Source: a virus (taxonomy: Duplodnaviria; Caudoviricetes). From it: a stretch of 41,907 bases of DNA. This document shows, in pieces, positions 1 through 41,907 of this stretch (within the stretch, counting starts at the first letter, position 1; each line of letters begins with the position of its first letter). Both the position numbers and the translations under genes were made by a program. Location: the IMG/VR virus record IMGVR_UViG_3300036792_000278, positions 1-41,907 of that record. One strand, written 5' to 3'. The notes beneath the pieces were generated by a model. The model was not told the DNA's origin. It did not search any database and saw nothing but the letters and a program-made list of their open reading frames with translations.

Positions 1-132
1 ATACTCGACGTCGATCCAGTAATGCTCGAAAGACACGCCCGCGACCGGTGGGGAGATCCGCCGCTCCCGGGCCAGGCGAGACGTAGCACGGATAACGACG
101 TTCCTGTTGTCGATCTCGCATTTCAAGATCAT
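1..132 (-). CDS. Hypothetical early protein, 5' part (continues at 41906..41799 if circular)
   Basis: ATG at 132 preceded by AGGAG; open to window edge (MILKCEIDNRNVVIRATS...WIDVEY). Confidence 0.6.
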   Translation of the reverse strand, partial: MILKCEIDNRNVVIRATSRLARERRISPPVAGVSFEHYWIDVEY

Positions 133-141
133 GCGTGGCTC

Positions 142-357
142 CTATCGGATGTCGCGTGAGAAGATCACGCCCGGCTTGCCGTCTGGCTCCAAGGGCCATG
201 CCTTGACTTCGCCGGGATCGTCCCAGATTTGGGACTCGAACCCGCACGACAGATTCGCGAACTGCCGGGCGTCGAACTCGGTATCGGCGCGGATCAAAAC
301 CGCGGCCATCTCACCGCGGTTGCCGGCCTTGCGGCGGGTCAGTACCCAGAGTCGCAT
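142..357 (-). CDS. Hypothetical protein
   Basis: 71 aa ORF tightly packed in leftward operon. Confidence 0.6.
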   Translation of the reverse strand: MRLWVLTRRKAGNRGEMAAVLIRADTEFDARQFANLSCGFESQIWDDPGEVKAWPLEPDGKPGVIFSRDIR

Positions 358-563
358 CAGTGGCTCGCGGTGAGGACCTGGCTCGAAAGGATCGTCACCC
401 GCACTGGCCCCAATTGGGTCGTGCGGCCGGGTTGGCGTGCGGCCAGCTCGGCGAGCTGGTCCAGGTCGATTGAGCGGATGGAGACCTCGTAGGGGACGCC
501 GCTGGCCAGGCCCGTAAGCAGGATCGTCGCGGGGCCGGTCTCGTCGTGGATGCGGTCGATCAT
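357..563 (-). CDS. Hypothetical protein, apparent paralog of the end-spanning ORF
   Basis: Start MIDRIHD with GGAG upstream; shares a GVx(F/Y)E..ID..LA..A..GxVxV pattern with the junction ORF. Confidence 0.6.
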   Translation of the reverse strand: MIDRIHDETGPATILLTGLASGVPYEVSIRSIDLDQLAELAARQPGRTTQLGPVRVTILSSQVLTASH

Positions 564-567
564 TGGG

Positions 568-780
568 TTACTCTCCGTTGGTGTTGGTGGCTGCATCCTC
601 TGTCTGGTCGATCAAATCGAGGATCGCGGCTTCCTCGGTGGACCCGCGTCCGACAGGGTCGTGCGAATCCTCGGCCCCGTCGAAGTTTTCATAGACGGCG
701 CTCCAGTCGGCCATTCTCCAGCCGATTGGCGGATGGTCATAACTGGTGACGATCTTGCGTCCGTTGTGTTGAAAGGCCAT
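568..780 (-). CDS. Small acidic phage hypothetical protein
   Basis: 70 aa with DWSAV...GRGSTEEAAILDL; operon packing. Confidence 0.65.
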   Translation of the reverse strand: MAFQHNGRKIVTSYDHPPIGWRMADWSAVYENFDGAEDSHDPVGRGSTEEAAILDLIDQTEDAATNTNGE

Positions 781-840
781 CGGCCAGGCTCCGACTAAAG
801 GGCCCGGCCGGAGCCGGGCCAGGGTGAAGCGGTTCAGTCG

Positions 841-1152
841 TCACGCGACTTCGGAGATGGGGAGCGTGGTCGGATCGGACGTCTCGGGCCACTCGATGTC
901 GTACATGCTGTCCGGCTCGAGGATCTCGAGGTTGAGCGTGTTGCCGACGCGCGTGACGCGGGTGTAGACGGCGCGGCTGTACTGGCCGTAGGTCTGCACG
1001 CACACCGGCGCCTCGTCGAACAGCGGAAGGAGCCGTTCGGCAAGGGAAGCGCGCTCGGCGATCAGCTCATCCAGGGACGCGCGCGCTTCGGCGATCTTGG
1101 ACTCCAAACTGACCAGCCGGCAGAATGCGTCTTTCGGTTTCTCATACTTCAT
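841..1152 (-). CDS. Hypothetical coiled-coil protein
   Basis: Likely start MKYEKPKD at 1152 with AAAGGGG upstream. Confidence 0.6.
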   Translation of the reverse strand: MKYEKPKDAFCRLVSLESKIAEARASLDELIAERASLAERLLPLFDEAPVCVQTYGQYSRAVYTRVTRVGNTLNLEILEPDSMYDIEWPETSDPTTLPISEVA

Positions 1153-1266
1153 CGAACTGCCCCTTTGTGCGAGTGCTGTGGAAGTGAACTCAGTGGAGAT
1201 CGAGCTTGCTCCACGCTGAATCGTAACCCCGGATTTGTCGGTTGCCGTCGCGGCCACGTCCGAGCC

Positions 1267-1620
1267 TCACTGGTAGCAAGACTGGAGGAAGTGGGCCTTC
1301 AAGCACGCGTCGTAACCCTGGACCTCGGCCTGGTGGTAGAGGTCGAACTCGCGGCCGCGCTCCATCACCTCCAACCGCGCGTCGAACTCGGCCGGGCAGC
1401 GGGCCTGAAGGAGCACGGCCTCTTCGGCGATCGCGTCGATCTTCGCGGCAAGCCAGGTGGAGGCCGATGAGCCGTCGCCGTGGAAGCGGATCATCGAGCC
1501 GGCCAGCCGGATCCACTCGGGGAAGGGGAGACGTGGCTCGCTCGGGGCCACGGTCGCGTCGGGGATGAAGGGGTCGAGATCGCATTGGAAATCTTCGGGG
1601 CGGTCGGGTACAGTGGCCAT
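1267..1620 (-). CDS. First gene of leftward early operon, hypothetical
   Basis: 117 aa, GGAG upstream, downstream of a strong leftward promoter. Confidence 0.65.
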   Translation of the reverse strand: MATVPDRPEDFQCDLDPFIPDATVAPSEPRLPFPEWIRLAGSMIRFHGDGSSASTWLAAKIDAIAEEAVLLQARCPAEFDARLEVMERGREFDLYHQAEVQGYDACLKAHFLQSCYQ

Positions 1621-1718
1621 TGCTTCATCACACTCCCAAGTGGGCCCTCGTGAATGTTCAGACCATTCGCGGGGGCTTTTTTCATGCGCCGATCAAGCCA
1701 ATCTTGATCGGTCAGTGC

Positions 1719-1746
1719 ATTGTAGAGATTCGCTACACAGTGTCAA
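1719..1746 (-). promoter_or_regulatory. Leftward sigma70-type early promoter with overlapping inverted-repeat operator
   Basis: TTGACA-16 nt-TACAAT on the minus strand; TGTAG-N7-CTACA at 1721-1737. Confidence 0.7.
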
Positions 1747-1774
1747 TAGAGTGCAATGGAATTTTTGTAGAGGA

Positions 1775-1803
1775 TTGTCCGCGAGTGGCCAAGGGTATAG
1801 AAT
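1775..1803 (+). promoter_or_regulatory. Rightward sigma70-type promoter for the RHH regulator
   Basis: TTGTCC-17 nt-TAGAAT. Confidence 0.55.
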
Positions 1804-1880
1804 GACTGCTAGAGTCCAATCCGCTACACTACGTCGGCTTTCGGAGGGAACTCAGAATGTCGGGTTTGGGACTGCTGGAA

Positions 1881-2090
1881 ATGGAACGGAAAACTCCGAA
1901 GACGACGCCAGTCAGGATCACGGACGAGGCGATCCGATGGGCACGCATCGCATCCGGCTACACCGGCGAGTCGGTGGCTGAGTATGTGAGCCGGATCGTC
2001 GAAGAGCGGGGGAAGCACGACGCGGATCGCCTCCACGCCGAGGCGACGTCGCCCCCGCCTCCCAAGCGCAAGCCCAAGGCCGGCGACTGA
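1881..2090 (+). CDS. Ribbon-helix-helix transcriptional regulator, candidate repressor (alternative start 1857)
   Basis: TTPVRIT beta-strand then two helices (EAIRWARIASGYTGESVAEYVSRIV); divergent from the early operon. Confidence 0.65.
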   Translation: MERKTPKTTPVRITDEAIRWARIASGYTGESVAEYVSRIVEERGKHDADRLHAEATSPPPPKRKPKAGD

Positions 2091-2254
2091 CCCGATCGTT
2101 GCCCCGGCCCTCGGCGCGCGTTAGCCTCGAATCATCGCGTGCCCGCAAACACGCTCCGATCTGGGCCAGGGCCCTCCCTGGCTCGAAGCGCCCCCACCGG
2201 GCTTTGCGGACTGGTGGGGGCGTTGCTAGTTCGAAGGGGCTATTCCAAAAAATA

Positions 2255-2296
2255 ATGCGATACCCCATTGACTTCTGGTATGGGCTATCGCATAAT
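2255..2296 (+). promoter_or_regulatory. Promoter bracketed by a 14-bp inverted-repeat operator
   Basis: TTGACT(2268)-17 nt-CATAAT(2291); ATGCGATACCCCAT / ATGGGCTATCGCAT, one mismatch. Confidence 0.7.
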
Positions 2297-2340
2297 CAGG
2301 GTGTGGAGACGAAGACGGCCCCCGAGAACAGGAGACTGAG

Positions 2341-2649
2341 ATGACGGTCGATATCAACGATTCGCCGACCTACAGCATGCACCTGAATCAGTGGCTCGGC
2401 GGCGAGGTCCCGACGTTGCCGGATGGCCCAATCGAGCTGTACGAGCCGTGCGAAGCCGATCGCACATGGGAAATGGATGCCGATGCGAACTTCGAAGTCG
2501 AGTTCCGCGGCGAATATCCGGACATGATGGCTGCGATCAAGGATCTGGTCGGAGAATACGGCCGCTACATGTGGTCGACGCCCGACTCCAACACGTATCT
2601 GGGCTTCCTGAACCATGCCCCCGGATCGATCGCGATTATCACCTACTGA
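2341..2649 (+). CDS. Hypothetical protein
   Basis: 102 aa, AGGAG RBS, first gene after the 2268 promoter. Confidence 0.65.
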   Translation: MTVDINDSPTYSMHLNQWLGGEVPTLPDGPIELYEPCEADRTWEMDADANFEVEFRGEYPDMMAAIKDLVGEYGRYMWSTPDSNTYLGFLNHAPGSIAIITY

Positions 2650-2749
2650 ACGACCCGCGCCGAACCCCCTCTCGCTCGAAGAGAGGGGGCTGGCCTGGGC
2701 CGTCTCGCGGTGAGATGGCCGGTGAGAGAGATGGGGGGGGGGAATTGAG

Positions 2750-3106
2750 ATGACGACCGCAACCCGACCGACGATGACGCCCGCCGAGTATGCGAAGGAG
2801 ATTTACGCCGGTTGGCACAGAGAGGACACCGTGTGCTACACCGACAGTCGCGGCCGATTTCAACACTACTCGAATCGGCAATTGCTGCTGTATCTACCGG
2901 GCCGCCCCGAGATCGTCTCCCCTGGCTCCGGTGCGAGCGAGGAGCGCTGGATCAGCTACTGGCCGGAATCAGATGAGCCGGACATCCGCAGTGCGGCGGC
3001 GGACCGGTGCCGACGCGACGCCGAAGAACTCCGCTCCAACGTGGCTTCGGCCGGGACGATCGAGGACGCTGCGGAAATCGTCAATCGCTTCTATCAGGAA
3101 TCCTGA
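2750..3106 (+). CDS. Hypothetical protein
   Basis: 118 aa, G-rich RBS. Confidence 0.6.
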   Translation: MTTATRPTMTPAEYAKEIYAGWHREDTVCYTDSRGRFQHYSNRQLLLYLPGRPEIVSPGSGASEERWISYWPESDEPDIRSAAADRCRRDAEELRSNVASAGTIEDAAEIVNRFYQES

Positions 3107-3110
3107 CCCA

Positions 3111-3356
3111 ATGCCCGCTAAAACCCAACCCGCCCCCGGCGAGCGCGTCCGCGCTCGCCGCCTCGCGCTCGGTCTCAGCCAGACAGAGCTGGCCGAGCGC
3201 GCCGGCGTGGGGCAAGGCACGCTCAGCCGCTACGAGCGCGGTGACAGCGACCAGCTCTCGCGCGCCAACGTCTTCCTCCTCGCGCACCTGCTCGGGCTCC
3301 CAGCAAAGGACCTCGATCCGTGGTTCGCCGACTTCCACCCCTTTGAGGCTCCTTGA
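3111..3356 (+). CDS. XRE-family helix-turn-helix regulator
   Basis: GERVRARRLALGLSQTELAERAGVGQGTLSRYERG, classic HTH_3 pattern. Confidence 0.9.
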   Translation: MPAKTQPAPGERVRARRLALGLSQTELAERAGVGQGTLSRYERGDSDQLSRANVFLLAHLLGLPAKDLDPWFADFHPFEAP

Positions 3357-4120
3357 TGCTCCGGCACATCACCCTCTCTCGCCCCCTGGCCGTCTTCGAC
3401 CTGGAGACCACCGGCCCGCACAGTGACCGCGACCGGATCATCGAGATCAGCATTCTCCGTCTCGCGGTCGACGGCACGTCGAACCATCTGACCCAGCGCG
3501 TCAACCCGGAGATGCCGATCGGTCCGGGGGCCACGGAAATCCACGGAATCACCGACGCGGACGTCGCCGGCGAGCCCACGTTCCGCCAGGTCGTGCGCGA
3601 AGTCCTCACGTGGCTCGATGGGTGCGACCTCTGCGGCTACAACTTACGGCGGTTTGATCTAAGGATGTTGATCAACGAGTGCAAGCGGATTGGCGTGCGG
3701 TTCGACCCGACCACGCGGAAGGTGATCGACCCCATGGTCATCTTTCACCAACGGGAACGCCGGGACCTGGTAGCGGCCGTCAAGCGATATTGCGATCGCG
3801 ACCACCTCGAAGCCCACGGAGCCCGGGCCGACGTCCTGGCCACGCTCGACGTCTTGAACGCCCAGCTCGAGCACTACGCGGACCTGCCCCGCACGATCGA
3901 CGAGTTGCACGACGCATGCAGCGATCCCGCCGCCGTGGACTTCGAGGGGAAGTTCAAGAGGATCGACGGAAAGGTGGTGATCACCATCGGCAAGTATGCC
4001 GGCCGGGCCGTGGAGGAGCTGGTCACGATCCCCGATGGGAGGGGCTTCCTTCAGTGGATGCTCGGCAAGGATTTTTTGGACGACACCAAGGCGGTCGCGC
4101 GCTTCTACCTCAACGACTGA
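3353..4120 (+). CDS. DEDDh 3'-5' exonuclease (DnaQ/epsilon-like) with C-terminal GKY-G small domain
   Basis: DLETTG, GYNLRRFD and AHGARAD motifs; GKYAGR...FLQWML tail. Confidence 0.9.
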   Translation: MMLRHITLSRPLAVFDLETTGPHSDRDRIIEISILRLAVDGTSNHLTQRVNPEMPIGPGATEIHGITDADVAGEPTFRQVVREVLTWLDGCDLCGYNLRRFDLRMLINECKRIGVRFDPTTRKVIDPMVIFHQRERRDLVAAVKRYCDRDHLEAHGARADVLATLDVLNAQLEHYADLPRTIDELHDACSDPAAVDFEGKFKRIDGKVVITIGKYAGRAVEELVTIPDGRGFLQWMLGKDFLDDTKAVARFYLND

Positions 4121-4156
4121 CCTTGCCCGCCCCCCGGTTCGCGGTACACTCCCCGC

Positions 4157-4246
4157 GCCGCCCTCCGCCAAAGGGCCGCCCGCTGTCGAATAGGCGCCGC
4201 TGTCCACGTGCCCGGCAGGGAGGCCTCCCACCGGGCCTTTTCTTTT
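4157..4246 (+). ncRNA. Candidate ~90-nt small RNA
   Basis: TTGCCC-16 nt-TACACT promoter (4123-4150); ends in GCCCGG..GGGAGGCCTCCC..CCGGGC hairpin plus TTTTCTTTT; no ORF. Confidence 0.4.
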
Positions 4247-4328
4247 GATCTTCGCGCGGGGCAGGGCCGGCCGTAGATTGCTCTCGACGGACGGCCTGAC
4301 CAGCTCCGTCGCGTGACGTGATTTTGCA

Positions 4329-4364
4329 GGGGCCGTGGCGCTCGTGGCGCCACGGCCTCTTTTC
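4329..4364 (+). terminator. Rho-independent terminator
   Basis: GGCCGTGGCGC-TCGTG-GCGCCACGGCC followed by TCTTTT. Confidence 0.6.
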
Positions 4365-4534
4365 ATTGCGCGGGTCCTGGCCCGAGTGTGCCGGTGAGGG
4401 GGATTTTGCGGGGGCGGTATACAGCAGTCCCAAGCCGCAAGCCGATAACTCGGGTGGTACCCTTTTGGCGGCCGGGCCATGCGTCGGACTGTTTATCCGT
4501 CAGCAGCTCGGCCGCCCAATGCGAGGTTAGCCCC

Positions 4535-5143
4535 ATGCGCCGACCGCTTTTCCTCGGCGTGCTCTTACTCTGCGCACGCCCGAGCCTGGCCGATGAGCCT
4601 GCTCTCTCCGTCGCTCCCGATCCCATGCCGGCGTCTTTCGCTGGACTTGTGGGCGCTCTCAACTGGGCCCCGGGCTCTGGTCCCGCGGCTGAATCCAACA
4701 CGCCCGCGGCCCCGTCTCCGCAGACGCCGGCCCCCCCGAAATCCATTCCCACACCCCATGCCGCGGTGCTACAGGCGCCCGCCGCGTCGACCATTGAGGT
4801 CCACCATTATCACCACTTCGTGCCGAACGCGGCGGCGCCGGTGATGCAAGCCGTCGTCCAGGCCCCGGTCATCACGCCGCCGGCCACGCAGCTCGTGACC
4901 ACCACGCAAACCGTCGCCGTCCCCCAGCAGACGATCGTCCGCCGAGCTGGGCCGCTCCGCCGCACGCTCGGGGGGGCCTTCCGGGAGCTGTCCAAGATCG
5001 GCTGGGATCGCCAGGTCCAGCTCGTGCCGCCCGTGCAAAAGATCGTCACGACGTCGGTCGTCCCGGCCACGGCCCCGGTGATGGCCAATACCGAGGTGCC
5101 GGCCCCGCCCATGGCGCCGGTGATGAGCAGTCCGCAGAGGTGA
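4535..5143 (+). CDS. Secreted Pro/Ala/Val-rich low-complexity protein
   Basis: Signal-peptide-like MRRPLFLGVLLLCARPSLA-D; GAGG RBS. Confidence 0.6.
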   Translation: MRRPLFLGVLLLCARPSLADEPALSVAPDPMPASFAGLVGALNWAPGSGPAAESNTPAAPSPQTPAPPKSIPTPHAAVLQAPAASTIEVHHYHHFVPNAAAPVMQAVVQAPVITPPATQLVTTTQTVAVPQQTIVRRAGPLRRTLGGAFRELSKIGWDRQVQLVPPVQKIVTTSVVPATAPVMANTEVPAPPMAPVMSSPQR

Positions 5144-5173
5144 CGGCCTCCCTCGGTGGGAGGCTTTCCTCGG

Positions 5174-5207
5174 CCCGCCGCGCTGCTCGCCCGGCGCGGC
5201 GGGTTTT
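5174..5207 (+). terminator. Rho-independent terminator
   Basis: CCCGCCGCGC-loop-GCGCGGCGGG followed by TTTT. Confidence 0.6.
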
Positions 5208-5208
5208 C

Positions 5209-5313
5209 CCCGATCGTTTGGCAGTGGTCAGGCCATGAGCGTGCGGTAAAGTCCCCGGACGCCAGCCCGGGTTAGAAAGCGGGGACTCGCGGGTTCGAAT
5301 CCCGCCGTCGGGA
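5209..5313 (+). ncRNA. tRNA-like RNA with a non-canonical expanded central region
   Basis: Perfect T-arm GCGGG-TTCGAAT-CCCGC; acceptor-like CCCGA(T)CG/CGTCGGG; D-like arm TGGC-AGTGGTCAG-GCCA; 8-bp stem with a 22-nt loop instead of an anticodon arm. Confidence 0.5.
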
Positions 5314-5314
5314 A

Positions 5315-5782
5315 TCAGGATGGTGGCGGGGCGGGCGGGCCCGGGGTCGTGACCGGGCCCGCCGTTTTTACAGCCGGGAGCAACTGTCGAGCGGACTCGA
5401 AACATCGGCCCGCCGGCCAACGGATATCGACCTCCCCCGGCTCGAGAGGCAATGGCGATTGAACCACAACTCCTATCCCAGAGCCCCGGCCCCAAGAGTC
5501 GAATTCGTTGGGTTCCCATGTCGCGGGATTTCGAACGACGCGATCGCCGACTTTGAACTCTTTCACCGGTTCCTCAGCAGTTTCAATGTATGTTCGTATT
5601 GTGATTGCGAAGCTGCAATTTCTACATTGAAACACATACTCTCTTGTGTATTCAGAATCACATGTGTCTATGATATCGGGGCGTCCGAGGCTATGGCCGC
5701 CGTATGCGCAGGGGTAGACCGAGCGCAATCCGTGCCGCTCGCCGTAGTTCCGCATGCGTTCGACGTGATGGAGGTAATCCAT
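5315..5782 (-). CDS. Zn-ribbon plus SH3-like (MIB/HERC2-like) domain protein
   Basis: CAYGGH...CRNC; FKVGDRVVRNPATW...D..G.G..GVVV...VDIRWPAG; locally low GC. Confidence 0.55.
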   Translation of the reverse strand: MDYLHHVERMRNYGERHGLRSVYPCAYGGHSLGRPDIIDTCDSEYTREYVFQCRNCSFAITIRTYIETAEEPVKEFKVGDRVVRNPATWEPNEFDSWGRGSGIGVVVQSPLPLEPGEVDIRWPAGRCFESARQLLPAVKTAGPVTTPGPPAPPPS

Positions 5783-5911
5783 TCGGATAATTCCCCTGGT
5801 CTGTTTCGCTTCAACCGCCAGTCATATCACGGACTTAGATGCGATGCACCCACCCCAAAACTGGCTCCGATAACGACAGTGCAGCATCCGACAATCGCTC
5901 TTAAATGTGCC

Positions 5912-6922
5912 TCACGATTCCCCGAGAAGGCGTGACATTTCGCCCGCGACGTCCTCCAAGTTATCCACATACTTCTGAGTGGTCTTTGGGTCCTTGTGGC
6001 GGAGCGCTCGTTGGATCTTGAGCACGTTCCCGTTCGACCTCCGAGCCATCTCGGTCGCCGCCTGGTGGCGGAGCCCGTGGGGACGCGCCGGCGTCTTGAG
6101 GCCCGCGGCCGAGCTCACGACCCTCACCAGCTCCCAGACCGCCCGCCCGCCGATCCGTTGAACTTCCTTCGCTGCATGATCGAGCCGGACGAACAGCGGC
6201 CCCGGGTCTGAACCGCGGGCCTCAATCCAGCGCTCGAGGGCAGCGACCGTCTCGCCGTTGGGAGTGACCAGCTCCTTTTCATACCGACCCTTGCCGATGA
6301 TCGCGAGCCGGCCCGTCTCCGCATTCCAGTCGGCCAGATCGAGCTGCACGACCTCTTCGCGGCGGAGCGCGCTGAAGTAGAGCAGGCAGATGATGGAGAG
6401 GTTCCGCCGGCCGAGGTGCGTCCGGGTCGCCTCGCGTTGAGCGGATTCGTAGATCCTCAGCCAGCCAGCTCGGCCTGGCCCCGCTGTGTCTCGGTAGCTT
6501 TCCACCGGCAGCCCGTCGACCGTCAGAGCCCACGTGACGACGTCGTACCGGTTCGCGAGGTCGATGATCCGCGAGACGGTCGAGATCCGGCGGTTGACCG
6601 TCGTGGGTTTGAGGCCGCGGCCCAGCATCCATCGCTGGTATGCGGTCACCAGGGCGTTGGCCGGCCCCCGGCCGGAGCCGCACAGCCCGGCACACGCCGC
6701 CCTCGGGTGGGCCCCCGGCTCGAGGATGCTGCGCTCGATGAGGAACCGTAGCAGGTCCCGGACGTCGCTCTCGCGGGCCATGCGCGTCTTGTCCTTCGTC
6801 GCGTCGGCAAGGAGCGCGTCATACAGCTCCCACACGCCGATCGGTTTCACAACGGATGGCTGAAGAACAGCCGGTGAACAGCCGTCCTCATTTGGCAGGG
6901 GAACCAGCTCGTTATTCATCAT
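5912..6922 (-). CDS. Tyrosine recombinase (XerC-like resolvase), distinct from the integrase
   Basis: Catalytic set LRREE (R), GKG (K), HGLRH, LRHK, TQKY; likely start MMNNELV. Confidence 0.9.
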   Translation of the reverse strand: MMNNELVPLPNEDGCSPAVLQPSVVKPIGVWELYDALLADATKDKTRMARESDVRDLLRFLIERSILEPGAHPRAACAGLCGSGRGPANALVTAYQRWMLGRGLKPTTVNRRISTVSRIIDLANRYDVVTWALTVDGLPVESYRDTAGPGRAGWLRIYESAQREATRTHLGRRNLSIICLLYFSALRREEVVQLDLADWNAETGRLAIIGKGRYEKELVTPNGETVAALERWIEARGSDPGPLFVRLDHAAKEVQRIGGRAVWELVRVVSSAAGLKTPARPHGLRHQAATEMARRSNGNVLKIQRALRHKDPKTTQKYVDNLEDVAGEMSRLLGES

Positions 6923-6944
6923 AGTGTTTCCGTGTACACAAAGT

Positions 6945-6972
6945 GAAACTGCTAATGTCAATTATCTGAGGC
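6945..6972. promoter_or_regulatory. Putative Xer/dif-like recombination site upstream of the recombinase
   Basis: GAAACTGCTAA-TGTCAA-TTATCTGAGGC: 11-6-11 layout with TAA-N6-TTAT core. Confidence 0.45.
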
Positions 6973-7071
6973 CAAGCTCCAGCCGGCAACGCATGCCGTC
7001 AAATTTTCGCTCATAGTTAAAATCCGAAGCTATCATAGCCTCCACAAGATGAGCACCTTGGGTAAATCACC

Positions 7072-7437
7072 GTGTCACCTCCCAGGCGGGTCCGATGGAA
7101 ACCGGAAGCGGCGACCGCGGCCAGTAACGCGGCCAAGCACCGTGGGCGGCATTGCAGCAACCCGGCCACCGGCGATCCGCAATACACCCCAGATCAGGAA
7201 GAGTTCATCAAAGCGGTCCTGCGCTACCAGCAGGATCGCCATGTCCCCTTCCCGACGGCGTGTGATTACCTGGCTGTGCTCAAGTCGCTTGGTTATCGGA
7301 AATGTTCAACTGATGGACAGATCGATGCTGACGTTCGATCGGATCCGGCCGGACCCGGAGTGTCGGTTGATGGCCCTCGCCGAAAGAGACCCTATCGGCG
7401 ACGGTTGCCCCCAGATCGTCCCTTGCACGACTCGTGA
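7072..7437 (+). CDS. Small protein resembling a conserved planctomycete family
   Basis: YTPDQEEFIKAVLRYQQDRHVPFPTACDYLAVLKSLGYRK matches a recalled Y..DE.EFM.A...Y....RPFPTW.E.L.V...LGYRK motif. Confidence 0.65.
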   Translation: MSPPRRVRWKPEAATAASNAAKHRGRHCSNPATGDPQYTPDQEEFIKAVLRYQQDRHVPFPTACDYLAVLKSLGYRKCSTDGQIDADVRSDPAGPGVSVDGPRRKRPYRRRLPPDRPLHDS

Positions 7438-7648
7438 ATTCCGGGATGAGCCCGCCGAGGTGCTCGAGAAGGTGCTCGTCCAGGACCTCGAGGTGATGGT
7501 GTTCGCGCCGCTCGATCCGTCTGTGATCACCCGGAGCCGGCGATCGCGGCCCGTCGCCGTACTCATGCCGATGGCCCGATACGAGCGTTACGCCCAGCTC
7601 GAGGCCGACGCCCTGGCCCTCGGCCGTGCCTTCGCCGAATCCAACTAA
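7370..7648 (+). CDS. Phd/YefM-like antitoxin-fold DNA-binding protein
   Basis: TTREFRDEPAEVLEKV...ITR...RPVAVLMPMARYERY; GGAG RBS before ATG 7370. Confidence 0.55.
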   Translation: MALAERDPIGDGCPQIVPCTTREFRDEPAEVLEKVLVQDLEVMVFAPLDPSVITRSRRSRPVAVLMPMARYERYAQLEADALALGRAFAESN

Positions 7649-7660
7649 CCCAGGGCCGCA

Positions 7661-8257
7661 ATGCCCCCAACCGAGCTACCCCTTGGCTGGCCGTCGATCC
7701 TCCGCGCGCTGATCGCCGGGCCCGGCCTCTGGGCGACACCGGCGGAACTGGTCGATCGCGTGGGCCTGGACCGTCGGTACAAGCGCCGCAAGGCCCTGGC
7801 GACCGCCGTGGAGCGTTGCACGGCCATGCTCGAGGCGGGCTGGCTCGAAGGTGAGGCAACAGGGAGAGACGCGGTTGTCACGCTCAGCGAAAAAGCGGCC
7901 GAACGGCTCGGCGTGCGAATCGCCGATGGCGAGCCCCGATGGGAAGGGTTCGACCTCCGCAAGCTCCCGCGCGTCCGGTACTACAGCTTCAGCCCCGATC
8001 AGCTCAGCGTGTTCTTCGAGATCCCTGACACTGGCCTCGATCCATCCGACGAAGCCGCCGCGGCCGAGGAATTCGCGCTCCGGACCGCGACCGACGTCGG
8101 GCCGCATTCGCTTCAAGTCGGGCACCATTGGATTTGGCTCTGGCGTCGTGCTGCCTGTGACGTCGGCTGTCGCAACGTACCGCTACGACCCGGAGAGCAC
8201 TGTCTCACGTGCGGACGGCCCCACTACGAGGTCCCAGATGACGCGCGGTCAGCGTGA
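7661..8257 (+). CDS. Winged-helix protein with C-terminal Zn finger, possible late regulator
   Basis: wHTH-like N-terminus (AGWLE..VVTLSEKAA); CDVGC...HCLTCG. Confidence 0.55.
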   Translation: MPPTELPLGWPSILRALIAGPGLWATPAELVDRVGLDRRYKRRKALATAVERCTAMLEAGWLEGEATGRDAVVTLSEKAAERLGVRIADGEPRWEGFDLRKLPRVRYYSFSPDQLSVFFEIPDTGLDPSDEAAAAEEFALRTATDVGPHSLQVGHHWIWLWRRAACDVGCRNVPLRPGEHCLTCGRPHYEVPDDARSA

Positions 8258-8492
8258 ACGCAGCGAGCGCGATTTCGTGATCGCCCTGGCCGCGAAGAAC
8301 GGCCTCAGTGAGCGGCTGCTCGCGCGCGTCTTCGGCCTACCGAGATCTAGAGTCCACACGATCGTCGCTGAGGTCAAAGCCGCGTGGGATGAGCTGCGGG
8401 CCCACGAGGCACACAGCCGGCCGACCTATCGCGAGGTGTTTCGCGTGCGGAGCGACGGCCGGAAAAGAGAGCGGTCTAAGGCCGATTGGTAG
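8238..8492 (+). CDS. Small HTH protein
   Basis: NGLSERLLARVFGLPRSRVHTIV. Confidence 0.6.
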   Translation: MTRGQRERSERDFVIALAAKNGLSERLLARVFGLPRSRVHTIVAEVKAAWDELRAHEAHSRPTYREVFRVRSDGRKRERSKADW

Positions 8493-8506
8493 GGGGACCT
8501 TCGACG

Positions 8507-9319
8507 ATGGGCAAGTGGCCGCCGGGCACTGTGATCACGTGGGAGATCGACGCGCTTACCGTGGGTCTCCTCGACCTGCCGTACATTTACGGCCCGATCG
8601 CCCGAGGCATCGAGTCGTGGTCTGACGTGTGCGATATCGAGTTTGCTCCGGCCCAGCCGGGAGCGATCCCTTGTTTGGTCGTTCGGTTCATCGGCGACCT
8701 CATCACTGATCTGACCGCCGATTCCGACCCGACGAATCGGGCCGCATGGGTTGCCGGAACCGAACTCGGTTTGACCGATGAGCCCGTCCAGGCCCTTCCG
8801 GCGACGACTCTCATCATGCGGCTGAATCCCAACCCCTCTGGCGGATGGACGCCGCTCAAGCTCGAGCAGGTCGCCCGCCACGAAGCCGGGCACGCCCTCG
8901 GCCTCGACCACGCGCCCGACGGCGTTGTCTCGTGCATGTCCGCTTACTTGAACGAATCCGTGCTCATTCAACAGCCCTGGGAGATCGCACGAGCCCAGGC
9001 GCTTTACGGGCCGCCCGCGTTGCCGCCGGCACAAGCGGCCGTCCTCACCTCCGATCCCTCAACTGGAGTCCACTCCGTGGGTGCTCTTCTCACGCTTCTG
9101 ACCGGATCCGTTGCGCCGTTCGTCGCCGCCCAGGTGCTCAGGCTGATCGAAGCCGAGCTCAAGGCCGGCTCGCCGCTCGATGTGGCGATCCGGGCCGTGC
9201 TCGCCCAGCTCACTGCGAAGATTGCCGACCCGCAGACTCGCGCCAAGGCGGAGCAGCTCCTCACGGCGCTCCTCACTGTCGTCGAGGCGACGGCGGCGGG
9301 CGCTCTGCCGGCCGCGTGA
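8507..9319 (+). CDS. Matrixin (M10 metzincin) metalloprotease in the lysis-gene position
   Basis: HEAGHALGLDH zinc motif (8879-8911), Met-turn SCMSAY, ARGIESWSDVCDIEF helix; no signal peptide. Confidence 0.85.
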   Translation: MGKWPPGTVITWEIDALTVGLLDLPYIYGPIARGIESWSDVCDIEFAPAQPGAIPCLVVRFIGDLITDLTADSDPTNRAAWVAGTELGLTDEPVQALPATTLIMRLNPNPSGGWTPLKLEQVARHEAGHALGLDHAPDGVVSCMSAYLNESVLIQQPWEIARAQALYGPPALPPAQAAVLTSDPSTGVHSVGALLTLLTGSVAPFVAAQVLRLIEAELKAGSPLDVAIRAVLAQLTAKIADPQTRAKAEQLLTALLTVVEATAAGALPAA

Positions 9320-9405
9320 TGCGCCGCGTCCTTTGGCTCGTGCTGACGGACCCTTGCGTTCACTTCGTCGTGCTCGCCGCGATCCTCTACCTGCTCTGCC
9401 GCTGA
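9319..9405 (+). CDS. 28-aa hydrophobic membrane peptide
   Basis: TGATG coupling to the matrixin; MRRVLWLVLTDPCVHFVVLAAILYLLCR. Confidence 0.45.
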   Translation: MRRVLWLVLTDPCVHFVVLAAILYLLCR

Positions 9406-9415
9406 GGGCCTGGCC

Positions 9416-9481
9416 GTGAACGAAATGCTCGTCTGGATCCTGGTCATTGCCGTGTTCTTCATCCTCATCAACAACGATTGA
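9416..9481 (+). CDS. 21-aa hydrophobic membrane peptide
   Basis: GTG start, MLVWILVIAVFFILINND, GAGG upstream. Confidence 0.4.
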   Translation: MNEMLVWILVIAVFFILINND

Positions 9482-9483
9482 TC

Positions 9484-9780
9484 ATGGATCACACCACCCA
9501 TCAGACCCGACTGTTTGCGGGCAACGCCGCCGGCGCGGGCTGGTGGCTGTTCGACGCGCTGTATCGCTACGGGCCGTCCTGGCAGCTCGTGCCCCCGATC
9601 CTCATCGCTCTCGCCAGCGTGATGGGGGCCGTGCGCAGCTATCAGGACGGGGCGCAGGCGCGACGGCATGCGGAGGAGAAACACCAGGAGGAGATCGAGC
9701 AGTATCGGCAACGGCTCGAGCAGGTCCGCAAGCGGATGCGATACGACCCTTTGCAGGACGGGCTTGAGGGCAGGACCTGA
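9484..9780 (+). CDS. Putative holin
   Basis: One clear and one weak hydrophobic segment followed by a highly charged coiled-coil tail. Confidence 0.55.
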   Translation: MDHTTHQTRLFAGNAAGAGWWLFDALYRYGPSWQLVPPILIALASVMGAVRSYQDGAQARRHAEEKHQEEIEQYRQRLEQVRKRMRYDPLQDGLEGRT

Positions 9781-10019
9781 TGCAAAAGCCCAAGCGGCTC
9801 TTTCCCAACGATCTTCGCTTCTCCCGGAGATCGGCCGATCGCTTCGTGACGAAGGCACGGACCCGCGAGTTCGTGGACATTGACCCGACGAGCGGCAAGC
9901 CCGTCGTCCGTCGCAAAGTGCATCGGCCATCCGTCGCCGAATGCTTGGCAGTGCTGGTGCCACGGATCCAAGACTCCCACGATCTGGAAATGGAACGTCG
10001 CGGCCATGAAACCCGATGA
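9780..10019 (+). CDS. Basic hypothetical protein
   Basis: 79 aa, coupled start/stop. Confidence 0.5.
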   Translation: MQKPKRLFPNDLRFSRRSADRFVTKARTREFVDIDPTSGKPVVRRKVHRPSVAECLAVLVPRIQDSHDLEMERRGHETR

Positions 10020-10482
10020 TCGTCTCGCCGTCGTCCTCGCGCTGATTGACACCGGTGGCGAGATCACCCCCGAGATCAAGCAGGAACTGGACACGGTCGA
10101 CCTGACCGGCTGGTCCAAGGCTGATGAAATCGTGGACCTGATCCGCGAATCGGAAGCCGACCACGCGAAGCTCAAGGGTGAGGCCGACGTCGCCACGGCG
10201 CGGGCTCGCTCCGCGGCCAGGAGGATCGACGCGCTCAAAGCCTACCTGCTCGACAGGATGATCGGGGGCGGCCTGGATCACCTCCAAGGGCCGCGATTCA
10301 GCGCGCGCGTGATGCCCAGCCCCTTGTCCCTGCGCTGGGCCGGTGTCGGCCAGATCCCCCCGGAGTACCAGCGGGTGAAGGTGGAGCTGGACTCGGCCAA
10401 GGCCAAGCTGGCTTACCAGCTCGGCACCTTGCATCCCGACTTCGAGGCGAGCATTGGACGGCACCTCCGAATCGACGGGTGA
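10006..10482 (+). CDS. Siphovirus Gp157-family protein
   Basis: GEITPE...KADEIV..I...EA....LKAYLLDRM...IPPEYQRVKVELD...HLRI. Confidence 0.75.
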   Translation: MKPDDRLAVVLALIDTGGEITPEIKQELDTVDLTGWSKADEIVDLIRESEADHAKLKGEADVATARARSAARRIDALKAYLLDRMIGGGLDHLQGPRFSARVMPSPLSLRWAGVGQIPPEYQRVKVELDSAKAKLAYQLGTLHPDFEASIGRHLRIDG

Positions 10483-10870
10483 CCAGCTCCCCGATCGCCG
10501 CGCGGCACACCTCGAGCGCTTCCAGTTCAAGCCGGGCCAGAGCGGCAACCCGGGCGGCCGTCCCAAGGGCCGCACGCTGATGGGCGTGCTTCGCGAGCTG
10601 CTCGAGCAAGAGGAGCTGAGCGGCCAGGCGTGCCCCCCGGGGAAGCAAGTGATCGACCTCGTGGGAGAAGCCTTCCTCTGGGAGTGCCTCCGCCGCGGCA
10701 ATGCCACGCTCCTGAAGGAGCTGCTCGACAGGACCGACGGTAAGGTCCTGGCCAAGCTCGAGGTCGAAGGCGAGCTGACGATCAAGGTCGAGTATGCCGA
10801 CGATTTCGCTGAAGCTCCCCCGGCCACATCCGGGGCAACAGGCGATCCTGAGGGGAGCGAAGCGGTTTAA
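10454..10870 (+). CDS. terS: Terminase small subunit (DUF5681-type)
   Basis: FKPGQSGNPGGRPKG and ELLDRTDGK; immediately upstream of TerL. Confidence 0.8.
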   Translation: MDGTSESTGDQLPDRRAAHLERFQFKPGQSGNPGGRPKGRTLMGVLRELLEQEELSGQACPPGKQVIDLVGEAFLWECLRRGNATLLKELLDRTDGKVLAKLEVEGELTIKVEYADDFAEAPPATSGATGDPEGSEAV

Positions 10871-12032
10871 CGTCGTCCCGTGCGGCCGGCGATGGGGGAA
10901 GACGGTTCTCGGCATCGACCGCTGTATCAAGCCCATGCTCGACGGGCTTCCGGTCGCATGGTTCGCGCCCACGTACAAGTATCTCTCGCAAGCCTGGCGC
11001 GACTTCATTCGGCTCCTGACACCCCGTCACGGCCAACCGAAGCTGATCCGGTACAAGAACCGGTCCGAGTATCGGATCGAGCTGATTACCGGCGGCTCGA
11101 TCGAGTTCTGGTCACTGCAAGATCCCGACGCAGGCCGCTCGCGAAAGTATCAACGAGTCGTGGTCGATGAGGCCGCGAAGGCGCGGCACCTCGAGGTGGC
11201 CTGGACCGAGGCGATCCGGCCGACTCTGACGGACCTGAAGGGGGACGCGTGGTTCCTCAGCACGCCCAAGGGCCGCAACTACTTTTGGAAGCTGTTCACC
11301 CAGGGGCTCAATCCCGATGATCGCGATTGGGCCTCGTTTCGCACCGGTGCGTTGACGGGCATCCCGACAGTCACCAATCCCCACATCGACCCCGAAGAGG
11401 TCGATGCGGCCCGCCGGCAGCTCCCGGAGCGTGTCTACCAGCAAGAGTATCTCGCGACCTTCCTGGAGGAAGCGGCCGGTGTCTTCCGCGGCGTGGCGGC
11501 GTGTGTGGACAAGGGCCGGACAGCGTTCGATCCGCCGAAGCCCGATTGGAACTATTGCCACGGCCTGGACCTCGCCCGCAAGGAGGACTTCACCGTGCTC
11601 CCCACGCTCGATCCTTCCGGCCGGCAAGCGGCGTTCGATCGGTTCAACGAGATTAGCTGGGAGCGGCAGATCGCGGCGGTGAAGGGCCGCGACGGAGCCT
11701 ACCACGGGGATTGGTGGATCGACTCCACGGGAATCGGCGACCCCATCTTCGAGCGGCTGCTCAACGAGGACCTGGCCGTATCCGGGTACCAGTTCACCAA
11801 CGCGAGCAAGAACCGGCTGATCGACAACCTGGCGATGGGGATCGAGCGCGGGAAGCTCCGGCTGATGGATTTGGAAGTCCAGACGAACGAGCTGCTCAGC
11901 TTCGAGTATGAGATGACGCCCTCGCGAAACATCCGCATGAGCGCTCCCCCGGGCATGAATGACGACTGCGTGATCGGCCTGGCCCTGGCCTATTGGGGTC
12001 TCACGAACACACCTTGGGTCGAGGTCCTATGA
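10794..12032 (+). CDS. terL: Terminase large subunit
   Basis: Walker A CGRRWGKT, Walker B VVVDEAA, STPKGRN, nuclease GLDLA and DDCVIGLALA. Confidence 0.95.
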   Translation: MPTISLKLPRPHPGQQAILRGAKRFNVVPCGRRWGKTVLGIDRCIKPMLDGLPVAWFAPTYKYLSQAWRDFIRLLTPRHGQPKLIRYKNRSEYRIELITGGSIEFWSLQDPDAGRSRKYQRVVVDEAAKARHLEVAWTEAIRPTLTDLKGDAWFLSTPKGRNYFWKLFTQGLNPDDRDWASFRTGALTGIPTVTNPHIDPEEVDAARRQLPERVYQQEYLATFLEEAAGVFRGVAACVDKGRTAFDPPKPDWNYCHGLDLARKEDFTVLPTLDPSGRQAAFDRFNEISWERQIAAVKGRDGAYHGDWWIDSTGIGDPIFERLLNEDLAVSGYQFTNASKNRLIDNLAMGIERGKLRLMDLEVQTNELLSFEYEMTPSRNIRMSAPPGMNDDCVIGLALAYWGLTNTPWVEVL

Positions 12033-12794
12033 GCGCGGAGTTTCGGGTTCTCGATCTCTTCAGCGGGATCGGCGGATTCTCGCTCGGACTCGAGCGCGCG
12101 GGCATGAAGACCGTGGCTTTCTGTGAGTGCGACGGCTACGCGCGGCGCGTGCTCCGTAAGCACTGGCCGGCTGCCTGGATTTACGATGATGTGCAGACGT
12201 TGACGCATAAACGACTGAAGGCTGATGGAGTGTTCCCCAATGTCATTTGCGGTGGCTTCCCGTGCCAAGACATCAGCTTCGCTGGAAAACACAAGGGGAT
12301 CGAGGGTGAACGCTCAGGACTCTGGCGGGAGTTCAGCCGTCTTATTCGCGAGATTCGTCCGCGCTTCACGATCATGGAGAACGTTGCTGAGAACGCGATC
12401 GAGGGGACTCGATCGCGTTCTCAGCGACCTGGCCGCGCTCGGGTATGACGCGGAGTGGCATTGCATTCCGGCTTCCTCCGTTGGCGCGCCGCATATCCGC
12501 GATCGGGCCTGGATACTGGCCTACCCCACGGGCCTTGGACGGAAGCTGTCGGGCCCAGTGGTTCGGCAAGGGCAGTTACAGCAAGACCTCACTGACACTG
12601 CTCGGGAAGGCGATCGGGTGCAAGGAAAGAGGGCAAAAGGTCGACCAGCCTGGGAACGTGAACCCCGAATTCAGCGAGTGGTTGATGGGATTCCCTTCCA
12701 GATGGACCGACTTAGGTGTCTCGGAAACGCCGTCGTCCCGCTGATTCCTGAATTGATCGGACGAAGCATCATGAGCTTCGAAGGGGTAGCCTGA
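12029..12794 (+). pseudogene. dcm: C5 cytosine DNA methyltransferase alpha chain, frameshifted at ~12389-12395
   Basis: Motifs I (DLFSGIGG), IV (GFPCQ) and VI (ENV) in one frame; VIII (HIRDR) and X (LGNAVVP) in the +1 frame. Confidence 0.75.
12445..12744 (+). CDS. Overlapping-frame methyltransferase beta polypeptide (C-terminal part, motif IX)
   Basis: WPRSGMTRSG...WPTP...NPEFSEWLMGFPSRWTD nested inside the alpha gene, which itself lacks motif IX. Confidence 0.6.
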   Translation: MTRSGIAFRLPPLARRISAIGPGYWPTPRALDGSCRAQWFGKGSYSKTSLTLLGKAIGCKERGQKVDQPGNVNPEFSEWLMGFPSRWTDLGVSETPSSR

Positions 12795-14095
12795 TGGCCT
12801 TTCGTCCCTTCTCCGCTGTCAAGTTCGCCGTTGCGACCATCGCCCGCTCGATGGGTTCGGTCTGGACGCGCATGGGCGGCCAGGGCCTCGGTTCCCGGCT
12901 CCGTTACCTCGTTCCCGGCTCTCGCGTCGACTACGAGCGGGAGGCCGGCAACCTCTGGCAAAACAGCATTGTCGCGATCGCGCTCAAGTGGCTCGGCGAC
13001 AATTACCCCAAGCCGATCATGCGCGTCTCGGCGATCGGTCGCGACGGCCGCTACCGGCCCCTTCCGCGGCACAAGGTCTGCGACCTGATGAAGCGGCCCA
13101 ACCCGTTTTACACGGGCCGTGTACTGAGTAAGGCCATCGCGCTTTCGCTCGTCACGGACGGCAACGCGTTCGTGGTCAAGATCCGCAACGCGATCGGCCA
13201 GCCCGTGCAGCTCTGGTGGGTACCGCACTGGTGGATTCAGCCGGTCTGGGATTCCTACGAGGGAGCGCCGTACATTCGGGCCTATCAGTTCCTCCGTGAC
13301 TATGAGATTTACGAGATCCCATATCACGACGTGATCCACATCCGCGATGGCCTGGACCCGTGGAACGACCGGCTTGGTTTGGCCGCGCTGAAGAGCCAGG
13401 TCCGCGAAGTCGTCGCCGACAACGAGCAGGCCGGCTATACGGTTTCGATCCTGCGCAATATGGGAGTTCCGGGCTTGGTCGCGATCCCCAAGAACGGCGC
13501 GCGGATGACGAGCGAGCAGGCCAACCGGCTGAAGGAACGGATCCGCGATAACCTCACTGGCGACAGCCGCGGCGAGACGATGGTCCAGTTGACCGGCGAC
13601 GTCGAAATTGTGCAGCTCGGCCACTCTCCCGAAGAGATGCGACTCGACAAGCTACCGGCCCGAAGCGAGGCCCGAATCTGTGCCGCGATCGGCGTCTCAC
13701 CGATGGTTTTGGGAATGCCCGATCCGAATAAGACCTACTCGAATTACAAGGAAGCCAACACGGCCGCGTGGCGGCACTGCATCGTGCCCATGCAGGACCT
13801 GGTGGCCGAGGCCCTCACTTACGGCCTGCTCAACGAGTTCGACGATCCGGAGCGGAACATCGTCGAATACGATTACACGCACGTGGAAGCGCTGCAAGAG
13901 GACCTGGGCGAGAAGCATGACAGGGTGAGGAAGGATTTCGCCGGCAACCTGATTACCCAGAACGAAGGGCGCGACGAGCTGGGTTACGAGCCTCTCCCGG
14001 ACGGCGATCGGCTCTGGTACGAAATCACCGCCGTCAACAAGCCCGACACAGATCCGGTCGAGGATGACACCCAGGATCTCCCGGCCGCGGCCTGA
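12794..14095 (+). CDS. Portal protein (HK97-like)
   Basis: RPNPFYTG, DGNAF, DVIHIR, ICAAIGVSP, TYSNY, ITQNEGRDELGYEPLPDGD. Confidence 0.95.
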   Translation: MAFRPFSAVKFAVATIARSMGSVWTRMGGQGLGSRLRYLVPGSRVDYEREAGNLWQNSIVAIALKWLGDNYPKPIMRVSAIGRDGRYRPLPRHKVCDLMKRPNPFYTGRVLSKAIALSLVTDGNAFVVKIRNAIGQPVQLWWVPHWWIQPVWDSYEGAPYIRAYQFLRDYEIYEIPYHDVIHIRDGLDPWNDRLGLAALKSQVREVVADNEQAGYTVSILRNMGVPGLVAIPKNGARMTSEQANRLKERIRDNLTGDSRGETMVQLTGDVEIVQLGHSPEEMRLDKLPARSEARICAAIGVSPMVLGMPDPNKTYSNYKEANTAAWRHCIVPMQDLVAEALTYGLLNEFDDPERNIVEYDYTHVEALQEDLGEKHDRVRKDFAGNLITQNEGRDELGYEPLPDGDRLWYEITAVNKPDTDPVEDDTQDLPAAA

Positions 14096-14097
14096 CC

Positions 14098-16323
14098 GTG
14101 GCTGAGAAAGCCGAAGCCAACACCTACGGCCTGCCGCGCGGCGAGCCCATCCGCCGCGCGCTGGTCCGGCACTTCCGCGCGCAGCGGAAGTGGGCCTTAT
14201 CACAGATCGCATCCTGGACATCACAGAAAGATCTGCAAGACGATATCCCCGCCGCGTTCCCGCCCTTCCCGCAGACCCTAGGCGCGCTCGAGCTGGCGGA
14301 CCAGATGACCCCGCTCGTCTCGGTCTACTGGGACCAATCGGGCCAGCAGCTCAATTCGCGGCTCGGCATCGACCCCGACGCCTGGCGGGTCACGAACCCC
14401 CACACCGAGAGCATGATCCGCCGGGCGTCGTTCGACTTTTCGGCATCCACCAACGCCACGACGGCTCAATCACTGGATAAGGCCCTCGATAAGCTCAGGG
14501 AGGAGCTGATAGCAGGGGTGGTGAAATCGGGCGAGTCGGTCGAGGCATTAACCGACCGTGTCAATTCCATCTTCACCAAGGCAGAAGAGTGGCGGGCCAG
14601 GCGGATCGCACAGACCGAGGCATCGCGAGCCGTCCACGCGGCCCAGGACGAAGCAGGACGGCAGTCGGGCGTCGTTGCAGGGTGGGAGTGGCTTCTCTCG
14701 GGTGACGCGTGCCCGATGTGCCAGACGGTCGCACGGCGGGCCAGGAGCGTGCGCCTGGGCCAGCCGTTCGCGGAGATCGGTGACAACCCGACCTACAGGC
14801 ACGTAAGACACCCACCGCTTCACCCCCATTGCAACTGCACGATGCTCGAGGTCCTCACGACCGAGGCCGGCGATACCGACTGGGCCCAGACGCTCGTTGA
14901 CCCCAAACCGGAAGAGCAGGACAAGCCCGATTACGAGCCGGAGCCGGGCAAAGAGCCGCCGGTACCAAAGCCCTCGATCCCCTTCCTCGAAAAGCCGCCC
15001 GTCGTTGCCAAGCCGGCCCCAACGCCAAAACCTGCGCCGGTACCGCAGCAAGCGTTGCCTGAACCGGAGCCCCAACCGACGGTCGAATCACGACTGGAGG
15101 AAGCAGCTCGCTACGCGGCGGAGTTCAAGGTCTCCGCGCTAACCGACGGCAACGACATCATCACGAAGCTGATGGGTCAGAACGAGGCCAAGACGATCCC
15201 GGCCGCGTTCGTCCACAGCAAGGCCGCATCGTTCATCGCGCTGAATCAGAACCATCCGTATTGGGCCGATCCCAAGAGCTGGATGGCCAAACAGCGGGCC
15301 ATTGGCCAGTTCAGCACGGACGCGGAAAATCACCCGATCCTCCACGAAGTGGGCCACGCGATGCACCTGCGAAACGTCGGTCGAGAGCAATACCGGAAGC
15401 TCGACGCGATCATCTTCACTGCCGACGAGAAGAGCGCGATCGCGAAAGAGGTGAGTCGTTACGCGGCGACGAACGCCCGCGAGCTGGTCGCCGAGGTCTA
15501 TGCTGGCCACGTCACGGGCAAGACCTACAGTCCCCAGCTCACAAGCCTCTACAAAGCGATGGGCGGCCCAGAGGTCGCGGCCCCCAAGAAACCGAAGCCG
15601 AAACCGGCCCACACTCCCAAGCCCAAGAAGCCCAAGCCAGCTCCAACGCCGCGCCCGGAGCCGCCGATCGCCGCGGTACCGCCCAGGCCGTCGGACTTCC
15701 GGCCGGCCGCTGGCGAGCACTACAAGCCGTTCGCGAACGACGACGCGGCCTCGGCGTGGGGCGAGCGGTATCGGGAGACGATCCTCGCCTGGACGGACCA
15801 GGAACGGCAGGCCGTCGCGAGCTACGCCAACAACGCGTTCACGCTGATGAATGCGATGGAGCGCGGCGACGTCGACGCGGTCCCCAAGAAGGTCCGGAAG
15901 CAGGTCGCGAAGCTCAACGCCGAGGCCAAGACCGCGCTGGTCCAGGGAAAGACTGACCGGCCCGTGGTCGCGTACCGCGGGGTGGCCAATATCTACAAGA
16001 TGGGCTTCAAGTCCGTGGAGGACTTCCAGGAGGGAGTCGTCATCACGGAGAAGGGCTTCGGCTCGATGTCGCTCTCGCAGAAGACCGGGATCGGCTTCGC
16101 GACGAACGACGACAAAGCCTACGCCCCCGTGGTCTTCGAGATCCGCATGCCCACGGGCTCAACGGGTGTCTTCCTGAACGCGGGCGACCTGGCCGTCCAT
16201 CACACGGAGCTGGAATTCCTCGCTCCCCCCGACACGGAATACCGGGTCGTCGGCCGCGGGAAAAAGGTCACAAACCACTGGGGCAAAGAGGCCGATGTCG
16301 TGATCCTCGAGCGCGTGAGGTAA
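14098..16323 (+). CDS. MuF (SPP1 gp7-like) minor head protein fused to zincin metallopeptidase and ADP-ribosyltransferase domains
   Basis: RARRIAQTE, CPMC, PPLHPHCNC; HEVGH...SRYA..N.RELVAE; YRG / SMS / ELE ART triad. Confidence 0.9.
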   Translation: MAEKAEANTYGLPRGEPIRRALVRHFRAQRKWALSQIASWTSQKDLQDDIPAAFPPFPQTLGALELADQMTPLVSVYWDQSGQQLNSRLGIDPDAWRVTNPHTESMIRRASFDFSASTNATTAQSLDKALDKLREELIAGVVKSGESVEALTDRVNSIFTKAEEWRARRIAQTEASRAVHAAQDEAGRQSGVVAGWEWLLSGDACPMCQTVARRARSVRLGQPFAEIGDNPTYRHVRHPPLHPHCNCTMLEVLTTEAGDTDWAQTLVDPKPEEQDKPDYEPEPGKEPPVPKPSIPFLEKPPVVAKPAPTPKPAPVPQQALPEPEPQPTVESRLEEAARYAAEFKVSALTDGNDIITKLMGQNEAKTIPAAFVHSKAASFIALNQNHPYWADPKSWMAKQRAIGQFSTDAENHPILHEVGHAMHLRNVGREQYRKLDAIIFTADEKSAIAKEVSRYAATNARELVAEVYAGHVTGKTYSPQLTSLYKAMGGPEVAAPKKPKPKPAHTPKPKKPKPAPTPRPEPPIAAVPPRPSDFRPAAGEHYKPFANDDAASAWGERYRETILAWTDQERQAVASYANNAFTLMNAMERGDVDAVPKKVRKQVAKLNAEAKTALVQGKTDRPVVAYRGVANIYKMGFKSVEDFQEGVVITEKGFGSMSLSQKTGIGFATNDDKAYAPVVFEIRMPTGSTGVFLNAGDLAVHHTELEFLAPPDTEYRVVGRGKKVTNHWGKEADVVILERVR

Positions 16324-16332
16324 ACTGGAGTC

Positions 16333-16602
16333 ATGGCCAAGTCCAGCGACAAGTTCGACGCCTCCGGATCGGCCGTCTCGCAATGCGCCTATTGCGGCCG
16401 ACTGCTTGACTCCGGCGGTTTTCCTCTGGCTTGCACTGCATTCCCCGCGGGGATTTCCGACGCGATCCTGCGCAACGAGGTGGACCATCGCCAGCCGGTC
16501 GACGGGGACCAGGGCCAGCAATTCCAGCTCCGCAAGGGCCTGGCTCCCGGGGCCGGGGCGATCATCGCCAGGACGCTCGACAAGATCGGGGGCAAGCCGT
16601 GA
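16333..16602 (+). CDS. Cys-rich small protein, candidate toxin immunity/partner (paralog 1)
   Basis: CAYC...CTAFPAGISDAIL.NEVDHRQPVDGDQGQQF. Confidence 0.7.
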   Translation: MAKSSDKFDASGSAVSQCAYCGRLLDSGGFPLACTAFPAGISDAILRNEVDHRQPVDGDQGQQFQLRKGLAPGAGAIIARTLDKIGGKP

Positions 16603-16817
16603 CGATTTTCCCCCAGTGCCTCGACTGCCGGCACCTCCACCGAGGCACACCCCGGGAGCTGCCTGTCACCTGTGACGCGTTCCGCGAAGCCGTCCCCGAC
16701 GCGATCCTTCAGGGCCATCACGACCACACCCAGCCCTTCGAGGGGGACGGTGGAATCCGCTTTGAGCCGGTAGAGGCCCTCGCCCCCAAGCACCTTCGCG
16801 CGGATCTCCCGCACTAA
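16599..16817 (+). CDS. Cys-rich small protein, candidate toxin immunity/partner (paralog 2)
   Basis: GTGA coupling; CLDC...CDAFREAVPDAIL.GHHDHTQPFEGDGGIRF. Confidence 0.7.
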   Translation: MTIFPQCLDCRHLHRGTPRELPVTCDAFREAVPDAILQGHHDHTQPFEGDGGIRFEPVEALAPKHLRADLPH

Positions 16818-16885
16818 AAAGAGAGCGGTCGATTCCCACACAGATAGCGGCCCAGCTTCGGGCCACCCGTCTGTGAGGGCGACCG

Positions 16886-17788
16886 ATGCGCGATCTCGAA
16901 TGGAAGTCCCTTCCCTTCCTCGAAGTGAAGGCCGAGGGGGACGGTAGCGAATTCACCGGCTACTGTGCCGCGTTCAACAACGTGGACAGCTACGGCGACG
17001 TGATCGTCCCCGGAGCGTTCGCCAAGTCGCTCCCCGACTTCCTCAAGAACGGCCAAATCTGCTTCAACCACGAAGAGGTGATCGGCAAGCCCCTCGAGGC
17101 CCACGAAGACGCCAAGGGGCTATTCGTCAAGGGCCGGATCTCGGACACCGCCAAGGGCCGCGACTGCAAGACCCTGCTCAAAGACGGGGTCATGCGCAAG
17201 ATGTCGATCGGCTTCAAGTGCATGCAGCGCAAGCGGGCCGTGCCCAACGAGATCACGGACTACTGGAAGACGCTCGGGTACCAGCCGGGTCCCGAGGATC
17301 TCTCCAACATGCAGGCCAACTCCGATTACCTCAATTTCCTCCACGAAATCAAGCTCTACGAAGCCTCCCCCGTGGGCTTCCCGGCCAACACGGCCGCGGA
17401 TATCACCGGGGTCAAGGCGATGCCGCTCTCGCGGCTCAAGAAGCTCCTGAAGCAAGTCGACGCCGAGGTCAAGTCCGGCCGCACGCTCTCCCGCGAGACG
17501 CACGCTTACCTCTCGGCCTGCCATGACGCGATGGCCCCCGCGCTGAAGGATCTGAAGACACTCCTGGACATGCACGACCCCGACGCGATCGCGGGCCAGG
17601 ACGACGACGAGGACGAACCCGAAGCCGGCTCCAACGGCGGGGCGTCGAAGCCCAACCGCAACGGCGGCGACACCGACGAATCATCCAACTCCAAGCCGAA
17701 GTCGGCGTCGAGCACGTTGCTCGTCAAGGCCCGCGCGGAGCTGGCGCTCCTGTCTGCCTACCCCTCACTGTCGAGGATTTCCCGATGA
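16886..17788 (+). CDS. HK97-family prohead protease
   Basis: FTGYCAAFNNVDSYGDVIVPGAF, FNH, MSIGF, LYEASPVGFPAN. Confidence 0.95.
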   Translation: MRDLEWKSLPFLEVKAEGDGSEFTGYCAAFNNVDSYGDVIVPGAFAKSLPDFLKNGQICFNHEEVIGKPLEAHEDAKGLFVKGRISDTAKGRDCKTLLKDGVMRKMSIGFKCMQRKRAVPNEITDYWKTLGYQPGPEDLSNMQANSDYLNFLHEIKLYEASPVGFPANTAADITGVKAMPLSRLKKLLKQVDAEVKSGRTLSRETHAYLSACHDAMAPALKDLKTLLDMHDPDAIAGQDDDEDEPEAGSNGGASKPNRNGGDTDESSNSKPKSASSTLLVKARAELALLSAYPSLSRISR

Positions 17789-19191
17789 ACGAGACCGTCC
17801 GCGCGCTCCAACGCGAGCACGAAGAGAAGTGGGCCAGGGCCAACGAGCTGCTCAGCAAGGCCGAGCCCACCGATGCCGAAATGACCGAGGGCACGAAGCT
17901 TATCGGCGAAGTGAAGGAGTGCAAGCGTAAGCTCGATCAGCAATTCAATTTGGACTCGCAGCGCGACGAGCTCAAGACCCTCGGCGGCGACCTCCGCACC
18001 GCCGATCCGGCCGACGTCCGCGCGAAGCAGTTCATGTTCTCGGGCAACGTGCGAGGCGGCGAGGGCTCCTACCTCGGCATGTCCGACGCGGGCCGGATGG
18101 TTGTCGACAGCTTCGGCTCCGTGATCGACGACGTGGGCCCGGGCACCTTCAACGAGAAGCGCTGGGCCGCATTGCAGAGCCGCGACTACAAGCGCGGTTT
18201 CATGGGCTTCATCCGCTCCAAGGGCAACCTCCACGCGCTGGGCGGGTCGCAGTTCAAGGCGATCCAGGAGGGCCTGGACGATCAAGGCGGCGTGCTGGTC
18301 CCGGCGGACATGCTCATGCGGATCATCGCCCGCGAACCTGCCCCGACGCAGCTCGCCGGCCTGGTCACCACGATCACCACGGGCCGCGATCGCGTGGTGA
18401 TGCCGCGCACCCAATACAACGCCGACGACCTCTACGTCACGGCGTTCCGGGCGACGTGGACGGGGGAAATCCCGGCCTCGAGCTCCACCGAGGACGTCAA
18501 CGACGCGGCGCTCCTGGGCAACCTGGAGATTCCGGTCTACACGGCCATGCTCTCGGCCAGCCTCACCAACGACATGGTGGAGGACTCGGCATTTCCCATT
18601 CAGCAGTGGATCGAGAACCAATTGAGGATCACGGTTGATCTCCTCTACGAGAACATGATCCTGAACGGCACCGGAAAGGGCCAGCCGACGGGGTTGCTCA
18701 ACACGATCGCGACCGCGAACAGCTCGCAGTATGTGCAACAGGTCCTCTCGACGATCGCCGGCTCGTTCGGGCCTGATGACCTTCGCGAGCTGCCCTACGC
18801 GATCGCTCCTCAGTACGACCGCGACGCGCGCTGGGTTCTCAACAAGCAGAATACCGGCAAGCTGATTGCCGGGTTCAAGGACAGCACGGGCCGGTACCTG
18901 TTCGCGATGGGCTGGCAGGATTCGGGGCTGTCTCCGGGACCCAACAAGGAGATCGGCGGCGTCCCCTACGTGTACAGCAATTTCATGCCCAACGTCGGGG
19001 CCAGCAATTACCCCGTCCTCTACGGCGACCTGAAGGGGTACTACCGCGCCCAGCGGCTCGGCGTCACCGTTCAGATCCTTCGCGAGACGAAGGCCAAGCT
19101 GAATCAGTTCGAAATCGTGATGAGAGTGCGCTTCGGCGGCCAGCCCGTCGAGCCGTGGAGGATGCGAGTCCTCAAGTCGAACAACGCGTAA
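17785..19191 (+). CDS. HK97-fold major capsid protein
   Basis: N-terminal coiled-coil delta domain, GGVLVP, ILNGTGKGQPTGLL, KDSTGRYL, YGDLKGY. Confidence 0.95.
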   Translation: MNETVRALQREHEEKWARANELLSKAEPTDAEMTEGTKLIGEVKECKRKLDQQFNLDSQRDELKTLGGDLRTADPADVRAKQFMFSGNVRGGEGSYLGMSDAGRMVVDSFGSVIDDVGPGTFNEKRWAALQSRDYKRGFMGFIRSKGNLHALGGSQFKAIQEGLDDQGGVLVPADMLMRIIAREPAPTQLAGLVTTITTGRDRVVMPRTQYNADDLYVTAFRATWTGEIPASSSTEDVNDAALLGNLEIPVYTAMLSASLTNDMVEDSAFPIQQWIENQLRITVDLLYENMILNGTGKGQPTGLLNTIATANSSQYVQQVLSTIAGSFGPDDLRELPYAIAPQYDRDARWVLNKQNTGKLIAGFKDSTGRYLFAMGWQDSGLSPGPNKEIGGVPYVYSNFMPNVGASNYPVLYGDLKGYYRAQRLGVTVQILRETKAKLNQFEIVMRVRFGGQPVEPWRMRVLKSNNA

Positions 19192-19255
19192 CCGACCGGG
19201 TTTTCACCGCAGATCACATCGCAGGGAAAGCCCGACAGGGCGAGGACTCCAGACC

Positions 19256-19720
19256 ATGCTCTTCCACAATCTCACCAAGGAAGTCGATCTCCGGATTGCG
19301 AGCGGCCACACCGCGGCCGGGACGTCGACGATCAACGGCACGGCGATCGACACCAACGGGTACGACGGAATCTGCTTCGTCGTGCTCTATGGGACGTTGA
19401 CGGCCACCCAGGTCACCCAGATGAAGGCCCAGCAGGGAGCGGCCTCCAACGGCTCGGACGCGGCCGACATCGCCAACTCGCACACCGGGTTGATGAAAGA
19501 CGCGGACAGCAACACGCTTCAAGCCATCGACATCTACAAGCCCACGAACCGCTACGTGCGGCCCGTCGTGCTCCGCGGCACGGCCAATGCCGAAGTGCTC
19601 TCGATCTTGGCCATCCTCTACCACAACGAGCTGGCTCCGTCGCTCTTCGCGGATGCCACTGTCGCGACCATCGCCGGCTCGATCGTCACGCTTGCGCAAC
19701 CGCAGCTCGGTACCGCGTAA
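19256..19720 (+). CDS. Putative head decoration protein
   Basis: Follows MCP; NGTAIDTNGYDG...RYVRPV beta-rich pattern. Confidence 0.65.
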   Translation: MLFHNLTKEVDLRIASGHTAAGTSTINGTAIDTNGYDGICFVVLYGTLTATQVTQMKAQQGAASNGSDAADIANSHTGLMKDADSNTLQAIDIYKPTNRYVRPVVLRGTANAEVLSILAILYHNELAPSLFADATVATIAGSIVTLAQPQLGTA

Positions 19721-19785
19721 TCGCCCGGGCCTGTCGCCATCACCTGTCCGTTTCCACCCAAAGACACACAAAGGGCTCGCTCCCC

Positions 19786-20325
19786 ATGTCACGCTTCCGC
19801 ACTCGCGCCTCGCTCTTCGCACTGGCCGGCCTCGTGGCGCTCCTCGCGCTCGTTCCGCTCTTCGCCGCGGATACGACCATCTCGAACTTCGACGTTCAGA
19901 ATCAGGTCTACAAGTCCGTCCGTCTCAAGGACAACAACGATACCAGCTTCGCCCCGCTCGTCTGGGCACAACCGGCATTCGGCGGCGCGTTCAAGGTCGC
20001 GACGAGCACGGGCGCGGCGCAGGCGAATAGTCCCGTGCTGCCCGCCGCTACCGGCAAGACGACCTATTGCGCTGGGTTCACCATCACCGGCGGCGGCGCG
20101 ACCGCGGCAAGTGCGGTCACGTGTACGTTGTCCGATGGGACGGTTACGTACAATTTCATGATCGAGATCCCCGCTGGGGCCGGACTGGCGATCGTCCCAC
20201 TCGTCGTCAACTTCGAGATCCCCATTCCGGCGACGGCGACGAACACGGCCTGGACGTTGACGGTCCCAAGCTTCGGCTCCGGCAACACGGCGGCATCCGC
20301 GAATATCTGGGGATACCAGCTCTAG
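19786..20325 (+). CDS. Beta-rich protein with signal-peptide-like N-terminus
   Basis: MSRFRTRASLFALAGLVALLALVPLFA-ADTT; Ala/Thr/Gly-rich body. Confidence 0.65.
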   Translation: MSRFRTRASLFALAGLVALLALVPLFAADTTISNFDVQNQVYKSVRLKDNNDTSFAPLVWAQPAFGGAFKVATSTGAAQANSPVLPAATGKTTYCAGFTITGGGATAASAVTCTLSDGTVTYNFMIEIPAGAGLAIVPLVVNFEIPIPATATNTAWTLTVPSFGSGNTAASANIWGYQL

Positions 20326-20327
20326 CG

Positions 20328-20513
20328 ATGCTGGGCCCCTACGAAACCAAGGTGATCGGGCCCGAGAGCGACAAGCGTGGTCAGAGCGAATGGTTATCGA
20401 CTTCAGAAAGGACGCCAGCCATGCGCTCCGATTCGCCGTCTTCGACGCCGCAACCGGACAGCGGCTCGATCACCGGCTCGCGATCTTCTACGCGGACGAC
20501 GAAGCCGGAGTGA
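20328..20513 (+). CDS. Possible small protein (MLGPYETKVIGP...), overlapping the next gene
   Basis: ATG directly after the previous stop; overlaps 20390..20617 by 124 nt. Confidence 0.3.
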   Translation: MLGPYETKVIGPESDKRGQSEWLSTSERTPAMRSDSPSSTPQPDSGSITGSRSSTRTTKPE

Positions 20514-20617
20514 TCAAGCACTACCGACGCTTGCCCGCCGGCGCTTATGTCGGCCGCGACGGCTTGCCCGAAGTGATCGAGGAACGGCGCAAGATCGACA
20601 TCGTGCGAAAGGTGTAA
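20390..20617 (+). CDS. Hypothetical protein
   Basis: 75 aa with globular composition. Confidence 0.55.
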   Translation: MVIDFRKDASHALRFAVFDAATGQRLDHRLAIFYADDEAGVIKHYRRLPAGAYVGRDGLPEVIEERRKIDIVRKV

Positions 20618-20620
20618 CCG

Positions 20621-21781
20621 GTGTCCGAAGCCGAGTTCGTGCCGTCGTCACTCCAGGACCTCGACGGGACGCTGAGCGCGAGCCAGCTCCCGGCGTCCGG
20701 AGTGACGCCGGGGACCTACACCGACGCGACGATCACGGTTGACACGACGGGTCGTGTCACCGCGGCGTCCAGCGGCTCGGGCGGCTCGGGGATGGCCATC
20801 GGCGGGACGATCGGGAACTCACCGAGCACCGGCGATATTCTCGTCGTCGGCGCGGGGGGCGTGCTCGCCCAGGTGGCGACGATCGCGGAGAGCCAGGTCA
20901 CCAACCTGGTGACGGACCTGGCGGCGAAGGCGCCGCTGGCAAGTCCGGCGCTCTCCGGCACGCCGACGGCACCGACGGCCGGGAATGGGACCAATACCAC
21001 CCAGCTTGCGACCACGGCGTTTGTTCTGGCGAATGCGGGATCGATGGCGATCGGCGGCGCGATCACGGGCGGGACGGCGGGGCTCATCGCTCATATCGGC
21101 CCCGGGCCAGTCCTCGCTCAAGATGCGGCGCATGTCTGGGATGCGACCAACCATCGGGAAGGGATCGGGGCGGCGGCTCCCCGCGCGAAGCTCGACGCGT
21201 GCGGCTCCGTCAATCTGGCCCACTTCGCCAAGACGGATTCGGACATCGGCGGCTACTTCGACTGCGATGGCTCAGCGGCCATCTATGTCTCGGGAGGGGC
21301 GCAATACAGCACGTTCACAAGCGACTATGTATTTACCGCAAAGTCCTCCGGCGCGTGCGGTTTCATTATGGAGGGCGGCAACGTCACGTTCTGGGCGAGC
21401 GCTTCCCTGACGGCCGGCAACACGTTCACTCCCGCGTATAAGTGGCAAATGAACACGGCGGGCGACTGGTCAGGATTTGCCCTGAGCTCGACGGCCGCGA
21501 ACCGCAAAGCCGGCCGGATGGCCGCGTTGTTTGCCTCCAATACCGATGCGACCCGCAAGGGCCGGATGGTTCTCTACGCGGCCGACTTCACCGGTACCGA
21601 TCGCGAGTGCATCCGGATCGAGAGCGACGGAACGCAAGGTCTGTACTCGGTATTCGGCGCAGTCGCCGCGGCACAGCAGACCGGCGGGGCGGCGACGGCC
21701 GGCGCGACCTACACCGCAACCGAGCAAGGGATGTTGCAGAAGGTCTATAACGCACTCCGAACCTTTGGATACCTCTCATGA
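20621..21781 (+). CDS. Fiber protein with tail-fiber repeats located in the head module
   Basis: SGVTPGTY..ITVDTTGRVTAAS and KAPLASPALSGTPTAPTA...TTQLATTAFV (P2 gpH-like repeats). Confidence 0.75.
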   Translation: MSEAEFVPSSLQDLDGTLSASQLPASGVTPGTYTDATITVDTTGRVTAASSGSGGSGMAIGGTIGNSPSTGDILVVGAGGVLAQVATIAESQVTNLVTDLAAKAPLASPALSGTPTAPTAGNGTNTTQLATTAFVLANAGSMAIGGAITGGTAGLIAHIGPGPVLAQDAAHVWDATNHREGIGAAAPRAKLDACGSVNLAHFAKTDSDIGGYFDCDGSAAIYVSGGAQYSTFTSDYVFTAKSSGACGFIMEGGNVTFWASASLTAGNTFTPAYKWQMNTAGDWSGFALSSTAANRKAGRMAALFASNTDATRKGRMVLYAADFTGTDRECIRIESDGTQGLYSVFGAVAAAQQTGGAATAGATYTATEQGMLQKVYNALRTFGYLS

Positions 21782-22044
21782 CCAATGCGAATCTTGTCAC
21801 TCAGTACCGGGCCGCGATCCAGCTACTCCTGGCCTCGTGCGACACCTGCCGAGCATTCGAGCTCTGTTTCACCTCCGAAGGGGGCGCGGCCTCGCTCTTC
21901 CAGGCCGGCGACTTCACTGGGTCGAACGCGGACCTGACGCCCGCGGCATTCGTCGCGTTCGTGAATTCGCGCACGGCCGTGGAAACGTTGCTCTCGGCGA
22001 ACAGCAACGCCCACTACACCAACCTGAATAAGGCCAGGCCGTAA
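21778..22044 (+). CDS. Hypothetical protein, possible fiber partner
   Basis: ATGA coupling to the fiber gene. Confidence 0.55.
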   Translation: MTNANLVTQYRAAIQLLLASCDTCRAFELCFTSEGGAASLFQAGDFTGSNADLTPAAFVAFVNSRTAVETLLSANSNAHYTNLNKARP

Positions 22045-22048
22045 TCCG

Positions 22049-22891
22049 ATGGCGTTTACGCTCGTCCGCTCGGCCAACTTCGGCAAGTCCCGCACGGGAC
22101 TGGCGACCGTCGGCTACACGCTGATTGGCACGCCGTCGGGCCAGGCCCGGACCACGACGGGCGTCTCCGAGATTCCTGGCACGGGCATCTACTCGGCGAC
22201 CGTCACCTTCCCGGACGGCTTCGCGGGCGTGATCGAATGGGACACCGGAGACGTAAATCCCCGGTATGCCGCCGAGACGGTCAATGTCAACGCCGCGATC
22301 CAGGAGACGGTCACTGAGAGTAGCATCGCTCTCATCGCCCCGTCCGACGTGATCCAGGCCATCCCACGCCTGGCCACACTCGCCGATCTGCAAGACCTGA
22401 TCTATGACGTCTCCGCCGCGGTCATCACCCACGTCGGCCAGAGCTTCGGCCTGGCGACATACACCGAGACGCACAACGGGGCCGATCGCAGCCGGATCTG
22501 GCTCCGCAATCTGCCGATCGTCTCCGTCACAAGCGTGACGGTCGAAGGCACCGCGATCGACAACACCAACGGCGACGGTTGGACGGTGAACCCAGCGACG
22601 GGCGAGCTCCGGCGGGGCAGTGGCCAGCAAGATCAGCAGTTCGAAGCCTGGTTTCCGACGGGCCTGCAAAACATCGTGGTCGTCTACACGGCCGGCGCGG
22701 GCGTTCCTCGCGAGGTGCGTAGGGCCGCGATCCTGACCGTCAAGCACTGGGTTGATGCCACGAAAAACACCGGCGTCTTCGAGAGCGAGGACCTCGGCGA
22801 CTATAGCTACACGCTGAGCGGAGTCCAGGTGAAACTGCCGGCGATCGCGGAGCAGCTCCTGGCGCCCTACATCCTGGATTTCATCGTCTGA
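22049..22891 (+). CDS. Head-tail adaptor (gp6-like) with extra N-terminal Ig-like domain
   Basis: LRNLPIVSVTSV, NIVVVYTAG, PREVRRA, SEDLGDYSYTL, LLAPY. Confidence 0.8.
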   Translation: MAFTLVRSANFGKSRTGLATVGYTLIGTPSGQARTTTGVSEIPGTGIYSATVTFPDGFAGVIEWDTGDVNPRYAAETVNVNAAIQETVTESSIALIAPSDVIQAIPRLATLADLQDLIYDVSAAVITHVGQSFGLATYTETHNGADRSRIWLRNLPIVSVTSVTVEGTAIDNTNGDGWTVNPATGELRRGSGQQDQQFEAWFPTGLQNIVVVYTAGAGVPREVRRAAILTVKHWVDATKNTGVFESEDLGDYSYTLSGVQVKLPAIAEQLLAPYILDFIV

Positions 22892-23250
22892 TGGCCTTCG
22901 AGGATTTCTTCGACCACGCGACCTGCGACGTCTGCCTCAAGACGATCGCGAGCCAGGACGCGACGGGGGCCCCAGCGCGTGACCCCTACACCGTGGTAGC
23001 CACCGCGGTCCCCGTCCTCCTGAGACCCCAGGGCGGCTCGCTGGAGCAACGGAACGACAAGCGGAGCCAGGTGCGGATTGCACGGCTCTACATCGACCCC
23101 GTGAACCTGCCCACGGGCTTCCGTCTGAGTGTGAAACACCAGCTCCGGGTCCCGAACGTCGCCGGCCGCGTCTTTGTGGTGAAGGCCGTCTCCGATCCCA
23201 ACACGCTCGGGCATCACCTCGAAATCGACTGCGAAGAACAGCCTCATTGA
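22891..23250 (+). CDS. Head closure protein
   Basis: Synteny; C-terminal HHLEIDCEE. Confidence 0.7.
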   Translation: MAFEDFFDHATCDVCLKTIASQDATGAPARDPYTVVATAVPVLLRPQGGSLEQRNDKRSQVRIARLYIDPVNLPTGFRLSVKHQLRVPNVAGRVFVVKAVSDPNTLGHHLEIDCEEQPH

Positions 23251-23648
23251 TGGGCAACCTCGAGTGGCACGGCAAAGAGGCCCAGGAACTGGTCCACAAG
23301 AAGGCGGTCAAGGCGGTCACGATCATTTGCATCTCGATCACGCGGCGGGCGAAGGTCCTGCTCTCGGTGGCGGGCACCGGCAAGGTCAAGGGGAAGCGAG
23401 TCGGGAAGGTCAAGCACGCACCGGCCGGCCAGCCGCCGTTCAAGCAGACGGGCCGCGGGCGGGCAAGCGTCACTTACGAGGTCGATGACGGCTCGATCAC
23501 CGGCCGCGCGGGGACGAACGTGGATTACATGAAACACCAGGAGCTTGGGACGAAGCGCGGCCTGAAACCCCATCCCTGGCTGCGCCGCGCGTACGACTGG
23601 ACCGCGGCCCAGGTGGAATCGATCCTGGCTCCGCTGCAAGAACCCTGA
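23250..23648 (+). CDS. HK97 gp10-like tail completion protein
   Basis: APAGQPP..QTGR.RASV, GTNVDY...ELGT, PHPWLRRA. Confidence 0.85.
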   Translation: MGNLEWHGKEAQELVHKKAVKAVTIICISITRRAKVLLSVAGTGKVKGKRVGKVKHAPAGQPPFKQTGRGRASVTYEVDDGSITGRAGTNVDYMKHQELGTKRGLKPHPWLRRAYDWTAAQVESILAPLQEP

Positions 23649-24088
23649 TGGGCACCAACACGACGGTCGCCGCCGCGATCGAGGCTTACTTCGCCGGGCT
23701 GCCCGCGCTTCAGGCGCTGCTCTACAGCGGGAAGCTCTGGCACGTCGAGGCTGACCTGGATGAGCAGCTCCCCTATGTCACGTTTCACACGGCGTCGAGC
23801 AACCGCCAACTGACGACAGGCGCGCCGTACCTCGCGGAGCACATCGTCCAATGGTCGTTCCACGCCGATTCAGCAGCCGGGGCAGCTTCGCTCGCACAGG
23901 ATTTTATGTCCGCTCCTCCATCCGGATTCGACCGCGCGCCCTTGGTCGTCAACGGGGAGATTGTGGCGTCCGCACAAGCCGAGGACGACGGCTTTACGAC
24001 GATTGGTGAGGAAAAGGGTCCGGGCGGTTCCGACTGTTATATGCACGTTGTGATGTATCAAGTCCTAATCGCGGCTTCGCGGAAATAG
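23648..24088 (+). CDS. Tail terminator (DUF3168-like)
   Basis: LPYVTF motif and synteny. Confidence 0.7.
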   Translation: MGTNTTVAAAIEAYFAGLPALQALLYSGKLWHVEADLDEQLPYVTFHTASSNRQLTTGAPYLAEHIVQWSFHADSAAGAASLAQDFMSAPPSGFDRAPLVVNGEIVASAQAEDDGFTTIGEEKGPGGSDCYMHVVMYQVLIAASRK

Positions 24089-24103
24089 AAAGAGGCACAG
24101 AGG

Positions 24104-24607
24104 ATGAGCTCCAATCCATCGGGCTCGATCACGCTTCAGTCCACGCTCAACGTCGGCATTCCCGCCGGCGGGAATGTTATCACGCCTTACAACGTGCCCG
24201 TTCAGCCGACGCAGACGCACAGCTACAGCGCAGGCACCGGAGCCAATCAGATCAACAAGGTTGCTGAGCTCGGAGGCTCCGCAGCGGCCTCGCCAGCGTC
24301 GATCGACCTGACTACGGCCGTCTGCGTCGACGGGACAACCGGGTTCGCGCACTGGCGCGAGATCCTTGTCTTCAATGACGACCCGACCAATGTCCTCAAA
24401 TGGGACTTCACGGCGACGAATGCAAACACGGCGATGTTCAACGCCGGCGGTACCACCGCGAACCTCTCGATCCAGCCCGGCACCCATCAGCGGTTCACGT
24501 GCGCCAACAACGCGGCCGGTTACGTCGTCGATTCCACCCACAAGGTGATCAAGCTTGACCCCGGCGCTAACACGATCGCGTACCGCGTGGTAGTCGCCGG
24601 CGACTGA
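24104..24607 (+). CDS. Putative virion protein
   Basis: Beta-rich, GTGANQINKV...SIDLT; between terminator and tube. Confidence 0.6.
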   Translation: MSSNPSGSITLQSTLNVGIPAGGNVITPYNVPVQPTQTHSYSAGTGANQINKVAELGGSAAASPASIDLTTAVCVDGTTGFAHWREILVFNDDPTNVLKWDFTATNANTAMFNAGGTTANLSIQPGTHQRFTCANNAAGYVVDSTHKVIKLDPGANTIAYRVVVAGD

Positions 24608-24668
24608 TTCCCGGCTCGTTCCGCACAGCTCTTTCTCAATCCGGTTTCCGTAGTTTGGAGGCATCCCC

Positions 24669-25052
24669 ATGTCTACCGCCTATTCGGGCGTTATCGGCAT
24701 CGTGACGTCTGGCGGCGTGGACATGCAGGTGTCCGGCTGGTCTGCCGACGTCGAGCAAACCACCTTCGACGCGACCACGACGGCCGATATGGGCTGGCAG
24801 TCGGTGAAGCCAGCAATCAAAAAGGTGTCCGGGTCGTTCGACTTCTTCTTTAACACCGGCATCAACCCTTACGACAGCGCACAAAACATGTTCAACGGCG
24901 TGCCCGTCGCTCTCGCCCTCACGACGGCGACCGGCAAGACGCTCGCTGGCAACGCCGTCGTAACCAAGCTCTCCCACAAGTCAGACGTCAAAGACGGGAT
25001 CAAGATGACCGCGTCTTTCGATTCGGACGGAGTCTGGACACTGCCGACGTAA
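24669..25052 (+). CDS. Tail tube protein (minimal, 127 aa)
   Basis: GWSADVEQTTFDATT...GW...KKVSGSFD; GGAGG RBS; upstream of chaperones. Confidence 0.75.
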   Translation: MSTAYSGVIGIVTSGGVDMQVSGWSADVEQTTFDATTTADMGWQSVKPAIKKVSGSFDFFFNTGINPYDSAQNMFNGVPVALALTTATGKTLAGNAVVTKLSHKSDVKDGIKMTASFDSDGVWTLPT

Positions 25053-25062
25053 GGACTGCCCT

Positions 25063-25572
25063 TTGGACCTGGCACACGACCTCGCCCGACTCACGAATCA
25101 GCCCACGAAGGTCACGATCGGCGGGCGCAAGTACGGCTTCAGCGAGATCCCCCTGGCCGGCCTGGGCGAACTCCAGCAGTGGCTGAAGGAGCACGTCCCC
25201 CGGCCGCTCGACGCGATCAAGGGGAGGCTCGAGGGCTTCAACGAGCGCGAACGGGCCGAGCTGCTCAGGCAGGCCCGCGAAGAGGACAAGGCTTGGCCCC
25301 CTCAGATGGGCTCGGCCGCGGCGGCCGGCGTCCTGCTCTCCAGCGAGGCCGGCCAGATCCAGGCCCTCTGGGTTGCCCTCCGGGTCCACCAGCCCGAGAC
25401 GACGCTCGAGCAGGCCCACACCGTCTACCGCAAGCTGCAGCGCGAGGCCGCGGCCGTCGCACGCAAGCGGCGGGGCGACGGGTCCGACGCTGAGGCGACC
25501 GCGACGAAGGTCTTCTCCATCGCGTTCGGCATGGACGACGAGGCAGAGGACGACGACCCAAAAGACGCGTGA
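25063..25572 (+). CDS. Tail assembly chaperone (gpG-like)
   Basis: Between tube and tape measure; ends at a slippery site. Confidence 0.75.
   Translation: MDLAHDLARLTNQPTKVTIGGRKYGFSEIPLAGLGELQQWLKEHVPRPLDAIKGRLEGFNERERAELLRQAREEDKAWPPQMGSAAAAGVLLSSEAGQIQALWVALRVHQPETTLEQAHTVYRKLQREAAAVARKRRGDGSDAEATATKVFSIAFGMDDEAEDDDPKDA
25557..25563 (+). other. Programmed -1 ribosomal frameshift heptamer C CCA AAA
   Basis: X XXY YYZ; the -1 frame reads CCC AAA AGA CGC GTG into the 25569..25790 ORF. Confidence 0.8.
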
Positions 25573-25790
25573 GGGCGCGGGCGGCCGAGGGTGATCAACC
25601 CATCGACTACGGCCACCTCTACCGCTCCCTCGTCCGCAAGGCACGCGTTGCCCCCAGCGAGATCGGCCGGCTGACGATCTCCCAGGCGATGACGATCCTC
25701 GACGACAGCGACCCGCGCGACCCCCACCGCGGGAACGTGCCCATCCACTCCGAAGAGCAGCTCGCCGAATTGCTCGGCTTCGACACCTGA
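25569..25790 (+). CDS. Tail assembly chaperone frameshift extension (gpT-like)
   Basis: -1 frame of gpG; PSEIGRLTISQ motif. Confidence 0.75.
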   Translation: MRARAAEGDQPIDYGHLYRSLVRKARVAPSEIGRLTISQAMTILDDSDPRDPHRGNVPIHSEEQLAELLGFDT

Positions 25791-27313
25791 TGTTCAAGCT
25801 CGCATCGCTCTTCGTCCAGATCGACGGCAAGACGGCCGGCTTCAACGCCGCCATTGGGGCTGTGCACGCTCGCCTGACGGCGACGTCGGCCCAGATGGCC
25901 GCGTTCACCTCGCGCGCGGGCAACCTGTTCGCGCTGGGGGCGACGCTCGCCGGCGGGGCGTTTCTGATCAAGGCCGTCAAGGCTGCGTCGGACCTCAATG
26001 AGACACTCTCAAAAGTCGATGTGATCCTCGGCGACGCATCGCCGGCGGTGAAGGCATTCGCCGACGACATGGCCAAGAAGTTCGGCCTGGTCAAGCGGGA
26101 CACGCTTGACGCCGCGGCGGCATTCGGAGGGCTGGGCAAGGGCCTGGGAGGGCTAGCGGGCAAGGAGCTGAGCGACTTCAGTATCAAGTTCACGAAGCTC
26201 TCCGCGGACCTGTCGTCGATGGCCAATATCGACATGAAAGAGGCATCCAAGGCGATCCAGGTCGGTCTCTCGGGCGAGCAGTCGGACACCCTCAAGCAGC
26301 TCGGCGTGACACTCCTGGACACGAAGGTCCAGGCCGAGGCCGCGGCGATGGGCTTCAAGAAGGTCAACAAGGAATTCACCGATGCGCAGAAGGTGGCGGC
26401 GCGGGCGAGCCTGATCATGAAGGGCCTGGCCGATGCCAGCGGCGACCTCGAGCGCACGGCCGACTCGACAGCGAACCAATTCCGCAAGGCGGGCGGCGGC
26501 GTCGAGAACTTCGCCGCGTCACTTGGCCAGGTCCTCTTGCCGATCGTCAACGCCGGTACCACGGCCTTCAACGAGCTGATGGCGTCGGTGCTCGAAACCT
26601 TCGAGTCGAACAAGGCCGGGATCGAGGAATGGGCCGCGTACCTGACGGACGGGATCAACACGGTTTCGATGATCGTCCGCAACTGGCCCGACGTCTGGGA
26701 GATCGCCTCTCTCATGATCCAGGAGAAGATTGCGAATGTGATCGACTGGATTGGCGTGCTCCCCGAGAACCTCGGCATCGTCGCCGGCTATGTCTCCGGC
26801 AACTGGAAAGAGCTGATTCTCGATGCGTTCAACGCCGTCGCCGCGGCCAACGCCAACCTCGCGACGAACTTCCTGAACCTCGGATCGGCGATCGTCAGCT
26901 TCCTCCAGGACCCGACGAAGGGCTTCAAGTTCGAGTGGACGCCGCTCCTGGACGGCTTCGAGGCGACGGCCGCCGCACTCCCCGAGATGGTCAAGCCTCA
27001 CCTGACCAGCCTTCAGGATGAGATCGACAAGGCCAGCCAACGGATCGTCGATCGCGAGACGGCGCGGATCAACTCCATCAAGAAGGCCGCGGCCCCCGCC
27101 AAGCCGGCTGGCAAGAACGCGCAGCCGCAAGCCAAGGAGAAGGAAGAGACGCTCGGCTTTGCCGAGTTCGCGTCCAAGCTGCGAGGGCGGCAAAACGAAG
27201 AGCGTGACAAGAAGCTTGAGGACAACACGGAAGCCCTCAAGGTCAATGGTGACGCGGTCAAGAAGTTGACGGAGGGGATCGCGAAGGGGGCCACAGCCCG
27301 CTTTGCGAGCTGA
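25790..27313 (+). CDS. Tape measure protein (short, 507 aa)
   Basis: LASLFVQIDG start, AVKAASDLNETLSK, LSADLSS, GDLERTADSTANQ; Ala-rich helical. Confidence 0.9.
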   Translation: MFKLASLFVQIDGKTAGFNAAIGAVHARLTATSAQMAAFTSRAGNLFALGATLAGGAFLIKAVKAASDLNETLSKVDVILGDASPAVKAFADDMAKKFGLVKRDTLDAAAAFGGLGKGLGGLAGKELSDFSIKFTKLSADLSSMANIDMKEASKAIQVGLSGEQSDTLKQLGVTLLDTKVQAEAAAMGFKKVNKEFTDAQKVAARASLIMKGLADASGDLERTADSTANQFRKAGGGVENFAASLGQVLLPIVNAGTTAFNELMASVLETFESNKAGIEEWAAYLTDGINTVSMIVRNWPDVWEIASLMIQEKIANVIDWIGVLPENLGIVAGYVSGNWKELILDAFNAVAAANANLATNFLNLGSAIVSFLQDPTKGFKFEWTPLLDGFEATAAALPEMVKPHLTSLQDEIDKASQRIVDRETARINSIKKAAAPAKPAGKNAQPQAKEKEETLGFAEFASKLRGRQNEERDKKLEDNTEALKVNGDAVKKLTEGIAKGATARFAS

Positions 27314-27319
27314 TCTACC

Positions 27320-28198
27320 ATGTCCGCAGACCCCATCGTCACTTACGGCGCGAAGATGCTCGCCGATGGCTACAAGGTCAATGGTGACCTGCAAAGCGGC
27401 TACATCGCGACCGTGCCATATCTGCTGGCCTGGATCAACGCGTTCAACTTCATCGACCTGGTGATGGGCAGCACGGCCAGCACGACGATCGGGGCGGTGA
27501 CTCTGCATATCCCCCATTTGTTCCCCGGGGCCGCGGTGGCGAAGCTCTACGCCAACAGCTTCGACTGCCAGCCGTGCGGGCAAAACGGCCAGAGCCTCCC
27601 CCCCACCTACGGCATGAAGCCGGGTGAGTTTTTTACGCATGCAAAGGTCACGATCACTTATAAGACCCCGCCGTATATCCAGCAGTCCACGGACGACCCC
27701 GGGAACCTGAATCAGCTCGATCCGGCGAACCCGATCACGCTCTGCGAACAGTCGATCAAGCAGAGCGGCAAGATGAGGACCCGCAAGGGGAGCGGTTACA
27801 CGTTCGCCGACAAGTCCGCGGTCATTGGTGATATCGGCGTGCCTGAGCGCGAAGCCAAGCTCGTGCTCAAGTTCCCGAGAATCCCCTATATCCCGTGGCA
27901 ACTTCAGCAACCGTTTATCGGCAAGGTGAACAAGTTCACGATGCTGCTCTGTGCTCCCGGAACCCTGCTATTCGAGGGCGGCGACACGCAATTCACCGAG
28001 ACGACGCAGGGCTTGCAGGGCCAGCAGTGGGTTGCGGAGCTGGCCTATGACCCCAACGGGTGGAACAAGCTTCCGCGGCCCGATACCGGCGCGTATGACG
28101 ACGTGTACCAGAAGGGACACCTCGGCGACCCGGACTTCCAAATCTTCGGCCGCATCGATCTCCGGGCTCTCTTCCTCACCGTGACGATCGGCCCGTAA
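27320..28198 (+). CDS. Putative distal tail/hub protein
   Basis: First gene after TMP; PGTLLFEG...YDPNGWN. Confidence 0.6.
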   Translation: MSADPIVTYGAKMLADGYKVNGDLQSGYIATVPYLLAWINAFNFIDLVMGSTASTTIGAVTLHIPHLFPGAAVAKLYANSFDCQPCGQNGQSLPPTYGMKPGEFFTHAKVTITYKTPPYIQQSTDDPGNLNQLDPANPITLCEQSIKQSGKMRTRKGSGYTFADKSAVIGDIGVPEREAKLVLKFPRIPYIPWQLQQPFIGKVNKFTMLLCAPGTLLFEGGDTQFTETTQGLQGQQWVAELAYDPNGWNKLPRPDTGAYDDVYQKGHLGDPDFQIFGRIDLRALFLTVTIGP

Positions 28199-28201
28199 CC
28201 C

Positions 28202-29200
28202 ATGCCGTTCGACTTCCGCGACGTCAAGCCCGGCGACCCGGTTCGCGCGTCCGAGTGGAACGACCTGGGCCACGCGGTGCGCGACAACATGCGCATCAGT
28301 GGAGGCCCGGGCGTCTATGCCCGGAACGGCGGCAACGGGCTGGAGATCTCCGTCTCGCAGCCCGACGAGATGGACTTTCAGATCACGGGCGGCCCCGATT
28401 CAAACGGCGGCTACGATTGGGTGCTCGTCACCCATAGCTCCGCCGGCGATGGGACCTGGGTGCAAACCGCGATTACCGGCGGCTCGGACACCGGCGACCC
28501 GGTCTACCCCCGCCAGCACGGCCTGCCGAAGCCCACGGGCCGCGTCCTCGTGCTCATCCCGCCGCTCAGCCGCTCCGGCAATTACCTGACCATCGGCCAG
28601 GCCTGGCTGAGCGTAGGCCTCGGCAACCATCTACCCGCCGGCGACACGGTTTATCACGCGGTGCGCGCCGACGGTGACAGCCAGTGGATGTTTGACGCGC
28701 TGGCCCCAGAGCTGTCCACGACGTCCGACGCGTTCGTCTATGTCTGCTGTCACAGCAGCTCGAGCAGCTCATCGACGTCGCAGCACGAGTGCAAAGAAGC
28801 GTGCTCACACTGCACCACAAAGGGCGGCTGTGTGATGCACTTCGACGTGAACGTGTGCCAGTGGGATTACACGTCCCCTGAGCCGTCGTGCGTCGAGATG
28901 TCGGGGTTCTACTCGCTCTTCCACCAGTCGGGTTGCACGTGGGTCGCGACGACGGCCATCGCCGCGGGCTGCAACGTGCTCCCGGCCGGGACGCCGTTCT
29001 CAGGCGTAACGGCGACCCTCAGCTATGCCGGCGGCTGGCAACTCGTCGTGATGGACGCGGCGGGGCACTCCGTCACGTTCATTCCGGGGTCGTTCAACTG
29101 CGACAGCCCCGCCGGTGCGGACCTGGTTTACGGCGGCGATACGCTCTGCTTCAAGACCTTTCCCCCATTGGCCGGCGCGACATTCGAGGGCGTGGGATGA
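28202..29200 (+). CDS. Putative tail-tip protein with poly-Ser linker and Cys-rich C-terminal domain
   Basis: PGDPVRASEWNDL N-terminus; CCHSSSSSSSTSQHEC and about a dozen Cys in the C-terminal half. Confidence 0.65.
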   Translation: MPFDFRDVKPGDPVRASEWNDLGHAVRDNMRISGGPGVYARNGGNGLEISVSQPDEMDFQITGGPDSNGGYDWVLVTHSSAGDGTWVQTAITGGSDTGDPVYPRQHGLPKPTGRVLVLIPPLSRSGNYLTIGQAWLSVGLGNHLPAGDTVYHAVRADGDSQWMFDALAPELSTTSDAFVYVCCHSSSSSSSTSQHECKEACSHCTTKGGCVMHFDVNVCQWDYTSPEPSCVEMSGFYSLFHQSGCTWVATTAIAAGCNVLPAGTPFSGVTATLSYAGGWQLVVMDAAGHSVTFIPGSFNCDSPAGADLVYGGDTLCFKTFPPLAGATFEGVG

Positions 29201-30366
29201 TCGAACACGTTTGCACGTGCGCCCGAGACGGCGAGTGCCCGGTATTCCGTCGCGGAATGTACGGCACCATGCGGAGCGTTTGCCAGGGCGGCCCGGAGGT
29301 GATCCCGGAGCTCCGGCAGATTCACCTTCAACGGTGGTTCGACGAGATCCCACTCCAGCCCGGCGCGAACGGCTCGGCGGGCGATCGCGCAGCCGCCGGC
29401 GCACGCCGAGCCGGTGTGCCGTGCGTCCACCTCGGCCCCGCGACCGGGGAACTCCGCGACTGCGCGAGCTGCCAGGGCAACGTGCGGTCGAAGCTCTTCG
29501 CGTGCGCAGTCCACGGCGATTGCACGCTGAAGGATTGCCAGCCCGGCCGTTGCCGCGATTACTTACCCCTTCCTGACGACCTGGGCGGCCTCGGACCGGG
29601 AGCCCACTCGCTCGATCACTACGCGCTCACTTTCCCCAAGGGTGCGCGGCCCGCGCTCTACACGGGCGATGGTCGCACCGAACGCACCTGGGAAAACCTC
29701 TACGAAGGGGAGACGTTCTTCTTTTTGGGCGGCGGCCCGTCGCTCCTGGAGGTCGACCTGGCCCAGCTTGAGGGCCGACGGGCGATCGCGGTCAATTCGG
29801 TGTGCGAGCTCTTCCCGCAGCCCACGGTCTGGATCGGCGTCGATCCCCCCGACGATCCGCCGGACCGCTACCGCGCCGTGCCGTGGGCCGATCCCCACGT
29901 CCTCAAGCTCCTACCCCGGAGCTGGGCCGGGGCCGACACGGGCGGCATGCCAGCGTACGAGCGGCCGCACACGCGGTTCTTCCTGAGAAACCACCGCTGG
30001 GCCCCCTGGCAATTCCTGACGGAGCGGACGGTCAACTGGGGGGCCGACAAGCCCTATGGAGCCGGCCGGTCCGTCATGCTGGCCGCGATCCGGCTGGCCT
30101 ACCACCTCGGCGCACGCCGGATCGTGCTCCTGGGCGCGGACTTCCACATGGACCCGGAGCGGCCCTATTGCCACTCCGCTCCGAAGGACGAACGCGGCTG
30201 CAACAGCAATAACTCGAAGTTCGGGATCCTCGAGCGCAGGCTCCGCCAGCTCCGGCCCTACCTCGAGCGCGCCGGCTTGGCGGTCGTCAACGCGACGGTC
30301 GGTTCCCGACTCGAGGCCTTCGACCGCACGACGCTTGAATCGGAGCTCGCTCGATGCTCTTCGTAA
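29197..30366 (+). CDS. Cys-rich domain fused to a DUF115/Maf-like (GT42-related) glycosyltransferase domain
   Basis: ATGA coupling; CTC..CP..CVH..CASC..CAVHGDC..C..C; FFLGGGPSL, IAVN, SVMLAAIRLAYHLGARRIVLLGADF. Confidence 0.7.
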   Translation: MIEHVCTCARDGECPVFRRGMYGTMRSVCQGGPEVIPELRQIHLQRWFDEIPLQPGANGSAGDRAAAGARRAGVPCVHLGPATGELRDCASCQGNVRSKLFACAVHGDCTLKDCQPGRCRDYLPLPDDLGGLGPGAHSLDHYALTFPKGARPALYTGDGRTERTWENLYEGETFFFLGGGPSLLEVDLAQLEGRRAIAVNSVCELFPQPTVWIGVDPPDDPPDRYRAVPWADPHVLKLLPRSWAGADTGGMPAYERPHTRFFLRNHRWAPWQFLTERTVNWGADKPYGAGRSVMLAAIRLAYHLGARRIVLLGADFHMDPERPYCHSAPKDERGCNSNNSKFGILERRLRQLRPYLERAGLAVVNATVGSRLEAFDRTTLESELARCSS

Positions 30367-31937
30367 TCACCCCCACCGACGGCAGGCCCGAAGCGTTTCA
30401 CCACCTCGAGCGCTGGGTTGGTGCGCAAGATTGGCCGGACGGCTTTCGCTGGGTTGTGAGCGGTGGCGACCTGGCCGGGTATAACCCCCGGCTCGGCCAG
30501 GTCGTCGTCCGCCGCGGTGAGAAGCACGCCGGCCTTCACGCGCTCTGCCGCAACCTGCTCGCCGCGCTCGAGCTGGTGGAAGGAGAGGCCCGGGACGGCG
30601 ACTCGATCCTCATCTGCGAGGATGACGACTATTACGCTCCCAGCTACTTCTCGCGCATGGCCCAACTGCTCGATCGCGGCGCAGATCTGGCCGGCGAAGG
30701 TGAGGCACGGTACTACAACGTCCAGACCAAGCGGTATCGCCAGCTCCGCAATCGGGACCGCGCGTCGCTCGCTCAGACGGCCTTCCGCCCGACACAGATT
30801 CCGAAGCTCCGCGAAATCTGCCTCAGGGGCACGCCCTTCGTCGATCTGGCGCTCTGGCGGGAGCATAAGGGCATCTCGATCGTCACGCCGAACGAGGGCC
30901 TACAAGTCAGCCTGAAGGGGCTTCCCGGAACGCCGGGCGTCGGCATGGGACACCGCGACGACTTCGGCGAGCCCGACCCCACGGGCAAGGTCTTCTCGGC
31001 CTGGGGGATCCCCGAGTGTTACCGGGCATATGCCCCGACAAGCCTCTACCCCACCGCGGACGCGTTCCTGGCCCCGCTACGGGCCGGTGGCACCTCGAGG
31101 CCTCGAGCCTGGGAGGGAGTGCTCGCAAAGCGGCCCTGGGAGTACCGCGTAACGGCGGGGATCGTCCACCTCGACACTCCGGAGCTGCTGGCCCAGGTGA
31201 TCGAGACGCTCCGGGCTCAGACGGAGCGGCCCTACATCGTCGTGGTCGACGCGGGGAGCCTGGCCGCGCACCGGCCCGCCCTAGAGAAGATCGAGCTGGA
31301 CTCCGACGACGTGGAGATCCACTACCTCCGACCGCGGGCCTGGCGCTTCAGCAGCGAGCCGGTTGCGGTCGCGATGGATCTGATCTTCGCGCGGGCGGAG
31401 ACGGAATACGTCTATTCGACGCATACCGACGTGTTCTTGAAGCGACGCGATTACCTGGCGGACCTGGTGGCGAAGTGCGACGCCCAGACGCCGGCCGTCG
31501 GGTACCAGATGTCACCGCGGAAGTGGGCCCAGGATCGTTGGAAGCGAATCGTCTCGCACACGGCGACGATGTACCACTTGCCGACGGCACGGCGGATCGG
31601 CCTCACCTGGAACCTTCACCGCGCAATCGAAATCCTTGGCATCCGCCAGCCTAACAACGGCTGGCCGGACACCGAGGTTACGCCGTCGCTCTGCTACGAG
31701 GCCGCGGGGATCGGCGTGCGGGGCTTCTTCGACCCGCCCGGGGAAAAGCCGTCGATCTTGCTCTTGGGGCCAGAGAAAAACGAGCCTTACGAGACGCCGG
31801 ATCTCGAGCACGTGCGGTCCACGACGGTCAACGCGCTCTACAACGCCAGGGCCGCTGGCCAGCGGTCGAAGCTGCTTGCCGACGCGGTGGCCAGATCGAA
31901 GCAGCGCGTCGCCGAGTGGAAGGCCGCGGCTCAGTAG
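30354..31937 (+). CDS. Tandem GT-A (GT2-like) glycosyltransferase
   Basis: VITPTDGRPE...ICEDDDYY; second domain LRAQT..YIVVVDAGS...YVYSTHTDVF. Confidence 0.8.
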   Translation: MLFVITPTDGRPEAFHHLERWVGAQDWPDGFRWVVSGGDLAGYNPRLGQVVVRRGEKHAGLHALCRNLLAALELVEGEARDGDSILICEDDDYYAPSYFSRMAQLLDRGADLAGEGEARYYNVQTKRYRQLRNRDRASLAQTAFRPTQIPKLREICLRGTPFVDLALWREHKGISIVTPNEGLQVSLKGLPGTPGVGMGHRDDFGEPDPTGKVFSAWGIPECYRAYAPTSLYPTADAFLAPLRAGGTSRPRAWEGVLAKRPWEYRVTAGIVHLDTPELLAQVIETLRAQTERPYIVVVDAGSLAAHRPALEKIELDSDDVEIHYLRPRAWRFSSEPVAVAMDLIFARAETEYVYSTHTDVFLKRRDYLADLVAKCDAQTPAVGYQMSPRKWAQDRWKRIVSHTATMYHLPTARRIGLTWNLHRAIEILGIRQPNNGWPDTEVTPSLCYEAAGIGVRGFFDPPGEKPSILLLGPEKNEPYETPDLEHVRSTTVNALYNARAAGQRSKLLADAVARSKQRVAEWKAAAQ

Positions 31938-32176
31938 ATCGGCTTCGTGATCTCTTCCCCATCTCGGCCGCGGAGCCGGATCGGCGGCGGGGCCTTGCGA
32001 TCGGCCTCCCGGAGCGCCTTGCACTTCGGGCAAGTCTCGGGATCGTGGACGTGGGAAGAGACCGGCTGAACGGTCGTGAGGAATCCCACGGTGCCGAAGT
32101 AGATGACCGCGAAGACAGCGGCCAGGATCCCCAGCCATTGCGCCAAGCCGATGAGGTCTCTTCGTCGATTCGTCAT
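31931..32176 (-). CDS. Small membrane protein with HxH/CxxC
   Basis: One TM helix then HVHDPETCPKC. Confidence 0.55.
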   Translation of the reverse strand: MTNRRRDLIGLAQWLGILAAVFAVIYFGTVGFLTTVQPVSSHVHDPETCPKCKALREADRKAPPPIRLRGRDGEEITKPIY

Positions 32177-32238
32177 TTTTGGCCTTTGACGTTGTGGAGA
32201 TGGGAAACTTAGGCTGAAATCAACGAGGTGATCACCGA

Positions 32239-32273
32239 TCCCCGGCCGGAAGGATCCATGGCCGGGGGTTTTT
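32239..32273 (+). terminator. Rho-independent terminator at the end of the late region
   Basis: CCCCGGCC-12 nt-GGCCGGGG followed by GTTTTT. Confidence 0.65.
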
Positions 32274-32285
32274 ATGCGCGGCGGT

Positions 32286-32564
32286 TCAGCTCGGGTCACG
32301 TTTGGGGCCGAAGCGAAGCTCGCGGTTGATCTCCCTGGACTCGCGCTCGAGGGCGGCCAAGGCGCGGTCCCCATAGCCGTCGACCCAGAAATCCCCGACG
32401 AGATAGAGCAGCTCGCTGAGCTGCGGGTGTCCCAGCCGACGGCTCTCCTCCGCGGTCAGCGCGAGGCTCTGGGCCAGGTGTCGGCGCTTCCCCGTTTCCT
32501 CGCGGTTGCGGTACCAGGCCGCGGCCCGGCGAAAGATCGCGACCATGATCAGTCTCCCGAACAT
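32286..32564 (-). CDS. Hypothetical protein
   Basis: ORF packed in leftward cluster. Confidence 0.5.
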   Translation of the reverse strand: MFGRLIMVAIFRRAAAWYRNREETGKRRHLAQSLALTAEESRRLGHPQLSELLYLVGDFWVDGYGDRALAALERESREINRELRFGPKRDPS

Positions 32565-32569
32565 GATAG

Positions 32570-32761
32570 TTACACGTGTCCATCAAGGCTTTTGAGCGCA
32601 GCTCGGAAATTTGGGAGCAGGACCGTTCCCATAATCATGCCCGCCAGGAAGTAGCGGGTTTGCTCGTCCATCTCGTGAACTGCCCTCACGACGTCTATCG
32701 CTCTGAAGACAGCGTCTTCCACCGTTTTGAACGCAGCCACTTGCTCGGGTTCCCAGGGCAT
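32570..32761 (-). CDS. Hypothetical protein
   Basis: Start MPWEPEQ with AGGAG RBS. Confidence 0.55.
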   Translation of the reverse strand: MPWEPEQVAAFKTVEDAVFRAIDVVRAVHEMDEQTRYFLAGMIMGTVLLPNFRAALKSLDGHV

Positions 32762-32792
32762 CAGCAGTCTCCTTTCGGGAGCACTTCGCTTT

Positions 32793-33068
32793 TCACTGCA
32801 CACCTCCTGGATCGTTCCAGGCCGGGGGGATCGGGGTGGTGTAAGCCGCCCGCACGTCTTCGCGGTATGGCGGCACGTCCAGCCGGCGAAGGGCGATGGT
32901 CAGCTCCGGGGTCGCCTCGACAACCCAGCCCCGCCACGCGAGCGGGCCCGTTTTGAGCAGCCACCAGGCGACCCCGAAGACGCCCGGGGCCTCCTCTGCC
33001 GTGCCGAGGGGCCGGTCGAGAAGCCAGCCGTCGAGCACCTCACCCATCGTGGGCCACGGCACGGTCAA
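32793..33068 (-). CDS. Hypothetical protein
   Basis: TTGA coupling to the upstream gene, AAGGAG RBS. Confidence 0.45.
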   Translation of the reverse strand: MTVPWPTMGEVLDGWLLDRPLGTAEEAPGVFGVAWWLLKTGPLAWRGWVVEATPELTIALRRLDVPPYREDVRAAYTTPIPPAWNDPGGVQ

Positions 33069-33376
33069 GCTCCTTCCCCAAGTCCCTGGATCATCTTTTC
33101 CGCGCGATTGAGGAGGTTTCGCGTCGCGACCGACTGCGCGGCCAGGAGCGCTTGCTCGCGGTCGATGAACTCGCAGTGACCACGGATTTGCCGGATGATG
33201 TCGTACGCGAGATCGAGTTGTAGCCGCGTAGGGGCGGCGGCATTCAAGGTTGGGTTCCGCGTAGCGGCGACGAACCAATTGGCCGCGGTCTCCATTTGGA
33301 GCGCATCCGCGACCATGCGATGTGCGATGATTTCCATCTCTTTGAACAGGCTCTTGACATCTTCAACCGTTTCCAC
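33065..33376 (-). CDS. Hypothetical helical protein
   Basis: GTG start with AAGGAG RBS. Confidence 0.55.
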   Translation of the reverse strand: METVEDVKSLFKEMEIIAHRMVADALQMETAANWFVAATRNPTLNAAAPTRLQLDLAYDIIRQIRGHCEFIDREQALLAAQSVATRNLLNRAEKMIQGLGEGA

Positions 33377-33377
33377 A

Positions 33378-33587
33378 TCAGGCTCCTTCGCTGAGGGTCT
33401 TGAGGTACGGCCGACACTCCGGCTTGAGCAAAAGCCCGGCAAGCAGGCCAGCGACGTATTCGCCCTGCGCAGGGCACATCCCGTGGAAGGCCGCGCTGTT
33501 CATCAGCTCCGCCGTCGTCGCGAGCCGGATCGCCGCCAGGGCCTCGGCGACGCGTCGCTTGCGGTCGAGGGACTCCTGGTAGGTCAA
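33378..33587 (-). CDS. Hypothetical protein
   Basis: TTGA coupling to the MTase stop, AAGGAG RBS. Confidence 0.5.
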   Translation of the reverse strand: MTYQESLDRKRRVAEALAAIRLATTAELMNSAAFHGMCPAQGEYVAGLLAGLLLKPECRPYLKTLSEGA

Positions 33588-34543
33588 AGCCTTGCTCCTT
33601 TCTTGGCCTTGCGCCGGGGCGTTCGGCCGGCCGGCGCGGGGACGGCCTCGGCCTTGGCGACGATCGCCCGGAGGATCGCCCGGCCGACGTAGATCGGGAT
33701 TGCCTGGGCACACATCTTCCAGGAGCGAGAGATCCCTGCCGCGAAGAGGTAGTCTTCGGGGAAACCCTGTAGCGCGGCGGCTTCCTCGAAGCCGAGCCGC
33801 CGGATGCGGCCGTCCGGGAGCGAGATGAACGCAGCGCGGCAATGCCGCGAGCCCCAATCGAGCACGGTGTGACCGGGCTTGTCGGGGTCCCAGATCCGGA
33901 CCTTTCCGGACCCGTAATACTGTCGCGAGCAATGCGTCAGGTCCTCCATCCCCCCGACGGTCAGGTAAGGACCTGGCCTGAGGATGTCGCGCAGGACGCG
34001 AGGACCTGGCTCGGGTTCGGCCGGCCGAGGGAACCGGCCGAGGAAGGTGCGGACCCGCCGTTGCGGTCCATAGGTCGAGGCCTGGACGCGCCGTTTGGGG
34101 ATCGCCATCCCCAACTCGAGCTCGCTGGGCAAGTGCCGCTCGATCCCGATCACGTCCTCGATCGACCAAAACCGGGGGTCGAGGTCCCGGACCAGGCTGA
34201 GGATGGAATCGATCAGCCGATGCCAGTCGGCCATGACCTGCTTCGCGGCCGGCCGATTCCTCCGAGCGGCACTGACTTGCTCGCAGGGGATGCCCCCGAC
34301 GATCAGGTCGATCCCCCCTCCCAGCGGATTGAGACAGACCTCCCGAACGGCCTCAATGCCCTCCGGGCTCGAGAGGTCAACGCGGAGCCGCTGGCAGCTC
34401 GGGTGCGCCGCCGCGTGGTTTACGCGCCACGTTTCGAGACAATCCTCCGCCAGGTCCGCGACGGCCACCCACTCGATGGGGAGCCCCCGGGCCGCGAGGG
34501 CCCAGCCGCCACCGCCGCAACAAAGGTCGATGGCGCGGATCAC
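33584..34543 (-). CDS. dcm: C5 cytosine DNA methyltransferase with divergent motifs
   Basis: DLCCGGGG (I), GGIPCEQ (IV), IEDV (VI), QRRVR (VIII), LQGFP (IX), AQAIP (X). Confidence 0.85.
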   Translation of the reverse strand: MIRAIDLCCGGGGWALAARGLPIEWVAVADLAEDCLETWRVNHAAAHPSCQRLRVDLSSPEGIEAVREVCLNPLGGGIDLIVGGIPCEQVSAARRNRPAAKQVMADWHRLIDSILSLVRDLDPRFWSIEDVIGIERHLPSELELGMAIPKRRVQASTYGPQRRVRTFLGRFPRPAEPEPGPRVLRDILRPGPYLTVGGMEDLTHCSRQYYGSGKVRIWDPDKPGHTVLDWGSRHCRAAFISLPDGRIRRLGFEEAAALQGFPEDYLFAAGISRSWKMCAQAIPIYVGRAILRAIVAKAEAVPAPAGRTPRRKAKKGARL

Positions 34544-34743
34544 GAGCCACCCCCTTCCCCGCGGCCCAGCACGGCCCAGGAGCGATCGGGAGCGCCCGCG
34601 TCGAAGGTCGGGGCCTCAGCGCAGACGGCCGCGTAGGCGGTCCGCTGAAGCCCGTTGCCGATGGCAGCCGAAAGAGGTTGGCAGGGGCCGGCCGACGGAT
34701 CGACCGGCTGAGGGTGGGCAGGCTGCGAGGTAGGAGGTGAGCT

Positions 34744-35052
34744 GTGGCTAGGAGAGTCCGACAGTCCGACGCGGAGACGCTCGAACCCGCAGACGAGCTC
34801 CGAGAGTCCGAGGGGCAGGTCGATGGCGGAGAGGGAAAGGTCCGGCTCCGCCGTCAGGCGGTCCAGGTGACTCTCTCGGCGGAGGTAGCGTGGCGGCTCC
34901 GGACGATCGCGACGATGGAACGCAAGGCACCCGGGGAGATCGTGGAGCCTCTGATCGCGGCCCACGTCAAGAGCATCCGACTGCCCTGGGACCGTTACAA
35001 GCGGAGCACCGGCGCGGCTGGAGATTCCCAGACTCCGGTATCGGCAAACTAG
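34744..35052 (+). CDS. Putative ribbon-helix-helix regulator
   Basis: AGGAGGTGA RBS; VQVTLSAEVAWRLRTIATMERKAPGEIVEPLI. Confidence 0.6.
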   Translation: MARRVRQSDAETLEPADELRESEGQVDGGEGKVRLRRQAVQVTLSAEVAWRLRTIATMERKAPGEIVEPLIAAHVKSIRLPWDRYKRSTGAAGDSQTPVSAN

Positions 35053-35207
35053 ATAAGCCCGGTAAATGAATCGGTTGAAGGTTTTCCGATTCCGTAGAGT
35101 CTGACCTCTTCTGAGGAAAAATCCGCCCAACCCCAACCCGGGGCAGGGGAGGAGGTGGTTTCCCCGCCGTCCTCCCCCCCTGCTCCCGAGCTGTGGACCC
35201 ACGCGGT

Positions 35208-36188
35208 TTACGGAGTGCGCCGGTAGCCGATCGCACGCGTCGCCGCGGCGAGGTTGGCCAGGTCCGCGTGCCGGTAGATTTGCGACGTGAACGGCGACGT
35301 GTGCCGCAAGCATCGCTGAATGACGGGCTCGGTGATTCCCCAGGCACTCTCGGCGTGGGTCGCCCAGGAGTGGCGTAGGCTCTGGAAAGTCAGCCCCTTG
35401 ATCCCCACGGCCTCCCCGGCCGCCGCGAGCCGGTCTAACGGCCGGTATCCGCACGAGGCCTGGTCCCACGGCCCCAGGCGACGGATGCCCGGGAACAGCC
35501 AAATCGAGTCCGTTCGGGGGACCCAGGAGCGCAGCGCTTCGGCGAGCTGGTCCGGGATGGGGACGGGTGCCGCGCTCGCGATCGTCTTTAGCCGGCGGCG
35601 ACCCATGACGCGCAGGACCGGGTACGCCCAGTCGATATCGGCGACCTGGGTATAGAGCGCTTCGTCGCGTCGCACGCCGGTCAGCGCGACGAGCAAGCTG
35701 AGGGCATACAGCCGATGGCCGATCCAGTCGTCCACGTTGCCGGACAGGGACTCGAATAAGCGGACCATCGACTCCATCGAATGCCAGGGCTGTTGCCTGG
35801 GCGGCTCCGGTCTTATCCACGACCGGGTGCTCTTCCGCTTCCCCCGGAACGGCGAGCGCTCGACGAACGACTCCTCCTCGGCCCAGGTACACGCCGCCTT
35901 CAAATACCCCAGCTCCCCGACGATCGTGTTGGCACACACGGCCTCGGACCGGCGGCACACGTAGGCCGCGACCATCTCTTGCGTGAAATGAGCGGTCGTC
36001 CGGATCTTCGGCTTTTCGATCCCCGCCACCAGGTCGAGGATGTGCGACATCTGCCCATAGGTCGCCTGGGAGCGTTGCGGCGGTTTGTAGAGGACAAGGA
36101 ATTTCGAGCGAAACTTCGACAAAGCAATAGCTGGCATTGGGTTGCACTCCGGGCAAAAAATAAGGGGGGTGCCCGGAGTATGCAGCAT
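35208..36188 (-). CDS. int: Tyrosine integrase (true start may be ~50 nt downstream)
   Basis: TGVRRDEAL, LKT, QSLRHSWATH, LRHTS, SQIY; adjacent to attP. Confidence 0.9.
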   Translation of the reverse strand: MLHTPGTPLIFCPECNPMPAIALSKFRSKFLVLYKPPQRSQATYGQMSHILDLVAGIEKPKIRTTAHFTQEMVAAYVCRRSEAVCANTIVGELGYLKAACTWAEEESFVERSPFRGKRKSTRSWIRPEPPRQQPWHSMESMVRLFESLSGNVDDWIGHRLYALSLLVALTGVRRDEALYTQVADIDWAYPVLRVMGRRRLKTIASAAPVPIPDQLAEALRSWVPRTDSIWLFPGIRRLGPWDQASCGYRPLDRLAAAGEAVGIKGLTFQSLRHSWATHAESAWGITEPVIQRCLRHTSPFTSQIYRHADLANLAAATRAIGYRRTP

Positions 36189-36280
36189 GGAGAAGCGGGG
36201 AAAGTCGCCACAAGTTTAACGCATGTCCCGACATGCGATTTGTGACGCCGGCGCGAAAGTGAGTGTATCGTGCCCCCCAT

Positions 36281-36324
36281 TTTCGTAAAGCGGGGGTTGA
36301 GGGTTCGACTCCCCCCGGTGGCTC
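36281..36324 (+). other. attP core: 3' half of tRNA-Thr(CGT)
   Basis: TTCGTAA anticodon loop, AGCGG, GGGTT, GAGGG-TTCGACT-CCCCC T-arm, CGGTGGC acceptor strand; no 5' half present. Confidence 0.8.
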
Positions 36325-36371
36325 TGGATGGCTGCCCAAAACGGCCGTCCAACCCTGCCTCGAAAGTCCCT

Positions 36372-36399
36372 TTGAAGTGGTCATGAGATCACCTAGAAT
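36372..36399 (+). promoter_or_regulatory. Putative promoter of the antisense sRNA
   Basis: TTGAAG-16 nt-TAGAAT. Confidence 0.45.
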
Positions 36400-36405
36400 G
36401 GAGTG

Positions 36406-36476
36406 ACGGAGCGGCGGGTCCTTGTGGTATTACCGACCCCGGGGCACTTTCTCAGGGCACCCCGGGGTCGGTTTTT
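36406..36476 (+). ncRNA. Candidate trans-acting antisense RNA targeting the start of gene 38476..38087
   Basis: 13-bp perfect stem plus T tract; loop 36445-36459 identical to 38474-38488; 36419-36428 identical to 38449-38458. Confidence 0.6.
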
Positions 36477-36481
36477 GCGCG

Positions 36482-36723
36482 AGCGCCAGAATTAGCGCCA
36501 GAATTCCCTCAGATTTGGCGAATTCTGGCGCTGTTAAGGGCAGTCCTCGAAAGGAGTTGCGCGAGCGCCAGAATTCCCCGTTGGCCACGCGGGCCCGTGC
36601 GCGGGCCCGGGCCCGCGTGGCAAGAAACGAATTCTGGCGCTGACGTAAGCGGATGCGGCGCAACGGGTTGACAGCGCCAGAATTCCCCAAATCCGGCCGA
36701 ATTCTGGCGCGAATTCTGGCGCT
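36482..36723. repeat. Palindromic iteron array, putative replication origin
   Basis: Eight copies of GCGCCAGAATT(C) ordered F F R F | R F R R around a 14-bp GC hairpin at 36584-36621; directly downstream of the helicase. Confidence 0.75.
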
Positions 36724-38090
36724 CAGGCGATCGGGGTTTCCGGGGCATCGTTGCGGGCCTCCGGGGTGTCGCCGTCTCGGAGCTCGAGCTCGGGGGTTAG
36801 CTCGATCCACTTGCGACCGTCCTTCTCGCCCTTGAACTCATGCACCCGTTTGGCCAGCCGCTTGATCGCCAGGTACACCGTCGCCCGCTTGGCGTCGAGT
36901 GCATCCTCTGCTTCTTCGAGGAGCGTCTTCAGCTTGATCGCTCCGTCGCCGAGCCGCTTGATGATGAACTCCTGGAGCTCCATGGTCCGGTCGGTCTTCG
37001 GGCCGGGCTTGCCGTCGATCTCTCCCCGCATCGCTTGTTGTGCGAGCTGAAAGGCGACCTGCTTGGCGGTCAGATGGACCGGCGAAGGGTCCCAGACGAC
37101 CTGGCCGCTCTTGAAGCCGACGGAAAGGCCCGTGGTCGTCTTGTCCACCGGGTTGCCCTTGATGAACGAGAGCAGTCGTCGGCTGTGGTCGCGCGGGTCC
37201 GTCGAGTAGAACCACACCATGCGGCTCTTGTTGACAAACGCGGCCGAGCCCTGAATCCGGGCCTGGATGTCAGCACTGGATTGCTTCGTCAAATGCGCGA
37301 TCAGAATCGCCGCGAGGCGGTGATCCTCCGCCAGTTTGAACAGCGGATTGAGCGCGTGCTGGACCTCGGCGTCATTGCCCGTATCCGAGCCGCTCAGGTA
37401 GGAGCCGATCGGGTCGATGAACACCCCGTGAACGTTGCCGATGGCGGCGACGGCAAGGCTCAGATATGGCACGTCCCGCGAGAGCGAGAAGCGATCCTCG
37501 GTGCCATCGGGGGCATGAGTCGAAGTCATGATGTGGACGCGAGACAGGTCGGCACCGTGGCGACTGAGACGGGGCCGAATATCCGTTGCCGCGTTCTCTT
37601 CCGCGGACAGGATGACCACGTTCCCGGGTTCCCTTGATAGGCCGCCAGGGGCATCGGGCCAGGGCGCGCCGGTCGTGATGCACGCGATGAGAGAGCCGGT
37701 CAACGTCGACTTGCCGGCGCCTCCATCGCCGGCGATAAGGGAGACGGTTCGCCGAGGAATACGACCGGGCCAAGTCCACTCGTATTCCTCTTCCTCGATC
37801 TCATTGATGCACGTAAGGGAGACCCACCGCTTGCGCGACTCCGAACCTTGGGGAAGCGGCGGCTCAGCCGATTGCTTCTTTTTCTTGCCCCGGCCCTCGG
37901 CGAGGAGTCCCTGGTTTTTCAGCCAGAGATAAGACCTTTGCGCCTTGGGGCCATCGTGTTGCCCGCGCTTCCCCGATCGCTCGATGTGGAAGCGGATTCG
38001 CTCCGTGGTCGAGTAGAACACTTCGCCGTCATCGTCGTCCTCGGGCGGGATGGGGACCGGGTTCGGATGGTCGGGTGTTTGCTGGCTCAT
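36723..38090 (-). CDS. AAA_25/RepA-like (RecA-fold) replicative helicase
   Basis: WTWPGRIP, Walker A GDGGAGKST, SAEEN, Walker B VFIDP, AHLTK, GSAAF. Confidence 0.9.
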   Translation of the reverse strand: MSQQTPDHPNPVPIPPEDDDDGEVFYSTTERIRFHIERSGKRGQHDGPKAQRSYLWLKNQGLLAEGRGKKKKQSAEPPLPQGSESRKRWVSLTCINEIEEEEYEWTWPGRIPRRTVSLIAGDGGAGKSTLTGSLIACITTGAPWPDAPGGLSREPGNVVILSAEENAATDIRPRLSRHGADLSRVHIMTSTHAPDGTEDRFSLSRDVPYLSLAVAAIGNVHGVFIDPIGSYLSGSDTGNDAEVQHALNPLFKLAEDHRLAAILIAHLTKQSSADIQARIQGSAAFVNKSRMVWFYSTDPRDHSRRLLSFIKGNPVDKTTTGLSVGFKSGQVVWDPSPVHLTAKQVAFQLAQQAMRGEIDGKPGPKTDRTMELQEFIIKRLGDGAIKLKTLLEEAEDALDAKRATVYLAIKRLAKRVHEFKGEKDGRKWIELTPELELRDGDTPEARNDAPETPIA

Positions 38091-38476
38091 TTCCGGCCCT
38101 CCGGCGCAACCGGGGACTGGCCGTAAGCGAGAAGCTGTTCCCAGCCGCTCGACGTTCGACGCGAACGATCGCCGACGAAGAACGGCATGCCGGGGATGAT
38201 AAAGCGGGCCTCATCCGTCCAGGCGGGCCATTCGGATGGATCGACGTCGGCCGAGACGACTTCGCGGTCCGTCCATGACGGCCACGAAAGGGCCCGGGGC
38301 GGCTCGGGCGGCTCGCTGGGCGTGGCCTGGGGATTGACGGGGGGAGCGAGGTCGGGGTAGTCTGTTCGACGCTCGGAGCCGGTGCGGGACGGACGGGGGG
38401 CGCAGGAGCGGACCGCTCCCCGCGATGCGAGGATCTTCATGAGTTGCTTCCTTGTGGTGACAGCTTCGCGGGCCAC
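38087..38476 (-). CDS. Hypothetical protein translationally coupled to the helicase
   Basis: GTG start; stop overlaps the helicase ATG (ATGA). Confidence 0.55.
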   Translation of the reverse strand: MAREAVTTRKQLMKILASRGAVRSCAPRPSRTGSERRTDYPDLAPPVNPQATPSEPPEPPRALSWPSWTDREVVSADVDPSEWPAWTDEARFIIPGMPFFVGDRSRRTSSGWEQLLAYGQSPVAPEGRK

Positions 38477-38548
38477 TTTCTCAGGGCAACCCGTTGAAGC
38501 CGGCTGACTGATTGAACTCGGCTAATCTACCCTTCGCCTCCAATTCCC

Positions 38549-38863
38549 TCAAGCACCTTGACGCGGCCCCCCACGCGGCGGCAACTCAAAGGACGCCGCC
38601 AGCTCCTTCACCAGGTCGCGGGGCTCGACAGCCGTGGGCCGGCGGTAGCAGTCGAGCAACACGCCGTCGCGCACCCAGAGGATCGCGCCACACGGGCACT
38701 CCCAGAGCTCGATCCACGCATCGACCTGCTGGCCGTCGGTGTCGAAAAAGCTATCGAGAAACTTCGATGCGAGGCTGAGCTCGCCCGTGCAGCTCGACGT
38801 CCCGATCGCGGGCCAGCGCTCGAGGATCTCGCCGTGCCGTCCGAGGTAGGGTCTCAACTCCAT
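38549..38863 (-). CDS. Hypothetical protein (CPCG motif)
   Basis: Start MELRPYL, GAGGAG upstream. Confidence 0.5.
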   Translation of the reverse strand: MELRPYLGRHGEILERWPAIGTSSCTGELSLASKFLDSFFDTDGQQVDAWIELWECPCGAILWVRDGVLLDCYRRPTAVEPRDLVKELAASFELPPRGGPRQGA

Positions 38864-39147
38864 CACGTCACTTGCTCCTCTCGTGAGTTTGTGAGCCGGT
38901 AGACCTTCGCCTGACACTCCCGCTTGAACGTCCAGCTTGACCCGGGCGCATGCACCTCGCACCGCACAGTCTCGACCGCAACCGAGAGCTTGCCGTCCCG
39001 CACGAGCTGGGCCAGCGTCTCGCGGACCAGCGAGCAACCGAGCCGGCCCAGCTCGAGCTCGACGGTCGACGTGGTCGCGGAGCCCAGCCGCCGGATGATG
39101 GCGAGGACGCGCGCGGCGAACGCGTCACGATCGATGAGGCAGCCCAT
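38863..39147 (-). CDS. Small winged-helix-like protein
   Basis: RVLAIIRRLGSATTSTV...VRETLAQLVRDGKL...VYRL; GGAGG RBS. Confidence 0.55.
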   Translation of the reverse strand: MGCLIDRDAFAARVLAIIRRLGSATTSTVELELGRLGCSLVRETLAQLVRDGKLSVAVETVRCEVHAPGSSWTFKRECQAKVYRLTNSREEQVT

Positions 39148-39431
39148 CAGGCCCCTCCGTCCAGGAAGGTCACGTGGATCTCGACCCCGAACTTCGTCAG
39201 CACGAACCCATCGCGCTTCACTTGAATGCCAGACTCGGCATCGGTCAGGCCGCAATCGATCGGCAGGTGATGCTTCACCCGGTCGGGCCCCTCAAACCAC
39301 ATCAGCCCTTGCTCGACGCCGAGGAAGCGGTGCGCTCCCTCGGCGAAGGTGACCCGCGAGTCGGGCGAAACCATGCTCACGCGCGGGTGGGATCTCAGGT
39401 GATCGATCACGTCGGCAAAGGTGCGAATCAT
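39147..39431 (-). CDS. Hypothetical protein
   Basis: Start MIRTFAD with GGAGAG RBS. Confidence 0.55.
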   Translation of the reverse strand: MIRTFADVIDHLRSHPRVSMVSPDSRVTFAEGAHRFLGVEQGLMWFEGPDRVKHHLPIDCGLTDAESGIQVKRDGFVLTKFGVEIHVTFLDGGA

Positions 39432-39484
39432 GGTGCTCTCCAAATGAGCAGCCGCGCCCCCAAGGGAGGGCGCGGCCAGGTCGA

Positions 39485-39943
39485 TCAGTCCTCCGCGCGA
39501 CGGAGCTCGGAGTCGAGCCGCGTCCGCTGGTAAGTGACCAGGTAAGTGCCGGCCGGCAACGTGCGGTGGCCGTGCTCGGGATGGGTGATCGTGACCGGCT
39601 CCGCGGCGACGATCACGGGGCCGAGGAACTGTCGGTGCGCTTTGGTCGCGGGCACAAGCCCGGTGAGAATCCGAATCGCGTCGGCCTCCGTGGGCGTGAA
39701 TAGCCGGCAGTCCCCCTCGACGATGTGGCGGCTGCCCTGGGTGTTCCCGGGGGCGAGCTGGCGTCCCTTGAAGGGAGAGGCTTCGGCGGGTTTGCAGTCG
39801 AGCAGGACGATGTAGATATCACCCTGCCGAACATTGTCGCCCGGCGACATCACTTCGATGGTCGCCGGATCCGCGTTGCGGATTTTCTCGGCCGACTTCC
39901 GTACCTGGTTCAAGGCCAAGGCTGCTGTAGATGCCCGTGCCAC
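39485..39943 (-). CDS. Conserved partner of DUF6745 proteins
   Basis: RQGDIYI...LAPG.T.GSRH...THPEHGH..LPAGTY.V..QR. Confidence 0.75.
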   Translation of the reverse strand: MARASTAALALNQVRKSAEKIRNADPATIEVMSPGDNVRQGDIYIVLLDCKPAEASPFKGRQLAPGNTQGSRHIVEGDCRLFTPTEADAIRILTGLVPATKAHRQFLGPVIVAAEPVTITHPEHGHRTLPAGTYLVTYQRTRLDSELRRAED

Positions 39944-39958
39944 TTGGGATGCTCCTTG

Positions 39959-41050
39959 TTACGCGGCGTTAATGGTTCGCCCAGCGTGGCCGCCGCTCAG
40001 CCAGTTCTGGGCGTCTTCGCAGGTGATGATGCCCGGTTCCACGACCAAAGCATAAATCCGCGCCGTGGAGGGGCAGGCGCAGACCAGCACGGTTTCGCCG
40101 TCGGGGCCGCGCATGAGGCACTCGCGCGTGGCTTCGACGTCATTGCGCCGCTTGTCGAGGATCACAGCGTCCGTCTCGCGGAGGTAACGGTCCCAGCCGA
40201 AGCGTTCGATGCGAATCCGCTTCACCTCGGCGTTGGACTCGGAGCGGATCTGGGCGATCCTCTGCGTCTCCGGGGTCATGACGATCTGCTCGTCGACCTG
40301 GACGCCGCCGATCCGCCACGTGCTCCAACCGTCGCGGAAGCGAACGGCCGGGCCCGTGGTCGAGTGCAGTCGGCCATCGACCATTGAGCAGATCTCGGGA
40401 CGGTCCGACAGGACACAAATCCCCTCGTAGGGCCACCACCAATTGCAAGAGCGATCGACCTCGATCCACCAGCCGAGCCGCTCGCGATGGGCAGGGTCGT
40501 ATTTCACCCCGATCTGCTCGGGGAAGGTGTAGAACGCGAGCCAAAATGCTTCGTGTTGACCCCAGAAATAATTGCTGTCAAAGGCGACTCTCTGGTCGCG
40601 GAGCTGGCCGCGGAGCTGGCCGCTGAGCTGGTCGCAGAGCTGGTCGCAGAGCTGGCCGCTGAGCTGGTCGCAGAGCTGGCCGCTGAGCTGGCCGCGGAGC
40701 TGGTCGCTGAGCTGGTCGCGGAGCTGGCCGCGGAGCTGGTCGCAGAGCTGGTCGCAGAGCTGGCCGCGGAGCTGGCCGCGGAGCTGGTCGCAGAGCTGGC
40801 CGCGGAGCTGGCCGCGGAGCTTAGGGAGCTCCTTGAAGAAGTGGAGATAGAAATGAGCCGACAGCGGGGACGGAGCCCAGAGGTAGAGCGGGGGCTTCTT
40901 GCCGATGGCTGCGTACATTTTCGCGATCGCCGCCTCCGCGCGCGGACGGTCCGCCGGCTCCGTGCACAGGCCCACGTTGAGCCACTCCTCCCGCCAGCGC
41001 GGGAGGAGTTCTTGTTGCTCGGGCGTCAGTTTTTCGATCTTGCGCGTCAT
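39959..41050 (-). CDS. DUF6745-domain protein with internal tetrapeptide repeats
   Basis: [58 protein letters not shown]. Confidence 0.8.
40592..40821. repeat. 12-bp tandem repeat, 19 units
   Basis: GAGCTGGYCGCD units encoding QL(R/C/S)(G/D). Confidence 0.95.
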
Positions 41051-41802
41051 GATCGCTCCTCAAGCATTCGGAGAGCTTGTTCGAAACCCTGGGACACCTG
41101 CGACTCAGTCCATTGTGACACGCGGGCATCGAAGCCCTGGGCCTTGCCCCACCTCGTGACGTCGTCGGCGAGCCGGCAGTTGCGACCCCGTTTGCGTTGC
41201 TGCTGACACATCCACGCGAAGAGCTGACCGCCGTTACGCGGGGCATCCGATCCCGGCGGCGGTCGATCCTGGGTGCGCGTCTTGACTTCAACCCCGGCGC
41301 TCCCAGGCCCCTTGCCGGGCCAGTCGTGCCGGACCTTGCCATTGGAGTTGCGAGTTGCAGGTTGCGAGTTCCCAGCACGAGCGGGGACGGGCGCGGCCTC
41401 TGGCTCGCAACTGGCAACTTTCAACTTGGAACTGAACGACGCCACCCCGTCCCGGTACAGGTAGCGCGCAACCCCGAACTTGACCGCCGCGCGTTTGAAC
41501 GCGTCGGAATACCCTGACTTGTCGTCGTCGCCCGAGTCGGCCATGCCGGCGTAACCCCCGGCATCGCACTTGGTCAGGAGCGAGCCGTCCGACATCCGGA
41601 TCGTGAGCTCGCAGAGCACGGAGTTCTCGCCGGCGACGAAGCGATCCCACCAGTTCTCGGGACCCACCACGTTGTCCAGCCGGTTCATCACGGTCCGGGC
41701 CGTGATGTAATGAAGCTGGCGTCCGGAGGTGGAACGGACCTTCACTTCGCTCTGATCGAAGGGGGCGGCGAGGGCCGCGAAGAGATTGGGATGCTGGGTC
41801 AT
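41047..41802 (-). CDS. Rad52/Rad22-family (Sak-like) ssDNA annealing protein
   Basis: [42 protein letters not shown]. Confidence 0.9.
41345..41437. repeat. Two inverted tracts of degenerate 7-nt repeats inside the Rad52 linker
   Basis: AGTTGCG AGTTGCA GGTTGCG AGTTCCC ... TCGCAAC TGGCAAC TTTCAAC TTGGAAC. Confidence 0.55.
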
Positions 41803-41906
41803 GACCGGGGCTCCAAGGCGGGGGTGGATTGGACGACGCGGACATGGACCGCGCCCATCCTGCTCTGACGGCGTTTGTTGCCGAAGGCCTTGTTCGCAAG
41901 AGACTC
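41799..41906 (-). CDS. 3' part of the end-spanning hypothetical protein
   Basis: [35 protein letters not shown]; stop overlaps the Rad52 ATG. Confidence 0.55.
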   Translation of the reverse strand, partial: ESLANKAFGNKRRQSRMGAVHVRVVQSTPALEPRS

Positions 41907-41907
41907 A

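Follow-up and report, generated by a model that had tools for sequence, protein, structure and literature searches.

A predicted phage-specific hairpin RNA beside attP, proposed to act in trans on the replication operon in phages and prophages of Isosphaeraceae

A short hairpin gene beside a phage attachment site carries a loop that is repeated, letter for letter, in the leader of the replication operon of the same phage, and the question raised by this locus is whether the repeat marks an antisense RNA and its target or a relic of duplication. The window analysed here is a whole 41.9-kb virus record (41,907 nt). It encodes head, tail and terminase proteins as well as two tyrosine integrases, and its early genes, which run leftward, include Rad52-like, DUF6745 and AAA_25 helicase genes. 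Relatives of the Rad52-like gene and the integrase are found in Planctomycetota, mostly Isosphaeraceae, from which we infer a Planctomycete host. Among GenBank phages, the best 8 of 69 matches were only helicases at ~27% identity, and a fold search with a 77-aa protein gave no match. The integrase gene adjoining attP (35208..36188, minus strand; Pfam Phage_integrase, PHROG 1) belongs to a clade present in 19 of 121 genomes from the G001 family, while the attP core (36281..36323, plus strand) is the 3′ half of tRNA-Thr(CGT), 41 of its 43 letters being those of the full tRNA-Thr(CGT) of L228. A 614-aa frame lying over the integrase (34540-36384), which recurs in L001 and L002, was rejected, since GC-rich genes commonly have a stop-poor frame of this kind. 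In one DNA run, contigs span both copies of the repeat without differences. The same run leaves 36281-36373 uncovered save for a single different contig that is tRNA-like, and a search of it for integration junctions of this phage found none.

Beyond the attP core follow, all on the plus strand, a 7-bp hairpin without a U-tract after the tRNA end (36326..36350, read from the sequence), a predicted sigma-70 promoter (TTGAAG-16-TAGAAT, 36372..36399) whose position is conserved in relatives, and a predicted small RNA of ~70 nt (36406..36476), its start placed from the -10 box and its gene described by the family model R2 below. The RNA would consist of a 5′ tail with the block TCCTTGTGGT (36419..36428) and a hairpin (36432..36472) in which a perfect 13-bp stem (36432-36444/36460-36472) closes a 15-nt recognition loop (36445-36459), followed by a T run at 36472-36476. 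Promoter, stem and T run had all been listed in a preliminary description of this DNA, and each was recovered in the sequence. The repeat was recovered as well: the loop is exactly identical to 38474-38488, and TCCTTGTGGT recurs at 38449-38458, with gaps to the loop match of 16 nt in the RNA versus 15 nt at the target. The stem in between is unlike the target, as had been claimed, its arms matching at only 5/13 and 6/13 positions. Next to the RNA gene lies the likely replication origin (36483..36722), in which a GC palindrome is surrounded by eight copies of GCGCCAGAATT, some in each orientation, a layout kept with other repeat letters in L001, L064 and L275.

On the minus strand, the AAA_25 helicase-like replication gene (36723..38090) is preceded by a leader ORF of 117 aa (38087..38440, ATG at 38440), which carries the motif RRxxYPDL...WPxWTD and has no Pfam, PHROG or Atlas feature match. 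The stop of the leader ORF overlaps the helicase start by 4 nt, in agreement with the earlier proposal that the RNA is aimed at a gene coupled to the helicase. The same proposal had the loop masking a GTG start codon at 38476. The loop repeat does overlap this GTG, which opens the longest frame, but the GTG is probably not the start: it has no SD-like letters and lies in a predicted stem (unpaired probability 0.44/0.08/0.01). ATG 38440 has AAGGA 8 nt before it and is the start both in the database gene call (P0002) and in the only homologue (P0003); the target gene most likely starts there and not at GTG 38476. From this start it follows that the 10-nt block covers the SD and that the loop faces a leader hairpin loop, so the tail would mask the SD, and the loop would not mask the start codon as first thought. 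The two targets, both on the minus strand, are accordingly a predicted bulged leader hairpin (38461..38502), whose apex at 38477-38485 lies inside the 15-nt match 38474-38488, and ACCACAAGGA (38449..38458), which holds the SD 8 nt before the ATG and is complementary to the tail block. No U-tract follows the leader hairpin. A possible leader promoter (TTGAGG-17-TAGATT, 38524..38552, minus strand) was read by eye and is absent from the consensus-scan list; similar TTG..-17-TAGACT sites occur in L001, L008, L064 and L216. Co-folding of RNA and leader predicts a gain of ~23 kcal/mol over the monomers. No second loop match of at least 9 nt was found on the targetable strand of the window, which leaves one target only.

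A lone 15-nt direct repeat is common in this window of 65% GC: 13 repeats have exactly this length, and ~7 repeated 15-mers occur in order-4 Markov copies of the sequence. The two-block match is rare. The window scores 25 in its own region, a score reached by 1 of 1722 non-cognate pairs, and that sole pair consists of two phages with a common loop. A search of viral contigs for the exact two-block DNA pattern gave 0 matches, as is expected if the letters vary between phages. The window's loop 12-mer is not widespread (21/401 genomes, versus ~13 for a control pattern), and the family hairpin was present in none of 20 fetched places holding it.

Searches with the helicase, integrase and Rad52 proteins yielded 11 further loci of the same layout and different letters. 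Loop and tail matches occur together in 10 of these; in the eleventh (L033/L216) the target is weaker (9+7 nt) and was recognized by eye. Loci anchored on Rad52 were mostly without integrase, helicase or tRNA. Since the discovery loci were found through the repeat itself, they are not an independent test of it. When aligned, they have in common a conserved promoter, TTGACn-17-TACAAT, that points towards the hairpin. Promoter, tail and hairpin were built into a covariance model (R2) with no tRNA or target letters in it. R2 matches 32 of the 121 genomes in the family of G001 at E≤0.05. We examined 29 of the matched places together with integrase flanks and took 35 new matches, leaving out reverse-strand echoes and weak partial matches in L256, L257 and L123; five of the 35 were dropped for having <1.2 kb of downstream sequence, giving a held-out set of 30. 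Fourteen of these 30 score at least 18 in their own downstream region, compared with 26 of 1722 non-cognate pairs, and all 14 rank their own region first of 42. For held-out matches behind a full tRNA, the figure is 10/15. Phages that have the same loop account for the strongest cross-matches (the window with L220, and L034 with L183). Loop-target covariation, the test set beforehand, is thus seen across relatives: the letters differ, and each RNA matches its own leader.

The 16 held-out matches below the threshold are of several kinds. L242 and L254 have targets recognizable by eye, L223 and L224 are explained by two-unit RNAs (see below), L226 is short, and L232 and L233 look like orphans; the other nine, which lack a tRNA, are probably ordinary terminators. 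As controls, 20 loci of distant integrases gave no match to R2, and neither did L003, L005 and L006. At the level of the class, five of seven R2 matches outside the first set were likewise ordinary short-loop terminators and were set aside. L005 has a tRNA attP and an integrase of the clade, yet is without such an RNA.

Identifying the family allowed us to examine its anatomy in 36 members (12 training and 24 held-out, judged real by tRNA, attP or target). In the stem, 87.5% of cells are paired, whereas shuffles give 67.9% (all 500 below the observed value) and slid controls 34-53%; two-sided changes are seen in 12 of 13 stem pairs, consistent with a stem kept by compensatory changes. A promoter-like site scoring at least 16 is present in 30/36 members versus 4% of control windows, a count that leans upward for held-out matches because R2 contained the promoter. 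An 11-nt stretch at the end of the stem contains at least four T in 32/36, and the predicted RNAs are mostly 55-75 nt long. A target was mapped in 26 systems (L216 and L019 were left out, their block having been mis-assigned), for which counts are not independent as the phages are related. The tail target is followed within 1-14 nt by an ATG in 23/26 systems (13% of random places), and the apex of a predicted hairpin falls inside the match in 25/26 (43% of controls). The best loop-plus-tail duplex is formed with the cognate leader in 25/26, the exception having the same loop as the winner; as the set was chosen by its match, this ranking shows specificity only. Altogether, the 26 systems have 21 loop classes. 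The first ORF is short in 20 systems, and a long ORF is targeted directly in the other six. A 4-nt overlap with the next start is seen in 14 of the 20 short leader ORFs, under an assignment that favoured overlaps. These ORFs have the RRxxYPDL and WPxWTD motifs in common and match no known family. The genes downstream encode replication proteins that are interchangeable among the systems; many are without a Pfam match, and the others fall to AAA_25, to DnaB-N together with DUF3987, to a D5 primase-helicase or, at weak scores, to HTH proteins.

What these sequences contain is a predicted promoter-tail-hairpin-U-tract gene facing the replication operon, with loop and tail complementary to its own leader, and the claim of a trans-acting small RNA with two pairing segments gains support from their comparison. 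The match is no relic; the layout recurs in phages and prophages of Isosphaeraceae. It is true that two copies of this kind are direct repeats, that the hairpin has a U-tract, and that copying is a likely way to keep such a pair matched, all of which would be at home with a duplication or gene-conversion relic, or with a DNA operator beside a hairpin that terminates the tRNA and the converging operon. We regard that account as very improbable. The match is confined to loop and tail, the outer stem arms are near random in their identity to the target (0.29 and 0.32), and the block spacing differs between RNA and target; stems unlike the target and a differing gap fit RNA pairing, not a DNA site. 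Many systems, moreover, have a tail centred on the SD, a conserved promoter and compensatory changes in the stem, which also speak against it. Mismatches in extendable blocks are G-U-compatible in 10 cases versus 3 incompatible (p 0.046), which favours RNA pairing too. The strand tests are weak: a wider count of all flanking mismatches gives 27 versus 17 (p 0.087), and the duplex is better on the proposed strands in 18 systems versus 8 (p 0.084). The leader hairpins are only modestly stable (median z -0.62), and are more stable on the opposite strand in 17/26.

The reading that we prefer, at a probability of roughly 72%, is that the RNA is a constitutive antisense RNA that acts in trans to block the first gene of the replication operon and, with it, the coupled helicase, which would keep the prophage quiet and would likely confer loop-specific immunity. 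Transcribed from its own promoter, the RNA would make first contact through a kiss between its loop and the leader hairpin loop, and pairing would then spread into the upper stems; the 5′ tail would next cover the SD of the leader ORF, and with the loss of leader-ORF translation the coupled replication gene would be shut off. On induction, strong early transcription, often through the RNA gene, would titrate the RNA by its perfect complement. In 13/26 systems the final long ORF reaches into the RNA gene or passes right through it, and the message there would carry that complement. The RNA is in this sense likely a swappable repressor of phage replication.

The same pairing between RNA and leader could instead serve copy-number feedback or timing in lytic or plasmid-like replication, in the manner of CopA, which we consider possible but rather doubtful. 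Its appeal lies in the anatomy, as the order of leader ORF, coupled rep gene and origin is that of tap-repA-ori in plasmid R1 (PMC12361487), and the RNA gene adjoins the origin, so that its dose would follow copy number; placement on the attL side, 21 loop classes in 26 systems, two-loop units and orphans fit immunity or interference more easily. A different step would be affected if the RNA caused premature transcription termination of the leader and not a ribosome block, an outcome that we think quite unlikely. Blocked translation could also expose the leader message to Rho. The P4 CI RNA silences its own replication genes by termination (PMC4825925); here, the tail target lies on the ribosome-binding region and the leader hairpin of the window is without a U-tract.

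The geometry of integration bears on how the RNA would be produced. Where the tRNA is complete, the RNA gene follows it on the same strand in 20/20 loci, with 45-224 nt from tRNA end to stem (tRNAs Ala-CGC, Thr-CGT, Ile-GAT, Asp-GTC, CAT, Lys-CTT and Arg-TCG), exactly the placement behind a rebuilt host tRNA that had been foreseen. From this placement it had been proposed that, once the phage has integrated and not before, read-through of the host tRNA increases the RNA and thereby shuts off replication in the lysogen. Most of the gaps between tRNA and RNA indeed lack a U-tract terminator, and L232, L242 and L244, the last with a 28-nt cognate match, have no clear promoter; in these three, read-through may be the only source of the RNA. 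As a general switch, read-through is not supported and is in our view unlikely: 30 of the 36 members, the window included, have a predicted promoter of their own, which makes it unnecessary, and in 16/20 loci tRNA and promoter are separated by a hairpin at least as strong as -10 kcal/mol, a count taken without a control. The statement that this genome has no classical CI repressor holds narrowly, as an XRE HTH gene (3111-3356) and, on a weak call, a possible ribbon-helix-helix gene (1857-2090) are present, with divergent promoters beside them and a palindrome in the leftward promoter. With such candidates the RNA is not necessarily what chiefly controls lysogeny, and protein repressors may sit above it in the window phage.

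Tandem two-unit RNAs occur in 2 of 38 elements scanned. In L223 the tail matched the leader and the first loop did not; both of the elements at tRNA-Ile in G001 have a second tail-hairpin unit, 17 nt further downstream. In element A, the second loop matches the element's own leader (18 nt, -31.0 kcal/mol). The first loop, common to elements A and B, matches the leader of B (16 nt), and pairs also with the leader of L220 (-25.1), a prophage likewise in G001, and with the window leader at -24.2 versus -9.6 for the leader of A. No target for the second loop of B was found in the 7 kb examined. Recombination between neighbouring elements could explain the shared unit. Promoter and hairpin of the window's loop class are also found among host genes in G172 and G175. 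These copies have neither a tRNA nor a target, the 12-mer is not repeated, and an integrase of the clade is absent at E≤1e-40. Tandem units and orphans hint at cross-phage interference, and we tentatively extend them, as an idea about which we remain more doubtful than confident, to an RNA-guided immunity code in which a fixed scaffold carries an exchangeable loop, phages stack units to silence replication in rivals and hosts keep orphans for defence against phages.

Known antisense systems share parts of this design. C4 of phages P1/P7 is a processed multi-stem RNA; the RNA proposed here, in contrast, is one hairpin, and Rfam covariance models including RF01695 gave no match at E≤1 in the window and the loci of eight relatives. 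C4 is also a trans-acting phage RNA that uses two short segments near a ribosome-binding site, with its sequence setting heteroimmunity (PMC12197685, PMC8198154); PMC2864571 is a further source on C4. C4 lies on the same strand within the c4-icd-ant operon and controls an antirepressor, whereas the phage RNA is its own transcript from the opposite strand, directed at a replication operon with helicases, primases and HTH proteins downstream. P4 CI is alike as an RNA immunity factor that silences the replication genes of its own element in the lysogen (PMC4825925), but it is cut from its target transcript and terminates via the flanking seqA and seqC; the phage RNA comes from a separate convergent gene and has a single two-part target at the start codon. 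RNA II of the pAD1 par toxin-antitoxin locus (PMC4147584) comes from a convergent gene, owes its complementarity to the direct repeats DRa/DRb being transcribed in opposing directions, and blocks ribosome binding. It acts on the message for a toxin peptide, within a compact locus whose two genes have one terminator in common, while the phage target is a leader kilobases away and one repeat of the phage RNA is a hairpin loop.

Alike in mode are CopA/CopT of R1, Inc RNA/RNAI of the I-complex (PMC10724649, PMC3753616) and RNAII of pMV158, in which, as predicted for the phages, a hairpin loop and a single-stranded 5′ tail act against a rep leader. CopA blocks a leader ORF whose translation is coupled to that of rep (tap-repA, PMC12361487) and RNAII has the same tail-hairpin-U-tract shape (PMC4485353); among plasmid Inc-type RNAs, too, loop changes create new specificity groups. 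The window has a predicted leader hairpin before a short ORF coupled to rep, as this class does. Plasmid countertranscripts are encoded in cis on the opposite strand of their target and are fully complementary to it, and the phage RNA is neither: it is a separate, partly matching copy ~1-6 kb off, beyond the rep genes and at attP (2.0 kb from the target in the window). No description of this RNA was found in the accessible literature, although the supplements of large RNA-motif surveys could hold one. A family of trans-encoded antisense RNAs with a phage-specific loop and an anti-RBS tail apparently has not been described, and, judging from sequence comparison, it most likely represses the replication operon. 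To our knowledge, Planctomycetota is a phylum with almost no studied phages, and this would, if true, be its first RNA-based control of temperate phage replication, joining the kissing-loop mechanism of plasmids to a trans-encoded phage gene. The ~21 loop-leader classes found in nature, which by prediction are largely orthogonal, would make the evolution of immunity groups directly testable and offer a ready set of riboregulator parts, and the two-loop units and orphans suggest RNAs used by phages and hosts against other phages.

The loops were also compared with the kissing-loop motifs of plasmid countertranscripts. The U-turn motif YUNR is found in 20/26 RNA loops versus 14.7 in shuffles, and is not enriched in the target loops (14/26 versus 15.5); the target loop of the window carries CUGA. 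The hexamer rUUGGCG is named for the target loop of ColIb-P9 Inc RNA in a reference title within PMC10724649. In the phage family, TTGGCG or CGCCAA is present in 10 of the 36 loops, compared with a shuffle mean of 0.46 and a maximum of 4 over 2000 shuffles.

Orphan copies of the RNA gene, lying among host genes with no cognate replication leader nearby, were found in two genomes (G172, locus L272:11150-11270; G175, locus L273 near 14958). Both comprise a promoter and a hairpin of the window's loop class, and the 1.4-kb segment bearing them is 91% alike between the genomes; the 5′ part of this orphan forms an extra hairpin. RNA genes were also identified behind a host tRNA in three further loci (L232:717-788, L233:134-247 and L241:806-927), and no replication leader was found downstream of the RNA gene in any of these three, which are possibly prophage scars that have retained the RNA. 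Two viral contigs have a nearly complete but altered copy of tRNA-Thr(CGT) at their att site (L002:4770-4845; L019 near 12400-12480).

The two tandem tRNA-Ile elements on contig C1 of the Singulisphaera genome G001 (near 2900700 and 2921900; L275:640-830 and L297:340-530) each carry two tail-hairpin units with loops unlike each other. One unit matches the leader of its own element; the other matches another element's leader or has no target found. Adjoining the 3′ side of the RNA's U-tract are origin-like arrays, in which phage-specific 11-nt repeats flank a GC-rich alternating palindrome (window 36483-36722; L001:2200-2450; L064 near 8460-8620; L275:1040-1310).

Elsewhere in the window, the regions 1719-2090 and 2268-3356 contain divergent promoters (leftward TTGACA-16-TACAAT, with a TGTAG-N7-CTACA palindrome within its spacer; rightward TTGTCC-17-TAGAAT) and small regulator genes encoding a 77-aa RHH-like and an 81-aa XRE protein, which together likely constitute a protein switch. 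A second tyrosine recombinase (5912-6961, minus strand) has a homologue at a similar position in L012 and L021. On the plus strand, a MuF head protein is fused to an ADP-ribosyltransferase domain (14098-16323), a fusion of the MuF polymorphic-toxin type. The DUF6745 gene contains a 12-nt tandem repeat (40592-40822, minus strand), and locus L001 begins with a similar repeat. Finally, the left-end open frame reaches its stop codon across the 41907/1 end-to-start join, consistent with a circular genome.
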